64,000 nt of DNA from a virus, in the IMG/VR virus record IMGVR_UViG_3300045988_134109, positions 1 through 64,000 of that record; one strand, given 5' to 3'. The notes beneath the pieces are model-generated. The model did not search any database, was not told the origin of the DNA, and was given only the letters and a program-made list of their open reading frames with translations. Shown here piece by piece: positions 1-64,000 of this stretch. A program made the position numbers and the translations under genes. How positions within the stretch are numbered: position 1 is the stretch's first letter; every line of letters begins with the position of its first letter.

Positions 1-104
1 TCCCATCAACAAAATTCAACCTCCAATCAACAAAATTCAACCTCCCATCAACAAAATTCAACCTCCCACCAACAAAATTCAACTTCCCACCAACAAAATT
101 CAAC
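1..104. repeat. tandem direct repeat, 21-bp unit CAACAAAATTCAACCTCCCAT, about 4.7 copies; array probably continues upstream of the window
   Basis: read directly: units at 7-27, 28-48, 49-69, 70-90 and a partial unit at 91-104, with 1-2 mismatches per unit. Confidence 0.9.
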
Positions 105-107
105 AGA

Positions 108-276
108 TCAGAGCTTTAAAACGGCATTTTGTAGTTTCTTCCCACAAAATTAAGACAGTGCTTTAAAACAGCATAATGTGGATTATTCCCACAAAATCAA
201 GTATAATAGGAGCTTAAAACAGCATTACATAGGTTCCTTCCAACAGATTAAGGGTTAAGGACTGCATTATGTGAGT
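108..276. repeat. three degenerate ~50-bp direct repeats (GCTTTAAAACRGCATWWTGTRG...TTCCCACAAAATYAAG), related to the 21-bp unit
   Basis: units at about 111-157, 158-208 and 209-261 plus a partial unit at 262-276; each carries a CCCACAAAAT core resembling the upstream 21-mer. Confidence 0.7.
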
Positions 277-309
277 ATTTTTTTAAGAGGAATGTTTAAC
301 AATTAAAAT

Positions 310-579
310 ATGGATGGTATGAACGTATATGATTTTGCACCCGATTTAGATTTGAGTAAAGAAGTAGAAGGTTCTATTTTTGGGGTGAAAGGAATAGAAG
401 GCAGTGATGGTATAGTATATGCTAAGGTAGTTAGCTGTGTAGACGTCAAGGATTACAGTTGTGAGAGATGTATTTTTTATGATTGTTATAAGGATAAATG
501 TTTGTTATGGGGTAGTGATAGTTATGTAGATAGAGATTGGATTTGTAGGTACGAACAGGCTGCCATAGAGGGGGAGTAG
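310..579 (+). CDS. hypothetical Cys-rich small protein (89 aa)
   Basis: ATG ORF, first gene after the repeat region; contains CxxC-type cysteine pairs (C..DYSCERCIFYDCYKDKC). Confidence 0.5.
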   Translation: MDGMNVYDFAPDLDLSKEVEGSIFGVKGIEGSDGIVYAKVVSCVDVKDYSCERCIFYDCYKDKCLLWGSDSYVDRDWICRYEQAAIEGE

Positions 580-686
580 GCGGCGCCTTGGGTTAAGGCC
601 TGCGGTTGTAGGTAGGGCGTAGGTCGGAGCAGAGCCGGAACAGTTTATTGTGGAACGTGAAAAGAACAGATAAAAAAGGAGGAGAT

Positions 687-767
687 ATGAAAAAGATATT
701 TAAGACATTCTCTATTATGCTTGTCATAGAAATAGTGTTGATAGCTATTTTAGATGCTATGTCGTAA
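687..767 (+). CDS. 26-aa hydrophobic (single TM-like) peptide MKKIFKTFSIMLVIEIVLIAILDAMS
   Basis: strong SD AAAAAGGAGGAG 5 nt upstream of the ATG; TAA stop at 765-767; immediately followed by the terminator hairpin at 811-849; below the ORF-track size cutoff. Confidence 0.45.
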   Translation: MKKIFKTFSIMLVIEIVLIAILDAMS

Positions 768-810
768 GTGAGAAAAATTTTCTTCATTAATTTTCTTATG
801 CTTTAGACAG

Positions 811-849
811 AACGCTCCCGTCTGCGAAGATCGGAGCGTTTGCTTTATG
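811..849 (+). terminator. intrinsic terminator hairpin (8-bp stem AACGCTCC/GGAGCGTT, apex TCTGCGAAGA with a GCGA tetraloop) followed by a T-rich tail
   Basis: perfect 8-bp stem with a 14-nt loop, followed by TTGCTTTAT; the apical 12 nt GTCTGCGAAGAT are identical to the hairpin at 5194-5230. Confidence 0.6.
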
Positions 850-893
850 GGATTCATGGTGCAGCAGGTCGGTTCGATTCCGGCGATCTCACA
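841..893 (+). other. tRNA-like fragment (T-stem GTCGG/CCGGC, T-loop TTCGATT, acceptor 3' strand GATCTCA plus C); not a complete tRNA
   Basis: canonical GGTTCGATTCC T-arm is present, but no complementary 5' acceptor strand and no foldable anticodon arm; 3' half is conserved with the element at 1613-1674. Confidence 0.4.
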
Positions 894-921
894 CAACATT
901 AAAAACAAAGGAGGAAAGAAA

Positions 922-1263
922 ATGAAAGATGGTATCACATTACACCCAGAGCACGGATTGAATCCGTCTATAGAAGTCTGCATAGTGTGTGGTGCAGAGA
1001 TGGGCATTGCTTTATTAGGAAATAATATCAAAGGTCAGGCGCCGCATCATATATGCACGGGCGGAGTATGTGACGATTGCAAAAAGATAATAGATGACGG
1101 AGGCTGTTTTATTATCGAAGTCGAGGATGGATCAGATCAAAAGAATCCGTATCGTACAGGAAGATATTGTGCGATAAAGAAAGAGGCGGCAAAGAAGATA
1201 TTTGGACAGGAGCATAATATTGTGTACATGGAAAAGTCTGCATACAGTCAAATAATACCATAG
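922..1263 (+). CDS. hypothetical zinc-ribbon-like protein (113 aa from the ATG at 922)
   Basis: strong SD AAAGGAGGAAAG then ATG at 922; CIVCGAEMG...HICTGGVCDDCKK cysteine pairs; the track ORF begins earlier at 847 without an RBS. Confidence 0.6.
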   Translation: MKDGITLHPEHGLNPSIEVCIVCGAEMGIALLGNNIKGQAPHHICTGGVCDDCKKIIDDGGCFIIEVEDGSDQKNPYRTGRYCAIKKEAAKKIFGQEHNIVYMEKSAYSQIIP

Positions 1264-1306
1264 GTTAGAGGATGGGGAATACATATGTGTTGCGTTAAGA
1301 AATGTA

Positions 1307-1519
1307 GTGTTTATGTATTTCAAAACACATAAAAATATCTATGAGTTTTGTTCAGACGAAATGGTGAGAATATATTTCCCGGAATTGGAGGAGAAGATAA
1401 GTATGGCCACAGAACCAGAGGAAACAAGAACGTTTTATGGGTGGTTTGGTTGTCTTAGTCCAGAAACGAAGGAGGTAAGGCTGAATATTGTGAAAGATAT
1501 TATAAAAGAATTAGGATAG
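1307..1519 (+). CDS. hypothetical protein (70 aa)
   Basis: ATG ORF in the same-strand gene series. Confidence 0.45.
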   Translation: MFMYFKTHKNIYEFCSDEMVRIYFPELEEKISMATEPEETRTFYGWFGCLSPETKEVRLNIVKDIIKELG

Positions 1520-1612
1520 TATTTTTGTTAATCTATTTTATTCATCAAATTAAGTTTTGGGTTTTGGCATGTCGGTTCGTGAGGATAGGCATGCCTATTT
1601 CTGTATCATAGA

Positions 1613-1674
1613 GGAGATGACGCGGCGTGCCGGCATGTATGTACCGGTCCTGGTTCGATTCTGGGCATCTCACA
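1613..1674 (+). other. second tRNA-like fragment (T-stem CCTGG/CTGGG, T-loop TTCGATT, acceptor-like CATCTCA plus C)
   Basis: GGTTCGATTCTGGGCATCTCACA aligns with GGTTCGATTCCGGCGATCTCACA at 871-893, and both are followed by similar A-rich leaders ending in an RBS/ATG; a 6/7 complementary 5' partner GGAGATG lies at 1613, but the total length (~61 nt) is too short for a tRNA. Confidence 0.35.
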
Positions 1675-1693
1675 AACAATAAAACGAAAGATT

Positions 1694-1927
1694 ATGAGAA
1701 TATACAAGAATGATATTATAAAGGCGTCAGCGATAAGCACAGACGACGAAAGGGGATTATTACTATGTTCAATAACAGATTCAGGCTTTACGTCTATAGC
1801 GGGCGTAATATCGGCTGTTAAGGATAAGTTGCCAAACAAAGATCATAAGAAGATGGTTTTTGAAATTTTGAATGATACGAAAAAAGAGTATGGAAGATAT
1901 AATAATTGCGGAACAAAAGTATTGTAA
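1694..1927 (+). CDS. hypothetical protein (77 aa)
   Basis: ATG ORF 20 nt downstream of the tRNA-like element. Confidence 0.5.
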   Translation: MRIYKNDIIKASAISTDDERGLLLCSITDSGFTSIAGVISAVKDKLPNKDHKKMVFEILNDTKKEYGRYNNCGTKVL

Positions 1928-2046
1928 TAAAGAGTAGAAAACAATATGTTTATGTAATATTAGTTTTTTCATTTTTATTGAAAGGAGCGCCGGCCTGTGA
2001 AGGTATGCGCTCTTTGTATTTGTATAATGCATAAAACAATAATAAT

Positions 2047-2301
2047 ATGACAGATAATAACATAGATGTGAATATCGTACCTGTAAGGAATGGTGCGAAA
2101 CGAGTTGTGGTATCATATTACCATTATTCACGCAAGGACAAAAATCACATAAGTTCCCAAACGGATTACGTTTGGGAAACAAAGAATGAAGAAATGTTTA
2201 AATACTTTGAGGCCAGGAGGGCAAAAGTATTTTATAGTCAGATTCGTGCCATGTGTAGATTCTATGGCAAGAAAAATGTACGTAAATACAAAAAGTTATG
2301 A
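2047..2301 (+). CDS. hypothetical protein (84 aa)
   Basis: ATG ORF; its stop overlaps the next start (ATGA). Confidence 0.5.
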   Translation: MTDNNIDVNIVPVRNGAKRVVVSYYHYSRKDKNHISSQTDYVWETKNEEMFKYFEARRAKVFYSQIRAMCRFYGKKNVRKYKKL

Positions 2302-3107
2302 TATTAAAAACAACAACCAACGAATTTTGTTTCATTAACGTAAGTTTTTATGAAACAGTAGCAGACCCGCGTCATTTCTTTTCACAGGAATATGATGAGA
2401 TGCCGGAATATGAAGAAGAATCAAATTTTGATTTTGATTCTTATTGTAATGCGTTCATACCTTATGTGCAAAAATGGGCGGACGAGGTTAAAGAACGTCT
2501 TTTAGTATATGGTGTAAAGGATATAAAGGTGATATCAGTCGGACACCCAAGAGAGTATAACTATGATACTGATTGGATGGAGGTAGAGGTGGAGTTCTGT
2601 GATGGGTGGCGACAGATGCTGTTATCCAACATTGGTAAGATAATCGATGATGATAGATGTAGAAAATATGCTGAGGTAAATTATAAATCAGTTCAGGGCT
2701 ACATATTTTTCGGGCCCGAAAATCTAAAGGAGTTTGAGAAAGAAATAATAGAAAAGAATCCAAATTCAGGATATGATCCGGCAGTACTATTAAATATGTA
2801 TCTAACTTTGGCTTTTGTAAAAGAATTTGGATTTAAAGCCGGAGAAGCATGGAGTGAAATAACAGAATATGCTTACGAATGTTTGTTGTATTCCGATTTC
2901 GCAACAACAGAAATGCTTATACCGGAAGGTTCGGAGTATTTATTCAATGACGTGCATACAGCAGAAGCCGACGAATTGTATCATCATGTCCTGGATAAAT
3001 TCGGATGGGCGTGGCGTGATCCGAAATATAAATCAGAAACAGAATTATGTACGATGTTAAAGTGGGCAGAAGAGAAAGGCTTGACCATTGAAGAGTTAAG
3101 TATTTAA
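2298..3107 (+). CDS. hypothetical protein (269 aa)
   Basis: long ORF, operonic overlap with the upstream gene. Confidence 0.6.
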   Translation: MILKTTTNEFCFINVSFYETVADPRHFFSQEYDEMPEYEEESNFDFDSYCNAFIPYVQKWADEVKERLLVYGVKDIKVISVGHPREYNYDTDWMEVEVEFCDGWRQMLLSNIGKIIDDDRCRKYAEVNYKSVQGYIFFGPENLKEFEKEIIEKNPNSGYDPAVLLNMYLTLAFVKEFGFKAGEAWSEITEYAYECLLYSDFATTEMLIPEGSEYLFNDVHTAEADELYHHVLDKFGWAWRDPKYKSETELCTMLKWAEEKGLTIEELSI

Positions 3108-3170
3108 TTGTTAAACATAAGGCAGTATTGGTGCGTGAGTATAGGTGCTGCCGTTAAATTATTTTATAAT

Positions 3171-3419
3171 ATGAAAAAGGAAGAGATTCAAACTATTTTA
3201 TACACAATCAAAGAAGGAGACAGTATTAAGATCAAAGTACAAGACAAAAGTGAAGAAATAAGATTGCGGGATCATGTAAGAAGAACGCAGAAATACGGAT
3301 ACCGGTTTTGCTTATCTCATTTGCATGATGGAATTTTCTATCTGGAGAAGTTAGAAGAGGGGGATAAAGATAAATACTATAGAGTAATCAACAGAGGAAA
3401 TGGAAAGACCGGAGTATAA
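3171..3419 (+). CDS. hypothetical protein (82 aa from the ATG at 3171)
   Basis: the track ORF at 3108 starts at TTG; the first ATG is at 3171. Confidence 0.4.
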   Translation: MKKEEIQTILYTIKEGDSIKIKVQDKSEEIRLRDHVRRTQKYGYRFCLSHLHDGIFYLEKLEEGDKDKYYRVINRGNGKTGV

Positions 3420-3693
3420 TAAGCTACGTAAAATGGCTAAGACTACTCCAGGTCTGATAGTGGACGAGGCGCAAAACATGATGCGTGTATCGCTATACGA
3501 TAATGGGGAGCTTAAGAAGGTGGTAGTAGTAATGAAATGCGATTCTTTTTTACAGTCAAAAAGTAACATAGAAAAGATAATGTTATTATCATCTTCTATA
3601 GAAGATAGAAAAAACAAAGAAAAAAATAAAACAAAATCAGAAAATGAACAGAATAACAAAAATAAGAGAAGAAATAGGAGGAAAACAGGTTGA
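3400..3693 (+). CDS. hypothetical protein with a low-complexity K/N/E-rich tail (97 aa)
   Basis: ATG ORF overlapping the upstream gene by 20 nt in another frame; contains LIVDEAQN. Confidence 0.4.
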   Translation: MERPEYNKLRKMAKTTPGLIVDEAQNMMRVSLYDNGELKKVVVVMKCDSFLQSKSNIEKIMLLSSSIEDRKNKEKNKTKSENEQNNKNKRRNRRKTG

Positions 3694-4027
3694 TTTGACC
3701 TTTTACGGGCGCTTTTGCAGCCTTATCGAAGGTGACAGAAAGATAATACTAAGGGCAATAAAAAACGGTCGTAAGAAGGGCGTAATCGGAGCCATTCAGC
3801 CTGGGAGACATGACAGAATTTGGACCACATGGGCTATTGCTTTTGAGGATCTGAAGGTAGGGGATACGGTAGAGTTTAGTACATCCGGGAAATACAATCC
3901 AGGTTTTCATTCTACAGAAAAGTATGTAGGATGTGTAGAATGGATAAAAGGGTCAGAATGTGCGATAAAAACCGGTAAGGGAATGGCGGTAGTATTAATT
4001 AAACACGTGGAAAGGGTGGTGAAATAA
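3644..4027 (+). CDS. hypothetical protein (127 aa)
   Basis: ATG ORF. Confidence 0.5.
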   Translation: MNRITKIREEIGGKQVDLTFYGRFCSLIEGDRKIILRAIKNGRKKGVIGAIQPGRHDRIWTTWAIAFEDLKVGDTVEFSTSGKYNPGFHSTEKYVGCVEWIKGSECAIKTGKGMAVVLIKHVERVVK

Positions 4028-4308
4028 TGGATTTAAGGATGTTTATAGACCTATTTCAGGAGATTGAGGTAGAGAGCTTGTTTAAAGCGTTAGATTTATG
4101 TATGGAATATGCGAGATTAGATTTACATGTGTTTAATGTAGGAGCTCATGTAACGTGTTCATACAGTAATGATCTTGAATATCTTTCACAGGTAGAAGGT
4201 TGTAATGTGAATATGATAATAGAGGTACCCCACTTATTCGAAGCATTCATGGAATACGCTTCACCGGAAATGAAATTGTATTACGAAAAACTAACAGAGA
4301 CAGTATAA
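4027..4308 (+). CDS. hypothetical protein (93 aa)
   Basis: ATG overlaps the upstream stop (TAATG); SD-like GGTGGTGAAATA. Confidence 0.55.
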   Translation: MDLRMFIDLFQEIEVESLFKALDLCMEYARLDLHVFNVGAHVTCSYSNDLEYLSQVEGCNVNMIIEVPHLFEAFMEYASPEMKLYYEKLTETV

Positions 4309-4309
4309 T

Positions 4310-4792
4310 ATGAAAAAGGAAGTAGAACGGATAAAGAAGTTGGTTGGCATAGATCATAATAGATGGGAGCAGCCTTGTACATGTGATAAATGCAAGAACA
4401 TGTGTAAGGTTCCTTGTATTGGTACGCCAAAAGACATAGAGGCTATCATAGATGCCGGATACGCTGATAGGTTAAAAGAAACAATGTGGATGGTAGGGTA
4501 TCTTGCAGTGAAAGAAAAACCAATAGCGATGATCCAGCCAACAGAGAAAGACGGGTGGTGCGTGTTCCGCCGGCCAGACGGTCTCTGCGAGCTGCATGAC
4601 CGCGGACTAAAGCCGACCGAAGGAGTTCTGGCTTCCTGTAAGATGATTGAAGAAGACAATGTTCCAACATACGAAACGTCTGTACTTAGAGCAGTGGCTA
4701 ATGAGTGGGTTAAGGTGGAGAACTTTGGAGATATAATGAGAGTCGTTTTTAAATTTTTGCATGAAAATGAACGTAGAAAACAAATTAGATAA
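4310..4792 (+). CDS. hypothetical Cys-rich protein (160 aa)
   Basis: ATG ORF; CTCDKCKNMCKVPC cysteine cluster. Confidence 0.55.
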   Translation: MKKEVERIKKLVGIDHNRWEQPCTCDKCKNMCKVPCIGTPKDIEAIIDAGYADRLKETMWMVGYLAVKEKPIAMIQPTEKDGWCVFRRPDGLCELHDRGLKPTEGVLASCKMIEEDNVPTYETSVLRAVANEWVKVENFGDIMRVVFKFLHENERRKQIR

Positions 4793-5171
4793 AGTAGTTA
4801 AGATCCTAAAAGAAAAAGGATTTGTGGTATATAGAAAGGGCGGAAAGGAGCCGGGTGTATTTTACGCCAAAGAAGGTGACAGCCGGATAGGATTCGTTTA
4901 TCCCAACAACGGATATATATATGATAGAATAAAAATGTGGTCTTTTTCAAGGATATATAAACCACATAAGAAAACCGGGTCTTCGTGTTTAATGAGCGTC
5001 AGCGACGAATTTACGATAGAAAATGCGATTAAGAACATAGAGGATAGACTGTGGGTGAATTACATAAAAGACGGTAACAGAAAACGACCAGAAGAATATA
5101 AAAATATAAGAGAATTTGTTGGTAGCTTCACTAAATTCTACAGCTCTGTAGAATTAGTTGAAGTAAAATAG
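4761..5171 (+). CDS. hypothetical protein (136 aa)
   Basis: ATG ORF overlapping the upstream gene by 32 nt; followed by the terminator at 5194-5230. Confidence 0.5.
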   Translation: MKMNVENKLDKVVKILKEKGFVVYRKGGKEPGVFYAKEGDSRIGFVYPNNGYIYDRIKMWSFSRIYKPHKKTGSSCLMSVSDEFTIENAIKNIEDRLWVNYIKDGNRKRPEEYKNIREFVGSFTKFYSSVELVEVK

Positions 5172-5193
5172 TTTTCCATGTAAGTTAGTTACC

Positions 5194-5230
5194 GGCACTG
5201 GTCTGCGAAGATAGGTGCCGTTTTTTTATT
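5194..5230 (+). terminator. rho-independent terminator (stem CGGCAC/GTGCCG, same apical GTCTGCGAAGAT as 811-849, then T7)
   Basis: hairpin directly followed by TTTTTTT; the apical sequence is shared with 811-849 while the stems differ. Confidence 0.8.
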
Positions 5231-5248
5231 CAAGAAAAGAGGACAAAT

Positions 5249-5500
5249 ATGGAGAAAAGAGACAAGAAGATGCCTTACGAGGTAGTCATACAGGAAAGAA
5301 AAAGAGTGGATTTGTACGGTAACGTAGTGTATTATATCCATTGGTTTGATGAATATGGGTACAATATCACAAACGAATGGAAATTCTGGAGCAAGGGTCC
5401 GAAAAAGAAATACGATAGAGTTAATCGTTATCTAACGGATAGTTGGTTGAAGGAATACTGTGGGAATAACGATTTAAAGATAAGGAGAATAAAGGAATGA
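5249..5500 (+). CDS. hypothetical protein (83 aa)
   Basis: SD AAGAGGA then ATG; first gene after the terminator. Confidence 0.55.
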   Translation: MEKRDKKMPYEVVIQERKRVDLYGNVVYYIHWFDEYGYNITNEWKFWSKGPKKKYDRVNRYLTDSWLKEYCGNNDLKIRRIKE

Positions 5501-5601
5501 AGCCAGGAAAGTATGTTATGGTAACAAACGAGTGTGGTGCCTTGGATGTTATAAAAGAAAAATTCGATAACATAAATATAGTGGAATATGGATCTGAATG
5601 A
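5497..5601 (+). CDS. possible small protein (34 aa, MKPGKYVMVTNECGALDVIKEKFDNINIVEYGSE)
   Basis: SD TAAGGAGAATAAAGGA then ATG, overlapping the upstream stop (ATGA); fills an otherwise uncovered 88-nt gap; below the track cutoff. Confidence 0.3.
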   Translation: MKPGKYVMVTNECGALDVIKEKFDNINIVEYGSE

Positions 5602-5956
5602 ATTGTACAAAGAAATAGAAAAAGCAGAGGTTGATCTGAATGCAAAAAGATTAAAGTACATCAAAGAGGCATTAGTGGAGAACGGTGGAAGTATAAAGCT
5701 AAAATTCAAAGAATTTAAAGAGTTTAAAGAAACTAATGATGCGTTTGACTTCGATGATCAGTTTCCGGTGATAATAGAAATTGCTGGGATTCCTATGTAT
5801 TTAACGGAAGTGTATGTCAAAAAAAACGATTTTCGTATAGTTCTGCTGGATTATGATGATATGACTTTAGGTGATTATGATAATACAGGGGAAAATGAAC
5901 AGGTTGCTTATTTTATTAACTATTGTTTAAATCAAGACAAAGATGGGAAAGAGTAG
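5588..5956 (+). CDS. hypothetical protein (122 aa)
   Basis: ATG ORF. Confidence 0.5.
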   Translation: MDLNELYKEIEKAEVDLNAKRLKYIKEALVENGGSIKLKFKEFKEFKETNDAFDFDDQFPVIIEIAGIPMYLTEVYVKKNDFRIVLLDYDDMTLGDYDNTGENEQVAYFINYCLNQDKDGKE

Positions 5957-6131
5957 AAAAGATTATGAGAAGTTTCTTAACTCCATATCTCCAGATAGAG
6001 ACGATGAAACATGGATCATTGGAGGAAAGAACAGGTATTGCGGTAGAGAGAATTACGGCACTATGATCAAAAGGTATGATCCTATTGGTTTTAACGTAGG
6101 GTACAGGGAGTGGGCAGAACAGCCAGGGTAA
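5943..6131 (+). CDS. hypothetical protein (62 aa)
   Basis: ATG ORF overlapping the upstream end. Confidence 0.4.
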   Translation: MGKSRKDYEKFLNSISPDRDDETWIIGGKNRYCGRENYGTMIKRYDPIGFNVGYREWAEQPG

Positions 6132-6262
6132 GGTGGAGCCTGCCCTGCCATGAGGTCGGCCTGGCTGTCTGTGGCCAGGGTCGTATATTAGTCAGATAGT
6201 GAACAATGAAAACGATACAAATATTATGAATTTAGGCAATCATATACCTAAAATAATAGCTT

Positions 6263-6577
6263 ATGACATTTAAAGAATTTATGAAAGAAGTAGGCTATGA
6301 CCCAATGACTACCTTTTGGGAAGATTTCAGCATAGCCGACAAGTATGGTATAGCAGGTGTCAAGGATACCTACAAACGTGCATTCAGTGAATGGAAAGAT
6401 GATTATAAGTTTTTCACGGAATTAACGCTTGTATTGAATCATAAAATCTGGCAACATTATGAAAGCAATCGTAAACTGGCTGCACTGTATGACCGGTTGT
6501 GGCGAGAAGCTGACGAGTATGCCATGAACAACTTTAAGGGAGAAGAACTTGATTATTATTACAGAATAACAGATTAA
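6263..6577 (+). CDS. hypothetical protein (104 aa)
   Basis: ATG ORF downstream of a GC-rich intergenic patch. Confidence 0.5.
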   Translation: MTFKEFMKEVGYDPMTTFWEDFSIADKYGIAGVKDTYKRAFSEWKDDYKFFTELTLVLNHKIWQHYESNRKLAALYDRLWREADEYAMNNFKGEELDYYYRITD

Positions 6578-6625
6578 TATTATGACAGCAGCAGAAAAAT
6601 TAAGAACTATTTAAAATATAAAGAC

Positions 6626-7435
6626 ATGGAAGACGATCTTATTACAACAAAAGAAGTAGGTGATTATCGCATTAAAGTGTATTATTGCCGTGATTCAGAA
6701 TGCCCTATAACTAATTGGGGTTTGTTTGGGTCATTCTTTTTTGAATACTCTGATATGCATCGATTGCATGATGAATGCAATTGGAAAACTTTCTTCTACG
6801 ATAACAAGCATAATCTTAGAGATGTTATTGATGCTATTGTAATGAAGCATATAGAACAGAAAGACATTGTAAAATATTTAAAGAAAGGGGAAGCGAATGG
6901 GATCTCATTCACATACAACAGAGGTAGCAATGTATGGGAGTTGAAGCATAAGACAAGTCCATATATAGATCAAGAGTTTTCACCAAGTGATTTGACGGAC
7001 TTTGATTGCAGAGGAGAATTAATAGAGGATCTGGATGACGAAGATTTGTTAGATATCATATCCAAATATGGAAAAGATGTGGTGGCTATAGAGTGGTCAA
7101 CAAGGGGTTATAATCAAGGTGATTATATAAAAGGGATAGCATACGTTACAAAAGAAAAATATGATAATGAAGTCTGCGATAAAGAAGGAGACTGGAAAGA
7201 AGATTGTGCCAAAATTATAGATAATGAAGTAAAGTCCATAGGTATGTGGATGTGGGGAGATGTAAAAGGGTACGTTCTTGAAAAGAAGGTAGCATTTACC
7301 AAGAGATACAAAGACGAATCAAGAGAGGATGAAGATTGTGAAGAATGGGAAGAGGTTGATTCTTGCTGGGGATGTTACGAGGAGACAGATGAATTGATAA
7401 AGGAAGTTATGATAGAGAATGATTTAGAAGAATAG
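6626..7435 (+). CDS. hypothetical acidic protein (269 aa)
   Basis: long ATG ORF. Confidence 0.6.
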   Translation: MEDDLITTKEVGDYRIKVYYCRDSECPITNWGLFGSFFFEYSDMHRLHDECNWKTFFYDNKHNLRDVIDAIVMKHIEQKDIVKYLKKGEANGISFTYNRGSNVWELKHKTSPYIDQEFSPSDLTDFDCRGELIEDLDDEDLLDIISKYGKDVVAIEWSTRGYNQGDYIKGIAYVTKEKYDNEVCDKEGDWKEDCAKIIDNEVKSIGMWMWGDVKGYVLEKKVAFTKRYKDESREDEDCEEWEEVDSCWGCYEETDELIKEVMIENDLEE

Positions 7436-7441
7436 GTTATA

Positions 7442-7576
7442 ATGGCTGATAGTGACGGACGCCACAGGAGACAGGTGGGAAAGTGCGAAGAGCTCCGGTT
7501 CAGGGGAGACGGGGCCTGCTTTGCGTGGCGTAAGGCTACAGTAGATGAAATTGTTGAACATTTTAAAAACAGATAA
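7442..7576 (+). CDS. possible small Arg/Gly/Cys-rich protein (44 aa)
   Basis: ATG 6 nt after the upstream stop, in-frame to a TAA at 7574-7576; accounts for the GC-rich 'intergenic' patch; below the track cutoff. Confidence 0.35.
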   Translation: MADSDGRHRRQVGKCEELRFRGDGACFAWRKATVDEIVEHFKNR

Positions 7577-7578
7577 TT

Positions 7579-7992
7579 ATGGGATATATATGTACAAGAT
7601 GTGGTGGAACAAATGTTGCTTGTGAAGCCATAGTAAATCCGAATACCGGAAAAATAATAGATTATTTTGATGGATCTTTTATGCATGCTATTTGCTCGAA
7701 TTGTGAAAACGAGGTGATAATATCCAACATTGAAGAAGTCAAACATGAAATTGATTTAAGATTTCATGAATTTGTAGAAAGAACAGGGAAGGAGCCTGAA
7801 TACGTAGAATGTCAGATTGTACGGAAAGAGACAGGAGATGAACAAAGAAAGACAATGAAACTATCATTGAGCATCAACGATGATGACAATGATGATGTTT
7901 TTTGTTACTGCAATGGGATAGAATCGTTTAAGCAACTTGCTGAATACGGAATGGGAGAATTTATCGTAACATTTTGTTGGAGTTTCTTTTAA
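7579..7992 (+). CDS. hypothetical zinc-ribbon protein (137 aa)
   Basis: CTRCGG...C...CSNCEN four-Cys arrangement at the N-terminus. Confidence 0.55.
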   Translation: MGYICTRCGGTNVACEAIVNPNTGKIIDYFDGSFMHAICSNCENEVIISNIEEVKHEIDLRFHEFVERTGKEPEYVECQIVRKETGDEQRKTMKLSLSINDDDNDDVFCYCNGIESFKQLAEYGMGEFIVTFCWSFF

Positions 7993-8029
7993 GAAACATA
8001 TTTAGTTATCATTTTTAATAACATATCTT

Positions 8030-8503
8030 ATGAAAACACAAGAAGAATATGCCCGTGAGATTGACGAGATTGTTCTCCGGGATGTAGAGAGTTGCCAGGG
8101 TGATTGGTTTAATATCAATAAAGAGATATTCATGCAGCCAGAGAATAAGAACAAGGCATTTATTTTGGGAACCCGGAAGACCGGATGTGATTTAATTGTG
8201 CTGGGTGGCACTAATTGTGATGAAGGTAGTATGGATTGGCTTTTTGGGAGTCTTGGCAATGAAAATTTCTATGTATGTCAGCCAGCATCTTTCTATAAAT
8301 CACAGCAAGAAATTGAGAAAGTGAATCCGCTATATGCTTTTAAGGTGGCTACTGCTTATTTCAGGGGACAGGGTTTGGTTCCGGTATTTGAAGATTGTCA
8401 TTGCAGACTTATCATTTTGAGGTATGGGGGTGGGTTAGATGAGGATAATAATCCCATCACTGGAGGAGAATCAAAAAAATGGTTTTTGATGATGTGGATA
8501 TAA
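8030..8503 (+). CDS. hypothetical protein (157 aa)
   Basis: ATG ORF. Confidence 0.5.
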   Translation: MKTQEEYAREIDEIVLRDVESCQGDWFNINKEIFMQPENKNKAFILGTRKTGCDLIVLGGTNCDEGSMDWLFGSLGNENFYVCQPASFYKSQQEIEKVNPLYAFKVATAYFRGQGLVPVFEDCHCRLIILRYGGGLDEDNNPITGGESKKWFLMMWI

Positions 8504-8507
8504 TAGA

Positions 8508-8762
8508 ATGTGTATAAACGAAGGTAGCATGATAGAAATAATAAGATACAGGCTTCCGGTTTATTGGGCTTGCGCTCTGATAAATGATGATTATACCGGA
8601 CTGTCTGAAGAAGAAATACAGGAAATAGATGCTTTTTTGAAAAAAGCAGAAGGTTATCCGGTAGATGTAGATTTGGGAACACAAGGGTTTTACCGTTGTA
8701 ATGACGCAGGAACACTTCCCGGAGAGTGTGCAGATTTTATTTTTCATAAGTGTAATGATTAA
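8508..8762 (+). CDS. hypothetical protein (84 aa)
   Basis: ATG ORF. Confidence 0.45.
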   Translation: MCINEGSMIEIIRYRLPVYWACALINDDYTGLSEEEIQEIDAFLKKAEGYPVDVDLGTQGFYRCNDAGTLPGECADFIFHKCND

Positions 8763-8773
8763 ACTAAAATAAC

Positions 8774-9424
8774 ATGGGAACTGCTAAGAGTATCCTTAAA
8801 AAGAGTGCTAATGATTGGCTTGGAACCAATCATGAATTATCCAAAAGCGAAGATAGTATCAAGCGTAAGCACGTACATGAATTAAAACGCATCTTTCAAA
8901 TTTTATTGGATCATCAAGGATTAAAAGTGTTAGGGACCGTAAATGTGATTGTTGATGAAGTTTGCGGGGAAGGTACATGGATTAAGTATTCAGAAAGATC
9001 TGAAAGATGGAGAAAGGGTGAGGAAGAAAGAAAAAGAATAAAATTAGAGAGATTAAGAAAGGAAGAAGAAGCCCGTTACAAGGATTTTGATGAAAAACTG
9101 GAAGAGTGGAAGTCAGGAGAAATCAATTTCTTGAATACACCTTTCTATATTCCTGGTGAAAAACCTAACGCCTGGATTCGTATAAAAGGAAATATTATTG
9201 AGATAAGTAAACAGATAAAGATTGGAATAGCAGAAGCCAAAAAACTGTGGCGGGATGTGTCGGCAATGCACCGGGGCGCCGAGTTTCGGCACGGTCTGGT
9301 GGAGGACGTCACCGGTCACCAGTGGAGTCTAAATCGGTACGAAAACGATTTGCTAACCGCTGGATGTCATAGGATAGCATATAACGAAATGGAGAGAATA
9401 GCAAAACAACTGGGATGGGTGTAA
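8774..9424 (+). CDS. hypothetical protein with a K/E-rich coiled-coil segment (216 aa)
   Basis: ATG ORF. Confidence 0.55.
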   Translation: MGTAKSILKKSANDWLGTNHELSKSEDSIKRKHVHELKRIFQILLDHQGLKVLGTVNVIVDEVCGEGTWIKYSERSERWRKGEEERKRIKLERLRKEEEARYKDFDEKLEEWKSGEINFLNTPFYIPGEKPNAWIRIKGNIIEISKQIKIGIAEAKKLWRDVSAMHRGAEFRHGLVEDVTGHQWSLNRYENDLLTAGCHRIAYNEMERIAKQLGWV

Positions 9425-9471
9425 GTAGTCCATCTTATTTTATTAATCACATAATTAAAAACAAGAAAAAT

Positions 9472-10206
9472 ATGAAAAATCTAATTATTGTTCCGTTTGA
9501 TTTAGAAACGGCAAAAAAAATAAACATAGGGGAAATAGCAGGTCGTATTGTGACAGAGAAAGGACAAAATAGAGCAGAAATCGTATATGAAGACAATTCG
9601 TCAAATTGTCCGTTATTGGTTGTAATTCATTCGATTTCTGTATCGGCAGACTGGTTTTCTGCTACAGGAAAAGCACTTAGCAGCGCAAATCGACTCCTTC
9701 TTGAAGTTCCAGAATATACTACGTTTAAAGATGGAGAGGTGTTAAGTAATAAAGATGGTAGCTATATCTTTATTTTAAATACACATGGGAAATATTTAAC
9801 GTCTTTTTATGCCTCTTTAAATCAAAAAGGTATTCTTAAAATAGAAGATGGTTTATCTGCTTGGGAAAATCAGATAGAAAAATACAGATTTGCCACTGAG
9901 TCCGAAAGACAAAAGTTGGTTGACGCATTAAAGGCAAGCAAAGAACCTAAAGCTAAAGAGTATCTGAAACGCTTCTTCGGGATTGAAGAAAAGCCGAAAT
10001 ATGATTTTAAGCCGTTTGACAAAGTGCTGGTAAGAGACGAGGACGATAAAGAATGGCATATCAGCTTGTTTGCAAGGGAAATTGTGGACGATTCTGATGG
10101 ATTGTCTTATAAGCATGAATGTTCCAATGGAACATTATGGGACTGTTGCATTCCTTTTGAGGGCAATGAATATCTTTTAGGAACTGCTGAAAATCCAGAA
10201 GATTGA
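9472..10206 (+). CDS. hypothetical protein (244 aa from the ATG at 9472); its last codon and stop are supplied by the IS end
   Basis: the track start at 9415 is non-ATG; the ATG at 9472 is preceded by an A-rich leader; the stop TGA at 10204-10206 lies inside the IS right-end sequence TTGACATACTCCCAT. Confidence 0.5.
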   Translation: MKNLIIVPFDLETAKKINIGEIAGRIVTEKGQNRAEIVYEDNSSNCPLLVVIHSISVSADWFSATGKALSSANRLLLEVPEYTTFKDGEVLSNKDGSYIFILNTHGKYLTSFYASLNQKGILKIEDGLSAWENQIEKYRFATESERQKLVDALKASKEPKAKEYLKRFFGIEEKPKYDFKPFDKVLVRDEDDKEWHISLFAREIVDDSDGLSYKHECSNGTLWDCCIPFEGNEYLLGTAENPED

Positions 10207-10514
10207 CATACTCCCATGTTGTTTGAGAATGAAGAAGATTTCTTTTAATTCTTTTGGTAAAATGTTTCTTCATTTTATCAACTGAGATATATTTTCCAAA
10301 CAGTTTGTAATACCTACGTTGTAGAGCTAAAGCATGATTCCACACAAAACAACATTCACGAAGTATCTTGACAAGATACTTCGTTTTCTTCGAATGATAG
10401 ATGTTGTATTTGTATGAAATCATTTTTTTATCTGTAATTTTGATTCAAAATTAATCAAACCAATTCATCCACCTTCTAAAGTATGGTGGTTTTGTTGGTT
10501 AAATAATCATAAAA
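10203..10514 (-). mobile_element. IS200/IS605-family (TnpB-only type) element remnant, copy 1; internally deleted (right-end tip, first ~73 codons of tnpB, left end)
   Basis: 10203-10217 equals the first 15 nt of the repeat at 28861 and 42783; 10219-10514 is ~90-95% identical to 29466-29776. Confidence 0.75.
10204..10423 (-). pseudogene. tnpB: tnpB N-terminal fragment (MISYKYNIYHSKKTKYLVKILRECCFVWNHALALQRRYYKLFGKYIS...)
   Basis: the N-terminus is identical to the 191-aa TnpB fragment at 29110-29685; classic OrfB/TnpB N-terminal pattern (YKYRIY...CRFVYN); the reading frame diverges after ~50 aa. Confidence 0.7.
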
Positions 10515-10531
10515 CAAAATCACTTATAACA

Positions 10532-10915
10532 ATGAGCTATTTTATATTAATGGGAAGAAGAATCCCAAAACAAGCCGTAACAGGCTTCAAGTTTCAAAAT
10601 GAAACAGATAACATTCGTCCTTTCCTGTCAATCAGGATAAGAGGGAAGGAGGAAATTATACCCCTTAAAGATAAAAGAGAAATACTGTCCGTGAAAGCAC
10701 ATCTGTGCTCTGTCTTCTCCGGGTTTGTGAAAATAGGCGACTGGTATCTCAAGATGTCGGAAGTTAAGGAATATAAGCCGGTGACTGCCGAAGACATGAA
10801 CCCCTACATCTTGTTTAAGACATCTAAGTTCGGAAATATAAAAGTTCGTTTTCCGAAAGATGAAGATATGAATGCGGAATTGTTGGTGCTAGATCAACTT
10901 TTTGACGTAGAATGA
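10532..10915 (+). CDS. hypothetical protein (127 aa)
   Basis: ATG ORF starting 18 nt after the IS left end. Confidence 0.5.
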   Translation: MSYFILMGRRIPKQAVTGFKFQNETDNIRPFLSIRIRGKEEIIPLKDKREILSVKAHLCSVFSGFVKIGDWYLKMSEVKEYKPVTAEDMNPYILFKTSKFGNIKVRFPKDEDMNAELLVLDQLFDVE

Positions 10916-10956
10916 ATTAGTAAGGTAATTATATACCTAAAATAATATAAAGAGAT

Positions 10957-11220
10957 ATGAGCAAATACAGAACAAAAGCCGGAATAGAATGCACGGAAGA
11001 AGAATGCAAGCTAATTGATTCATTTAAGAGGCTTGCCAAAAAATGGAAGAAAGATGGAAAACGATTGTGGATATATTCAGCAAGCGGAACATTACATGTA
11101 ATGATGCATGGAGATACAAACTATAATCCTACACCGGAATTTACGCAATATGGAGGCAGTAACATTGAAAATAGTATAACCATCATTGATGGAATACCAA
11201 ATGATGGCGGAGATTGGTAA
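10957..11220 (+). CDS. hypothetical protein (87 aa)
   Basis: ATG ORF. Confidence 0.5.
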   Translation: MSKYRTKAGIECTEEECKLIDSFKRLAKKWKKDGKRLWIYSASGTLHVMMHGDTNYNPTPEFTQYGGSNIENSITIIDGIPNDGGDW

Positions 11221-11247
11221 TAATATTCATTTTTAAAAGTTAGAGTT

Positions 11248-11484
11248 ATGAAAAAAGATTTAACAGACAAAGAAAAAGAGGAAAGAATGAATTACCTTAC
11301 CATCCATAAATGTAAAAACGAGGATGAACGTAAAGAGTTAAAAGAATTATGTGATTGGTATTTTAAGGATACCCCTACGTTAACTATGTCTTTTTCTTTA
11401 ACAGAAGAAGATCTTTCGGGTAACAATGGAAGGGGACGTGGAGTTGTCGGCGGTAGTCGGAGCTGTGAAGCGTCAACACCTTAA
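11248..11484 (+). CDS. hypothetical protein (78 aa)
   Basis: ATG ORF. Confidence 0.45.
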   Translation: MKKDLTDKEKEERMNYLTIHKCKNEDERKELKELCDWYFKDTPTLTMSFSLTEEDLSGNNGRGRGVVGGSRSCEASTP

Positions 11485-11503
11485 GAAGAAAATTTGAAAG
11501 GTT

Positions 11504-11707
11504 ATGACTGACAGAGAACTTCTTGAAGAAAACAATAAAATGTTAAAGGAAATTCTAAGTTTTGTGAGAAAAGTCGATTCTGTTGAATATAGGGATCATC
11601 AAGACTTTATGGAATTTCTTAGAAATGTGGCAGCCGATATATGGGTAGAATATACGGAGCCTGAACAAAGAAGTAAGTTGTTTAATTTAATAAATAAAGA
11701 AAAATGA
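11504..11707 (+). CDS. hypothetical protein (67 aa)
   Basis: ATG ORF; its stop overlaps the next start. Confidence 0.45.
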   Translation: MTDRELLEENNKMLKEILSFVRKVDSVEYRDHQDFMEFLRNVAADIWVEYTEPEQRSKLFNLINKEK

Positions 11708-12372
11708 AAACAATTTTTGATTTAAGCAGAGATGAGATTACGGCATTGACAGACGAAGACATAAGTCTGTATATAGACAAAGAGCTTGCTAATAAAGGTA
11801 TTCCAATTGAAGCTAAAAACTGGAATATAAAGGACGAAAAAGAAGTCGCGTATCCAAGAACGGGAGTTCCAGTATTTATGTTAAAAGATATCGGCATCGG
11901 TTTTAGAACCATAGAAGGTGCAACTGAGGTGGCTAATTTGCTTGTCAAGTATAATGCATTTAAAACAGAATCAAAGTATCTAACAGGATCGTATGAACGG
12001 TTTTGGATCATAAAGGAGGGTGTTTGCCCGGCTGTTAAAGGAGAAACAGGATATAGCGAGAAAGAGTTTGATAAGATAGATGAGAAAAATAAAAACCCTG
12101 AATTGACAAGTATAAATACCTTCAATGACACCGTGAAAAAAGCCAATGAAATTAAAGACAGGGTATTGAAATACGTGTACAATATAAAACAAGAACGTTC
12201 ATACAACAATGACCTGGTTGGTATCTTTGAAAGGTATAAAGATATAGCAGACGGTGACATGGAAGTAGCTATGAATTTTATTAAGGAGGCCTATCCATTC
12301 AATGAAGAAACAGAATCGTTTATCAGGAAAAAGTTTGACATGCCTATGCCGAACGAATCAAAAGAGCAGTAA
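11704..12372 (+). CDS. hypothetical protein (222 aa)
   Basis: ATG ORF. Confidence 0.55.
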   Translation: MKTIFDLSRDEITALTDEDISLYIDKELANKGIPIEAKNWNIKDEKEVAYPRTGVPVFMLKDIGIGFRTIEGATEVANLLVKYNAFKTESKYLTGSYERFWIIKEGVCPAVKGETGYSEKEFDKIDEKNKNPELTSINTFNDTVKKANEIKDRVLKYVYNIKQERSYNNDLVGIFERYKDIADGDMEVAMNFIKEAYPFNEETESFIRKKFDMPMPNESKEQ

Positions 12373-12446
12373 TTAAGCTAAATTAAATCATTTTGAATCT
12401 TTTTTATTATCAAAAGACATATCTTTGTCCAAAAAAAACAAACAGA

Positions 12447-12707
12447 ATGGAAGAAAAAGAGATAAAAGAAGCTATGATTGAAGCCCTGACGCACTTAGAG
12501 GGGTGTAAGTATTTCGTGGCTACGATAGTAAACGAAGAGGAAAGAAGATTTGATATGAGCCTAAGAATGTCACAACATCAATTGGCATTAGTTATAAAAG
12601 GTATCTTATCTAATAATGAGATGATGATGATGGACGTTTTGCAATGGTGTTCTGAAAGATTTAAAAACAGTATAGAGAAAGGGAAAAATCAACTAATTAA
12701 ATATTAA
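12447..12707 (+). CDS. hypothetical protein (86 aa from the ATG at 12447)
   Basis: the track start at 12393 is TTG; the first ATG is at 12447. Confidence 0.45.
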   Translation: MEEKEIKEAMIEALTHLEGCKYFVATIVNEEERRFDMSLRMSQHQLALVIKGILSNNEMMMMDVLQWCSERFKNSIEKGKNQLIKY

Positions 12708-12711
12708 TACA

Positions 12712-13182
12712 ATGAATCGCTGGTTTGAAATTACGGTAAAAGCCGAGATTGATAATATCGAGAACGGCAAAAAAAAGAAAGTAACTGAAAAGTATTTGGT
12801 AGATGCCTTATCTTATACAGAGGCAGAATCAAGATCTTTAGAGATTTTCAAGGATTTATTTCAAGTGTTCGACATTGTTAAAATAAATCCTATTAAAGTG
12901 TCGGAAATCTTCTTCAACGGAGAAGCTGAGTACTGGTATAAGTGTAAGGTAAATTACATTACACTGGATGAAAAGAAAGGTAAAGAAAAGAAAACTCCAT
13001 GCTATATGTATGTCCAGGCCGGCAATCCTAAGGATGCCGAAGCTGTGTTGACTAAAGGTATGCAGGGCACGTTAGGCGACTGGAATTGCGAAGCTATTGC
13101 TGAAACGAAGATCATTGACGTATTCAAATATGATCTTCAGAAGGGAGCTGAAAAATTAGGCGAGAAGAAGAGTGAAGAGTAA
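12712..13182 (+). CDS. hypothetical protein (156 aa)
   Basis: ATG ORF. Confidence 0.55.
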   Translation: MNRWFEITVKAEIDNIENGKKKKVTEKYLVDALSYTEAESRSLEIFKDLFQVFDIVKINPIKVSEIFFNGEAEYWYKCKVNYITLDEKKGKEKKTPCYMYVQAGNPKDAEAVLTKGMQGTLGDWNCEAIAETKIIDVFKYDLQKGAEKLGEKKSEE

Positions 13183-13411
13183 GGCTGATGTAGTTTCCAA
13201 CATAGCGCTTGTTGTGGCGATAATATCATTGCTTTCAGCAGGCGCTTTCCTTCTGATAGTGATTAAGACAGACGAGGTATCTAAATTATTAATGAACGTA
13301 CCTTATCTACTGGCTTCAGCGGGATTGTTCTTTTCAATAATATCATTATTATTCGAATGGAAAGCAAGGAAAAGAAGCTATACGTCTGCGAACGATGCGG
13401 ACGAAAAGTGA
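13172..13411 (+). CDS. small membrane protein with two predicted TM helices (79 aa)
   Basis: two hydrophobic stretches (IALVVAIISLLSAGAFLLIVI; LASAGLFFSIISLLF). Confidence 0.5.
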   Translation: MKSKADVVSNIALVVAIISLLSAGAFLLIVIKTDEVSKLLMNVPYLLASAGLFFSIISLLFEWKARKRSYTSANDADEK

Positions 13412-13878
13412 TGATAAGAAGTCATGGCTTATGCCAGGCTTGCAGGAGCAAAGAGTTGACTCCGAAGAAGAAAAACAGAATTACATCCATTAAAAACAGC
13501 AGCAAGAAGAAAAAGTTAGAGAGCCCGGATTTATCCGGGTTTTTTCGTCTTATGCTGGAAGAGTTAAATAACAGTCGGATGTCTATGACCGGTAAAGCTA
13601 TTCATTTTCCTACAGTATGTAACGTATGTCACATACTTCCAAAAAGGATATATAAGTCGGTTGCTACTTGCAGGGATAATATAGTTTTCCTACATGAATC
13701 GGAGCATACGGTATTCGACATGTATCTTGACCGGATAGAATTTGATAAACTTGAAACAGAATTTCCTTTTGTGTGGAAATATGCGGTAAAGAAGGTACTG
13801 GATATGGAAAGCAGGGGAATGATTAAAGAAAGAGGTAGGTTGATTATTGAAATAATTGACAGATATAACCCCAAATAG
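13357..13878 (+). CDS. zinc-ribbon protein, possibly an HNH-type endonuclease (173 aa)
   Basis: N-terminal CERCG...CQAC; later CNVCHILPK...DNIVFLHESEH resembles HNH spacing (CxxCH...N...H); weak. Confidence 0.35.
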   Translation: MESKEKKLYVCERCGRKVMIRSHGLCQACRSKELTPKKKNRITSIKNSSKKKKLESPDLSGFFRLMLEELNNSRMSMTGKAIHFPTVCNVCHILPKRIYKSVATCRDNIVFLHESEHTVFDMYLDRIEFDKLETEFPFVWKYAVKKVLDMESRGMIKERGRLIIEIIDRYNPK

Positions 13879-13960
13879 TATTTGAGAAAGCAGCCACAGA
13901 TATTGATGAGACTGTAACTGTGTTGTATTATGTTAAAGAGGAATTAATTGAGAAATTGCG

Positions 13961-15280
13961 ATGATAGAACAGAAAATAAAAATATTGACAGATTTAGGGT
14001 TTGTACCTATGGTGGAGGGAAAAGGAAATACGTTGTTTAGAATGAACGATGTTGTGATGTCGGTGTCAGATCCTAATCAAACACCGGAGCAATTGAGAAA
14101 GGAAGTTATGTCTTTAATAAAAAACAAAGACATAGCAGAAAGAGGCGGACAGGTTCCAGTAGTTAAAGAGCCGGCGCCTGAGCCAGAGCAGGCCCAGAAG
14201 GAGGAACCGGAAGCTCCGGCGGAGGAAGCCGCTCCTAACCCTGGAGAAGAGGATTCGAATCCGTTTACAGAAAATCAGGAAACGTTAGAACCGTTTTATA
14301 TCTGTGATGAGTTAAAGAAGATCGAGACTCCCAAATTCGTAAGATTGACATTAGACGGTAATCGTTTTTATGTAAGAAAGATGGACGATGGGACAGCCAA
14401 GATATACGCCTCGGTAACAACCATGATCAGAGACGGATTCGTAGATGACAAGACGGCTCTTCAAGAATGGAGACAGGAGATGAGGATGATTGGTCGCAAT
14501 CCGGAAGAAGTATCAGAATATGATGCAGATAAAGGAACGATCATGCACTACCTATACGGATTGTACTTGACAGGTAGAGATATGGTCTTAAATCGAAGTT
14601 TTATAGTTAAGACAGTGCAAGAAGGCAAGCTGAAGATATCGAAAAAGAATCTTGACAAATTCTTTGGTAGCATAGATGATCTTGATGATATGATTGTCAG
14701 AGTTATGAAGTTTGCTAAGTTTTGTTCGGAGTATAAGGTTAAGCCGATGATGATTGAAAGAATATTATCATTAGAAGATTATTTGGTAGCTACGCCAATA
14801 GATGCGATGGTTAAAATGACATTCAAATACAAAGAAGAAGGTTATTTTGGAGCCGTGTATCAAAGGGCTACGGGGCAGTTCAAAAAAGGCGATCCGAAGA
14901 AGGAAGTGAGAGAAGTGGAGAAAGAAGAGATTGTTATCTTAGATTTTAAATCAGGTGACATACGAAATGAACACGCTTTTCAATTGGAGGCTGAAAGAAG
15001 AATGGTTAAAAACTGGTACGGAATTGATGCACGTATTATGAATTTTTCTCCAAAAAGCACGAACAGTAAAGGTTATACGCTAAAAGAATGGTCTGATAAA
15101 AATGCTGCTATGGAGAAAGCGGACTGCGTGTTTCAACAAGGTATGTTGAATCACCTTAGAAAAGATAAGAAGTTCAAAGTGAGAAAAGGAGTGCTGAATA
15201 TCAATAAGCCGTACAATGAAGAGGATCATACGGTCGTGTATGATATTGCAGAGGAAATGTCTAAAAGATTCATAATATGA
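13961..15280 (+). CDS. PD-(D/E)xK nuclease, RecB/Cas4/lambda-exonuclease-like (439 aa)
   Basis: motifs IDAMVKM (D), ILDFKSGD (D/ExK) and AFQLEAERRMVKNWY (QxxxY). Confidence 0.5.
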   Translation: MIEQKIKILTDLGFVPMVEGKGNTLFRMNDVVMSVSDPNQTPEQLRKEVMSLIKNKDIAERGGQVPVVKEPAPEPEQAQKEEPEAPAEEAAPNPGEEDSNPFTENQETLEPFYICDELKKIETPKFVRLTLDGNRFYVRKMDDGTAKIYASVTTMIRDGFVDDKTALQEWRQEMRMIGRNPEEVSEYDADKGTIMHYLYGLYLTGRDMVLNRSFIVKTVQEGKLKISKKNLDKFFGSIDDLDDMIVRVMKFAKFCSEYKVKPMMIERILSLEDYLVATPIDAMVKMTFKYKEEGYFGAVYQRATGQFKKGDPKKEVREVEKEEIVILDFKSGDIRNEHAFQLEAERRMVKNWYGIDARIMNFSPKSTNSKGYTLKEWSDKNAAMEKADCVFQQGMLNHLRKDKKFKVRKGVLNINKPYNEEDHTVVYDIAEEMSKRFII

Positions 15281-15510
15281 ACGATATTGTTATTCCTGAA
15301 GGAGATTATATAGAAATCGTAAAACCGATATGCATCAATCCTTTTGGTGATTATTTTATTAACATCAAAAGGGGTTCGAGATTAAGATTATCGAAAGATT
15401 TGAAAATAGGAGATAAATATGCAATATGTGTACTTGCATCTTATGAGAAATATGGCAAGACCATCGAAATAATAATGCCTATATTGGTCAGAAATACAAG
15501 AAGAGTATGA
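15277..15510 (+). CDS. hypothetical protein (77 aa)
   Basis: ATG overlapping the upstream stop. Confidence 0.45.
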   Translation: MNDIVIPEGDYIEIVKPICINPFGDYFINIKRGSRLRLSKDLKIGDKYAICVLASYEKYGKTIEIIMPILVRNTRRV

Positions 15511-15857
15511 AAAGAAAAATTAGAAGAACAGGAGAGATAATAGACGTAATCACCTTCAGCGGCTCAACTACAAGAAGCGACTGTGACAAAATACAGTTCT
15601 ATGACAGAAACGGAAGTGTGATAAATGAGAGTTTAAATTATTATCTCGATACCCTTCCTGTGGATGATGAAAACAAAGATGTAGATTGGGAACAACGTAG
15701 ATTCGATCTTGTTAAGGCTTATTCTATTGAGTTTATCAAAATGCAAAATAGAAAAGGTGAAATAGATTGCGGAGTATATGTACCAGATGTGGTGTCATGG
15801 TCTATAACTATAGCAGATAGAGTCATAGAGGCAATGAGAGGAGTTAAAAATGCTTGA
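15507..15857 (+). CDS. hypothetical protein (116 aa)
   Basis: ATG overlapping the upstream stop. Confidence 0.5.
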   Translation: MKRKIRRTGEIIDVITFSGSTTRSDCDKIQFYDRNGSVINESLNYYLDTLPVDDENKDVDWEQRRFDLVKAYSIEFIKMQNRKGEIDCGVYVPDVVSWSITIADRVIEAMRGVKNA

Positions 15858-16863
15858 TTTCAGGAAATACGAAAACGTACCTCGGTTTCAACTTGACCGC
15901 AGGCCCGGAAGGAGCCGACTGAAGCTAACCTGCCCGGCTTGCGGAAAAAGCCGGTGCCTTACCCCTTATATTGATGTGGCAACAGGTCAGGTTGTTGGAA
16001 ACGAGTTCGGAAGATGCGATCATGAACGGACTTGCGGTTACGATAAACGACCTACTGGTAAGGATGTAGGTGATAAAGATCTTTGGATTTCGGGAAACAA
16101 GTGTATAAGAGCTTATCGTCCTCCTGTAAATCCTGACGTTGTAAATTACATACCTTTTAGCGAGTTTGAGAGGACTGTAGTTCCAGACGATAGAAACACT
16201 GTATTTAGATTTTTATCGTCTCTATGGGGAAAAGAAAGGGTATCTGACGTGTTTAGAAGATATCATGTCGGAACAATGGATTTATGGGGATGGAAAGGGT
16301 GTTGTATATTCTGGCAGATAGATAAGGATTTTGTATGTAGAACTGGCAAGATCATGGACTTTTATATAAAGACCGACAGCCAGGGGAATGAGATTGATGT
16401 AAAAAGAGTGAAGGAAAAAGAAGGTGACAATGAGCGGCCTCATGTTATGTTTTATCACTCGTTGCATGCAAGAGACTTCTTGTTTAGACAATGCCTGTTT
16501 GGAGAACATCTTCTAAGCCAGTATCCAGATAAGGTAGTTAATTTGGTGGAGTCAGAAAAGACGGCTATTATATGCGCTGTAAATAAACCAGATGAGTTGT
16601 TTGTAGCTACCGGTGGGTTGCAGAACTTAAGACCGGAAGTGATAGATGTTTTAAAAGATAGAAAGACTGTAGCTTTTCCGGACAAAGGACAAGCATTTGA
16701 CACATGGAGTAAAAAGATAGATGGGATGATGATGAAGTCAAGGATAAAAGTATCGGACTATCTTCAGAGTGTTGAGAATGTAGGGGACGGAGATGATGTG
16801 GCAGATTTGATAATTAATAACAAAGTAAAAGAGAAATATTATGAGCCTGGACGTTTATATTAA
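15850..16863 (+). CDS. DnaG-like DNA primase with a zinc-binding domain and a TOPRIM domain (337 aa)
   Basis: N-terminal CPACGKS...C...H...CGY zinc-binding region; C-terminal LVESEKTAII ... VAFPDKGQA matches the TOPRIM E...DxD pattern. Confidence 0.55.
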   Translation: MLDFRKYENVPRFQLDRRPGRSRLKLTCPACGKSRCLTPYIDVATGQVVGNEFGRCDHERTCGYDKRPTGKDVGDKDLWISGNKCIRAYRPPVNPDVVNYIPFSEFERTVVPDDRNTVFRFLSSLWGKERVSDVFRRYHVGTMDLWGWKGCCIFWQIDKDFVCRTGKIMDFYIKTDSQGNEIDVKRVKEKEGDNERPHVMFYHSLHARDFLFRQCLFGEHLLSQYPDKVVNLVESEKTAIICAVNKPDELFVATGGLQNLRPEVIDVLKDRKTVAFPDKGQAFDTWSKKIDGMMMKSRIKVSDYLQSVENVGDGDDVADLIINNKVKEKYYEPGRLY

Positions 16864-17194
16864 GAGCAAGAAGAAAGAAGAGGATCGTAAATGGGTTGCA
16901 AACATCACCCACAACATGAACAAGATGGCACAAAAAATATTCGTATCAGAAAACAAAGAAACACTATACGATTATGTTTGGAGACCGGAAGAATTGGGCA
17001 GGGAAATAGATACCAAAGAGATGGCGAAGATACTCACAAAAGGTATATATATTATGATCTCCAAGAGAAAGAGTCTTTTGAGATACGAACCGGAAAACGG
17101 ATGGGGGTCTTATGATTCATTTCTTAAGTTTCTTATCGAATACAAAGAGGCATGTGAAGATAATCCAGGGTGTGTAATTGAAGCAAGTAGATAA
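16841..17194 (+). CDS. hypothetical protein (117 aa)
   Basis: ATG ORF. Confidence 0.5.
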   Translation: MSLDVYIKSKKKEEDRKWVANITHNMNKMAQKIFVSENKETLYDYVWRPEELGREIDTKEMAKILTKGIYIMISKRKSLLRYEPENGWGSYDSFLKFLIEYKEACEDNPGCVIEASR

Positions 17195-17195
17195 T

Positions 17196-17453
17196 ATGGA
17201 AAATTATAAAAACACTTTAAACGAGGTAGTGGTGATCGAATCATCACCAGAAACGTATTTTGTTTACGCTATTCGTAATGCTATTCGTATCTCTAAATGT
17301 GCGTATCCTACAGCCAAGAAAGTAATTTTCAAAAGAGAGGACGTAGAGGTGGAGATCTCGGAAATGGAAACTGAAAGCAGTTTGTATGAAAAGTTTAAAG
17401 AGAAACAAAAGGATAGAGTATGGAACTCAATGTGCGGCAACAACGGATTTTAA
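17196..17453 (+). CDS. hypothetical protein (85 aa from the ATG at 17196)
   Basis: the track start at 17178 is TTG; the ATG at 17196 lies 2 nt after the upstream stop. Confidence 0.45.
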   Translation: MENYKNTLNEVVVIESSPETYFVYAIRNAIRISKCAYPTAKKVIFKREDVEVEISEMETESSLYEKFKEKQKDRVWNSMCGNNGF

Positions 17454-25835: not shown

Positions 25836-28278
25836 ACTTAGACCTTACCAAAAAGAGGCAGTAGATGCCGGGCTTAAGTTTCTTACAGGAAGATCTAAGA
25901 AGCCTGGCATAATCGTAGCTCCATGCGGATGTCATGCAAAAGGATACGGAATACTCATGTATGACGGGACAATAAAGAAAGTGGAGGATATTGTAGTTGG
26001 AGATAGGGTAATGGGTGATGATGGAACCCCAAGAACTGTCCTGGAATTGCATAATGGAATAGATGACATGTATGAAATAAGACCTTTAAAAGGGAAGCCT
26101 TTTATCGTGAATAAAGGCCATATAATGTCAATGTATAGATTAAAAGATAAACGAAAAGATGGTCCATCTATAGAAGAAGTAAGCATCGGGGAGTATATAA
26201 AATTTGCTCCTTATCATAAGACGATTCTTAAGCTTAGAAGACCAAACGGTTTCGATTTTGAGGAATCTAAAAAGAATATGCCGTTAGATCCTTATTTTTT
26301 GGGATTGAGCCTTGGAGATGGCAGTATCACCTCCAGTCTTAGCATAACTACTCAACGACAAGAAATAGTAGAATATTTATATTCGTTTGTTAAGCAGTAC
26401 AATATGTATATAAGAGTAGCAGAGAAGAAAGGAACTAACAATAAGTCAAAATCTTATTTTTTATCAAAAGGATGTGGAAGAGGTGGGAACCCTATAATAA
26501 ATGCTATTAAAGATATAGGATTATACAATAGAAAATCTGGTGATAAATTTATACCAATACAATATCTTACATCAAATAAAGAAAACAGATATAAACTATT
26601 AGCTGGATTTCTTGACACAGATGCTTATTATAATAAATCAGGAAAAGGGTATGAGTATTGCAGTAAATCTGAAACAATGATGAAACAATTTGTTTTATTG
26701 TGTAGAAGTTTAGGATTGTTATGTTCAGGATACTCATGTAAACTTGTTGATGGTGTAAAATATTATAGAACTGGAATATATGGAAATTTAGAGAATATAC
26801 CCGTAAGGGTTGGTATAAGAAAAGGAGCCAATAGGATAATAAATAAAAATCCATATGTTGTTGGCTTCAAGGTAGAATATGTAGGAAAAGGAGAATATTA
26901 TGGTTTTACAACAGATGGGAACCATTTATATTTGGATGAGCAATGCTTTATTCATCATAATTCGGGAAAATCTTTAATAATATCCAAGATAGCACATGAA
27001 ATAAATAGACCGACGTTAGTATTACAGCCCTCAAAAGAGATTCTGGAGCAGAATTATGCAAAGGCTGTATCATTCGGTTCTAAACCTACCATATATTCTG
27101 CTTCATGTGGTATAAAGGAGCTGTCGGCTATGACTTATGCAACATTAAAGAGCATAAAGAAAGATGTAGCGAAGTTGAAGGATATAGGGATAGATACCTT
27201 ATTGATAGACGAATGTCATTCAGGATATTCCCCAGAAGAAGGTTCTGAATTTATGGAGTTTATGAGCAGGTTTCCAGAGGCGAAGGTGCTGGGCTTCACT
27301 GCCACGCCCTGCCGCCTCCGGACCTACAGCTCCATGCTGGAAGGGAACTATAGCAAGCTCAATATGCTGACGAAAGACGAACATAACTTCTTCAAGAAAA
27401 TAGTTCATGTAACTCAAATACAAGAACTAACCTCTCAAGGGTTTTGGTGTCCACTTAAGTACGAACGATGGTCGTTTGATGAATCGGCTCTGATGTTAAA
27501 CAGTACCGGGGCTGAATACACCAACGAATCTATTAAAGAAAGTATTGTAAGAAATGGCTTAAACAACTCTATCTACAAGCGCCTTCTTCAACTTATGAAC
27601 GAACGTAAAGCCATTTTGGTTTGCATGGATTCTATTGAATCATGTAATAGAATATCAGAGTTCATGAATGCCAAGATGGGAGCCATAACCGGTGTCGTAA
27701 CATCGCTAACAACCAAAAAGAAAAGAGAACAAATCATATCCGATTTCAAAGAAGGTAAGTTGAAGGTGGTTTTTAATTATTCAACGCTTGCTACCGGATT
27801 TGATTTTCCTGAACTTGATTGTGTGATGTTTGGTCGCCCAACTTTCTCATATTCAACGTATTACCAAATATTAGGCCGCGCCATCCGCATCCATCCTGAC
27901 AAGAAAGAGGCACTGATAGTTGATTGCTGCGACAACATGAGGCGCTTCGGCCGAATAGAGGACTTGACAATCGAACAATTTCCTTCTAAGGGTTGGTGTA
28001 TGTTTGCCGGCAATCAACTTCTGTCCAATATAAGGATGGGTGATATTATTACCAAAGACGAGATCCTTCGCCGGGCAGCCTCGCTTAAATCTGTGAATGG
28101 AGATGGTAGGAGAGAAGACGATCTTGACAGTATAATAATGTGGTTTGGAAAATATGAAGGAATTAGATTCAAGGATATACCAGTGTCGTATTTTAGGTTT
28201 TTGGCTGAGAATATGGCAGTAAAACCGGGAGATAGGAAAGAAAAGATTATCGAATATTATAATAGGATAAAGGCATGA
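25825..28278 (+). CDS. SF2 DNA helicase (UvsW/XPB-like; extein of 473 aa) interrupted by an intein in the Walker A motif; C-terminal DUF3820-like tail
   Basis: LRPYQ at the N-terminus, APCG|intein|SGKS reconstitutes APCGSGKS; LIDECH (motif II), GFTATP (III), ILGRAIR (VI); C-terminal IMWFGKYEGIRFKDIPVSYFRFL resembles the FGKYKG...P.SYL.WL domain. Confidence 0.75.
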   Translation: MGFELRPYQKEAVDAGLKFLTGRSKKPGIIVAPCGCHAKGYGILMYDGTIKKVEDIVVGDRVMGDDGTPRTVLELHNGIDDMYEIRPLKGKPFIVNKGHIMSMYRLKDKRKDGPSIEEVSIGEYIKFAPYHKTILKLRRPNGFDFEESKKNMPLDPYFLGLSLGDGSITSSLSITTQRQEIVEYLYSFVKQYNMYIRVAEKKGTNNKSKSYFLSKGCGRGGNPIINAIKDIGLYNRKSGDKFIPIQYLTSNKENRYKLLAGFLDTDAYYNKSGKGYEYCSKSETMMKQFVLLCRSLGLLCSGYSCKLVDGVKYYRTGIYGNLENIPVRVGIRKGANRIINKNPYVVGFKVEYVGKGEYYGFTTDGNHLYLDEQCFIHHNSGKSLIISKIAHEINRPTLVLQPSKEILEQNYAKAVSFGSKPTIYSASCGIKELSAMTYATLKSIKKDVAKLKDIGIDTLLIDECHSGYSPEEGSEFMEFMSRFPEAKVLGFTATPCRLRTYSSMLEGNYSKLNMLTKDEHNFFKKIVHVTQIQELTSQGFWCPLKYERWSFDESALMLNSTGAEYTNESIKESIVRNGLNNSIYKRLLQLMNERKAILVCMDSIESCNRISEFMNAKMGAITGVVTSLTTKKKREQIISDFKEGKLKVVFNYSTLATGFDFPELDCVMFGRPTFSYSTYYQILGRAIRIHPDKKEALIVDCCDNMRRFGRIEDLTIEQFPSKGWCMFAGNQLLSNIRMGDIITKDEILRRAASLKSVNGDGRREDDLDSIIMWFGKYEGIRFKDIPVSYFRFLAENMAVKPGDRKEKIIEYYNRIKA
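25930..26961 (+). mobile_element. intein (344 aa) with a LAGLIDADG homing-endonuclease domain
   Basis: starts with Cys (CHAKGYGILMYDGT..VEDIVVGDRV Hint block A) and ends ...CFIHHN followed by Ser of the extein; internal FLGLSLGDGSI and LAGFLDTDAY LAGLIDADG motifs. Confidence 0.8.
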
Positions 28279-28631
28279 ACAACAAGAGAAGAAAAAAAAT
28301 ATTGGATGTTATTAACAACGTAAATAAGTATAAAACGGATTTTGAATACATCAAATCAAAGTTATCGGAGTTGAAGTACAACATAAATTCAGCCAAAGAT
28401 GATGTTGATATGATTTTAGATGAAGAGACGGAGGCGAGAGATAATATACCGGAATCGTTACAAGACTCAGAAAGATATTGGGAATCAGATCAGGCTGTAA
28501 CTGATATGGAGGAGGTGGTTGATGACATGGAAAGTATTATAAATGATATAGATGATGTGATTTCAACCATAGATGGGAGCATTAAAACCATAAATGGTTC
28601 TATTAAAGTAAATTTGGAAGGAGTAATATAA
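28275..28631 (+). CDS. hypothetical acidic protein (118 aa)
   Basis: ATG overlapping the upstream stop. Confidence 0.5.
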   Translation: MNNKRRKKILDVINNVNKYKTDFEYIKSKLSELKYNINSAKDDVDMILDEETEARDNIPESLQDSERYWESDQAVTDMEEVVDDMESIINDIDDVISTIDGSIKTINGSIKVNLEGVI

Positions 28632-28877
28632 ATGAAAACAAATGAATTAAGGGAAATACTTAAATTGTATGGTCTTCAACATGATGTTGTTATCAACAAA
28701 AGTTCAAGAAGGTATTCTATTATCTTAGATAATAACATAATAGGAACCAATCACGACAAAGAGAGGGTGGTTGTGTTCCGTCCTATACCGGAAGGGAAAA
28801 ACACATTCTGCATGGAGCGAGATAGGTTCTACACGGAGTTTGAAGAAGCTTTTGATGATGTTGACATACTCCCATAG
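28632..28877 (+). CDS. 5' part of a gene disrupted by the IS insertion (76 native codons, then 5 codons plus stop from the IS end)
   Basis: SD GGAAGGAG then ATG; the reading frame runs into TTGACATACTCCCATAG of the IS right end. Confidence 0.6.
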   Translation: MKTNELREILKLYGLQHDVVINKSSRRYSIILDNNIIGTNHDKERVVVFRPIPEGKNTFCMERDRFYTEFEEAFDDVDILP

Positions 28878-29776
28878 CTAAAGCAAATGGGATTCTTGGA
28901 TACAAACGTATGGAACCCCGGTATTTCTACCGCTGGAATTACCCATACTCTCCAATTCGGAAATGCCCTTCCGAAGTATATTACGGGCTGCAAGAACATC
29001 ACGGTCGTTGACCGCGCCGCACGACGGGCATACCCACGTGCGGTCGCGTAACGACAGACCTTTATTAATGCAGCCACATTCACAAGTTTTGGAAGAAGGA
29101 TACCATTTATCATTTGTTCCCATCACTTTTAGTTAGATAAGTTTTCAGGCCAAAATCCAATCCGATAGATGCACCATCATGTGTCTTTCTATAAGAGTTT
29201 GAAGGATTATGATCTGTAACTATAATCAAACTAAAGCGGGAACAGGTTTCTTTAACTATTCTTATTTGTTTAACATTACCTTCGTAGACTCTACTGTATG
29301 AAAATCTAAATCGTTTCTTCCCTTTGTTAATTGTTAAACAATTACCATTCAGGGTAAAACCACCTTGTTTGAAAACAAAAGAATTGAATTTCTCCGGTGA
29401 TTTAAACTTAGGAGGTCGTTTAGCCAACTTCTTAAAGAAACGATTATAAGATTCATCAAGACGTTCAAGTATTTCTTGTGTTGTTTGGGAATGAAGCAAG
29501 TTTCTTTTAATTCTTTTGGCAAAATACTTCTTCATTTTGCCAACTGAGATATATTTTCCAAACAGTTTGTAATACCTACGTTGTAGAGCTAACGCATGAT
29601 TCCACACAAAACAACATTCACGAAGTATCTTGACAAGATACTTCGTTTTCTTCGAATGATAGATGTTGTATTTGTATGAAATCATTTTTTTATCTGTAAT
29701 TTTGATTCAAAATTAATCAAACCAATTCATCCACCTTCTAAAGTATGGTGGTTTTGTTGGTTAAATAATCATAAAA
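28861..29776 (-). mobile_element. IS200/IS605-family TnpB-only element, copy 2 (916 bp, decayed)
   Basis: the right end (28861-28993) is ~90% identical to 42783-42915; 29466-29776 matches 10219-10514; the flanking ORFs fuse in frame when 28861-29776 is removed. Confidence 0.8.
28878..29685 (-). pseudogene. tnpB: tnpB pseudogene: N-terminal 191 aa (through RuvC-I IGLDFGL) plus a frameshifted C-terminal 82 aa (zinc finger CxxC..CxxC plus RuvC-III DRDVLAARNI); ~100 aa including RuvC-II are missing
   Basis: two ORFs at 29110-29685 and 28878-29126 overlap in different frames; the N-terminus MISYKYNIYHS..CCFVWNHAL is typical of OrfB/TnpB. Confidence 0.75.
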
Positions 29777-29778
29777 AG

Positions 29779-30024
29779 GATGAAGATGAAAAAGGGTATG
29801 TCTATACCGTAAGAATAAAACAAAACAACGGAAGGGTTGTGCATGCTACTCTATTTTTTAAAGACAAGAAAGGCCCTACATTTGAAGATTTAAAGAAGGA
29901 GCTTGATGGCATGGGAGTTAAAAATGATAGTTATAGCAATAACGGCATAATTATCATTAACCGCATTATCATGAGCGGAGAAGAATTTGATCGCTTTGTA
30001 GGAGATGATGGGCGATATTATTAG
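29779..30024 (+). pseudogene. 3' part of the IS-disrupted gene; in frame with 28632-28860 after in-silico excision of 28861-29776 (track ORF 29839-30024)
   Basis: the open frame extends without an ATG from the IS boundary (DEDEKGYVYTVRIKQNNGRVVHATLFF...); joining ...EEAFDD + E + DEDEKG... restores a 159-aa ORF. Confidence 0.6.
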
Positions 30025-30060
30025 ACAGTTAATTAAAATAACGATAAAACAAAATAAAAG

Positions 30061-30606
30061 ATGGACGATATTATTATTAAAAAAGGAACCGATGTAGTTC
30101 TTAACAGAGATCTTAATGTTCGTGAAGTAACAGTAGCCAGAAAAGGACTTAAGGTTGCATGTGAAAAGGATATCAAAAAAGGAGATACAGAAGTTACACT
30201 GTCATACGAAGGTCGTATGGAGTTCGATGTACCAGTTGAATATATATCTAAGAGTGATAATACTCTTTTTGAAAATAAAGAAAGTAAGTCGGTGAAGAAT
30301 GACATCATAGACGACAAACTACGATGGGACTTGCTTCCAATGGAGGAGATTGAAGACATTGTAAGAGTCTATCATGCTGGTGCAAAGAAGTACGGACCCA
30401 ATAAATGGCAGAACCTTGACAACGGGTTTGAACGGTATCGTGCTGCGGCTGCCAGACACCTAATGGAATACATGAAAGGGGAAAGAATAGACTCAGATAC
30501 AGGAGCTTTTCATCTTGCACAATGTGCATGGAATTGTATAGCTATGCTGTGGTATGATAAGCACGGGAAAGGATTAATACCATTAAATAAGGAGGAAAAG
30601 AAATGA
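30061..30606 (+). CDS. dATP/dGTP pyrophosphohydrolase-domain (MazG-like) protein (181 aa)
   Basis: LRWDLLPMEEIEDIVRVYHAGAKKYGPNKWQN...YRAAAARHL matches the phage dATP/dGTP diphosphohydrolase N-terminal domain pattern (L.P..L..V..FGA.KY..NW..G...Y.aA..RHL). Confidence 0.5.
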   Translation: MDDIIIKKGTDVVLNRDLNVREVTVARKGLKVACEKDIKKGDTEVTLSYEGRMEFDVPVEYISKSDNTLFENKESKSVKNDIIDDKLRWDLLPMEEIEDIVRVYHAGAKKYGPNKWQNLDNGFERYRAAAARHLMEYMKGERIDSDTGAFHLAQCAWNCIAMLWYDKHGKGLIPLNKEEKK

Positions 30607-30911
30607 CAAAAGAACAAATGATTCAACTGTTAGACACAGAGCTTGATGCAATGAACAAACATAGAAATAATATTGAAAGAATTAAAAAGGAATATTTCGA
30701 TTCTGTTTATGGATTCAAGAAGGGAGATAAGGTAAGCGTTCTTTACAAACGTTCGAAAGAACCTCTTGTTGGTTTCTTCAAGAGCATTCAAATCATGAGT
30801 ACTGGAACAGTTATATTTACAATCCAGGAAGTTAATAAAGAAGGAAGACCTGGAAGAGGATCTTATTTGGTGTATGAAGGCGATTTAAGCGAAATCAAAA
30901 AAGTAGAATAA
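30603..30911 (+). CDS. hypothetical protein (102 aa)
   Basis: SD TAAGGAGGAAAAG then ATG overlapping the upstream stop. Confidence 0.55.
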   Translation: MTKEQMIQLLDTELDAMNKHRNNIERIKKEYFDSVYGFKKGDKVSVLYKRSKEPLVGFFKSIQIMSTGTVIFTIQEVNKEGRPGRGSYLVYEGDLSEIKKVE

Positions 30912-30912
30912 C

Positions 30913-31434
30913 ATGATTAGAGCAAGATTTTACATTAGAAAGGATGACTGTAACAATGATTACCGTCCAGTCAAATGGTCTATAAAATATCCATATTGGT
31001 GTAGTGCAGAATCCAGTAATTCATTTGTATTGGTAGCGTATGCTGAAGATGAAGACAGCATAAAAGAACTGTGGCCGGAGGCGTATGATATTAATGTCTT
31101 AGAGAAAGATACCGAAATTAGATTCACATTAAGATTTCCTAAGCCGGAATGGTATGAATTATATGAAGAAATGTATGATACATTTGTGTGGATTACAGAC
31201 ACATGTCTGCAAGATGGTAAGATAAGAAAAGTAAAAGCTAAAATAGAAGATTATGATGGTACTTTATTAGCCGACACTCCTGGCCGGTTCACTCCTTATA
31301 CAATAGGGTATCAAGCTTTTAAAAGTAAAGAAGAAGCTTTGAAATATGCAGAGGAACAGAGAACGGATTTAATTAAGCATCTTAAGTTGCAAATACACGA
31401 ACTTGAAAATCTAAAATTTAAATGCGATGATTGA
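30913..31434 (+). CDS. hypothetical protein (173 aa)
   Basis: ATG ORF. Confidence 0.55.
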   Translation: MIRARFYIRKDDCNNDYRPVKWSIKYPYWCSAESSNSFVLVAYAEDEDSIKELWPEAYDINVLEKDTEIRFTLRFPKPEWYELYEEMYDTFVWITDTCLQDGKIRKVKAKIEDYDGTLLADTPGRFTPYTIGYQAFKSKEEALKYAEEQRTDLIKHLKLQIHELENLKFKCDD

Positions 31435-31487
31435 ATAATTTGATTATTTTACAAATAACGATTACATTTACGATATAAATCATTCAA

Positions 31488-32678
31488 ATGAGATTAGTTG
31501 AAAGGCATATAGTTAAAGACAACCGGTTTGAGGATATTTGCTTCAAATCCGGCTTGTTATATAATTATGTTCTTTACAACATTCGTCAAGGAATCTTTTC
31601 AGGTAACTATTTAAAGGAATTTGATTTATCAGACAAACTTTGCAAAGAAAACCAATTCGATTTCAGGAATTTACCTAATCATGTATCCCAACAGGTGATT
31701 AAACAGGTATTTAAAAACATAAAATCCTGGATAAAACTCAAGAAGGATTTTGAAAAGAATCCTTCTAAATACGGAAATCATAGACCTCACCTTCCATCAT
31801 ACAAACAAGGTAAGAAACAAAACATGGTTGTTTTCACCAACTGCAATTGTAGGGTAAAGGGTGATAATTGTATTTATTTTGTTAAAGATATAATCAAACC
31901 TATCAAAACAAATGTAAAGAAAGACGAACTAAAACAAGTTAGAATAATCCCTCAAGCTACATGTTATGTAGTAGAGGTAGTTTATGAAAGAAAGGAAACT
32001 GATCTTGGTTTAAACAAAGACAATTTTCTTTCGATTGATTTAGGATTGAATAATTTATGTTCATGTATTAGTAATGTAGAAACTAATTCTTTCATTATAA
32101 ACGGACGGGTTATGAAATCAGTAAATCAGTGGTACAATAAGAAGAAAGCTAAGTTGATGTCTTTTGTTGGTAATAAGGGAACTTCAAATAGAATAAGAAA
32201 AATTACTTTGTTTAGAAATTGTTGGATAGAAGACAAATTGCATAAAATCAGTAGATACATTGTAGACTTTTGTAAATCTAACAATATAGGAACAATCATC
32301 ATTGGATTAAACAAAGAATGGAAAAACGAGATAAATATCGGTAAAAGGAATAACCAACATTTTGTTTCTATTCCTCATTCTAAATTGATCGATAAGATTG
32401 TTTACAAAGCAAATCTTTTAGGGATAGAGGTAATTACTCATGAGGAATCTTACACATCAAAGATTGACCATCTTGCTTTTGAACCTCTAAAGAAACAAGA
32501 ATCCTATTTAGGGAAAAGAAAGAAACGTGGATTATTCCAAAGTTCCGTTGGAAAGCTAATTAATGCTGATATTAATGGAGCTATAGGAATAGCAAGAAAA
32601 GTAGTCGGTGATTCTTTCATTGGAAAGATAATCGATAGTGGATTTGTGTTTAATCCGGTTAGAATAAATATTTTGTGA
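31488..32678 (+). CDS. tnpB: full-length TnpB (IS200/IS605 OrfB-type RNA-guided nuclease homolog, 396 aa); RuvC-I/II/III residues present, zinc-finger cysteines absent
   Basis: LSIDLGLNN (RuvC-I D), ITHEESYTSKIDH (RuvC-II E), INADINGAIGIARK (RuvC-III D, NADxNAAxNIA pattern); the segment between RuvC-II and RuvC-III (SKIDHLAFEP...RGLFQSSVGKL) has no CxxC pairs. Confidence 0.75.
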   Translation: MRLVERHIVKDNRFEDICFKSGLLYNYVLYNIRQGIFSGNYLKEFDLSDKLCKENQFDFRNLPNHVSQQVIKQVFKNIKSWIKLKKDFEKNPSKYGNHRPHLPSYKQGKKQNMVVFTNCNCRVKGDNCIYFVKDIIKPIKTNVKKDELKQVRIIPQATCYVVEVVYERKETDLGLNKDNFLSIDLGLNNLCSCISNVETNSFIINGRVMKSVNQWYNKKKAKLMSFVGNKGTSNRIRKITLFRNCWIEDKLHKISRYIVDFCKSNNIGTIIIGLNKEWKNEINIGKRNNQHFVSIPHSKLIDKIVYKANLLGIEVITHEESYTSKIDHLAFEPLKKQESYLGKRKKRGLFQSSVGKLINADINGAIGIARKVVGDSFIGKIIDSGFVFNPVRINIL

Positions 32679-32694
32679 TATAAGGTTGAATCTA

Positions 32695-33432
32695 ATGAAT
32701 AAAATGAATAATTTTAATAACATTAACTACGCAGCAAAAGCCAGAAAAGCTTATTTGATAAATAATTTCGATAAGATTCTTAACAGCCTCAACACGCTTC
32801 ATTCAACGGTTGAAACCATGACGTTGTTCGTAAATGACCAGGCTTATAATTACATTCTTAAGCTGAAGGAAGTGATTAAGGGCGGCCCTATGTACAGGCA
32901 TAATGTCAAACGATTTTTGAATGAGATGGATAAGGAGATAAAGAAGTATAATGCTTCTATCTACTACATAAATAAAGAGCGTAGTGAGGTTATAGCTGAT
33001 ATAACACAAGCGATGGAAGATTACCTCATGCCATACATAGACGACCTGGCCGGCGCTATAAGGGCAGCCGTGTGGTCGAGGGGTGTATCCGAGGAGCGGA
33101 CGGAGGTGGCGGTACTGTCCCTAATCGTATCCTCCTTGGCCACGACATCAGGCAGACTTATCTCAGGTGGATATCAGATCATGAAAGAAATGGGTGGGGG
33201 TCAAGGTGGTAATCCATTTACGTTTATGAGCATTGATAAGATAAGACACTTATCTACATCATTATCTGATGCTATTACCGGTGGAGAAATAGCTCTTGAA
33301 GAAAAAGAAGCCAATGACATAACTAAGGCAATGGATGTTTTTATTGAGAAAATGTCAGATTCGTATATTGTTGATAAGGTGATCAGCATACTTGAAGAGG
33401 CAGAATCTAAAAACAAGGAGGAAGTATCATGA
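32695..33432 (+). CDS. hypothetical protein (246 aa from the ATG at 32695)
   Basis: the track start at 32686 is TTG, 8 nt after the tnpB stop; the first ATG is at 32695. Confidence 0.5.
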   Translation: MNKMNNFNNINYAAKARKAYLINNFDKILNSLNTLHSTVETMTLFVNDQAYNYILKLKEVIKGGPMYRHNVKRFLNEMDKEIKKYNASIYYINKERSEVIADITQAMEDYLMPYIDDLAGAIRAAVWSRGVSEERTEVAVLSLIVSSLATTSGRLISGGYQIMKEMGGGQGGNPFTFMSIDKIRHLSTSLSDAITGGEIALEEKEANDITKAMDVFIEKMSDSYIVDKVISILEEAESKNKEEVS

Positions 33433-33911
33433 ATTTAAAACTCGTATGTCCTAAGTGTGGTGCCAAGCACAATCCCAACTCTACACATTCAATGAATGCC
33501 TCGGATTTCATAGAAGGGGACATTAGGACCATTATGGAAGAACGTGGGTGGTGCTTTCAGTGCGCCTGCTGGCAGAATATATACAACGTACACAAAGACA
33601 ATCCAGGATGGGTTAGAATCGATGGCGTAAGCTGGATTATCAAACCTATGGCAGCGATCGTACCAGGTGGATGGAATGCTCTTGGATGCGGAGGGAGAAA
33701 GATGTATATTAACATCGAAGGAAAGGGTATTGTTGTATCTAATAATACTTGGTGTCAGGGCTATGTTCCAAAAGTCTTTAAGGAACTGATGCCTGATAAT
33801 GCTACGTGGGCTACGAAAGAGGAATACGATAAAGCTCCTACAGTAGGATACGTTATAGAAGGTGTTGGTTTGATTTTCACAGATAGGACAGGTCATGAAG
33901 TTAATGTTTAG
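33429..33911 (+). CDS. hypothetical Cys-rich protein (160 aa)
   Basis: strong SD ACAAGGAGGAAG then ATG overlapping the upstream stop; CPKCG...CFQCAC. Confidence 0.6.
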   Translation: MNLKLVCPKCGAKHNPNSTHSMNASDFIEGDIRTIMEERGWCFQCACWQNIYNVHKDNPGWVRIDGVSWIIKPMAAIVPGGWNALGCGGRKMYINIEGKGIVVSNNTWCQGYVPKVFKELMPDNATWATKEEYDKAPTVGYVIEGVGLIFTDRTGHEVNV

Positions 33912-34159
33912 GAATCTATTCCATACTCCTCTTAGAATAGTTGAAAGGAAATTAACTAATGGGGAAGTGGAATATTGATGCCAATATCAAAACATTTTTG
34001 GGAAATGGAAAAACAGGATAAAATACGATATGTTTGGCATGTGGTGTTATGCTGTTTTTTATTCATTCGAAGATGCGTATGAATTTAATTATGGTAAGAA
34101 CAAAGAAGAAAAGGTAAAGGTAGTGGATTCTTGTTACAAGAAAAGATGGTAACTACAAT

Positions 34160-34196
34160 AATCCCCGGCCATACAATAGGTGTACGGTTGGGGATT
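34160..34196. terminator. imperfect hairpin (AATCCCC...GGGGATT) in the convergent strand-switch region; candidate bidirectional terminator
   Basis: 7-bp GC-rich stem flanked by A-rich (upstream) and T-rich (downstream) sequence between the last plus-strand gene and the first minus-strand gene. Confidence 0.35.
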
Positions 34197-34232
34197 ATTG
34201 TAATATATGATTAATAACCGTCTTATCTTTTA

Positions 34233-34682
34233 TTATAATTCTACATAGGTGTCAATAGGAACAAAGCTGCCAATTGTACTTATCTTATATATTGAATGAA
34301 TAAGGTGAGTACTTGGACTTAATTTCAGTTGAGGTACTTGATTGGATCCTTCTGTAATAAAGAAATAATAAAAAACGTCTCCAATCGTAAACTGTAACAT
34401 AATATCACCTGTTACCGATCCTTCATTAAAGTAAGCCTGGATATATTGTCCAGAATTTGATATCGTACAATTTATAGGATTACCGCCCATCGTACATACC
34501 TTGCTATTATTAATTTCATCTAAAACATAGGAAGCCGCCATAGTTGCTCCATTAGATCGGTATCTACAACCAAGAATAGGTACAGGATTTCGCCATGTGG
34601 TTGTAGGGGCCGAAATCGAACAAGCAAAAACAGGGATCTTGCCGCCAGCAACTGTATTAATATTTTCAAATCTTCTTCTCAT
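34233..34682 (-). CDS. MRRRF-family small protein 1 (149 aa)
   Basis: ATG start; N-terminal MRRRFENINTVAGG shared with two paralogs. Confidence 0.6.
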   Translation of the reverse strand: MRRRFENINTVAGGKIPVFACSISAPTTTWRNPVPILGCRYRSNGATMAASYVLDEINNSKVCTMGGNPINCTISNSGQYIQAYFNEGSVTGDIMLQFTIGDVFYYFFITEGSNQVPQLKLSPSTHLIHSIYKISTIGSFVPIDTYVEL

Positions 34683-34686
34683 AATT

Positions 34687-34914
34687 TTATAAAATTAATT
34701 CAGTAAAAGGACGGACATAATGTGAACTACCCCTTGAACCTGTATCCAAATGATCTCCTTGGATGTTTATATCATAATACCACGAATAGGAAAATTTTTC
34801 ATTTCGAGTGGATGTCCACATTCTATTACTCATTATCGTACCTCCTACCATTAAAAGGCATTCGTTTATTTCATTAGCATACAATGATATCAAAAAAAAA
34901 CTCTCCGGCGCCAC
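34687..34914 (-). CDS. ORF that would be fused to MRRRF-2 by a 1-nt slip in the T9 tract (+1 frame; track start is GTG)
   Basis: no ATG start; begins inside the 3' end of MRRRF-2, immediately at the T9 run (top-strand A9 at 34892-34900). Confidence 0.3.
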   Translation of the reverse strand: MAPESFFLISLYANEINECLLMVGGTIMSNRMWTSTRNEKFSYSWYYDINIQGDHLDTGSRGSSHYVRPFTELIL

Positions 34915-35305
34915 CTACATATCCATTTTGACCATTTTTAAATAAATAGCTATTAGCTTTATTAAAAGCGTAATCTGTATTACTGGTATCATATTCAAGA
35001 TACGCATTCTGATTTTCACGCCCCCAATAATCCTTTTTAATAGTTCCCATATGAGAACTATCTTGTGCAAATATATTGTCTATTTCTCCATCCTTACCCC
35101 AACGAAATGTGCCAATATATTCGGTGGCTATAACAAAACACACTTTATCTACAAGAGCTATTCCATTGCATAGATCATTGGAATATCCTTTATTAGACCA
35201 ATTTTCTTTTGTATATAATCCTCCATCTACATGTTGGATGTATATGCCTTTATTGATTATAAGCGAGGGATTTACCCCCATCCCTATTTGAAATCTTCGT
35301 CTCAT
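34874..35305 (-). CDS. MRRRF-family small protein 2 (143 aa from the ATG at 35305)
   Basis: the track start at 35392 is TTG; the ATG at 35305 gives MRRRFQIGMGVNPS; the C-terminal ...KNGQNGYVGGAGEFFF aligns with paralog 3 (...NNSGNAIKLNGEFG). Confidence 0.55.
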   Translation of the reverse strand: MRRRFQIGMGVNPSLIINKGIYIQHVDGGLYTKENWSNKGYSNDLCNGIALVDKVCFVIATEYIGTFRWGKDGEIDNIFAQDSSHMGTIKKDYWGRENQNAYLEYDTSNTDYAFNKANSYLFKNGQNGYVGGAGEFFFDIIVC

Positions 35306-35348
35306 GATTTTTGTTTGCAAGATAGCAATAATTGACAACATAAAAGAA

Positions 35349-35383
35349 ACCGGTTCTCTATCATCTCTGACTGAGAACCGGTA
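35349..35383 (-). terminator. 10-bp perfect hairpin (ACCGGTTCTC/GAGAACCGGT) followed by a U-rich stretch on the minus strand; terminator after the 2148-aa gene
   Basis: the minus-strand RNA reads hairpin then UUCUUUUAUG; located between the 2148-aa gene and MRRRF-2. Confidence 0.5.
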
Positions 35384-35517
35384 AGAAAACAATTTTAGAA
35401 AAAATTAAACCTACATAATCTTTCAAGTAAGAACAAAAACGTATAGTCTACTCTTTGACGATGCTAATATAACATATTGGAATCATACAAAAACAATGCA
35501 AGTCCGGTATTCTTCGT

Positions 35518-38500
35518 CTATTTGTAACTAACATCATCGTCTCCTTCCGAATCAGGAGTAGCGCCGATGAAGAACATCATTGACTTGTTGTTCGTCTGCT
35601 GCCACCAATTATAGGCGCGCGCTACGTCTTCCGGCGTCTTGATATTATACCATTGTTTGATAAACGTCTGTTTGGCGAGTTGCCTAAATAACTTAGACTC
35701 TCCTTTGTATGTGCCGGATGTTACTTTATCAAGTGAGTAATTCCTAAGATCAGTAAGATCCTTCAACTTCCGCCCCATGACAAACGGGTCGTTAATGATA
35801 TCTACCACGTTAAGCTCCATAATAAACGGCATCTGTGAAGCTATTTCGTTTATGGTTCTGAATCCGACATAGGATCCAAATTGAGTAAGCCAACTTTCTT
35901 CGTTTTCATCATCATCACGCCATCCGGCAAGAAGCATAGATACGGCTTGCATGATAAGAAACGTGCCGGCATAGACACTGAGGCGTTTGAGATTAGTTTT
36001 TTCTACCTCATTCATATTGTCTTTATTTTCGTTCCAGGCATCTATGATGTTTTTCATACCAGACTCGGAAGCCAGGCTAAATGTTTTGGCTATCATATTC
36101 TTTAACGTAATTGACAACCCTTCCTCTTCTTGCATTGTCTGGAAATTGAAGCCACGTCTTTTCCACAGACGTTGAGCTGCCAGCACCAGCCAGCCTCGGT
36201 GGGCGGTCATGAACCTGGCTATCCAGTTGCGCGATGCGGCAGTTCGGTTTTCTTCATTCAAAGATCCGTTACATATCTGCGACAAGCTACGGACTTGATT
36301 CCTGGTTATAGCCATCTGGGTTTCAACTTCCTCAACAGTAACACCCGATCCCGGCTTTACAACCACCTTTCCATCCACGACGTCTACCATACTCCATAAA
36401 GTACGATCTTTTAATGCGTTCCATTCTCTTTTTATGGTACTCTGTTCTTTATTGCGTTCTTTTTCCATCTTGAAATCTTGGAACGTGTAGAACCGGCCTT
36501 TGTAATAACGAACATTGTCCATAGTAGCAATCATAACCTGCGGATCAAGAGGGTAGTTCAGGATTTCCATAAAAGCATACATCGGTGAACGCATTAAGGT
36601 CCTGGCCACTCTATTGTATCCGGCACCATACATACGATTTCGGATATTGAATATCCCCATTCTCTCACCTATGACATATAATTTGCTTTTCCTATCTATG
36701 TCTCCGGTTTCTGCTATACAAGATGGCGCAAGGCGTGAAAACTCAGCCGATGCGTATCTAAGGGAATCTTTACTTATATACTGTCCTACGGCAGATTCCA
36801 TGATGAGGTTGATGTGGCCGGTAAGGGCGCCGGTAGCTGCCACAAACGGGGACAGCGCCAGGTTCATGACCGACATAAATCTTTCAACGGCCATCATTAT
36901 CCTGGTAAGGTCTACTGTGTACCCACCGATGTTTACCGTCAGTTTTTTGGTGTTCATTCTAATGCCATAATAATGGTCATTGAAGAAGTCTCTAAACATC
37001 TGATATGCTTGAGTTGCTTCAGCTTTCTTCCCGCCTTCAAATTGCTTATTCAGCAACATCTGCTCCAGCCCTTGTGCAAGCTCTATAGATTTCTGCTTTT
37101 CGTTGTATAATGATGACTGCATCATAAGCATCGAATAAGAGTAGCCAAAATCGTGAGATACGTCATCTTGGTTCTCTAATTCATATATGTAGTATTTAGG
37201 TATGGACCGAACCCTATCTTCCGGATCATATACCTCACCCTGGCGTGTTTTACCATACAGGGAGTCATCTACGCGGTCAAGACATAAATCGGATACGAAG
37301 TTCCTGACCGTACTTTTAAGGCTGATACCCAATCCTTCTACACGTTCTATATCTTGTTTGGATATCTGTGGAATAGCATACAGATTAGGGCTCTGCTCTT
37401 TATATAGATCAAGGGATTGTCTTTTTATTTCCTTGAGTTTTTGAATCATATTCCACTGCTCTACGTTTTTAGTAGCGACCTCATTACCATCAGCATCATA
37501 CTTAATGCCGAAGTCGTTGAAATACGATTCATCACGATACAGGCTCTTCTTGGGCATACGATGACCATACCCATGATCTTTTACATAATCAGGGTTACGA
37601 CCGCTATTTTCGGCCTCAGATTCAGCCACCCACGCTCTTGCAGGGTCGAAAGAAAGGTACGATATGTCCATACCATAATCTTGTGTGGAAGTCCCATTCT
37701 GTACGTCCTTAACCATCTGCGCTACATCTATCTCACCTCGACCGATTTTGTCGATCATAGCCGCATATCCGGTAGGCGCCATGCGTTTATAGTACGAAAA
37801 GACCTGGCTCCTGGCAAATTCATTAACAATAGCATTAGCTTCTTCTATGCCCGCTTTTATGTCAGCTTCTATACCCTCTTCCCTTGTATTATTTAAAAAT
37901 AAGCTGGCCATCTTAGCATTAACAGCATTCCTAAAATCTCTACCGTCTAATTCTTTGCTTATACCAAGCTTTTCTGACAGGTAGTTGGTTTCAGATACGG
38001 TAAACAGATATCGGTTATCAGCAGCCTTAAACAGCTTATCCCTTAAAGCCTGAATCCTTTTTGCTTTCTTCGCCGTAGTATGACGTTGTACGAACTTCCA
38101 TTCCACTTCCTTAGAGTCAGCAAGAGCATTTAAATAAGACTGATTGACTTCGTTTTCAGCCTTACTGCTTTTAGTAAGGTATTTATCAATATCTTCAAGA
38201 CCCACCATCTTAGCATAATCTATCAAAATAGCGTAATCGGTTTCAATAGCTTCGGATGCGGCCCTAAAAGCATCTCTTTCAGATGAGGTAAATGTCGCTT
38301 CATTGATTTCTCCGATGTCAGCCACGTCACGGTTGTTGCCGATTATTTCCTTGATAATGGCCTTATTTTTTTCTATATCTTTTACAATGGAATCCACGTC
38401 AGTCGCATCTCTATCACTTGTCGTAGAACTAATGATGTCTTGTGCCATTTTGAGATACGAAGCCTTGTTATTTGATTCGGTACGTGCCGACTGTTCCGAT

Positions 38501-41500
38501 TCTATGTCATTCCAAAACCGATCGTTAAATGACAGGTGCCCTCCCAACATAAGTGTCTTCAGCGCAGCTTCTCCTCCTGACTCGATTTGAATCGTTCTCA
38601 ATTTTTGTAAAAACGATTCTGATACGGCATTAGTGACATTATTTGATTCTTTTCTCCAAACTTCATTTATGGCTTGTATTTCTTTAGCCATCTTAAGCTG
38701 GTCTCCGGTTTTTTCAACACGTCTGGTACCAACATATATGTATTCCGAAGCTGCTTCCTTACGTTGTTTACGAAGCAGTCCTTCTTCTTCGTAGTTACTA
38801 CTCTTATAGTAGGCAACCTCATCAAAATTACCACCGCTATCAATAAAAGGCTGCCTCAATATCCGTTTTTGCCGGGAAAGAGCATTAAGGTATTCTTTAG
38901 TTGTTTGAGAAACCGGATGCCCTAATTCTTCTTCGGCCTTTTTGTATATGGATTCCATTCTTGTGGCATAACTTTCACTAAATTCCAATTCTGAATTTTC
39001 AGCATCCCACTTTTCCATCTGCTCCGTATAGATCTTTTCCTGCTCGATGGTAAAAATATCGGTATTAACCCTATCGGACGATGGTTTAAATTTAGCGTTT
39101 TCAGTAACCGTATTTCCGTCCTTGTCAACTACTTCTCTTTTAAATACGTAATTACGATTATTATCAACCACATCATTGATTTCTTCTTCTGATATTTCTA
39201 TGTTCATGGCAGTCGCGAACGCACGCATCTGTGCCAGTTTCTTATTACGATCGTATTTAGCCATATCAAGAGCACTACGAAGGTAATTAGAAGTTTTGCC
39301 GTCTACTTTCTGAAGCAGTTTTTCAAATTCAGATTTGTTAAAACCATGCTTTTTAGCATATGCCAGGAAGTCGGATATGGCGGGCTGGGCATTCACCATC
39401 GCATTGTAATTGTCTTTGGCAATCATAGCTCCAAGAGCGTTATTGAACGGACTGGAAGAATGCTCTAATATACCGAACCACCTACTTATCCAAGAAACAT
39501 CGTGTTGAACCTTGTCAAAAAATTCTTTTACTCTCTTTACCTTATCTGCCGGCACATGAAGTTCGTTCATTAACTTATCAAGCAACGTACTTTCATCAAG
39601 GTCTTGTACTGATTTAATATCAGACTGAATACCATTGATGTCGGCAATGACGGTATTGATCCTATTTGTATAATCCTGCTTTTCACGTTCATCAAATTCG
39701 GTACTTCTGTTACGGATATATCCTCGAAGATCGTTCATGATCGGAAGAACCTGATTGTTGATAATATCTACGTTCTTTCGATCATTGGTATTGAAGTGAA
39801 GCTTACCATCTTTGGTATCACCATGAAGGATGGTGTTCACCACATTGCTTAAGTATCTGACCTGAGCTTCGGCTGTAGAGATCATGCTATTCATGGCAGC
39901 CGCCATCTCATTCTTGTCTATTTCGGTCTCTACCTTATTTATCTTATCTTCTATAGTCTTAAGCTGAGCAAGGGTCATAGACGTAGTTACAGCCCTATCA
40001 GAGCTTATCTGACGCAAGTCTCTTAAGGTTTTTCTCAATGCCCGGATCTTAGACTCAAGAAACTTGTTCTTGTTCATAGAAGAAAGGGAGTATAATGTAA
40101 AGTCATTATCCTTTAACAGAGAGGTATCAAATCCTTTATCTATGTCAGTAATGGCAAGATCACGAATGCTTTTAATAACGTTATTCAAATCTTGTCTTTG
40201 GGTTGATAAAGCTGATTTAAGCCAGCTTACGATTCCAGAGAGAAGCTGCCGGACGCGCCCCAGGAAGGAGGTGGGCTCTACCGGCGCCTGTGCTGTTCCG
40301 GTCTGCATCTCCCTGGCGAGGATCTTTCCAAGAATTTCTCTCCTAACAGCATTATCAAGCTCAGCTCCTTCATATACCTTACCGTATGTATTATAATACT
40401 GACCTGCATACTGGTTCCACTCTTCCGTACCTTCTACATCTTGCAGAACAGCCTCAACAGCATTCTGATCTCTGTATGCCTCTACAAGGAAGTGGGCTGT
40501 TTCTTCTACTAAATCAGATAAAGTAGCATCTTCACCAACTGCTATTACGTTATTGGCAATATCCGCCAATGCCTTAGCAGAAGGTTCATGCCCGTATTTG
40601 GTTTGGTACTTCTCTATATAGTCGGTCATACCTATGACACTAACGCCAAGAGTTTTCAGTATCTCGACAATAGAATTTCGTTGATCACGTTCCTGCCTGC
40701 TATAATCTGATACGATCTTAGCTTTAGTATCAGCATAAAGATCGTTGTCTTCTAATATGAATGAAACTACAAGCGCATCAAAATGATCGTACTTGGCGTC
40801 CAATTCATTGTATCTTCCTGACTTAAGATCGTTCTTTATCTGCTCTTTGCTAACCCTTTCCGTTCCTCCGGTAGCGAGCCTCATAGTTACCTTGCTATTA
40901 TCCAACGAGCTTATGGTTATCATACCTTGGTCGTTCATGGAAACATCGGAACCAAAATGATTACGGAGCTCGGTGTAGGATAATGCTGAATTGAAAAGTC
41001 TAATTTGTCCTGTATGTCCTTCTCCTGTAAGATAATAGCTTCTTGTTTCCGAATCGAATATCTTAGATCCTGACAAAAGACCTTTCTTTATAAGGTAGTT
41101 AATTATCCCGCCTTTTGTTGATAAAGAAGTAGAAGCAGACGCGGTCATGACCGGTATAAAAGACTTGGGATTATTAAGAACATACTTTCCAGCCTTGTAT
41201 GTAATGTCTGCCACGCCATCCACGGTAGATTCTTGAACGGTGCCGGATAAGAATCCTATTCTAATATCATTCCCACCAGAACGAAGAGCTTCTCCGTAAT
41301 CTTCAAATAATTGACTACGATCGTTCATAAAAAACAAACGAGGCTCTCCGGTCTGATACGTTACACCCACAGGATTAGGATCTGCCTCCGGTAGCTCTTC
41401 TGGGCTAAATATCTTAAGACCGTCTTTTATAACCATATAATTAGCATCCTTATCCTGTACCATAGATACGGGAGTGAAGTCCGAAGATATAGCATCTTGT

Positions 41501-41964
41501 AGATACTGACCGGCGTCTATTCCAGGTCCTTCCAGCACGGAAATGCTTGACGGAACCATAGCATCCACCAACATAATATTATCACCCAGATCTTGGCTGT
41601 AGAATCCAAAGCCCGATTCTTGAATCCCATAAGGTGCATCTGATTTTGACACAAGAACAGGGTTACTCATCTTAGACGCCTTATCCAGCACCCTTTCTCT
41701 ATAGGATTCCGGAATAAGGCCGATGTTGGATTTTACCTTATTATAAGCCTGTTTATTAACAGGTACATTCCTTCTCCAGTCACCAAAAGCCTTTAAGAAC
41801 TTATTAGAAAATACGGTTTTAAAAACAGTAGTAGCCCGTTCCCTATTCTCCATAAGAGGAATAGATGCTATTTTATCAAACAACATAGACCTGTCCCCTG
41901 ATCTGGTAGAGACAGAAACAACTTTCTTTTTATTATCTCTTTTAATAATACACGTTGATGTCAT
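35518..41964 (-). CDS. giant virion-associated protein (2148 aa), function unknown
   Basis: uninterrupted 6.4-kb ORF with ATG start and TAG stop; largely alpha-helical/coiled-coil composition; no recognisable catalytic motifs. Confidence 0.8.
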   Translation of the reverse strand: MTSTCIIKRDNKKKVVSVSTRSGDRSMLFDKIASIPLMENRERATTVFKTVFSNKFLKAFGDWRRNVPVNKQAYNKVKSNIGLIPESYRERVLDKASKMSNPVLVSKSDAPYGIQESGFGFYSQDLGDNIMLVDAMVPSSISVLEGPGIDAGQYLQDAISSDFTPVSMVQDKDANYMVIKDGLKIFSPEELPEADPNPVGVTYQTGEPRLFFMNDRSQLFEDYGEALRSGGNDIRIGFLSGTVQESTVDGVADITYKAGKYVLNNPKSFIPVMTASASTSLSTKGGIINYLIKKGLLSGSKIFDSETRSYYLTGEGHTGQIRLFNSALSYTELRNHFGSDVSMNDQGMITISSLDNSKVTMRLATGGTERVSKEQIKNDLKSGRYNELDAKYDHFDALVVSFILEDNDLYADTKAKIVSDYSRQERDQRNSIVEILKTLGVSVIGMTDYIEKYQTKYGHEPSAKALADIANNVIAVGEDATLSDLVEETAHFLVEAYRDQNAVEAVLQDVEGTEEWNQYAGQYYNTYGKVYEGAELDNAVRREILGKILAREMQTGTAQAPVEPTSFLGRVRQLLSGIVSWLKSALSTQRQDLNNVIKSIRDLAITDIDKGFDTSLLKDNDFTLYSLSSMNKNKFLESKIRALRKTLRDLRQISSDRAVTTSMTLAQLKTIEDKINKVETEIDKNEMAAAMNSMISTAEAQVRYLSNVVNTILHGDTKDGKLHFNTNDRKNVDIINNQVLPIMNDLRGYIRNRSTEFDEREKQDYTNRINTVIADINGIQSDIKSVQDLDESTLLDKLMNELHVPADKVKRVKEFFDKVQHDVSWISRWFGILEHSSSPFNNALGAMIAKDNYNAMVNAQPAISDFLAYAKKHGFNKSEFEKLLQKVDGKTSNYLRSALDMAKYDRNKKLAQMRAFATAMNIEISEEEINDVVDNNRNYVFKREVVDKDGNTVTENAKFKPSSDRVNTDIFTIEQEKIYTEQMEKWDAENSELEFSESYATRMESIYKKAEEELGHPVSQTTKEYLNALSRQKRILRQPFIDSGGNFDEVAYYKSSNYEEEGLLRKQRKEAASEYIYVGTRRVEKTGDQLKMAKEIQAINEVWRKESNNVTNAVSESFLQKLRTIQIESGGEAALKTLMLGGHLSFNDRFWNDIESEQSARTESNNKASYLKMAQDIISSTTSDRDATDVDSIVKDIEKNKAIIKEIIGNNRDVADIGEINEATFTSSERDAFRAASEAIETDYAILIDYAKMVGLEDIDKYLTKSSKAENEVNQSYLNALADSKEVEWKFVQRHTTAKKAKRIQALRDKLFKAADNRYLFTVSETNYLSEKLGISKELDGRDFRNAVNAKMASLFLNNTREEGIEADIKAGIEEANAIVNEFARSQVFSYYKRMAPTGYAAMIDKIGRGEIDVAQMVKDVQNGTSTQDYGMDISYLSFDPARAWVAESEAENSGRNPDYVKDHGYGHRMPKKSLYRDESYFNDFGIKYDADGNEVATKNVEQWNMIQKLKEIKRQSLDLYKEQSPNLYAIPQISKQDIERVEGLGISLKSTVRNFVSDLCLDRVDDSLYGKTRQGEVYDPEDRVRSIPKYYIYELENQDDVSHDFGYSYSMLMMQSSLYNEKQKSIELAQGLEQMLLNKQFEGGKKAEATQAYQMFRDFFNDHYYGIRMNTKKLTVNIGGYTVDLTRIMMAVERFMSVMNLALSPFVAATGALTGHINLIMESAVGQYISKDSLRYASAEFSRLAPSCIAETGDIDRKSKLYVIGERMGIFNIRNRMYGAGYNRVARTLMRSPMYAFMEILNYPLDPQVMIATMDNVRYYKGRFYTFQDFKMEKERNKEQSTIKREWNALKDRTLWSMVDVVDGKVVVKPGSGVTVEEVETQMAITRNQVRSLSQICNGSLNEENRTAASRNWIARFMTAHRGWLVLAAQRLWKRRGFNFQTMQEEEGLSITLKNMIAKTFSLASESGMKNIIDAWNENKDNMNEVEKTNLKRLSVYAGTFLIMQAVSMLLAGWRDDDENEESWLTQFGSYVGFRTINEIASQMPFIMELNVVDIINDPFVMGRKLKDLTDLRNYSLDKVTSGTYKGESKLFRQLAKQTFIKQWYNIKTPEDVARAYNWWQQTNNKSMMFFIGATPDSEGDDDVSYK

Positions 41965-42105
41965 AGTAAAACATTTTTGTTATAAGACAAAGGTAGTTAA
42001 AAATCAAGCATATCATAAAAAATTAAGCCATCTAACTTCTCAGTCTGATGGCTTAAAAATAATATGAAAAAAAATTATAATCTGACGTAAATCGTCAAGT
42101 TACGC

Positions 42106-42429
42106 TTATGCATTATATTTGTACCCATTTCTATGAATAAACCTTCCAGATTCGAACCTTTCCACATCATCCGGTCCAATAGGTCCGCAGTCTTCCCTCC
42201 TTGCCTCATACCACAGCCCCGGCTTACGGAGCCGGCAGGTTATGACGTATTTAAAGCAGTTGTGAGTAAAATGGAATACGGATCCTACTGGGAAATACCT
42301 GGTAGTTTGAAACACTATTCTTTTTCGTTTAGTATCAAACGTGATATCTCCTACTACCTTAGTCACGTAATAGCTTATGCCATTTAACGTTTCATCTGTC
42401 TGCGGTATCCAATAATAACCTCGTGCCAT
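42106..42429 (-). CDS. hypothetical protein (107 aa)
   Basis: ATG ORF in the island between the giant genes. Confidence 0.45.
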   Translation of the reverse strand: MARGYYWIPQTDETLNGISYYVTKVVGDITFDTKRKRIVFQTTRYFPVGSVFHFTHNCFKYVITCRLRKPGLWYEARREDCGPIGPDDVERFESGRFIHRNGYKYNA

Positions 42430-42458
42430 GCCACAAATATATGAAAAAGTCGGATAAC

Positions 42459-42780
42459 TTACGTACCCGACTTTATTATTTGTTTAAATAGTCCAATTTC
42501 ATCTATTTTTACATGACCGCTTTGCATACGACCATTATTAGGATTGTGTAGAAAATTGAAACCACTTTCTTTTTCCTGTCTTTCAAAAGAACTGATATCC
42601 TTTCCTCTACGAGCTCTTCCAAAAGCTTTCTTGAACAACTTTCCTCTGAAGGTCTTGATGAGGATCTTGGTAGCGTTATTGCCAGCTCTTACCATCGCTT
42701 TCCTTGCCTGGTCCTCCGAGACAAAACTACTTTGGAAAATATACGATGCTGCTGCTTGTATGTCCTGCTTGGTAATCATA
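42459..42780 (-). CDS. basic hypothetical protein (107 aa from the ATG at 42780)
   Basis: the track start at 42833 is TTG inside the IS-derived repeat; the ATG at 42780 is the first nucleotide outside the repeat. Confidence 0.45.
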
Positions 42781-42782
42781 TG

Positions 42783-42915
42783 TTGACATACTCCCATAGC
42801 TAAAGCAAATGGGATTCTTGGATACAAGCGCAAGAAACCCCGATATTACTATCGCTGGAATTACTCTTGCTCTCCAATTTGGAAATGCCCTTCCGAAGTA
42901 TATTACGGGCTGCAA
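42783..42915 (-). repeat. solo 133-bp copy of the IS right end (tnpB 3' end plus RE = omega-RNA scaffold region), no TnpB attached
   Basis: ~90% identical to 28861-28993, starting with the same TTGACATACTCCCATAGCTAAAGCAAATGGGATTCTTGGATACAA. Confidence 0.8.
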
Positions 42916-43042
42916 ATACTTTTTAAAACAAACCAGGGCCCGCATCACTGCGAACCCTGATCTACGCTAATCTAAACTAATACCATGAAAAACTTAAATC
43001 TAAAAACTAAAGAACACACAAATGTATGAAAATGTATGGTTT

Positions 43043-43240
43043 TCACAAAGAATCTGTATCCTGTTCTTTTGTGTGATTCAAGACATGGGATATAGTTCTG
43101 ATACTTAATCCGGTTTGATTTTGTATCAGATTATAAATATAGGATTTTGAAACTACAGTTCTTAATTGACCTAAATCATTCATAATGTTTTTATACATAA
43201 GATGAATGCTGTTATTACGTTTGATGGTACTGATTCTCAT
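43043..43240 (-). CDS. small putative helix-turn-helix DNA-binding protein (65 aa)
   Basis: TGLSIRTISHVLN resembles an HTH recognition helix; followed by a 220-bp AT-rich region. Confidence 0.4.
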   Translation of the reverse strand: MRISTIKRNNSIHLMYKNIMNDLGQLRTVVSKSYIYNLIQNQTGLSIRTISHVLNHTKEQDTDSL

Positions 43241-43464
43241 TTCCTACTGTTATTAGTTACGTTCGGTTCTTACTTTTTCCTTATTCCCATAATCCCTTCC
43301 TGAAACTAATATTGCAAACTTAACAAAAATAATCCATAAACAATGAAAATCTAACTTTTCTTATATGTCATTGATATACGTGCATATATAAGAAAAGTGA
43401 GACTTTCACAAGCTTCACTTCCCAAATTATAACTATGAAAAAACTATATATATGTATATAAAAA

Positions 43465-45723
43465 TTACCTGCATTCCAATTTGTTAAGATCATCCAATTC
43501 AGACTTGCTTACGGTCATGTCTTGCGTCAAGCCAGATCTGTTTTGGTATGGAGCGTAATCGGTTTCTACCGTCTTAGCCTTCTGAGTAGAATCGTATTTC
43601 ACCTCTGATTCGGTTCCTGTCAGATTTTGGTAGATAGAGCCGGAACTACTCTCGCTTACTTTAGACCATATCTTATTACCTACTCTTATAAAATTATCAT
43701 AAATACCTTCGGCTGTTATAACACCATCTTGCTCTACGATATTAGGGCCCGATTTTTCTTTTAACAAATACGGGTGCCTGGTGTAAAAATAGTGTTCAAA
43801 ATCATTCCCGGCATACGAAGGGTCATACTTCTCCAAATAAAACAATTCTGATAAAGAAGGGTCGGTACTGGTCATGCTATAATCAAACAACATCAACCTG
43901 TCTTTTCCAGATAAAGATAATTCTATTGATTTCAAAATATCAGGATCATCAGAAATAAGGCCCAAAGATGGACCAGGTTTGAAGTCAAGATACTTATAGG
44001 CATTATCATATAATTTTGTTTTATGGAGTTTGTTGTCAAGGTAAGATTGGTATAAATCGAATAAGGATAATGGGTTTTCGCTATCTTGTTTTTTGTTCAT
44101 GTATCGACTATACTCCCGATCCACATCCACGTAAGGAACGTCAAGTACCTCCGGGTGCCCAAACGCCATCCTGGTCATTATCATGTCCTCTGTGTTCTGA
44201 GAATCCATGAACGATCTGACGTATTTTTTAATGGAATCCATGAGCGTATTATTATCTACGTTCCGTACTTTCTCTTTATCCAAAACGCCGTTCTTAAAAC
44301 AAGATTCAGGATATATTTTAGTAGAAAAATGAGTTAGGTTGTGCTTGGCTAACACTGTTGATATTTGATACATCTCGTTAAGATCATCTTTGCTGATCCT
44401 TTGATATAGATTATCTCCTACCTTAAGCAATGAATGTTTCTCAAACGCTTCTACTGGGTCTATATCGGATTCAGAATAAACGATATTCAAATTATCCATA
44501 TACTCCGGTAATAATCCAAAATAATAATCTGTGCTATCACCAAGAACATCATCTATAGAAGATGCCAGCGTTGGAGCATAATTTACATCATTATGCCTGG
44601 CCACATAAATATCAAGATCCAGCATCAAATTATCTATCTTATTCAAAGATTCTTCTGTGCCATCATAAGTTTCCGATGTCCCTATTATATCTATGCCAAA
44701 CCACGTACAAGCCTCTTCTATATCCCATATCATGCTTCTTAAATCAGATTCGGTGTCGGCATTAGCCCTATGTAAATAAGCTGATATACGAGCTCTTAGG
44801 AACTCTATTTTGCCAGGATTGTAATAAGACAGATCTTGTAGCTTAGATAAGGATCTTCTCTTGCCTTCCACCACATCATCCCCTTCTATGTTTATTACCG
44901 GAATCTTATTCGTAGATGAGAACTCATCAAACATAGATTCGGCAAATTCTTTATCAGAAACGAATTTCTCAACCAGTTCAGGATATGAATTTCTCAACAA
45001 TTCAAAAGCAGATGAAAATTCAGAAAAGTTTTTTATGCCGGCTACTGTTTTACGCATAGCATAATAAAGCTCAGAAGGATTATATGGTACTTTTTTACCA
45101 AATTGGTTAAACACTCCCTCCTTGTAAACAATAGGACCATACTGATAGTCAACAGACATAAAATAATTATCCTTTTCCCTATCATGTTCGTTAATAGAAC
45201 AATCTATTAACTTTCTCATGGAAGTCGAAACCTCATTTAAAACAGAAGGATCGGATAAAATACGACTTATCTCTGTTTCATCATACAAACCGGATCTCCT
45301 TAATTTCTGCTCATTCAGTATCAAACTGCCATCTACATAAAAATCGAAGAGAATAGCATTAGACAATGAAGACGCATTGAAAAAATAATGAGTAGACAAA
45401 AGGAAATCCCTTACATCCTTAATGTCCTGAGCCGTTAAAGGATCAGCAAAATAAGTCTGACGCTTCATATACGACAGCACGTCTTCTAAAAGAGGTTCAC
45501 CATTGGGATCGGTATTAAACATCTCCCCTGGAGCCGGGTTATTCCAATGACCATAATACGACAAAAAACCAGGAGTGTAAGCCTTAGCCCATACCTGAAG
45601 AGCCCGCTCGCTGTTTCCTAATACTTTCAAAGCACTTTCGTAAAGAACGGAAGGCTCCCCGTTAGGAGCCTTAACCCGTTTTATTTCATTTTCCTTTTTT
45701 TCTATCTGACATTTGACACCCAT
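43465..45723 (-). CDS. large virion-associated hypothetical protein (752 aa)
   Basis: ATG start, TAA stop; in the structural gene block. Confidence 0.75.
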   Translation of the reverse strand: MGVKCQIEKKENEIKRVKAPNGEPSVLYESALKVLGNSERALQVWAKAYTPGFLSYYGHWNNPAPGEMFNTDPNGEPLLEDVLSYMKRQTYFADPLTAQDIKDVRDFLLSTHYFFNASSLSNAILFDFYVDGSLILNEQKLRRSGLYDETEISRILSDPSVLNEVSTSMRKLIDCSINEHDREKDNYFMSVDYQYGPIVYKEGVFNQFGKKVPYNPSELYYAMRKTVAGIKNFSEFSSAFELLRNSYPELVEKFVSDKEFAESMFDEFSSTNKIPVINIEGDDVVEGKRRSLSKLQDLSYYNPGKIEFLRARISAYLHRANADTESDLRSMIWDIEEACTWFGIDIIGTSETYDGTEESLNKIDNLMLDLDIYVARHNDVNYAPTLASSIDDVLGDSTDYYFGLLPEYMDNLNIVYSESDIDPVEAFEKHSLLKVGDNLYQRISKDDLNEMYQISTVLAKHNLTHFSTKIYPESCFKNGVLDKEKVRNVDNNTLMDSIKKYVRSFMDSQNTEDMIMTRMAFGHPEVLDVPYVDVDREYSRYMNKKQDSENPLSLFDLYQSYLDNKLHKTKLYDNAYKYLDFKPGPSLGLISDDPDILKSIELSLSGKDRLMLFDYSMTSTDPSLSELFYLEKYDPSYAGNDFEHYFYTRHPYLLKEKSGPNIVEQDGVITAEGIYDNFIRVGNKIWSKVSESSSGSIYQNLTGTESEVKYDSTQKAKTVETDYAPYQNRSGLTQDMTVSKSELDDLNKLECR

Positions 45724-45749
45724 TGTAATTAACTTTTTTGCAAAGTTAA

Positions 45750-46280
45750 TTATAAAACCGACTTATACAATGACGGATCCCAAATTCCTTCTATATAAAT
45801 CTCCGGAAAACTCAAACTGCCATCACGAAGAGTGGTGACTTCCAAGCTGGGAATGTTGAAAACAGTACTGGTATCACCAAACTCACCATTCAACTTGATA
45901 GCATTTCCGCTGTTATTAGCCTCATAATAAAAATAACAATAATTTTCATTAATGCTTGGATCATATTCGTACCAATATGTTAGATCTTGTATATGATCTT
46001 CTATGTTACCAATTTTGTTTTCACCTAATATAAAAATACCATTATTGCTATGATTATAAACCATAGATTCATAACCACCATAATTCCAATTACTATTAAA
46101 CATTATGTAACTAACATCAGAATCATGATCTTTTAATACAGGTCCTATATGTATATGAATTTTATTAAACTGACATACATAAGGTCTTTTTCCTCCAAGC
46201 CTTTTTATATCTTCATTGGATAACTTATTATAACATCCTCCCACGAAATTATCCGCAGCATTAAAAAATCTCCTTCTCAT
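45750..46280 (-). CDS. MRRRF-family small protein 3 (176 aa from the ATG at 46280)
   Basis: SD AAGGAG then ATG 2 nt after the TGA of the 2136-aa gene; N-terminal MRRRFFNAADNFVGG. Confidence 0.6.
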   Translation of the reverse strand: MRRRFFNAADNFVGGCYNKLSNEDIKRLGGKRPYVCQFNKIHIHIGPVLKDHDSDVSYIMFNSNWNYGGYESMVYNHSNNGIFILGENKIGNIEDHIQDLTYWYEYDPSINENYCYFYYEANNSGNAIKLNGEFGDTSTVFNIPSLEVTTLRDGSLSFPEIYIEGIWDPSLYKSVL

Positions 46281-46282
46281 AC

Positions 46283-49200
46283 TCAACACTCCTTATTTAA
46301 CTCATTTATCGAATCCGAATTATCAGAACCTTCTACGAGATTCTTATTCCTATCTATCTCTTCCTGGCTCATGTTACTCATCATATTTTGTATTTTTCTA
46401 CCAGATTGAGATAAAGAACGGATGAATGCGCTGGAACTTATCTTAACTCCAAGATCCGGTTTTGCCCTAAACGCTTCACCGGTACTGATATTATACAAAT
46501 CATACACACCTGAGTTCATATAGAATTTATATATCCAGTTTCCACCAGCTTTTTTGTACCCTAATTTGGTTAACTCGACTACACTCATACCAAATTTAAT
46601 GCCATTACGACCCATTATCTTCTCTGGTATAGGTTCTACCTTAGCCGGAACAGATGTATATGCTTCATCGCCGCCGTACAGGAAATAAGGAGATATTACC
46701 CTTGATATGTGAGTAAGCGGTTCTTCGGATATACGAGGTTCGTCTTTTTCTATTTCTCCTTTTGTAGATCCAGGTAATTCGACATTTCCTTCAACTTCGA
46801 CATTTGTTCTGGATTGTCCTTTGCCTTCTCCATCTCCCTTTTTATCGCCATCTTCCTCAGTGCGTACTGCACCGCCTTCTGCACTTCCTTCTTTTCCATC
46901 ATTTAAAATATTATCTGATTCTGACTCTATAGACTCCACAACAGCATCATACTCTGGTATGCCGCTAAGGAAATCTGCTACGTTATTCAAAAACTCTATT
47001 TTTTCCTCGTTTGTCATATCAAGGCTTTCCACGGGCCTCCATATGGCAGGCAAGTTGTTTGATTTTATTGCAGTAGAAACATCTTCTACAGTTTTATTAT
47101 CCACCGTAGGCAAAACTTTAGAAACCAAACTATTGATATCAGATTCCATTTTTTCTACTTCCTCTTTTGTGCCATATTCTTTTAGGGTATCCATGCCATT
47201 GACTCTAAGAGAATAATTCAAAGCCTTGCTTGGAACAAAATTAATATATTTCAAAAAGTTTTTCAACTCTGATATAATTTGTTCGTCAGATCTTGGCCCA
47301 ACATAATCAACCACCACCTGATCTGTTTGAGAACGAAGCCAAGAAACGTATTCTTCTAAGGTCTTACCACCTTTACTGGAAGGAGTGGATATTTTATCAC
47401 CTACTGTTCCTTTAGGTTCTAATCCCATTTCTTCCTTAAGGCTTTTAGGATTACCTCTCTCACGAAGAAACCTCAAATCACCTCCTACAATCTTCCTTGC
47501 TATAAAATCAAAAATATTAGCATAAGACGGCAATCCTTCTTTTTCTATATGAGATTCTATTTCGTTTAACATAAGAGAGAAGTTTTTCCTGGAGGTACGC
47601 TTCTTGCCAGGTAAAGACTGCGTAGCTTGTGCCGCAGGAGCCGGCTGAGCTAATGGCGCCGGCTGAGTCTCCCGGGCAGCCCCTTCCTCTGGCATTTCCT
47701 CTTCATAAACTTCCACATCTTCTACCTTAGAAGTAACGGTCTTACCCTCATCAGAGAAAGGAAGATCATCCTCTATAAGCGATTTAGGTCTGGAAGATGA
47801 TTTGCCAAACTGAATCCTGATCTTAGGAGCGACAAACATCTCACCTTCGAAATCTATTCCAGATTCTACTTCAGACGTCACAATGTCTTTCACATTCCTG
47901 CTTTCATCTTCCACCCACTTAACAACATCAGGAACCGTAGATAATTTTTCTATAGCCTCACGAGCTTTTCTAAGCCCTGAAATAGGATTCAAATACGATA
48001 CTTGATACGAAGCCGGATCAAGACCTAACTTGGTTAGATACGCATTAAGATCTTGTATGTCATCTTGACCCATCTGTAGCAATTCAGAATCACCAGATTC
48101 AAGCAGCATATCTATAAAAGACATCCATTTCTGCCCTTCCTCTGATTCTACAGAACGTAGGCTAACTGGGAAAAGATAATTAAGACCGTTTTTACCTTTG
48201 ATGACGACTACCGGAACTCTTACATTTTTGTAATTATTCCCCTTGTCATTTAATATAGAATAAGCAAATGGGAAGCCTGTGTATTTAGATCCGTTCTTAA
48301 GCACGACTTTGCCATTTAATACATATCCAACATCAGATACTTTTTCAGCACCTTTTTCGGTAATAGGGAGATTTTCTATCTGGCCATATCCTTGACCGTT
48401 CACCTTCATGTTAAACACCGGTCTTCCGGGAAGGGTCTGGGCAACAACATGCGTGCCGACGCCGATGGTAGCCGACCGGCCGGCGTCCTTCTTCCACTTG
48501 TTAAAAGCCGTTCTTCTTATTTTACTTATACCATCTATGCCTCCTGTATCAGCTTTTACAACAGAAACGAATCTGTTCCCACTCATGACCTTGATAACCA
48601 TATTGGACACCAGTTTATTCTCAGCAGATTCTATTCTTTTTTTATCGCCGGACTGAACAGCATCATTGTATTCGGCAAAAAGAGACTGATTATAAGTATC
48701 ATTTACATCTATTTCGAGATTAACCTTATCTCCTTTTTTCAAAGAAGATAATGCTTCCTGATCTATTTTATCTACCTCATTCTCTCCGAATCCGACACCC
48801 GTTCTGTACGGAACCAATTCATCTGAATCAAGACGCTTATAAACCAAAGAATAGGAATTACCCACGTCCTGAATAGACACGTCTGTGTAACGGTTAAGAA
48901 CACGAGCCGATTCTTTGTCTATAGACCATCTCGCATGATAAGGCAGTTCAATTATAGTAGCCGTTTCTCCACCTATGTTAAGAGAATACCTTTTAGTACC
49001 ATTAGCGTTCGTTTCAGAGCTTATTTGAATAGGAACCAATGATTTTATAGAAGATATAAATTTATCGGCTCTAAGACCCGCAATTTCATACCTTTCGTTG
49101 CCATCGTTGGATATTCTTCTAACCATCAACGTCTCTGGATTTTGGGCACTATCTATGTTAGCTCCAGGCGTATTATCGGATTCATCTAACTCATTTACAA

Positions 49201-52200
49201 GAGAATCTATATTGGTATCATCCTCCCCAAAATTACTTAACGTAGATTCGGAAATACGACCTTTATCAATAATCCTGTTTTGTTCGATATAAGGAAGGAG
49301 ATCTGTGATGTTTCCAACCTGGCCAAGATCTTCTATGGTAAATACAGAATCGGCAAGCTTATCTTCGTCAACCTTCTCCCCTTTATCCCGTCTGTTCATT
49401 ATATCAACATACGAAGAAATAGCATCATCAAGTTCCTTCCTTTGATCTGGTTCCAAATTGGATTTAGCCATATCAATAATAGCTTTATTATCCTCATACA
49501 CAGATCGATGTTCAGTAAGTCTCCTAACTTTATCTGATAAATCTTTTATCATCTTAGCCGGACTATCACCAAGATTTGATATATAATCATCAATATCCTG
49601 TTTATACTTTTCATATATCTCCTTCTCCCTTGGAGATAAAAGATCTTGATTACCTGTATATATCTTATCTACGATACGTTCTTTAACCTCTATAGGTGCA
49701 GACAAAAGATCTTCCATTGCCGACTCATAATCAAAATCAGACAATATATCTTCTTTCGGCTTCTGAGTTATACCATCGTTTAGATGACCAAATACTTTCA
49801 TGGTAAATGCTTCATCTGAATTTATTTCTCCATTATTCAGAAGCTCATCTATTTTTTCATCCAAACTGATATTATTACCCTCTGTCTGGTAAAAACGATC
49901 ACTTTCTATAGATTTAGTATTAGAAGATACCATATCATTTAAGAACTTAGAAAATAAAGAAAAATCATGTCTCATGAATTTCTTATCCTGTATGGAGTTC
50001 ATAAATGACCGTAAAACCTTATATTGGGTAATGGCTTTCTGGTATTTCACCACCATATTTCTTAAATCCTCTGCTTCTTTCTTCCCTTTATTATTCTCAA
50101 TATAAGTACTTAAAGAAGCTACAGAGTCATAAGCTTTCAATATATCTTCAGCAGTTATTGTTTCGGATTTAAACAACTCAAGAGCTAATACTCCAGGATC
50201 AAAAGAATAAAATACTTCTTTATAACTACTAAGAAGATCTTCTGACAACCTTCTATATTCCTTATTAAGATTATCGTATTTAATAGTTTTTTGTTTTATA
50301 GCCTCTGCTTCGGTATCATTGCCATCCTCTACTCTTCTCGGAGTTGTAGCCAACCTCTCTATTTCAGCATTCAGATCATTGATCTCATTACGCAATTCCC
50401 TTAACTGATTAACTGTATCAAAAGCTTGACTTGATAATGAATAAAACGTATTTATATCATCAAACAAATTATTGTCATTTACATAATCAGCAATATCATT
50501 TGATGCTTCCATTGCTATATCTTCTGCATCCAACCCCTTAAACACAGCATTAGCAACATTAGATCGATAAAGATCAGATGAAGTCTCAGCAGTAATAGCC
50601 TCAGCAAAAGAAGAAGCTTTTTTATAATTGGCTAACTTCTTATCAAAATCTTTTATAATATCTTCCTTGTATTTTTTAACAGTTTCTTCATCTACTTTCA
50701 TTTCAGAAGCCAACTCATTTTCGTCAAGGCTTTTAACCATTGACCTGAAATTGTTAGCCGTATCCTCTAACATTCCCATTCTGTCAGATAATTCAAATTT
50801 AGAATAATAATCTGATTCAGGATCATTCATTTGAGCATTAAATTCGGCTAAATTTCGCATAGAGTCTTTTACGGATTGAGAAGTAAAAGCATTATTACTA
50901 TTAAATTTCTCAACATCAGTATTAATAGTACGCTCTTTATTTCTCCTTTCATATAAACCAAAAGCACCATTTCTGGCTCCAAATAAACCACCAATCAGGG
51001 CTCCTATGCCAATCTCTTTCAATCCTTCTTTGGTTGTAAATTGTTCAGCTATGGCCTTAGAAAAAGAATCAACTATAGAAGACGTAGCATCAAGATACGT
51101 CTTATCATATCTTGATCTAATAAAATCTTCTCCCATGCGCTGAGCAACACCTTGCATGCCTTCCTCCCATACACCTTCAGATATGGGTCTTTTAGATACA
51201 TTCCAAATAGTAGCTAAGGATTTCTGGAATAAATTTGCTTTTACCGTCTGTAATCTTCCAGCATCACCCGCTACCTTCTTAGTCCCTAATCCAAACAAAT
51301 AGCGATCTACAAAACTCTTTGATCCCCTATATGTGTTTGATACACCCTTTAATCCAGGTATGTATTTAGAAGCAAAACCAGTGTCTACTCCAAGATATTT
51401 TCCCAGAAGAAGATAATTGGATAATCCAACTATACCCATATTAGCTAAAAATATGCTGTTTGCCGTATCGGAAATAGAACTCTTAAATTCAGCCATCTCA
51501 GACTGATTAGGATTCCGACCATACATATTTTTAAAATATTCCTTGTATTTACTTTCAGAGTCTTTCATAAAGGACTGAGCCTCCACGGCAGACTCCCAGC
51601 CGGCGCCCACAAACGTATTTACTCCTACCTTGGCCATATTGCCTATGGCCCTGCCGTACATCGCTCCTGCCCTATACGCTCCAAAAGCAGATTTTACAGC
51701 ACTTGCCGCAATCTTAGACGCCGCCATCTTTCCGGCCACCCTCATCCCTACTTTAGCACCAACAGCTCCAAGACTTGACACACCCATCCCACCTGTAAGG
51801 TAGGCAGACAAAATAGCTCCTGTCGTAAACGATAGACCATTTCCAATAACATCATTAAAAATAAAATTTGCAGTTCCAAGACTCTGCAAAAATCCCATAT
51901 CACGTTCTTCTCTTGTATAATAATGAGGAAGAGAGTGGTTTATTCTTTCATCTATATCATTTATGGTTCGTGTAAAATCATTGTCAAATGCAGAAGATAA
52001 CGTACCAGTCTTTATAAGATTATACGCAGCCGGGATAATACCTACTACTCCTGATACACCATATAATGCTGTTTTTGTGACAAGCTTCCCTATGCCATTA
52101 ACAGCCTTATTCCAAGTAGTTTGACTTCTTCCGTAATAATCTTCATTATCCCTTCCTGGCATATAACTTTTAAACTTTGCAAGACCGATGTTCCCATCGG

Positions 52201-52693
52201 ATAAAAAGTCATATGCTTCATCTAACTTAATAGTTCTTCCTTTACCAAATACACCAAAATCAGCAGCAGATGACTGTTGATTACCAGCTATAACCTCACC
52301 ATAAGACGTTTGTTTACCAGAATAAGTATTCCTTGATTTATCTTGAATAGATTTTATCATGGAATTTAACTTATTATAAGACTCCTCTTTCTTCTTTCTT
52401 GGATCATCTCCACCATTCAGAGCCGATTTTAGTCCAGAAAAAGATGTGTCTACATCAAAAGAAGTATCTATTCCGCTAATATCATATCCTTTTTCTGAAT
52501 CATCATCAGGATTTATGGCTGATACCGGGGGAGTATATGAACCTACTTTCATCCTCTCCATCTCTCTTTTTGCTCCCTCAATAAGAGAAGATTCTTCTTC
52601 ATATCGCGTAGGAACTCCGGCATTATACCCTCTCAATCCAGTAGATGGTAAGAAACCTGATTTCTCTACCAATGTCTGTTCCTTATTTTCCAT
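46283..52693 (-). CDS. giant virion protein (2136 aa) with a Gly/Ala-rich hydrophobic segment and long acidic coiled-coil regions; tape-measure or ejection-protein-like
   Basis: uninterrupted ORF; residues ~200-400 form repeated G/A-rich hydrophobic helices (VSGVVGIIPAAY..., GAVGAKVGMRVAGKMAASKIAASAV...); TGA stop. Confidence 0.8.
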   Translation of the reverse strand: MENKEQTLVEKSGFLPSTGLRGYNAGVPTRYEEESSLIEGAKREMERMKVGSYTPPVSAINPDDDSEKGYDISGIDTSFDVDTSFSGLKSALNGGDDPRKKKEESYNKLNSMIKSIQDKSRNTYSGKQTSYGEVIAGNQQSSAADFGVFGKGRTIKLDEAYDFLSDGNIGLAKFKSYMPGRDNEDYYGRSQTTWNKAVNGIGKLVTKTALYGVSGVVGIIPAAYNLIKTGTLSSAFDNDFTRTINDIDERINHSLPHYYTREERDMGFLQSLGTANFIFNDVIGNGLSFTTGAILSAYLTGGMGVSSLGAVGAKVGMRVAGKMAASKIAASAVKSAFGAYRAGAMYGRAIGNMAKVGVNTFVGAGWESAVEAQSFMKDSESKYKEYFKNMYGRNPNQSEMAEFKSSISDTANSIFLANMGIVGLSNYLLLGKYLGVDTGFASKYIPGLKGVSNTYRGSKSFVDRYLFGLGTKKVAGDAGRLQTVKANLFQKSLATIWNVSKRPISEGVWEEGMQGVAQRMGEDFIRSRYDKTYLDATSSIVDSFSKAIAEQFTTKEGLKEIGIGALIGGLFGARNGAFGLYERRNKERTINTDVEKFNSNNAFTSQSVKDSMRNLAEFNAQMNDPESDYYSKFELSDRMGMLEDTANNFRSMVKSLDENELASEMKVDEETVKKYKEDIIKDFDKKLANYKKASSFAEAITAETSSDLYRSNVANAVFKGLDAEDIAMEASNDIADYVNDNNLFDDINTFYSLSSQAFDTVNQLRELRNEINDLNAEIERLATTPRRVEDGNDTEAEAIKQKTIKYDNLNKEYRRLSEDLLSSYKEVFYSFDPGVLALELFKSETITAEDILKAYDSVASLSTYIENNKGKKEAEDLRNMVVKYQKAITQYKVLRSFMNSIQDKKFMRHDFSLFSKFLNDMVSSNTKSIESDRFYQTEGNNISLDEKIDELLNNGEINSDEAFTMKVFGHLNDGITQKPKEDILSDFDYESAMEDLLSAPIEVKERIVDKIYTGNQDLLSPREKEIYEKYKQDIDDYISNLGDSPAKMIKDLSDKVRRLTEHRSVYEDNKAIIDMAKSNLEPDQRKELDDAISSYVDIMNRRDKGEKVDEDKLADSVFTIEDLGQVGNITDLLPYIEQNRIIDKGRISESTLSNFGEDDTNIDSLVNELDESDNTPGANIDSAQNPETLMVRRISNDGNERYEIAGLRADKFISSIKSLVPIQISSETNANGTKRYSLNIGGETATIIELPYHARWSIDKESARVLNRYTDVSIQDVGNSYSLVYKRLDSDELVPYRTGVGFGENEVDKIDQEALSSLKKGDKVNLEIDVNDTYNQSLFAEYNDAVQSGDKKRIESAENKLVSNMVIKVMSGNRFVSVVKADTGGIDGISKIRRTAFNKWKKDAGRSATIGVGTHVVAQTLPGRPVFNMKVNGQGYGQIENLPITEKGAEKVSDVGYVLNGKVVLKNGSKYTGFPFAYSILNDKGNNYKNVRVPVVVIKGKNGLNYLFPVSLRSVESEEGQKWMSFIDMLLESGDSELLQMGQDDIQDLNAYLTKLGLDPASYQVSYLNPISGLRKAREAIEKLSTVPDVVKWVEDESRNVKDIVTSEVESGIDFEGEMFVAPKIRIQFGKSSSRPKSLIEDDLPFSDEGKTVTSKVEDVEVYEEEMPEEGAARETQPAPLAQPAPAAQATQSLPGKKRTSRKNFSLMLNEIESHIEKEGLPSYANIFDFIARKIVGGDLRFLRERGNPKSLKEEMGLEPKGTVGDKISTPSSKGGKTLEEYVSWLRSQTDQVVVDYVGPRSDEQIISELKNFLKYINFVPSKALNYSLRVNGMDTLKEYGTKEEVEKMESDINSLVSKVLPTVDNKTVEDVSTAIKSNNLPAIWRPVESLDMTNEEKIEFLNNVADFLSGIPEYDAVVESIESESDNILNDGKEGSAEGGAVRTEEDGDKKGDGEGKGQSRTNVEVEGNVELPGSTKGEIEKDEPRISEEPLTHISRVISPYFLYGGDEAYTSVPAKVEPIPEKIMGRNGIKFGMSVVELTKLGYKKAGGNWIYKFYMNSGVYDLYNISTGEAFRAKPDLGVKISSSAFIRSLSQSGRKIQNMMSNMSQEEIDRNKNLVEGSDNSDSINELNKEC

Positions 52694-52696
52694 ATA

Positions 52697-55600
52697 TTAT
52701 TCCCTATTTACACTATTCAACAACTTCATCAACTTGCCGTTTTTATTCAAAGACGTAGGCAAATTACCTCCTTCTTTTGCTGCCACCATATCCTTAATCT
52801 CTTCTGTTATGGCTGGCACAACAAAAACAACTATTTTTTTCTGAGGCGCAACAGCAAGTTCTTTAGACACATTATCCGCAAACCATACATTAGGAGTATC
52901 AAACGAATCTATTAACTCAGGTTTACCATTCTCCATAAGATAAAGCCTTGTCTCATATCCATAACCGTAACTTGTCTTAGGATCATAACCTTCAACCTTT
53001 ACACCAAGCTTTCCACTGTTATCCAATATATCTTTAGCTGCATTAAGAAGCCAAACCTTTTGTTCTGGCATATCATCTAAATTATTACCAGATTCATTTA
53101 TCATATCCGATAACACTTTCATCATTGAAGATACAGAAGCATAAGCGGGTGATATATCTGAATTTTCAAGCATCTTCGGATACCACATATTGGTATCACT
53201 TCCAAATGTAGGTCTTATAATACCACTTTCATATCCACCTATATCGACGGAAGGAGTATTAATACCAGGATCTATGCCATTATTTATCAACTCTGTTTCA
53301 GATACCTCAACAATATCTATTTCCTCTCTTTCACCAGTATGATTAGCAACCAAACTGTAAGTCTTCTCTCCATTGTCGGCTATTCCCGATTCTGTCAAAG
53401 AAAATGATTCAATAGTTGCCGATGATGATTTCGATTTACCAACAGGATGCTCTGCCATTTTCTTAGTAAATAGATCCCTGAGAACCCCCATCTCTCTATA
53501 ACCAGCCTCCTTGGAGGTTAATTTGGTTGAATACGTTACTGTGTTAGGTGAATACAGTTCGAGATATTCTTTACGTATCTCATTTATACCATCATCTTGA
53601 ACCTTAGTTATTTGATCAGCTATATTAATATCACTTACTGCATAGTTTCCAACGCCCTCCATTCCACTAATAGAATACAGTGCATTAAAAAACACCTTTT
53701 CTTCACCATCCGAGAAACTATTTTTTACATCATCGTATTTTTTTAAGAAATACCTGCCACTTTTGCTATCCCTCTCAAATACTTTAGATAAATCAATGCC
53801 ATCATTTTTCACCCTCTTTCTTATAGTAGCTATATCAGCAGGCGAGAATCCTTTTTCATAATATCTTACTCCAGATTCTACATCGCCGACTGTACCTCTA
53901 TTTTTTCTTAAAATATCATTAAGGGATAACGCTGTAGCATAGGCTATATATTCTTCGGGTTTACCTCCTTCCTTCTGCGCGATCGCATTTGCTATTTCAG
54001 ATACAATATTATCATAAATCTTATTCTCCTTCTTAATTCTATCATTCTCTATATCCATCTTGTCTACAGCGCTATTAAGCTGCATATAAGCATCTGTGGC
54101 AGCTTTTCTCTCTGCCATAGGTAGCTTATCAAACATATCATTAGAAAGACCTCCATTGTCCTTTATATACTTAAGAAGTTTTTCTTCATCCATAAGATAC
54201 TTGTATCCTGATGTTTCATCCGTCATATTTCTTGATATGGCAGCTTGAATATTTTTCATGTTTTCAGCACCAAGGGCCGTAGATAGTCTACTTCCGGATG
54301 TTACAAGATCTGTATATGCCTTATTAAACTTCTTATGAGTTTCTTCTGATATGCTAATATTTTTAGTTTCGATAGGATTAGCTGAAATAGTTCCACCAGA
54401 GTTTGTGCCAACGCCCACCTGCATGGCTCGGCTTCCAGCTCTGCCGCCTGCCGCTCCTGCACCAGAGGACATAAGTTTTGCTATTCTGGCTTCATTAAGC
54501 CTATTCTGCATCTTCAGACGTTCTTCGTCTAATCCAAATCTGGCTTCATCCTTATTCTTACCATATTCAAACTCTGCAATATCCCTATTTCTTTCATATT
54601 CAAATTCTATCTTCCATTTTTCGAAATTCAAATTAGCTAATCTTTCCCTCTGATTATATTCTTTGGTTTTCCAGTAAAGCTCGTCGGCTTTGATTATGAA
54701 AGACGAATTATCATAAGCATATGAAGCAGCAGCATTATTAATAAAATTATTTTCAATAACCTTCATCGCTCCAAGATACGGATCGTAAGTCCTTTCATCC
54801 ATTCTGCTAAATTCAGATTTCATGGAAGCTATTTCAGATTTGGCTCTCTTTATTTCATTTTCAACCATTTCTTTCTTTGCAGGATCAGAACCCAAACCGG
54901 AAAGATCGGCAGTAAGAGCATCAACATACCTCTGCTTATCACTTATCTGCTTATTCATAAAACCAAGAACAGAATCATACGAATATAAAGAGGGATTAGA
55001 GTCTACCATGTAAATAGCCTCCACCTGCATCTGCTGCCTTGCTTTATCTGATAACCCTGACAATGCGAAAGAAGCTATCTGTTCAGGAGTAAGCATATCC
55101 TTAGTTACTTCTTGTACTGCCCCGGTAGGATGACCATCCTTGTCAAGAATAGGAATCTGAACTTTAGCTCCTTTATGAAGCTTGCTTATAAAATCTATCC
55201 TATCTTTTAATTCCTTATTATAATCAGTATAAGGAGTATATTGAAGAGGAGCAAGACGGGAACCAGCCTTTCCATCATTCACCCATTCATTATACGGCTT
55301 TAAAGTCGCATAAGCATTCGCAGCAGAATAAAGTTCTGGATTATTTATTTGTAAATCAGATAGCATTTTATGCATTCTCCTGCCTTCTTTTGTGCCGGCA
55401 ATCGCGTTAATGACCGTATCATCCAACACTGAACTGATCTCTCCTTGTATAGCTCTCGTAACACCATCAGAAGAAAGATCCACGCCTTTGAATTTTTGAT
55501 TGATGTTAGCAATCACACCTGACATCTTATCTTCCATATAAGCGCGGGCTTCAGGCTTATCTATCTCTTGACCCATAAGATAATCTACCTGGGTATAGAT

Positions 55601-55720
55601 CTTTTCACGAGCAGCATCAACCTTCTGCTGTTTGTACATCATGACGTCCTTAACAAGATCTATGTTGTAAGGACTAACATACGGGGCATATTGCCTTAAA
55701 ATACTATACTGTGAAGCCAC
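52697..55720 (-). CDS. large virion-associated hypothetical protein (1007 aa)
   Basis: GTG start preceded by AAGAAGGAGGA, overlapping the TAG stop of the upstream gene; TAA stop. Confidence 0.75.
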   Translation of the reverse strand: MASQYSILRQYAPYVSPYNIDLVKDVMMYKQQKVDAAREKIYTQVDYLMGQEIDKPEARAYMEDKMSGVIANINQKFKGVDLSSDGVTRAIQGEISSVLDDTVINAIAGTKEGRRMHKMLSDLQINNPELYSAANAYATLKPYNEWVNDGKAGSRLAPLQYTPYTDYNKELKDRIDFISKLHKGAKVQIPILDKDGHPTGAVQEVTKDMLTPEQIASFALSGLSDKARQQMQVEAIYMVDSNPSLYSYDSVLGFMNKQISDKQRYVDALTADLSGLGSDPAKKEMVENEIKRAKSEIASMKSEFSRMDERTYDPYLGAMKVIENNFINNAAASYAYDNSSFIIKADELYWKTKEYNQRERLANLNFEKWKIEFEYERNRDIAEFEYGKNKDEARFGLDEERLKMQNRLNEARIAKLMSSGAGAAGGRAGSRAMQVGVGTNSGGTISANPIETKNISISEETHKKFNKAYTDLVTSGSRLSTALGAENMKNIQAAISRNMTDETSGYKYLMDEEKLLKYIKDNGGLSNDMFDKLPMAERKAATDAYMQLNSAVDKMDIENDRIKKENKIYDNIVSEIANAIAQKEGGKPEEYIAYATALSLNDILRKNRGTVGDVESGVRYYEKGFSPADIATIRKRVKNDGIDLSKVFERDSKSGRYFLKKYDDVKNSFSDGEEKVFFNALYSISGMEGVGNYAVSDINIADQITKVQDDGINEIRKEYLELYSPNTVTYSTKLTSKEAGYREMGVLRDLFTKKMAEHPVGKSKSSSATIESFSLTESGIADNGEKTYSLVANHTGEREEIDIVEVSETELINNGIDPGINTPSVDIGGYESGIIRPTFGSDTNMWYPKMLENSDISPAYASVSSMMKVLSDMINESGNNLDDMPEQKVWLLNAAKDILDNSGKLGVKVEGYDPKTSYGYGYETRLYLMENGKPELIDSFDTPNVWFADNVSKELAVAPQKKIVVFVVPAITEEIKDMVAAKEGGNLPTSLNKNGKLMKLLNSVNRE

Positions 55721-58575
55721 TATTTGGTCCTCCTTCTTCTTTTATTTTCGTCATCTTCTTCATTTAAACTTCTCAAGTAAGGTGTAGAATAATCACCCAT
55801 ATTCATCACATCCTGATTACCTTGAACGTAAATAATTTGGCCACTTGGAAGCATTCTCATATTCGGAGCTATGGAAGCTATGGTATTCAACGATGTACGA
55901 ACATTGAACTTATTCTGTATTTCGCTGTTTATGCTATCATAATAACGAGCAAGATTTTCATCCCTTATAGCCATAGCCTTCAATAACCCAGATTCATAAC
56001 GTTGCCTTTCCGCTATGTTCTTATCGTCTGTCTGAACATAAGCCATTTCATTGAATCTATCAGCTTCGTTTATTTGCCTTGCGTTATTGAAATTTACTTC
56101 GTTAATGTACTTGGCTATATTGCTTCCGGCTATGGCGTTCATATTAGCCAGAATAGCAGAGCGCTGGGAGTCGGGCACGTCACCTACTGCGTCCAACTGA
56201 GCCGATGTCGCGCGGTTGAGCTCGTTGATATACTGATCAGCAGATTGCAGAACCGGATCTATTCTCGGAGCCTGATGCCTTTCCAATCCCTCTATCTCCA
56301 AGCCTGTATCGAGCGTTCTCAGCATCTCCGGGAAGATAGGACCGAACGCCGCCGGTCTGCCCTGTCCTTTAGGTCCGTTGTCTTCAACCACCTCCTCTGT
56401 ATCGGTGTCGGTTGCAGTCGTAGGCGTACTTGCTTTCGGTTTTACCTCTATCCTTCCAGGAGATCCAATCTTAGGCGGTGTAAGGCCTGGTGCTATGGGA
56501 CCGGCCTCAATAGGCTTCATTTCTGGTTTAACAGACTCAAGAACGAAGTCTATTTCCGGCATTAACCCACTATCTCTTAAAGCAACAAACTTATTATAAT
56601 CGGAGCCCAGAATCTTCTTAGCGGCATCAGATTTATCACCAAATAAGTCAACATAATTCTTTATTCCTTTTTCGTTTAACAATCTTTTTTGCTCTGCCGA
56701 AACAACGTCCAACCCATAATAAGAACGAGTAGCTGTTGTCTGACCAAACTTATCATCTACGGCAAATGAATTATAAGCCTGATTCCCTCCGTAGCTTCCG
56801 GCGTCCTGGCCCCAGAATCCGTATTCATCTCTGAATTTCTTGGCTGCATCAGCATTCGTAATAGCGCCTACATCAGCTAACGCCCACAATGCATTTAATT
56901 GCCTGTTGTATCCTTTCTGGAAACCTTCTGTATCAAAATCACCATCCGTATTGTACTTGTTAGCCCATCGGTTTACGTCGAGCAAATTAGATACCGCCTT
57001 ATCATTTACCCTGCCGTATCCTAAATTGCTTCTATGTTGGAGATTCTGGTTGGCATTGACACTGGAATCAGGATTAAGAATCTGCTCACGACCGCTAACA
57101 TCAGATACAGTCATATTAAGAGTTCGTCCAAATAACTGATTGATAAGCTTATTGTAGCCGATAGCATTCTTTCTAAGTTCCTCCAGCTCCTTCTGAGTAG
57201 GTCCACCTTCAGCCATTTTCCTGGTTTGCTTAACATACTCGTCATATATCCAGTTCTTGGCATCTGATTCTGCAATATTAAAAGCCTTGGCTTGTTTCTT
57301 TACCTGATTCAGATCAACAACCCCGCCATCCCTGAAGAAAGCATCCATCTTCTCGTTACGCTTAGATTCTTCCTGTTTACCATAAACGATTTCAGCGAAA
57401 GAACGAAATTGTGCTTCAAGTTCGTCTATCTCTTTCTGGTTTTCATTGACGTACTTGGAAAGAATAGAAGCATTAAGATTAGATGTATTTTTATCTTTTA
57501 CATCTTCATTTTTCTCTAATCTCTTATATACACGCTCCTGATCTTCGTACTTATCAGACAAACCGATCTTTTTCTTATATCGATCAAGGAGTGTAGCATA
57601 CGTATCTTTAGACGTTGCCTTAATACCGTAGTTTTCTCTAACGTAAGAGGCAAAATCATCATCTATCTTACGATAATCGGAAACAATATAAGCTTCCGGT
57701 AAATCAACTGGAGTGCCACCATCTTCATGTCTGTTACCTTTTGCCTCCATAGGCCCCACTGAATCAGGCGTCAGTACATACTCACCTTTTTCTATCTCTA
57801 CATTCGCAGCATCTTCCATAGACTTGGGAAGAGGGTAAATATATTCGCCGGTCATATCAGACGTATCCATCTTCTGACCGTTACCTAAATTCACGCCACC
57901 GCCTTCACGTTCCCACTTGATGAATTGCTGACGACGCTCCTTGGCAAGTTTTTCCCTTGCAGCCTGCTCGTCTCTGCTGGCAGCATATGCAGCAGATGAA
58001 GCTCCCATGATATTACGGGTAAGACCTAATCCTAAACTAATACCAGACAAGGCGGCTTGAGCCACGTTAGCACCCACCTTATTACCGGCTCTTATCCGAC
58101 CAAGGCTTGTACCGAACATTTGAGCCCTACTTCCAAGATCAGGCGAATAATATGGCATAGTCATAGGATCCATAGGATTACCATCTTGGGAACGCTTTTC
58201 TTTAGAAGAATCAGCATCAACACCACCTACATTCATTGCATCATTAACGACTGATTTCTCTACGTTTTTAACCATGCTCCTATTATCAGCGAGATATCCT
58301 GCATATCCTGCATCATTATTTTCAAAAAACTGATCGGATGTAGGCATACTACTAAATGGATTTATCTCCCCCTCCTCTGTTTCTAAAGTCACATCAGAAG
58401 GCATATATATATTCTGAATATCAGATTCACCCCATTTATTAACAGGCGTTCCATAATCAAGAATAGGCTGAGTAGAGGATACATTAATATCCTGTTTTTT
58501 ATCCTGAACACTACCACCAGGAGCAAATACCGGACGATTTTTCACTATTCGTAATTTCATACCATCTTTTTTCAC
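55720..58575 (-). CDS. large virion-associated hypothetical protein (951 aa by track; 946 aa from the ATG at 58560)
   Basis: the track start is GTG at 58575 and the first ATG is at 58560; TAG stop. Confidence 0.75.
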   Translation of the reverse strand: MKKDGMKLRIVKNRPVFAPGGSVQDKKQDINVSSTQPILDYGTPVNKWGESDIQNIYMPSDVTLETEEGEINPFSSMPTSDQFFENNDAGYAGYLADNRSMVKNVEKSVVNDAMNVGGVDADSSKEKRSQDGNPMDPMTMPYYSPDLGSRAQMFGTSLGRIRAGNKVGANVAQAALSGISLGLGLTRNIMGASSAAYAASRDEQAAREKLAKERRQQFIKWEREGGGVNLGNGQKMDTSDMTGEYIYPLPKSMEDAANVEIEKGEYVLTPDSVGPMEAKGNRHEDGGTPVDLPEAYIVSDYRKIDDDFASYVRENYGIKATSKDTYATLLDRYKKKIGLSDKYEDQERVYKRLEKNEDVKDKNTSNLNASILSKYVNENQKEIDELEAQFRSFAEIVYGKQEESKRNEKMDAFFRDGGVVDLNQVKKQAKAFNIAESDAKNWIYDEYVKQTRKMAEGGPTQKELEELRKNAIGYNKLINQLFGRTLNMTVSDVSGREQILNPDSSVNANQNLQHRSNLGYGRVNDKAVSNLLDVNRWANKYNTDGDFDTEGFQKGYNRQLNALWALADVGAITNADAAKKFRDEYGFWGQDAGSYGGNQAYNSFAVDDKFGQTTATRSYYGLDVVSAEQKRLLNEKGIKNYVDLFGDKSDAAKKILGSDYNKFVALRDSGLMPEIDFVLESVKPEMKPIEAGPIAPGLTPPKIGSPGRIEVKPKASTPTTATDTDTEEVVEDNGPKGQGRPAAFGPIFPEMLRTLDTGLEIEGLERHQAPRIDPVLQSADQYINELNRATSAQLDAVGDVPDSQRSAILANMNAIAGSNIAKYINEVNFNNARQINEADRFNEMAYVQTDDKNIAERQRYESGLLKAMAIRDENLARYYDSINSEIQNKFNVRTSLNTIASIAPNMRMLPSGQIIYVQGNQDVMNMGDYSTPYLRSLNEEDDENKRRRRTK

Positions 58576-58628
58576 AAAGATAAGAGAAACGAACGAGAAA
58601 ATCCAACGTTATGGGATACGTTTAAAAA

Positions 58629-59648
58629 TCAATCATGTACGGCAGACAAACCGCCCGAATCAGGGTCGTACTTAAGACCGCATGCCCGGCGATAGTTCTT
58701 AAGCGCTCTCTTGTACAAAAACAGCACTGTCTTGGAAACTATTTTCTTCATAGATTTGGTTAAAACCTCTTCTGTTGAAACAGACATCAGACAGCTATTC
58801 AAAAACGACCTGACATTGGAACCGAACAAGATCTTCACCATTTTTCTAAACGTTCTAAAAAGATATGATGCAGAAAGAGACTTTAACCCATTGCGAACCA
58901 GTCTCTTATTCAAATACGAAACAGCCTTTTCAGATAGACAGAGCCTATTCTTTCCTTCGCTATCTACCTCTGATGAAAACCACGAATATAAAGTGGTAGG
59001 ATGTTTCTTAAGGTGATTGATGAAGGAAGTCATTATCCCTTCTTTTAAAGCCCTTTTGTGGGCTACGCATGCAGCAATCTTCTCTTCTCTTTTTAAAGAG
59101 CTGTCAAGGCATCTAAACACCGTCCTATCGTCTCCGATGAAATACTGAGGACGTTCTTCCTTGAACTTAGCCCGATAAGCGGCATATCCTTCCTTACGAA
59201 GCATATCTATCTGAGACCGGATATAGAACCTTACACACTTTTCTTCAGCCTCTTGCACGCTTTTAAGATAAGGAACTGACTTTCTCCCATATCGAAGATA
59301 ATCGTAAACCATAGCCTCAATAAAGTCATTGTACGGAAAGAATCTTCCAAATCCAAAGTTCCAAACTATGAAACATCGCACTCTATCTTTCCAGTAATCA
59401 GATATGAGAAAATTACTACAATATCTCAACTTCCTGTTTTTCTGATAGAAATGATGAGTATGTTTGTCATAAAATAGATTAAAATATCTCAAATTGCCCA
59501 AACACTGACCGGCTGGACGGCGTACTACATTGTACCCTAAGTTGCTGAAGCTATTGTATATAACTTCTATCGGAGAGACCTGCTCTTTCTTGAAGAGCTT
59601 GTCGTGTAACTTGTGAGGATTCATTATTTCAGTTATTTTTGTCTCCAT
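58629..59648 (-). CDS. orphan basic/aromatic-rich protein (339 aa) inserted between giant structural genes
   Basis: ATG start preceded by TATATTTG and directly downstream (on the minus strand) of the hairpin at 59708-59748; no recognisable domain. Confidence 0.6.
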   Translation of the reverse strand: METKITEIMNPHKLHDKLFKKEQVSPIEVIYNSFSNLGYNVVRRPAGQCLGNLRYFNLFYDKHTHHFYQKNRKLRYCSNFLISDYWKDRVRCFIVWNFGFGRFFPYNDFIEAMVYDYLRYGRKSVPYLKSVQEAEEKCVRFYIRSQIDMLRKEGYAAYRAKFKEERPQYFIGDDRTVFRCLDSSLKREEKIAACVAHKRALKEGIMTSFINHLKKHPTTLYSWFSSEVDSEGKNRLCLSEKAVSYLNKRLVRNGLKSLSASYLFRTFRKMVKILFGSNVRSFLNSCLMSVSTEEVLTKSMKKIVSKTVLFLYKRALKNYRRACGLKYDPDSGGLSAVHD

Positions 59649-59707
59649 ATTGTTTTTGTTTTTTAGTGCAAATATATGATTTTATATAAAAAGAAGAAAA
59701 TGCACTG

Positions 59708-59748
59708 CCTTGTATCCGGTTTGAGAGAAATAGGATACAAGGTTTTTT
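59708..59748 (+). terminator. strong hairpin (CCTTGTATCC / GGATACAAGG, 15-nt loop) followed by T6 on the plus strand and by a U-rich stretch on the minus strand
   Basis: 10-bp perfect stem; plus strand TTTTTT immediately 3'; the minus strand reads CAGUGCAUUUUCUUCUUUUU 3' of the stem. Confidence 0.6.
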
Positions 59749-59749
59749 A

Positions 59750-60400
59750 TTTTATGACGGTTTGGATAAGAGACAGGAAAACGACTCTGAACGTAACCGA
59801 CTGACCGTCAGTGGTGGGACAACAAATCTTGAATTAAAACTACGCCTATGAATAGTCTCCGTTTTCCTTAATATTAAGACCATTTTCAATGATCTTACTC
59901 ATTATATTATTTATATTATTTTATATACTTTACCATTTATTCATATAATTGTTTGCAGTGAATGAACTTAACGACTGAAGGGAGTTAAGTGAGTGAACGG
60001 ATTGACAAATTACTTTTTCCGTCTATTGTATTGTTTGCCTAATTGTGTTAAAAGATTGAGTATCGTGACCGAAGGGAACGATGCGAAAGAACATATAATA
60101 TTTAAAAACGACTGAACCTATCGACTGAAGGGAGATAGGTGATGGAGTGACGTTAATAATTATATTAGATAGCCAGTGGAGAATTAGGCAGGCTGGTAGG
60201 CGAGACGAGCGTCCATGCCCGTCAGGACAGTGGAAGTACGTAGGTCTGTTCTGTTAAACCAAGACGATGATAGTTCCATCCTTCACGAAATTGCACAAAA
60301 AAGCCGGATTATCTTGATATCGTTCTTCAACCTTTGGTATCCGCATAACGAGTCTCAAATCCGGCTTCGCTTTATTAATATGAGAAATAAAATAATTGTT
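59750..60400. other. 650-bp non-coding, locally GC-rich region with three stem-loops sharing the loop GAC(T/C)GAAGGGA; candidate structured RNA or protein-binding array
   Basis: hairpins at 59967-59989 (CTTAAC/GTTAAG), 60062-60082 (ATCGT/ACGAT) and 60117-60139 (CCTATC/GATAGG) have different stems but the same 11-nt loop; additional partial CGACTGA copies at 59782, 59798 and 60109. Confidence 0.5.
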
Positions 60401-63400
60401 CTAATTATCAGTGACGCCTTTAATGCGAAGCTGTATATTGGGAAGCACGGCATTAATCAAAGCCATTTTCTTCTCCTCTTCGCTTTCTTTTTCATGCTGT
60501 CTATACATCATATTATAATCACTGTCATCACCATCCTTTTTCCCGTCTAACGTCAGTAAATGATTTATGATGTCTTTACCATACGTTTCAGTCCATGTAC
60601 GGAATCTCTCTTCCTCGGACTGTCTCTCCTGGGACGGAGCTTCCGGGTTAGGGAGGGCGGCTGCCACTTCTACCTCTGGAAGTGTTACCGATGCTGCTAT
60701 TTCTCCATCATCTCCGAATCCCATTTGACCATACGAAGATACGGAATTTTCTTCAATATCCAAACCAAGATTTTTAGCAACTTCCATAGCATAGTTATAA
60801 CGGTCATCGTTTCTTATAACACTCTTATGAGGACGTCCTGCTCCTTGGTTCCAAGCTACTACTGCATCCTTAAGGTTATCGGCGTTCATAAAATCCTGCC
60901 GGCTGTAGTTGTAATATCCTGGTCCTTCTTTTCCTTTTCTTGTGTATAAGAAATTAGAATATCCGGTTTTCCCTTCGTATTCGTCAGCCAAAAACTCAAG
61001 TTGGTCTTTGAATGTGGGTGTAGAATGACCTTTCTTTTTGGCGTGCTTGAATAACTTATCCATGCGCTCATTATGCCATTGTTGTATGCCGTATGATGTT
61101 CTGTTGTCTCCATATATGTCATCTTTAAGACCGGATTCAGCCATGAGATTGCCTATGATGGCTAGCGCCTGTATCTTAGACATGCCGCGCTTATTAGTAA
61201 AGTAATCATATGCTTCACGCTGCTTGCCAATTACGCCACCTTCTTCAGCAAACACAATGCTTTTACTCGGTTTATCGTTTTCATAGAAATACATGAATTT
61301 CCTACTTGGAATCCTGTGTGATGCATCTTTCGGATCTCCGTATTCTTTTTTATGATCAATAAAACGAAAACCAGCTTTGTATGGAGTAAGCTTCCCTCCG
61401 TTTCTTTTCTTTTCTTTTTTAGGATTAGCAATCTTATCCCCTACATAGTAGGCCCCTAATCCCACCGAGGCGTGATCTGTTATCCATTTGGCAGCCTTTT
61501 TATAGTCTGATATGGATTCAAAATATTCTTTCATCTCATTATCATACCCATAATCCTTCAAGTAATTTCTGGCTGCATATTCTAACATTTCAGGCGTCAC
61601 TTCTTGAGCATCATCGGTCAAACCAAAATAATTTTTAATCTGAGTTCCTCTGGCCGCCATTTCCGTAAAATGATCCTCTTTGAAATAATCTTTTACTTCA
61701 TCATCATCTATCTTATTCAAATCAAATCCGTTTTTATCTGCGCCTGAATCTGGATAATGAATTTTGTGTTCCACTTCATGACTTTTCACAAAATTCTCTA
61801 CATCCTTGTTAGATATATTGGGGTTTCTTTCGAGAAATAAATCAATGAACTTATCAACGTTTTTAGACCTGATTATATTTCCATTTAATACCCCATATCC
61901 AGATATTTCATCTATTATCTCCCTTATCTCATCATCAGAGTATTCATCTCCTAAAAAATACTTTGCATCCCTGAAAACTTTCGGATCATCCCAATCATAT
62001 ATGTTGGTATCAAGCATATCCGGATCTGGCTCCCCATTTTTCATCCTTAACCTCTCCCCAGTAAGCCTTTCATAGGCTCCAGAGAAAAGTCGCTTTTTAT
62101 GATTTTCCCATGCCTCGCCTATAGGAGATGCTGGTTTAGCATATTCAGGCAACGATCCTAAAAGTTCTTTATCTCTTTGAGATAGTTTTTTAGTAGCTCT
62201 TTTCGCTTGCATTGCTTTTTTCGATATACCTCCTACAAAAGGAATAAGACCCATAGCGGCCATAACCATTCCAAGCGCATCTCTATCTATGAAAGAATCA
62301 TACGCATCCTTGACGTCCATTATATCACCTACTACAGGAATGCCTCCAGCTACAATTTCGTTGATATCCACGCCATCAACAGGGATCGTGCCATAATTAG
62401 CATTTTCATTTATTCCGCTTGACCCTACTGATGTATTATCCTTAGATGCAATGTACCTATATTTAGATCCGTTTTCTTCATCTACGGCTCCTCCTTCTTT
62501 TTTTATATTGGTATTGTATCTCTTTCCATTCCATGTAAATTCCTTAAGACCTCTTTTCCTGGCTTCTTTAAAGGCTTCGCCTCTTGTAGTGGAAATCGGG
62601 TCTTGTAATTCAAGATCGTTTTTTATGTCAAGAATAGCATCAATAATACTATTATTCTTTTTATCAGCATCATCTGAATTATTAACATTATCCGTAACAT
62701 AAGATTGGCTTATCAAGTTTGATACGCTCTTTCTGTTTTTATAAGTCCCTTCTTTATCTGATGGAGCTTCAAAAGCATATACAAGTGGATACGAATAATC
62801 CGTATCTGGATCTTCTGACATAAATTCGTTTACTGCATGAATAGCTTTTTTGTATTTAGTATCTTTTATACTATACTTCCCAGCATCTTGAACATGATCA
62901 TAAAATCTGTCTATCATATAGTTGATATATCCACGCTTATCGCTCTTAAATCTCTCTTTATCTCTTTCAAACTCTTTTGGCGGATATCTTTTGTAATATT
63001 CTTGAAAAAGTCCCCTAAATTTTCCATCCTCAGATACAGCGTAGGGGTTTCCACCAGATTCTTCAATAATATTTCCAAGTACGGCTTCTATCTGGCGTTG
63101 ATTAAAACCTTTATCATATAAAGCATCATAGATCATATTCATCCCTTCTACGTCCATAGTACGATGCTTACCCTTACCCACACGCTTCATATTTTCATAT
63201 TTGGATTTGAATAAATCCCAATCTATTTCCGGCTTAGAAGAATCCCCTCCTTGTTTTTTGGATCTTATCTCCATCCTTTTATCCAAATCATTCTTTGAAT
63301 CAATAATGGATCTAAACAGGATCTTGTTTGGATCATTCTCTTCGTATGGGATTTTATCTTCTACATAATCCCTTATTTCAAAAGGATATCCTATTGTATC

Positions 63401-63961
63401 AAGAGTCTTAGTAACAACCCCAACACCAAAAGGTTGATCGCTTCTATAAAAATCGTACTTATCTTTCACAACCATCCTACCTCTATCATCACGGTACATG
63501 GTAAAACTTGATAAGCCTGATAAATCATTTAAATCTCCGTAAGCATCCGGTATAAAATTATATTCGTTAAATACCTGATGTTCCCCGGTTCTGGCTTTTT
63601 TTAAGAGATCTATACCCTCTTCTACCATTCCAAGTTTCCTGCTCGTTACATCCCTTAACTCCTCCAAATCAGATACGTCCTTGCCTGCAACTTTTCCATC
63701 AATTATCTTATTATCTAAGGAATCAAGCTCCTTCCCATATTTTTTAGCCATTTTCTCCCACCCACCATTTATCCTGTCAGATATAATGGATTTGATATTA
63801 TCTGGTATTCTAACAATCCCGTTTTCCTCTTTCAGGTTATTTGGTTGGTTTAAGAATCTAAACCAAAGATTCTGACTAAAATCATCTACATTGGCTTTCG
63901 GAACATCTTGACCAAAAAATTCCATTATTTTGGTTTTCAATCCTCTTTCGTTAGCATACAC
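60401..63961 (-). CDS. giant virion-associated peptidoglycan hydrolase with two SLT/GH23-like lysozyme domains (at least 1186 aa; N-terminus may lie beyond the window)
   Basis: two copies of the lytic-transglycosylase signature: VLGNIIEESGGNPYAVSEDGKFRGLFQE and IIGNLMAESGL...YGIQQW; TAG stop. Confidence 0.75.
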   Translation of the reverse strand: MYANERGLKTKIMEFFGQDVPKANVDDFSQNLWFRFLNQPNNLKEENGIVRIPDNIKSIISDRINGGWEKMAKKYGKELDSLDNKIIDGKVAGKDVSDLEELRDVTSRKLGMVEEGIDLLKKARTGEHQVFNEYNFIPDAYGDLNDLSGLSSFTMYRDDRGRMVVKDKYDFYRSDQPFGVGVVTKTLDTIGYPFEIRDYVEDKIPYEENDPNKILFRSIIDSKNDLDKRMEIRSKKQGGDSSKPEIDWDLFKSKYENMKRVGKGKHRTMDVEGMNMIYDALYDKGFNQRQIEAVLGNIIEESGGNPYAVSEDGKFRGLFQEYYKRYPPKEFERDKERFKSDKRGYINYMIDRFYDHVQDAGKYSIKDTKYKKAIHAVNEFMSEDPDTDYSYPLVYAFEAPSDKEGTYKNRKSVSNLISQSYVTDNVNNSDDADKKNNSIIDAILDIKNDLELQDPISTTRGEAFKEARKRGLKEFTWNGKRYNTNIKKEGGAVDEENGSKYRYIASKDNTSVGSSGINENANYGTIPVDGVDINEIVAGGIPVVGDIMDVKDAYDSFIDRDALGMVMAAMGLIPFVGGISKKAMQAKRATKKLSQRDKELLGSLPEYAKPASPIGEAWENHKKRLFSGAYERLTGERLRMKNGEPDPDMLDTNIYDWDDPKVFRDAKYFLGDEYSDDEIREIIDEISGYGVLNGNIIRSKNVDKFIDLFLERNPNISNKDVENFVKSHEVEHKIHYPDSGADKNGFDLNKIDDDEVKDYFKEDHFTEMAARGTQIKNYFGLTDDAQEVTPEMLEYAARNYLKDYGYDNEMKEYFESISDYKKAAKWITDHASVGLGAYYVGDKIANPKKEKKRNGGKLTPYKAGFRFIDHKKEYGDPKDASHRIPSRKFMYFYENDKPSKSIVFAEEGGVIGKQREAYDYFTNKRGMSKIQALAIIGNLMAESGLKDDIYGDNRTSYGIQQWHNERMDKLFKHAKKKGHSTPTFKDQLEFLADEYEGKTGYSNFLYTRKGKEGPGYYNYSRQDFMNADNLKDAVVAWNQGAGRPHKSVIRNDDRYNYAMEVAKNLGLDIEENSVSSYGQMGFGDDGEIAASVTLPEVEVAAALPNPEAPSQERQSEEERFRTWTETYGKDIINHLLTLDGKKDGDDSDYNMMYRQHEKESEEEKKMALINAVLPNIQLRIKGVTDN

Positions 63962-64000
63962 ATCAGGTGTTATATTAGATGCCAGATATTCTCTAAGCTT

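What the first reader, a model, noticed from the sequence alone, without database searches (positions are those of the whole stretch)
59750..60400. 650-bp non-coding island with three stem-loops that keep an identical 11-nt loop while their stems differ completely
The interval between the TAG stop of the 1186+ aa gene and the hairpin/U-run at 59708-59748 is unusually long, and it is locally GC-rich against an AT-rich background. It contains CTTAAC-GACTGAAGGGA-GTTAAG (59967-59989), ATCGT-GACCGAAGGGA-ACGAT (60062-60082) and CCTATC-GACTGAAGGGA-GATAGG (60117-60139). The loop is identical apart from one transition, and the stems are fully compensatory. Extra partial CGACTGA copies and a GC-rich segment (60170-60260: GGCAGGCTGGTAGGCGAGACGAGCGTCCATGCCCGTCAGGACAGTGG) lie nearby. 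This pattern is the signature of a structured RNA with repeated protein- or RNA-binding loops, or of ssDNA hairpin recognition sites (REP-like or HUH-type substrates). On the minus strand it would be a highly structured 3' UTR of the lysozyme-domain virion gene. On the plus strand the loops display SD-like GAAGGGAG. I could not match it to group I/II intron, tmRNA or RNase P signatures by eye.
Basis: seen in the sequence. Interest (0 to 1): 0.75.

Follow-up and report, generated by a model that had tools for sequence, protein, structure and literature searches.

The report
Repeated tandem-GA hairpin RNA in crAss-like phage
The three "stem-loops with an identical loop" are real, but each is only the tip of a conserved 45-base hairpin module, and together they form a previously undescribed, probably RNA-level structured element that travels with one orphan gene in an abundant human-gut phage lineage.

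Summary
GACYGAAGGGA occurs three times in 64 kb against 0.04 expected, each copy flanked by different complementary arms.

The "11-nt loop" is not a loop. It continues the helix as tandem G·A/A·G, two base pairs and a GNA triloop. Each hairpin is the tip of a 45-nt module: GUGA-NN-GA-[7 bp]-GA-NY-GNA-RN-GA-[7 bp]-GA-NN-GAAC. Three tandem-GA steps are invariant and the Watson-Crick pairs covary: 93% of cells are paired, against 36-51% when partners are slid, and 11 of 13 pairs show double changes.

A covariance model finds exactly three modules in the window and in 79 of 80 close relatives. G·U wobbles, G·A pairs, GNRA/GNA caps, GC skew and folding energy all favour the + strand, opposite to the flanking genes.

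The ~650-nt island is conserved in blocks in relatives whose neighbouring 339-aa protein is only 83%, 60% and 42% identical. It always lies upstream of that orphan, basic gene. Island plus gene occurs as a second paralogous cassette in some genomes and is absent from that site in crAssE-Sib.

There is no Rfam, tRNA or coding signal. Best reading: a new structured non-coding RNA with repeated protein-docking hairpins. Function and transcription are unproven.

The parts
59956..60000 (+). Module 1 (HP1): a 45-nt tandem-GA hairpin. Cap GACTGAAGGGA at 59973-59983.
   Evidence: Covariance model R1 scores 65.0 bits, E 3.6e-16. Register and pairs come from alignment A3.
60050..60094 (+). Module 2 (HP2): a 45-nt tandem-GA hairpin. 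Cap GACCGAAGGGA at 60067-60077.
   Evidence: R1 scores 65.5 bits. The stem covaries: GTATCGT/ACGATGC here, ATATCGT/GCGATAT in type B, GATATC/GATAT in type A'.
60106..60150 (+). Module 3 (HP3): a 45-nt tandem-GA hairpin. Cap GACTGAAGGGA at 60123-60133.
   Evidence: R1 scores 62.2 bits. It is a 51-nt paralogue of module 1 (repeat D1, 76% identity). The variants G8->A (giving U-A) and GAC--GAAGGA (one pair removed) both keep the cap helix.
59880..59955 (+). AT-rich spacer with a -10-like hexamer (TATAAT, 59944-59949) 7 nt upstream of the base of module 1. Candidate promoter of the + strand RNA.
   Evidence: The sigma-70-like scan finds TTTATA-18-TATAAT, 10 of 12. A -10-like hexamer sits at the same place before module 1 in types A' (TATACT) and B (CATAAT). 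This is inference only, and there is no exact TAnnTTTG box.
60035..60041 (+). 5' strand of a long-range helix (TTGCCTA). It pairs with 60197-60203, or alternatively GCCTAATT 60037-60044 pairs with AATTAGGC 60182-60189. The helix encloses modules 2 and 3.
   Evidence: The MFE fold and RNAalifold both predict it. Changes on the 5' side are C->U against an invariant 3' strand, and A-T becomes G-C in the alternative register in L204.
60170..60300 (+). G-rich 3' domain with invariant blocks TAGCCA (60170-75), GTAGGCGAG (60196-60204) and CAGGACAG (60223-30), plus a variable hairpin between the last two.
   Evidence: The blocks are invariant across island types A, A' and B. The domain is retained in the module-less variant L050 and duplicated in L197, L215 and L239.
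59797..59822 (+). Conserved hairpin CCGACTGA-CCG-TCAGTGG followed by GGTGGGACAA.
   Evidence: CTGAnCnTCAG(n)GGTGG is conserved in types A, A' and B. Pair 59800/59812 is AT 25, CG 37, TG 21, GT 3, other 22 among 108 close relatives.
59708..59755 (+). Terminator-like hairpin (CCTTGTATCC / GGATACAAGG, cap UUU-GAGA-(G)AAA) followed by a U-run on the + strand. It lies between the island and the promoter of the 339-aa gene.
   Evidence: It is present with covarying stems and a GNRA cap in A, A', B, L245, L247 and L249. L203 has three G·U pairs on this strand.
58629..59648 (-). 339-aa orphan gene always found next to the island. A Bacteroidota-type -7 box, TATATTTG, lies on the minus strand at 59669-59676.
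   Evidence: Its homologues at 83%, 60%, 42%, 21% and 19% identity all have a 540-1100-nt gene-free gap upstream. The protein has pI 9.75 and 9 Cys. It has no Pfam, PHROG, NCBIfam or PDB sequence match.
60294..60367 (-). Hairpin (AAGCCGGATT…AATCCGGCTT) plus U-run on the minus strand. This is the terminator of the tail-lysozyme gene and the right-hand boundary of the island.
   Evidence: Inverted repeat I22 has 10 of 10 complementary bases. It is followed on the minus strand by TTTTTTG. The stem covaries in L204 (GCCGAGCCAT/ATGGCTCGGC).

Best explanation
**What it is.** The island is a gene, or a pair of genes, for a structured non-coding RNA read from the + strand. That strand is opposite to the flanking virion genes.

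**Architecture.**
- The core is three paralogous 45-nt hairpin modules.
- In each module, Watson-Crick steps alternate with three invariant tandem sheared G·A/A·G steps, capped by a GNA triloop. More distant relatives use a GNRA tetraloop instead.
- A G-rich 3' domain follows. It pairs back to the spacer after module 1.

**Likely function (inferred).** Because the non-canonical steps and the cap are invariant while the helix sequence is free, the modules most likely serve as repeated docking sites for a protein. The RNA would then act as a multivalent scaffold or decoy.

**Likely partner (inferred).** The island is inherited together with one orphan, basic, Cys/His-rich 339-aa protein gene as a ~1.8-kb cassette. 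That protein is the first candidate partner.

**Shown versus inferred.**
- Shown: the structure, its strand, its conservation, its copy-number variation and its linkage to the gene.
- Inferred: that it is transcribed, where the RNA starts and ends, and what binds it.
For: **Structure.**
- In alignment A3 of 20 distinct module sequences, 93.1% of cells are paired, against 36-51% when the 3' partner is slid.
- 11 of 13 pairs show changes on both sides, and 0 of 500 shuffles reach the observed values.
- All GA positions are invariant.
- The cap helix is supported by C3-G9 -> G3-C9 or A3-U9, by U4·G8 -> U4-A8, and by a two-base deletion that removes exactly one pair.

**Specificity.** R1 finds 3 modules in the window at 62-65 bits, with the next hit at 12 bits. 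It finds 237 = 79 x 3 modules in 80 related loci, all at the same place and on the same strand.

**Strand.**
- All three stem substitutions in HP1 give G·U on the + strand.
- 17 G·U cells occur in the module helices.
- The tandem G·A steps and GNRA/GNA caps exist only on the + strand.
- GC skew is positive over 59925-60300, opposite to the flanking genes.
- MFE is -92.6 kcal/mol (z -2.3) on + against -68.8 (z -1.4) on -.
- Alifold energy is -75.6 on + against -49.8 on -.

**Selection.** Sequence blocks and structure are kept between islands whose neighbouring protein is 83%, 60% and 42% identical.

**Not coding.** Only short ORFs are present, and they are broken by indels in relatives.

**Linkage.**
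- The long gap upstream of every homologue of the 339-aa gene persists whatever the upstream gene is: tail lysozyme, DUF6808 or others.
- Types A and B occur in the same contigs.
- The type B cassette is missing from crAssE-Sib.
Against: - There is no expression data. No exact Bacteroidota TAnnTTTG box lies on either strand inside the island, so the promoter is only a sigma-70-like guess.
- The + strand hairpin plus U-run at 59708-59755 lies upstream of the presumed RNA and is unexplained by this model.
- G·T and sheared G·A pairs and C-GNA-G caps are also stable in single-stranded DNA, so RNA versus ssDNA is not settled.
- One relative (L050) lacks all three modules, so they are dispensable at least in the short term.
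- In the most distant relatives the island is either inverted relative to the gene (L247) or lacks recognisable modules (L249).
- The covariation comes largely from paralogues and three or four lineages, not from many independent lineages.
Confidence: 0.5

Rival explanations
1. **Single-stranded DNA element.** The + strand hairpins act as DNA. Candidate roles are hairpin promoters for the virion RNA polymerase (as in phage N4), priming or single-strand-origin signals, or recognition sites for a strand-specific nuclease or recombinase.
For: - C-GNA-G caps and sheared G·A pairs are classic stable DNA mini-hairpin features (established knowledge).
- N4 early promoters are three hairpins with 5-7-bp stems and purine-rich 3-nt loops (established knowledge, recalled rather than tested here).
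- Crassvirales carry a virion RNA polymerase (PMC11054128).
- No host-type promoter box lies in the island.
- Copy number varies.
Against: - By gene orientation and GC skew, the + strand here is the leading-strand template. It is therefore not the strand expected to be exposed during replication (inference).
- A long-range helix spanning ~160 nt and rich in G·U, together with GNRA caps, fits RNA better.
- 20-step irregular helices are much longer than N4-type promoter hairpins.
- No HUH, Rep, TnpA or RAYT gene is adjacent.
- The location is inside the virion-gene block, not at an early region or a strand switch.
Confidence: 0.2
2. **Double-stranded control region of the 339-aa gene.** The repeats would be operator or iteron-like sites bound as duplex DNA by the winged-helix-like protein, for autoregulation or a partition/replication site. 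The hairpin potential would be incidental.
For: - The island always lies upstream of the gene.
- It holds an AT-rich segment plus repeated conserved words with variable copy number.
- The protein is basic and gives weak HTH or winged-helix matches.
- A temperate or plasmid-like lifestyle has been suggested for these phages (PMC11054128).
Against: - Duplex-DNA recognition does not require, and would not maintain, compensatory changes in 11 of 13 stem positions.
- It would also not maintain a strand-asymmetric pattern in which G·U and G·A occur on one strand only.
- The conserved GA words lie on the same strand in both arms. As duplex DNA they are therefore neither palindromic half-sites nor simple direct iterons at helical spacing.
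Confidence: 0.1
3. **Long structured 5' leader or processing region of minus-strand mRNA.** This could be read-through from the lysozyme gene into the 339-aa gene, with the hairpins acting as RNase processing or stability sites.
For: - All flanking genes are on the minus strand, so the region is very probably crossed by some minus-strand transcription.
- On the minus strand the caps read C(UNCG)G (UUCG, UACG, UCCG), a stable tetraloop family, as read directly from the sequences.
Against: - On the minus strand every module would carry three tandem U·C/C·U mismatches, plus A·C at every place where the + strand has G·U.
- The L245 and L247 caps are GNRA only on the + strand equivalent.
- Minus-strand folds are weaker.
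- The lysozyme gene has its own terminator before the island.
- The 339-aa gene has its own promoter box after the island.
Confidence: 0.08
4. **Decaying repeat or mobile-element debris without function.** This could be remnants of a MITE or IS, or a product of tandem duplication.
For: - Copy number varies from 0 to 4.
- An IS605-family TnpB fragment is inserted 150 nt away in two relatives, and a full TnpB gene lies in the window.
- Island plus gene behaves as an insertion/deletion cassette.
Against: - The invariant non-canonical positions and compensatory changes are kept across paralogues and across lineages with 42-83% protein identity.
- 79 of 80 close relatives keep exactly three modules.
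- There are no terminal inverted repeats or target-site duplications at the cassette borders.
- There is no similarity to the TnpB element.
Confidence: 0.07

Closest known systems
Orphan large structured ncRNAs of phages and bacteria found by comparative genomics (for example HEARO before it was recognised as the IscB omega-RNA, GOLLD, ROOL)
   Same: It is a several-hundred-nucleotide, gene-free, strand-specific element with covarying helices and GNRA caps. It is conserved more strongly than its neighbourhood, and was found first by sequence with no known function.
   Different: There is no sequence or structure match to any of the 4227 Rfam families. The architecture is unusual: three repeated hairpins with periodic tandem G·A steps. 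Distribution so far is one lineage of epsilon crAss-like phages.
Protein-sequestering sRNAs with repeated hairpins (CsrB/RsmZ type) and the repeat-array antitoxin RNAs of type III toxin-antitoxin systems (ToxI)
   Same: It has several similar hairpin units in one RNA and a variable unit number. In the ToxI case it also resembles an ncRNA-plus-one-protein cassette, with a terminator between the RNA and the gene.
   Different: The GGA of the cap is paired, not exposed. The units are not exact tandem repeats. The RNA strand is opposite to the gene in types A and B. The protein has no ToxN/AbiEii or CsrA signature. CsrA is not a typical Bacteroidota protein (background knowledge).
Kink-turn / box C/D-type motifs (L7Ae-family binding sites)
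   Same: It has tandem sheared G·A/A·G pairs next to a Watson-Crick stem, and words such as GUGA…UGA and CUGA.
   Different: No 3-nt bulge lies between the canonical stem and the G·A pairs. The G·A steps are embedded in a continuous helix, three per module. No C/D family hit was found.
Phage N4 virion-RNA-polymerase hairpin promoters, and d(GCGAAGC)-type DNA mini-hairpins
   Same: There are three hairpins sharing a C-GNA-G purine-rich cap with differing stems, in a phage group that packages an RNA polymerase.
   Different: The modules are ~20 steps long, not 5-7 bp. They lie in the virion-gene block rather than before early genes. Long-range pairing and G·U content point to RNA. Whether they are used as DNA could not be tested.
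IS200/IS605 or REP/RAYT (HUH) hairpin substrates
   Same: They are strand-specific imperfect hairpins, and IS605-family TnpB genes are present in the same genomes.
   Different: No TnpA or RAYT gene is nearby. The stems differ between copies instead of being conserved. The element is not at the ends of a transposable unit.

Membership tests
Any Rfam 15 family (including Y RNA/YrlA, HEARO and IS605-orfB motifs, group I/II introns, tmRNA, RNase P, 6S, CRISPR repeats) | A covariance-model match at or near the family's gathering score | tested here: not met
   The whole window at gathering thresholds gives 0 hits. Positions 59000-61000 at E<=10 give only a chance CRISPR-DR54 hit at 17.5 bits against a 39-bit cut-off, inside the 339-aa gene. 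Island types A', B, L245 and L247 give nothing in the islands at E<=1.
tRNA / tmRNA | Cloverleaf or tmRNA detected by ARAGORN | tested here: not met
   0 genes were found in the window.
Kink-turn / K-loop (box C/D-like) | Tandem sheared G·A/A·G pairs directly preceded by a 3-nt bulge on the 5' strand next to a canonical stem | tested here: not met
   The G·A/A·G steps are present and invariant. They are flanked by Watson-Crick pairs on both sides with no bulge in the regular modules. Only single-nucleotide bulges occur in the CCGAAUC/GUGAGG variants.
Type III toxin-antitoxin (ToxIN-like) | Exact tandem RNA repeats on the same strand as, and upstream of, a ToxN-family endoribonuclease gene, separated by a terminator | tested here: not met
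   The modules are spaced 94 and 56 nt apart with different stems. The structured strand is opposite to the gene. The terminator-like hairpin works on the opposite strand. The protein matches no Pfam, PHROG or NCBIfam family. PADLOC was not searched.
CsrB/RsmZ-type sponge | Multiple exposed A(N)GGA motifs in hairpin loops, and a CsrA/RsmA partner in the host | tested here: inconclusive
   GGA is present in each cap, but by covariation G8 and G9 are paired and G10 and A11 form the sheared step. The host and its CsrA status could not be tested.
Lambda-type nut/boxB antitermination site | A short (5-bp) stem with a GNRA-like pentaloop in the nascent RNA of the regulated operon, plus boxA | tested here: not met
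   The structure is on the strand opposite to all neighbouring genes. The helices are ~20 steps long.
N4-type hairpin promoter | A DNA hairpin of 5-7 bp with a 3-nt purine loop on the template strand just upstream of an early-gene start, used by the virion RNA polymerase | not testable with these tools
   The cap C-GNA-G resembles it. Position, helix length and usage could not be assessed, and no early genes are adjacent.
IS200/IS605 ends or REP elements (HUH substrates) | Conserved subterminal hairpins at both ends of a unit that encodes or depends on a Y1 HUH transposase (TnpA/RAYT) | tested here: not met
   No TnpA or RAYT was found. The nearby TnpB fragment in L053 is a separate insertion after TTGAT with no similarity to the island. 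The cassette borders have no repeats.
Y RNA (Ro60 partner) | 5'/3' terminal stem with the conserved Ro-binding bulged helix, and in bacteria a tRNA-like domain, encoded beside rsr | tested here: not met
   There is no Rfam Y RNA/YrlA match. The Ro60-related gene of crAssE-Sib lies ~4 kb away beyond the lysozyme gene, next to tRNA genes. The module architecture is different.
Protein-coding gene (small ORFs) | An ORF conserved in frame among relatives | tested here: not met
   The longest ORFs wholly inside the gap are 40-45 aa. Relatives carry 1-nt and 8-nt indels inside them.

The most novel reading that the evidence does not exclude
The island and the 339-aa gene together form a new two-component accessory cassette of crAss-like phages, consisting of a structured RNA plus an orphan nucleic-acid-binding protein. 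It can be gained, lost and duplicated as a unit. The tandem-GA hairpin modules would be the protein's docking sites, so the pair would work as a ribonucleoprotein, for example as an anti-defence decoy, a regulator of the virion-gene block or a selfish element. The logic is comparable to ToxIN, retron or OMEGA "ncRNA + protein" pairs, but the cassette is unrelated to any of them.
Probability: 0.2. Interest if true: 0.8.

Novelty: new member of a known kind. Interest (0 to 1): 0.62.

Why it matters
Epsilon crAss-like phages are abundant in the human gut, and most of their genomes are unannotated. The published analysis of the closest relative, crAssE-Sib, does not mention this region (PMC11054128).

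This is a well-supported structured element with an unusual design: helices in which Watson-Crick steps alternate with fixed tandem G·A steps. It has clear boundaries, natural copy-number variants from 0 to 4 modules, and a fixed orphan gene partner. That gives experimenters three things:
- a defined candidate phage ncRNA, or ssDNA signal;
- a candidate binding protein;
- natural deletion and duplication alleles to test.

If it is an RNA-protein pair, it adds a new kind of accessory module to Crassvirales biology. If it is used as DNA, it may bear on how these phages start transcription or replication.

Tried and rejected
1. **Stop-codon read-through of the lysozyme gene (TAG recoding).** The frame stays open for only 48 more codons, and the window's long ORFs are intact under the standard code. 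Rejected.
2. **SD / small-peptide reading.** The ORFs are short and broken by indels. Rejected.
3. **Promoter word ATTGTTTGC before HP1 and HP2.** It is not enriched elsewhere in the window: 18 matches at up to 1 mismatch against 20 expected. In relatives it is part of the long-range helix.
4. **The same 11-mer in unrelated viral contigs** (giant-virus MAGs, L100, L179, L192 and others). The 11-mer often sits in a short hairpin there, but only model positions 15-31 match, never the whole module. These are treated as unrelated hairpin caps or convergence.
5. **Literature search for the 11-mer.** It returns only plant miR319, a coincidence.
6. **Module pattern scan of 185,579 prokaryotic genomes.** It gave 26 hits against about 17 expected by chance (my estimate). 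None scores with the model.
7. **A second GA-NN-GNA-NN-GA word at window 32977.** It lies inside a coding region without the module context.
9. **Cassette borders.** No target-site duplication or terminal repeats were found.
10. **Link to the TnpB elements in the same genomes.** The L053 TnpB insertion matches only the window's TnpB gene (32431-32665), not the island. Rejected.
11. **Link to the Ro60-related gene.** It is not adjacent, and no Y-RNA signature is present. Rejected.
Full report
**Source and context.** The window is about 97% identical over this region to phage crAssE-Sib (OR575929, 151 kb, human gut), an epsilon crAss-like phage (PMC11054128). The finding lies in a 752-nt gene-free gap. 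On one side is a 339-aa ORF (58629-59648, minus). On the other is the tail-lysozyme gene (60401-63961, minus; Phage_lysozyme2 domain). All large genes from 34.9 kb to the end of the window are on the minus strand.

**Observation.** The three hairpins are there as described. The 11-mer GACYGAAGGGA occurs three times in the window, all on the + strand, against 0.04 expected. ARAGORN finds no tRNA or tmRNA. Rfam gives nothing at gathering thresholds over the whole window, and nothing relevant at E<=10 over 59000-61000. Only ORFs of 45 aa or fewer lie wholly within the gap.

**Close relatives.** A protein-anchored scan and a pattern scan of IMG/VR gave about 150 loci with this region at 93-98% identity, 108 distinct sequences including the window.
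- The hairpins are kept.
- The commonest HP1 cap is GACCGAAGGGA. The window's T is a minority allele.
- The three kinds of stem substitution seen in HP1 all give G·U on the + strand.
- Inside the "loop", HP3 (which has U at position 4) carries G8->A in 11 sequences, making U-A.
- Four sequences have GAC--GAAGGA, which removes Y4 and one G, that is, exactly one pair.
- Structural variants exist. L050 has a clean 289-nt deletion that removes the AT-rich spacer and all three hairpins. L173 has HP3 duplicated. L197 has HP1 and part of the G-rich segment duplicated.

**Distant relatives and paralogues.** Homologues of the 339-aa protein are few: 16 clusters at 90% identity and 22 representatives among 1.84 billion proteins clustered at 50%. 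Their contigs show the following.

| Island type | Protein identity | Position |
|---|---|---|
| A' (L204/L207) | 83% | again after a tail-lysozyme gene |
| B (L199-L203, L206 and others) | ~60% | after a DUF6808 gene |
| L245 | 42% | after a lysozyme gene |
| L247/L248 | 21% | 1.1-kb gap |
| L249 | 19% | 540-nt gap |

(identities.)

In every case a 540-1100-nt gene-free gap lies upstream of the homologue. Type B islands occur in the same contigs as type A islands, for example IMGVR_UViG_3300045988_103017, _099418 and _098998. Some genomes therefore carry two paralogous [island + gene] units. In crAssE-Sib the type B unit (~1.85 kb) is absent from between the signal-peptide/DUF6808 gene and the next structural gene. 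I found no repeats at the borders.

**What the hairpins really are.** Comparing types A, A', B and L245 shows that the 11-mer continues the helix. G1·A11 and A2·G10 form a tandem sheared step, followed by two Watson-Crick pairs and a GNA triloop.
- The two inner pairs change in a compensatory way: GACCGAAGGGA, GAGCGAAGCGA and GAACGTAGTGA.
- The triloop varies at N: GAA, GTA, GGA.
- L245 has GACGTGAGGA: the GA step, one pair and a GNRA tetraloop.
- L247 has GAGCGACAGCGA: the GA step, two pairs and GNRA.

Outward from the 7-bp stem the same logic repeats, giving the module 5'-GUGA NN GA [7 bp] GA NY GNA RN GA [7 bp] GA NN GAAC-3'. I aligned 20 distinct module sequences, drawn from HP1-3 of type A and HP2 of types A' and B, without gaps.
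- All twelve G and A positions of the three G·A steps are invariant or nearly so.
- The 13 Watson-Crick pairs are formed in 93.1% of cells, against 36-51% when the 3' partner is slid by 1-3 columns.
- 11 of 13 pairs show changes on both sides.
- 0 of 500 shuffles reach the observed paired fraction or covariation score.
- Modules with CCGAAUC/GUGAGG arms fit the same register. They carry a fourth G·A step and single-base bulges (my reading), and the model finds them at lower scores of 23-29 bits.

A covariance model of the module (R1) gives these results.
- It finds exactly three copies in the window: 59956-60000, 60050-60094 and 60106-60150, at 62-65 bits. The next hit scores 12 bits.
- It finds 237 = 79 x 3 copies in 80 related 13-kb loci, always at the same place and strand. 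L050 has none.

**The rest of the island.** Blocks outside the modules are also conserved across types.
- The hairpin CTGAnCnTCAG followed by GGTGG(G)AC.
- TAGCCA.
- GGCAGG…GTAGGCGAG.
- CAGGACAG.

RNAalifold on 13 representatives predicts the modules plus a long-range helix. It joins the spacer after module 1 (60035-60041) to the invariant GTAGGCGAG block (60197-60203). Variation is on one side only and is C->U, which keeps pairing through G·U. An alternative register, GCCTAATT/AATTAGGC, shows A-T -> G-C in L204. The G-rich domain has its own tandem duplications in some genomes.

**Strand.** Everything points to the + strand.
- G·U wobbles in the stems.
- Tandem G·A steps and GNRA/GNA caps, which would be U·C/C·U mismatches and unremarkable loops on the other strand.
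- Positive GC skew over 59925-60300, against negative skew in the flanking genes.
- Lower folding energy: -92.6 kcal/mol (z -2.3) against -68.8 (z -1.4) for single sequences, and -75.6 against -49.8 for the alignments.

One point favours the minus strand: the caps would read C(UNCG)G there. I judge this outweighed by the mismatches elsewhere.

**Boundaries.**
- *Right side.* The lysozyme gene has its own hairpin plus U-run on the minus strand (60301-60367, U-run 60294-60300). The stem covaries in L204.
- *Left side.* The 339-aa gene has a Bacteroidota-type -7 box (TATATTTG on the minus strand, 59669-59676) that is conserved in the relatives.
- *Between that promoter and the island.* A GC-rich hairpin with a UUU-GNRA-AAA cap and a U-run sits on the + strand (59708-59755). 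Its stems covary in all six lineages, with three G·U pairs in L203. It looks like a + strand intrinsic terminator. What it terminates is unexplained. It keeps its orientation relative to the gene even in L247, where the G-rich part of the island is inverted.
- *Inside the island.* There is no exact TAnnTTTG box on either strand. A -10-like hexamer (TATAAT, CATAAT or TATACT) lies 7-8 nt before the base of module 1 in types A, B and A'. This is the only hint of a start site.

**Specificity of the element.** The same 11-mer sits in short hairpins in unrelated viral contigs. One giant-virus MAG holds more than 50 dispersed copies of gagcGACCGAAGGGAgctc. Only the cap matches the model there. A strict module pattern found 26 places in 185,579 prokaryotic genomes, about the number I estimate by chance, and none scores with the model. 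Rfam finds nothing in the other island types. The paper describing crAssE-Sib does not mention the region.

**Interpretation.** The structure, its strand and its conservation are shown. I think it most likely (about 0.5) that this is a + strand structured non-coding RNA whose repeated modules are docking sites for a protein. The co-inherited 339-aa protein is the first candidate. Rivals and my estimates are:
- use of the same strand as single-stranded DNA, for hairpin promoters or priming or recombination signals (about 0.2);
- a duplex-DNA control region, which conflicts with the covariation (about 0.1);
- a minus-strand leader, which conflicts with the strand signals (about 0.08);
- functionless repeat debris, which conflicts with conservation (about 0.07).

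**Caveats.**
- There is no expression evidence.
- The covariation rests on paralogues and a handful of lineages.
- The secondary structure outside the modules is only partly resolved.
- The start, the end and the partner of the presumed RNA are inferred.

Noticed in passing
window 31488-32678 (+); L053 4776-5325 and L166 7844-8393: The window carries a full TnpB-like gene (OrfB_IS605 plus Cas12f1-like TNB domains). Two relatives carry a 550-nt truncated copy, 72% identical at the nucleotide level. It is inserted right after TTGAT, inside the loop of the lysozyme-gene terminator (window ~60314), about 150 nt from the island.
   Followed up: partly
window 61245-62490: The tail-lysozyme gene of the window holds 1245 nt that are absent from crAssE-Sib. 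This is an in-frame extra segment that makes the ORF 1186+ aa.
   Followed up: no
L200 5240-7130 compared with L277 3240-3324 (crAssE-Sib 41636-41720): A second, paralogous [island + 348-aa gene] cassette (~1.85 kb) is present in some genomes, between the lysis-module DUF6808 gene and a structural gene. It is absent from crAssE-Sib. No border repeats were seen.
   Followed up: partly
window 59708-59755 (+): A GC-rich hairpin with a UUU-GNRA-AAA cap and a U-run lies on the strand opposite to the 339-aa gene, just upstream of that gene's promoter. It is conserved with covarying stems in all six lineages examined. What it terminates is unexplained.
   Followed up: partly
L094, L146, L147, L171, L194 (IMGVR GVMAG-S-1101165-105): A giant-virus MAG has more than 50 dispersed copies, on both strands, of the short hairpin gagcGACCGAAGGGAgctc. 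It has the same cap as here but is not the same module.
   Followed up: partly
L001 11694-13663 (crAssE-Sib 72756-74725), just beyond the right end of the window: A Ro60-related (TROVE) protein gene lies next to tRNA-Lys and tRNA-Tyr. A phage Y-RNA-like partner might be there. Nothing Y-RNA-like was found inside the window.
   Followed up: no
L239 8566-8779; L215 5386-5501; L237: An 89-nt unit of the G-rich 3' domain of the type B island is tandemly triplicated in L239 and duplicated in L215. L237 has a partial duplication of module 2.
   Followed up: no
L247/L248 2905-4001: The most distant homologue with DNA context (416 aa, 21% identity) has a 1.1-kb upstream gap. There the G-rich, GA-motif strand is the same strand as the gene, so it is inverted relative to the window. 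The terminator-like hairpin keeps its orientation.
   Followed up: partly
window ~33900-34900: Convergent strand switch: + strand genes end at 33911 and minus-strand genes end at 34874. This is a possible replication terminus or module boundary.
   Followed up: no
L277 7355-7930 (crAssE-Sib 45751-46326) and L203 11572-12783: A DGR (VR/TR/IMH plus reverse transcriptase) lies about 4-5 kb downstream of the type B cassette site. No link to the island was seen.
   Followed up: no
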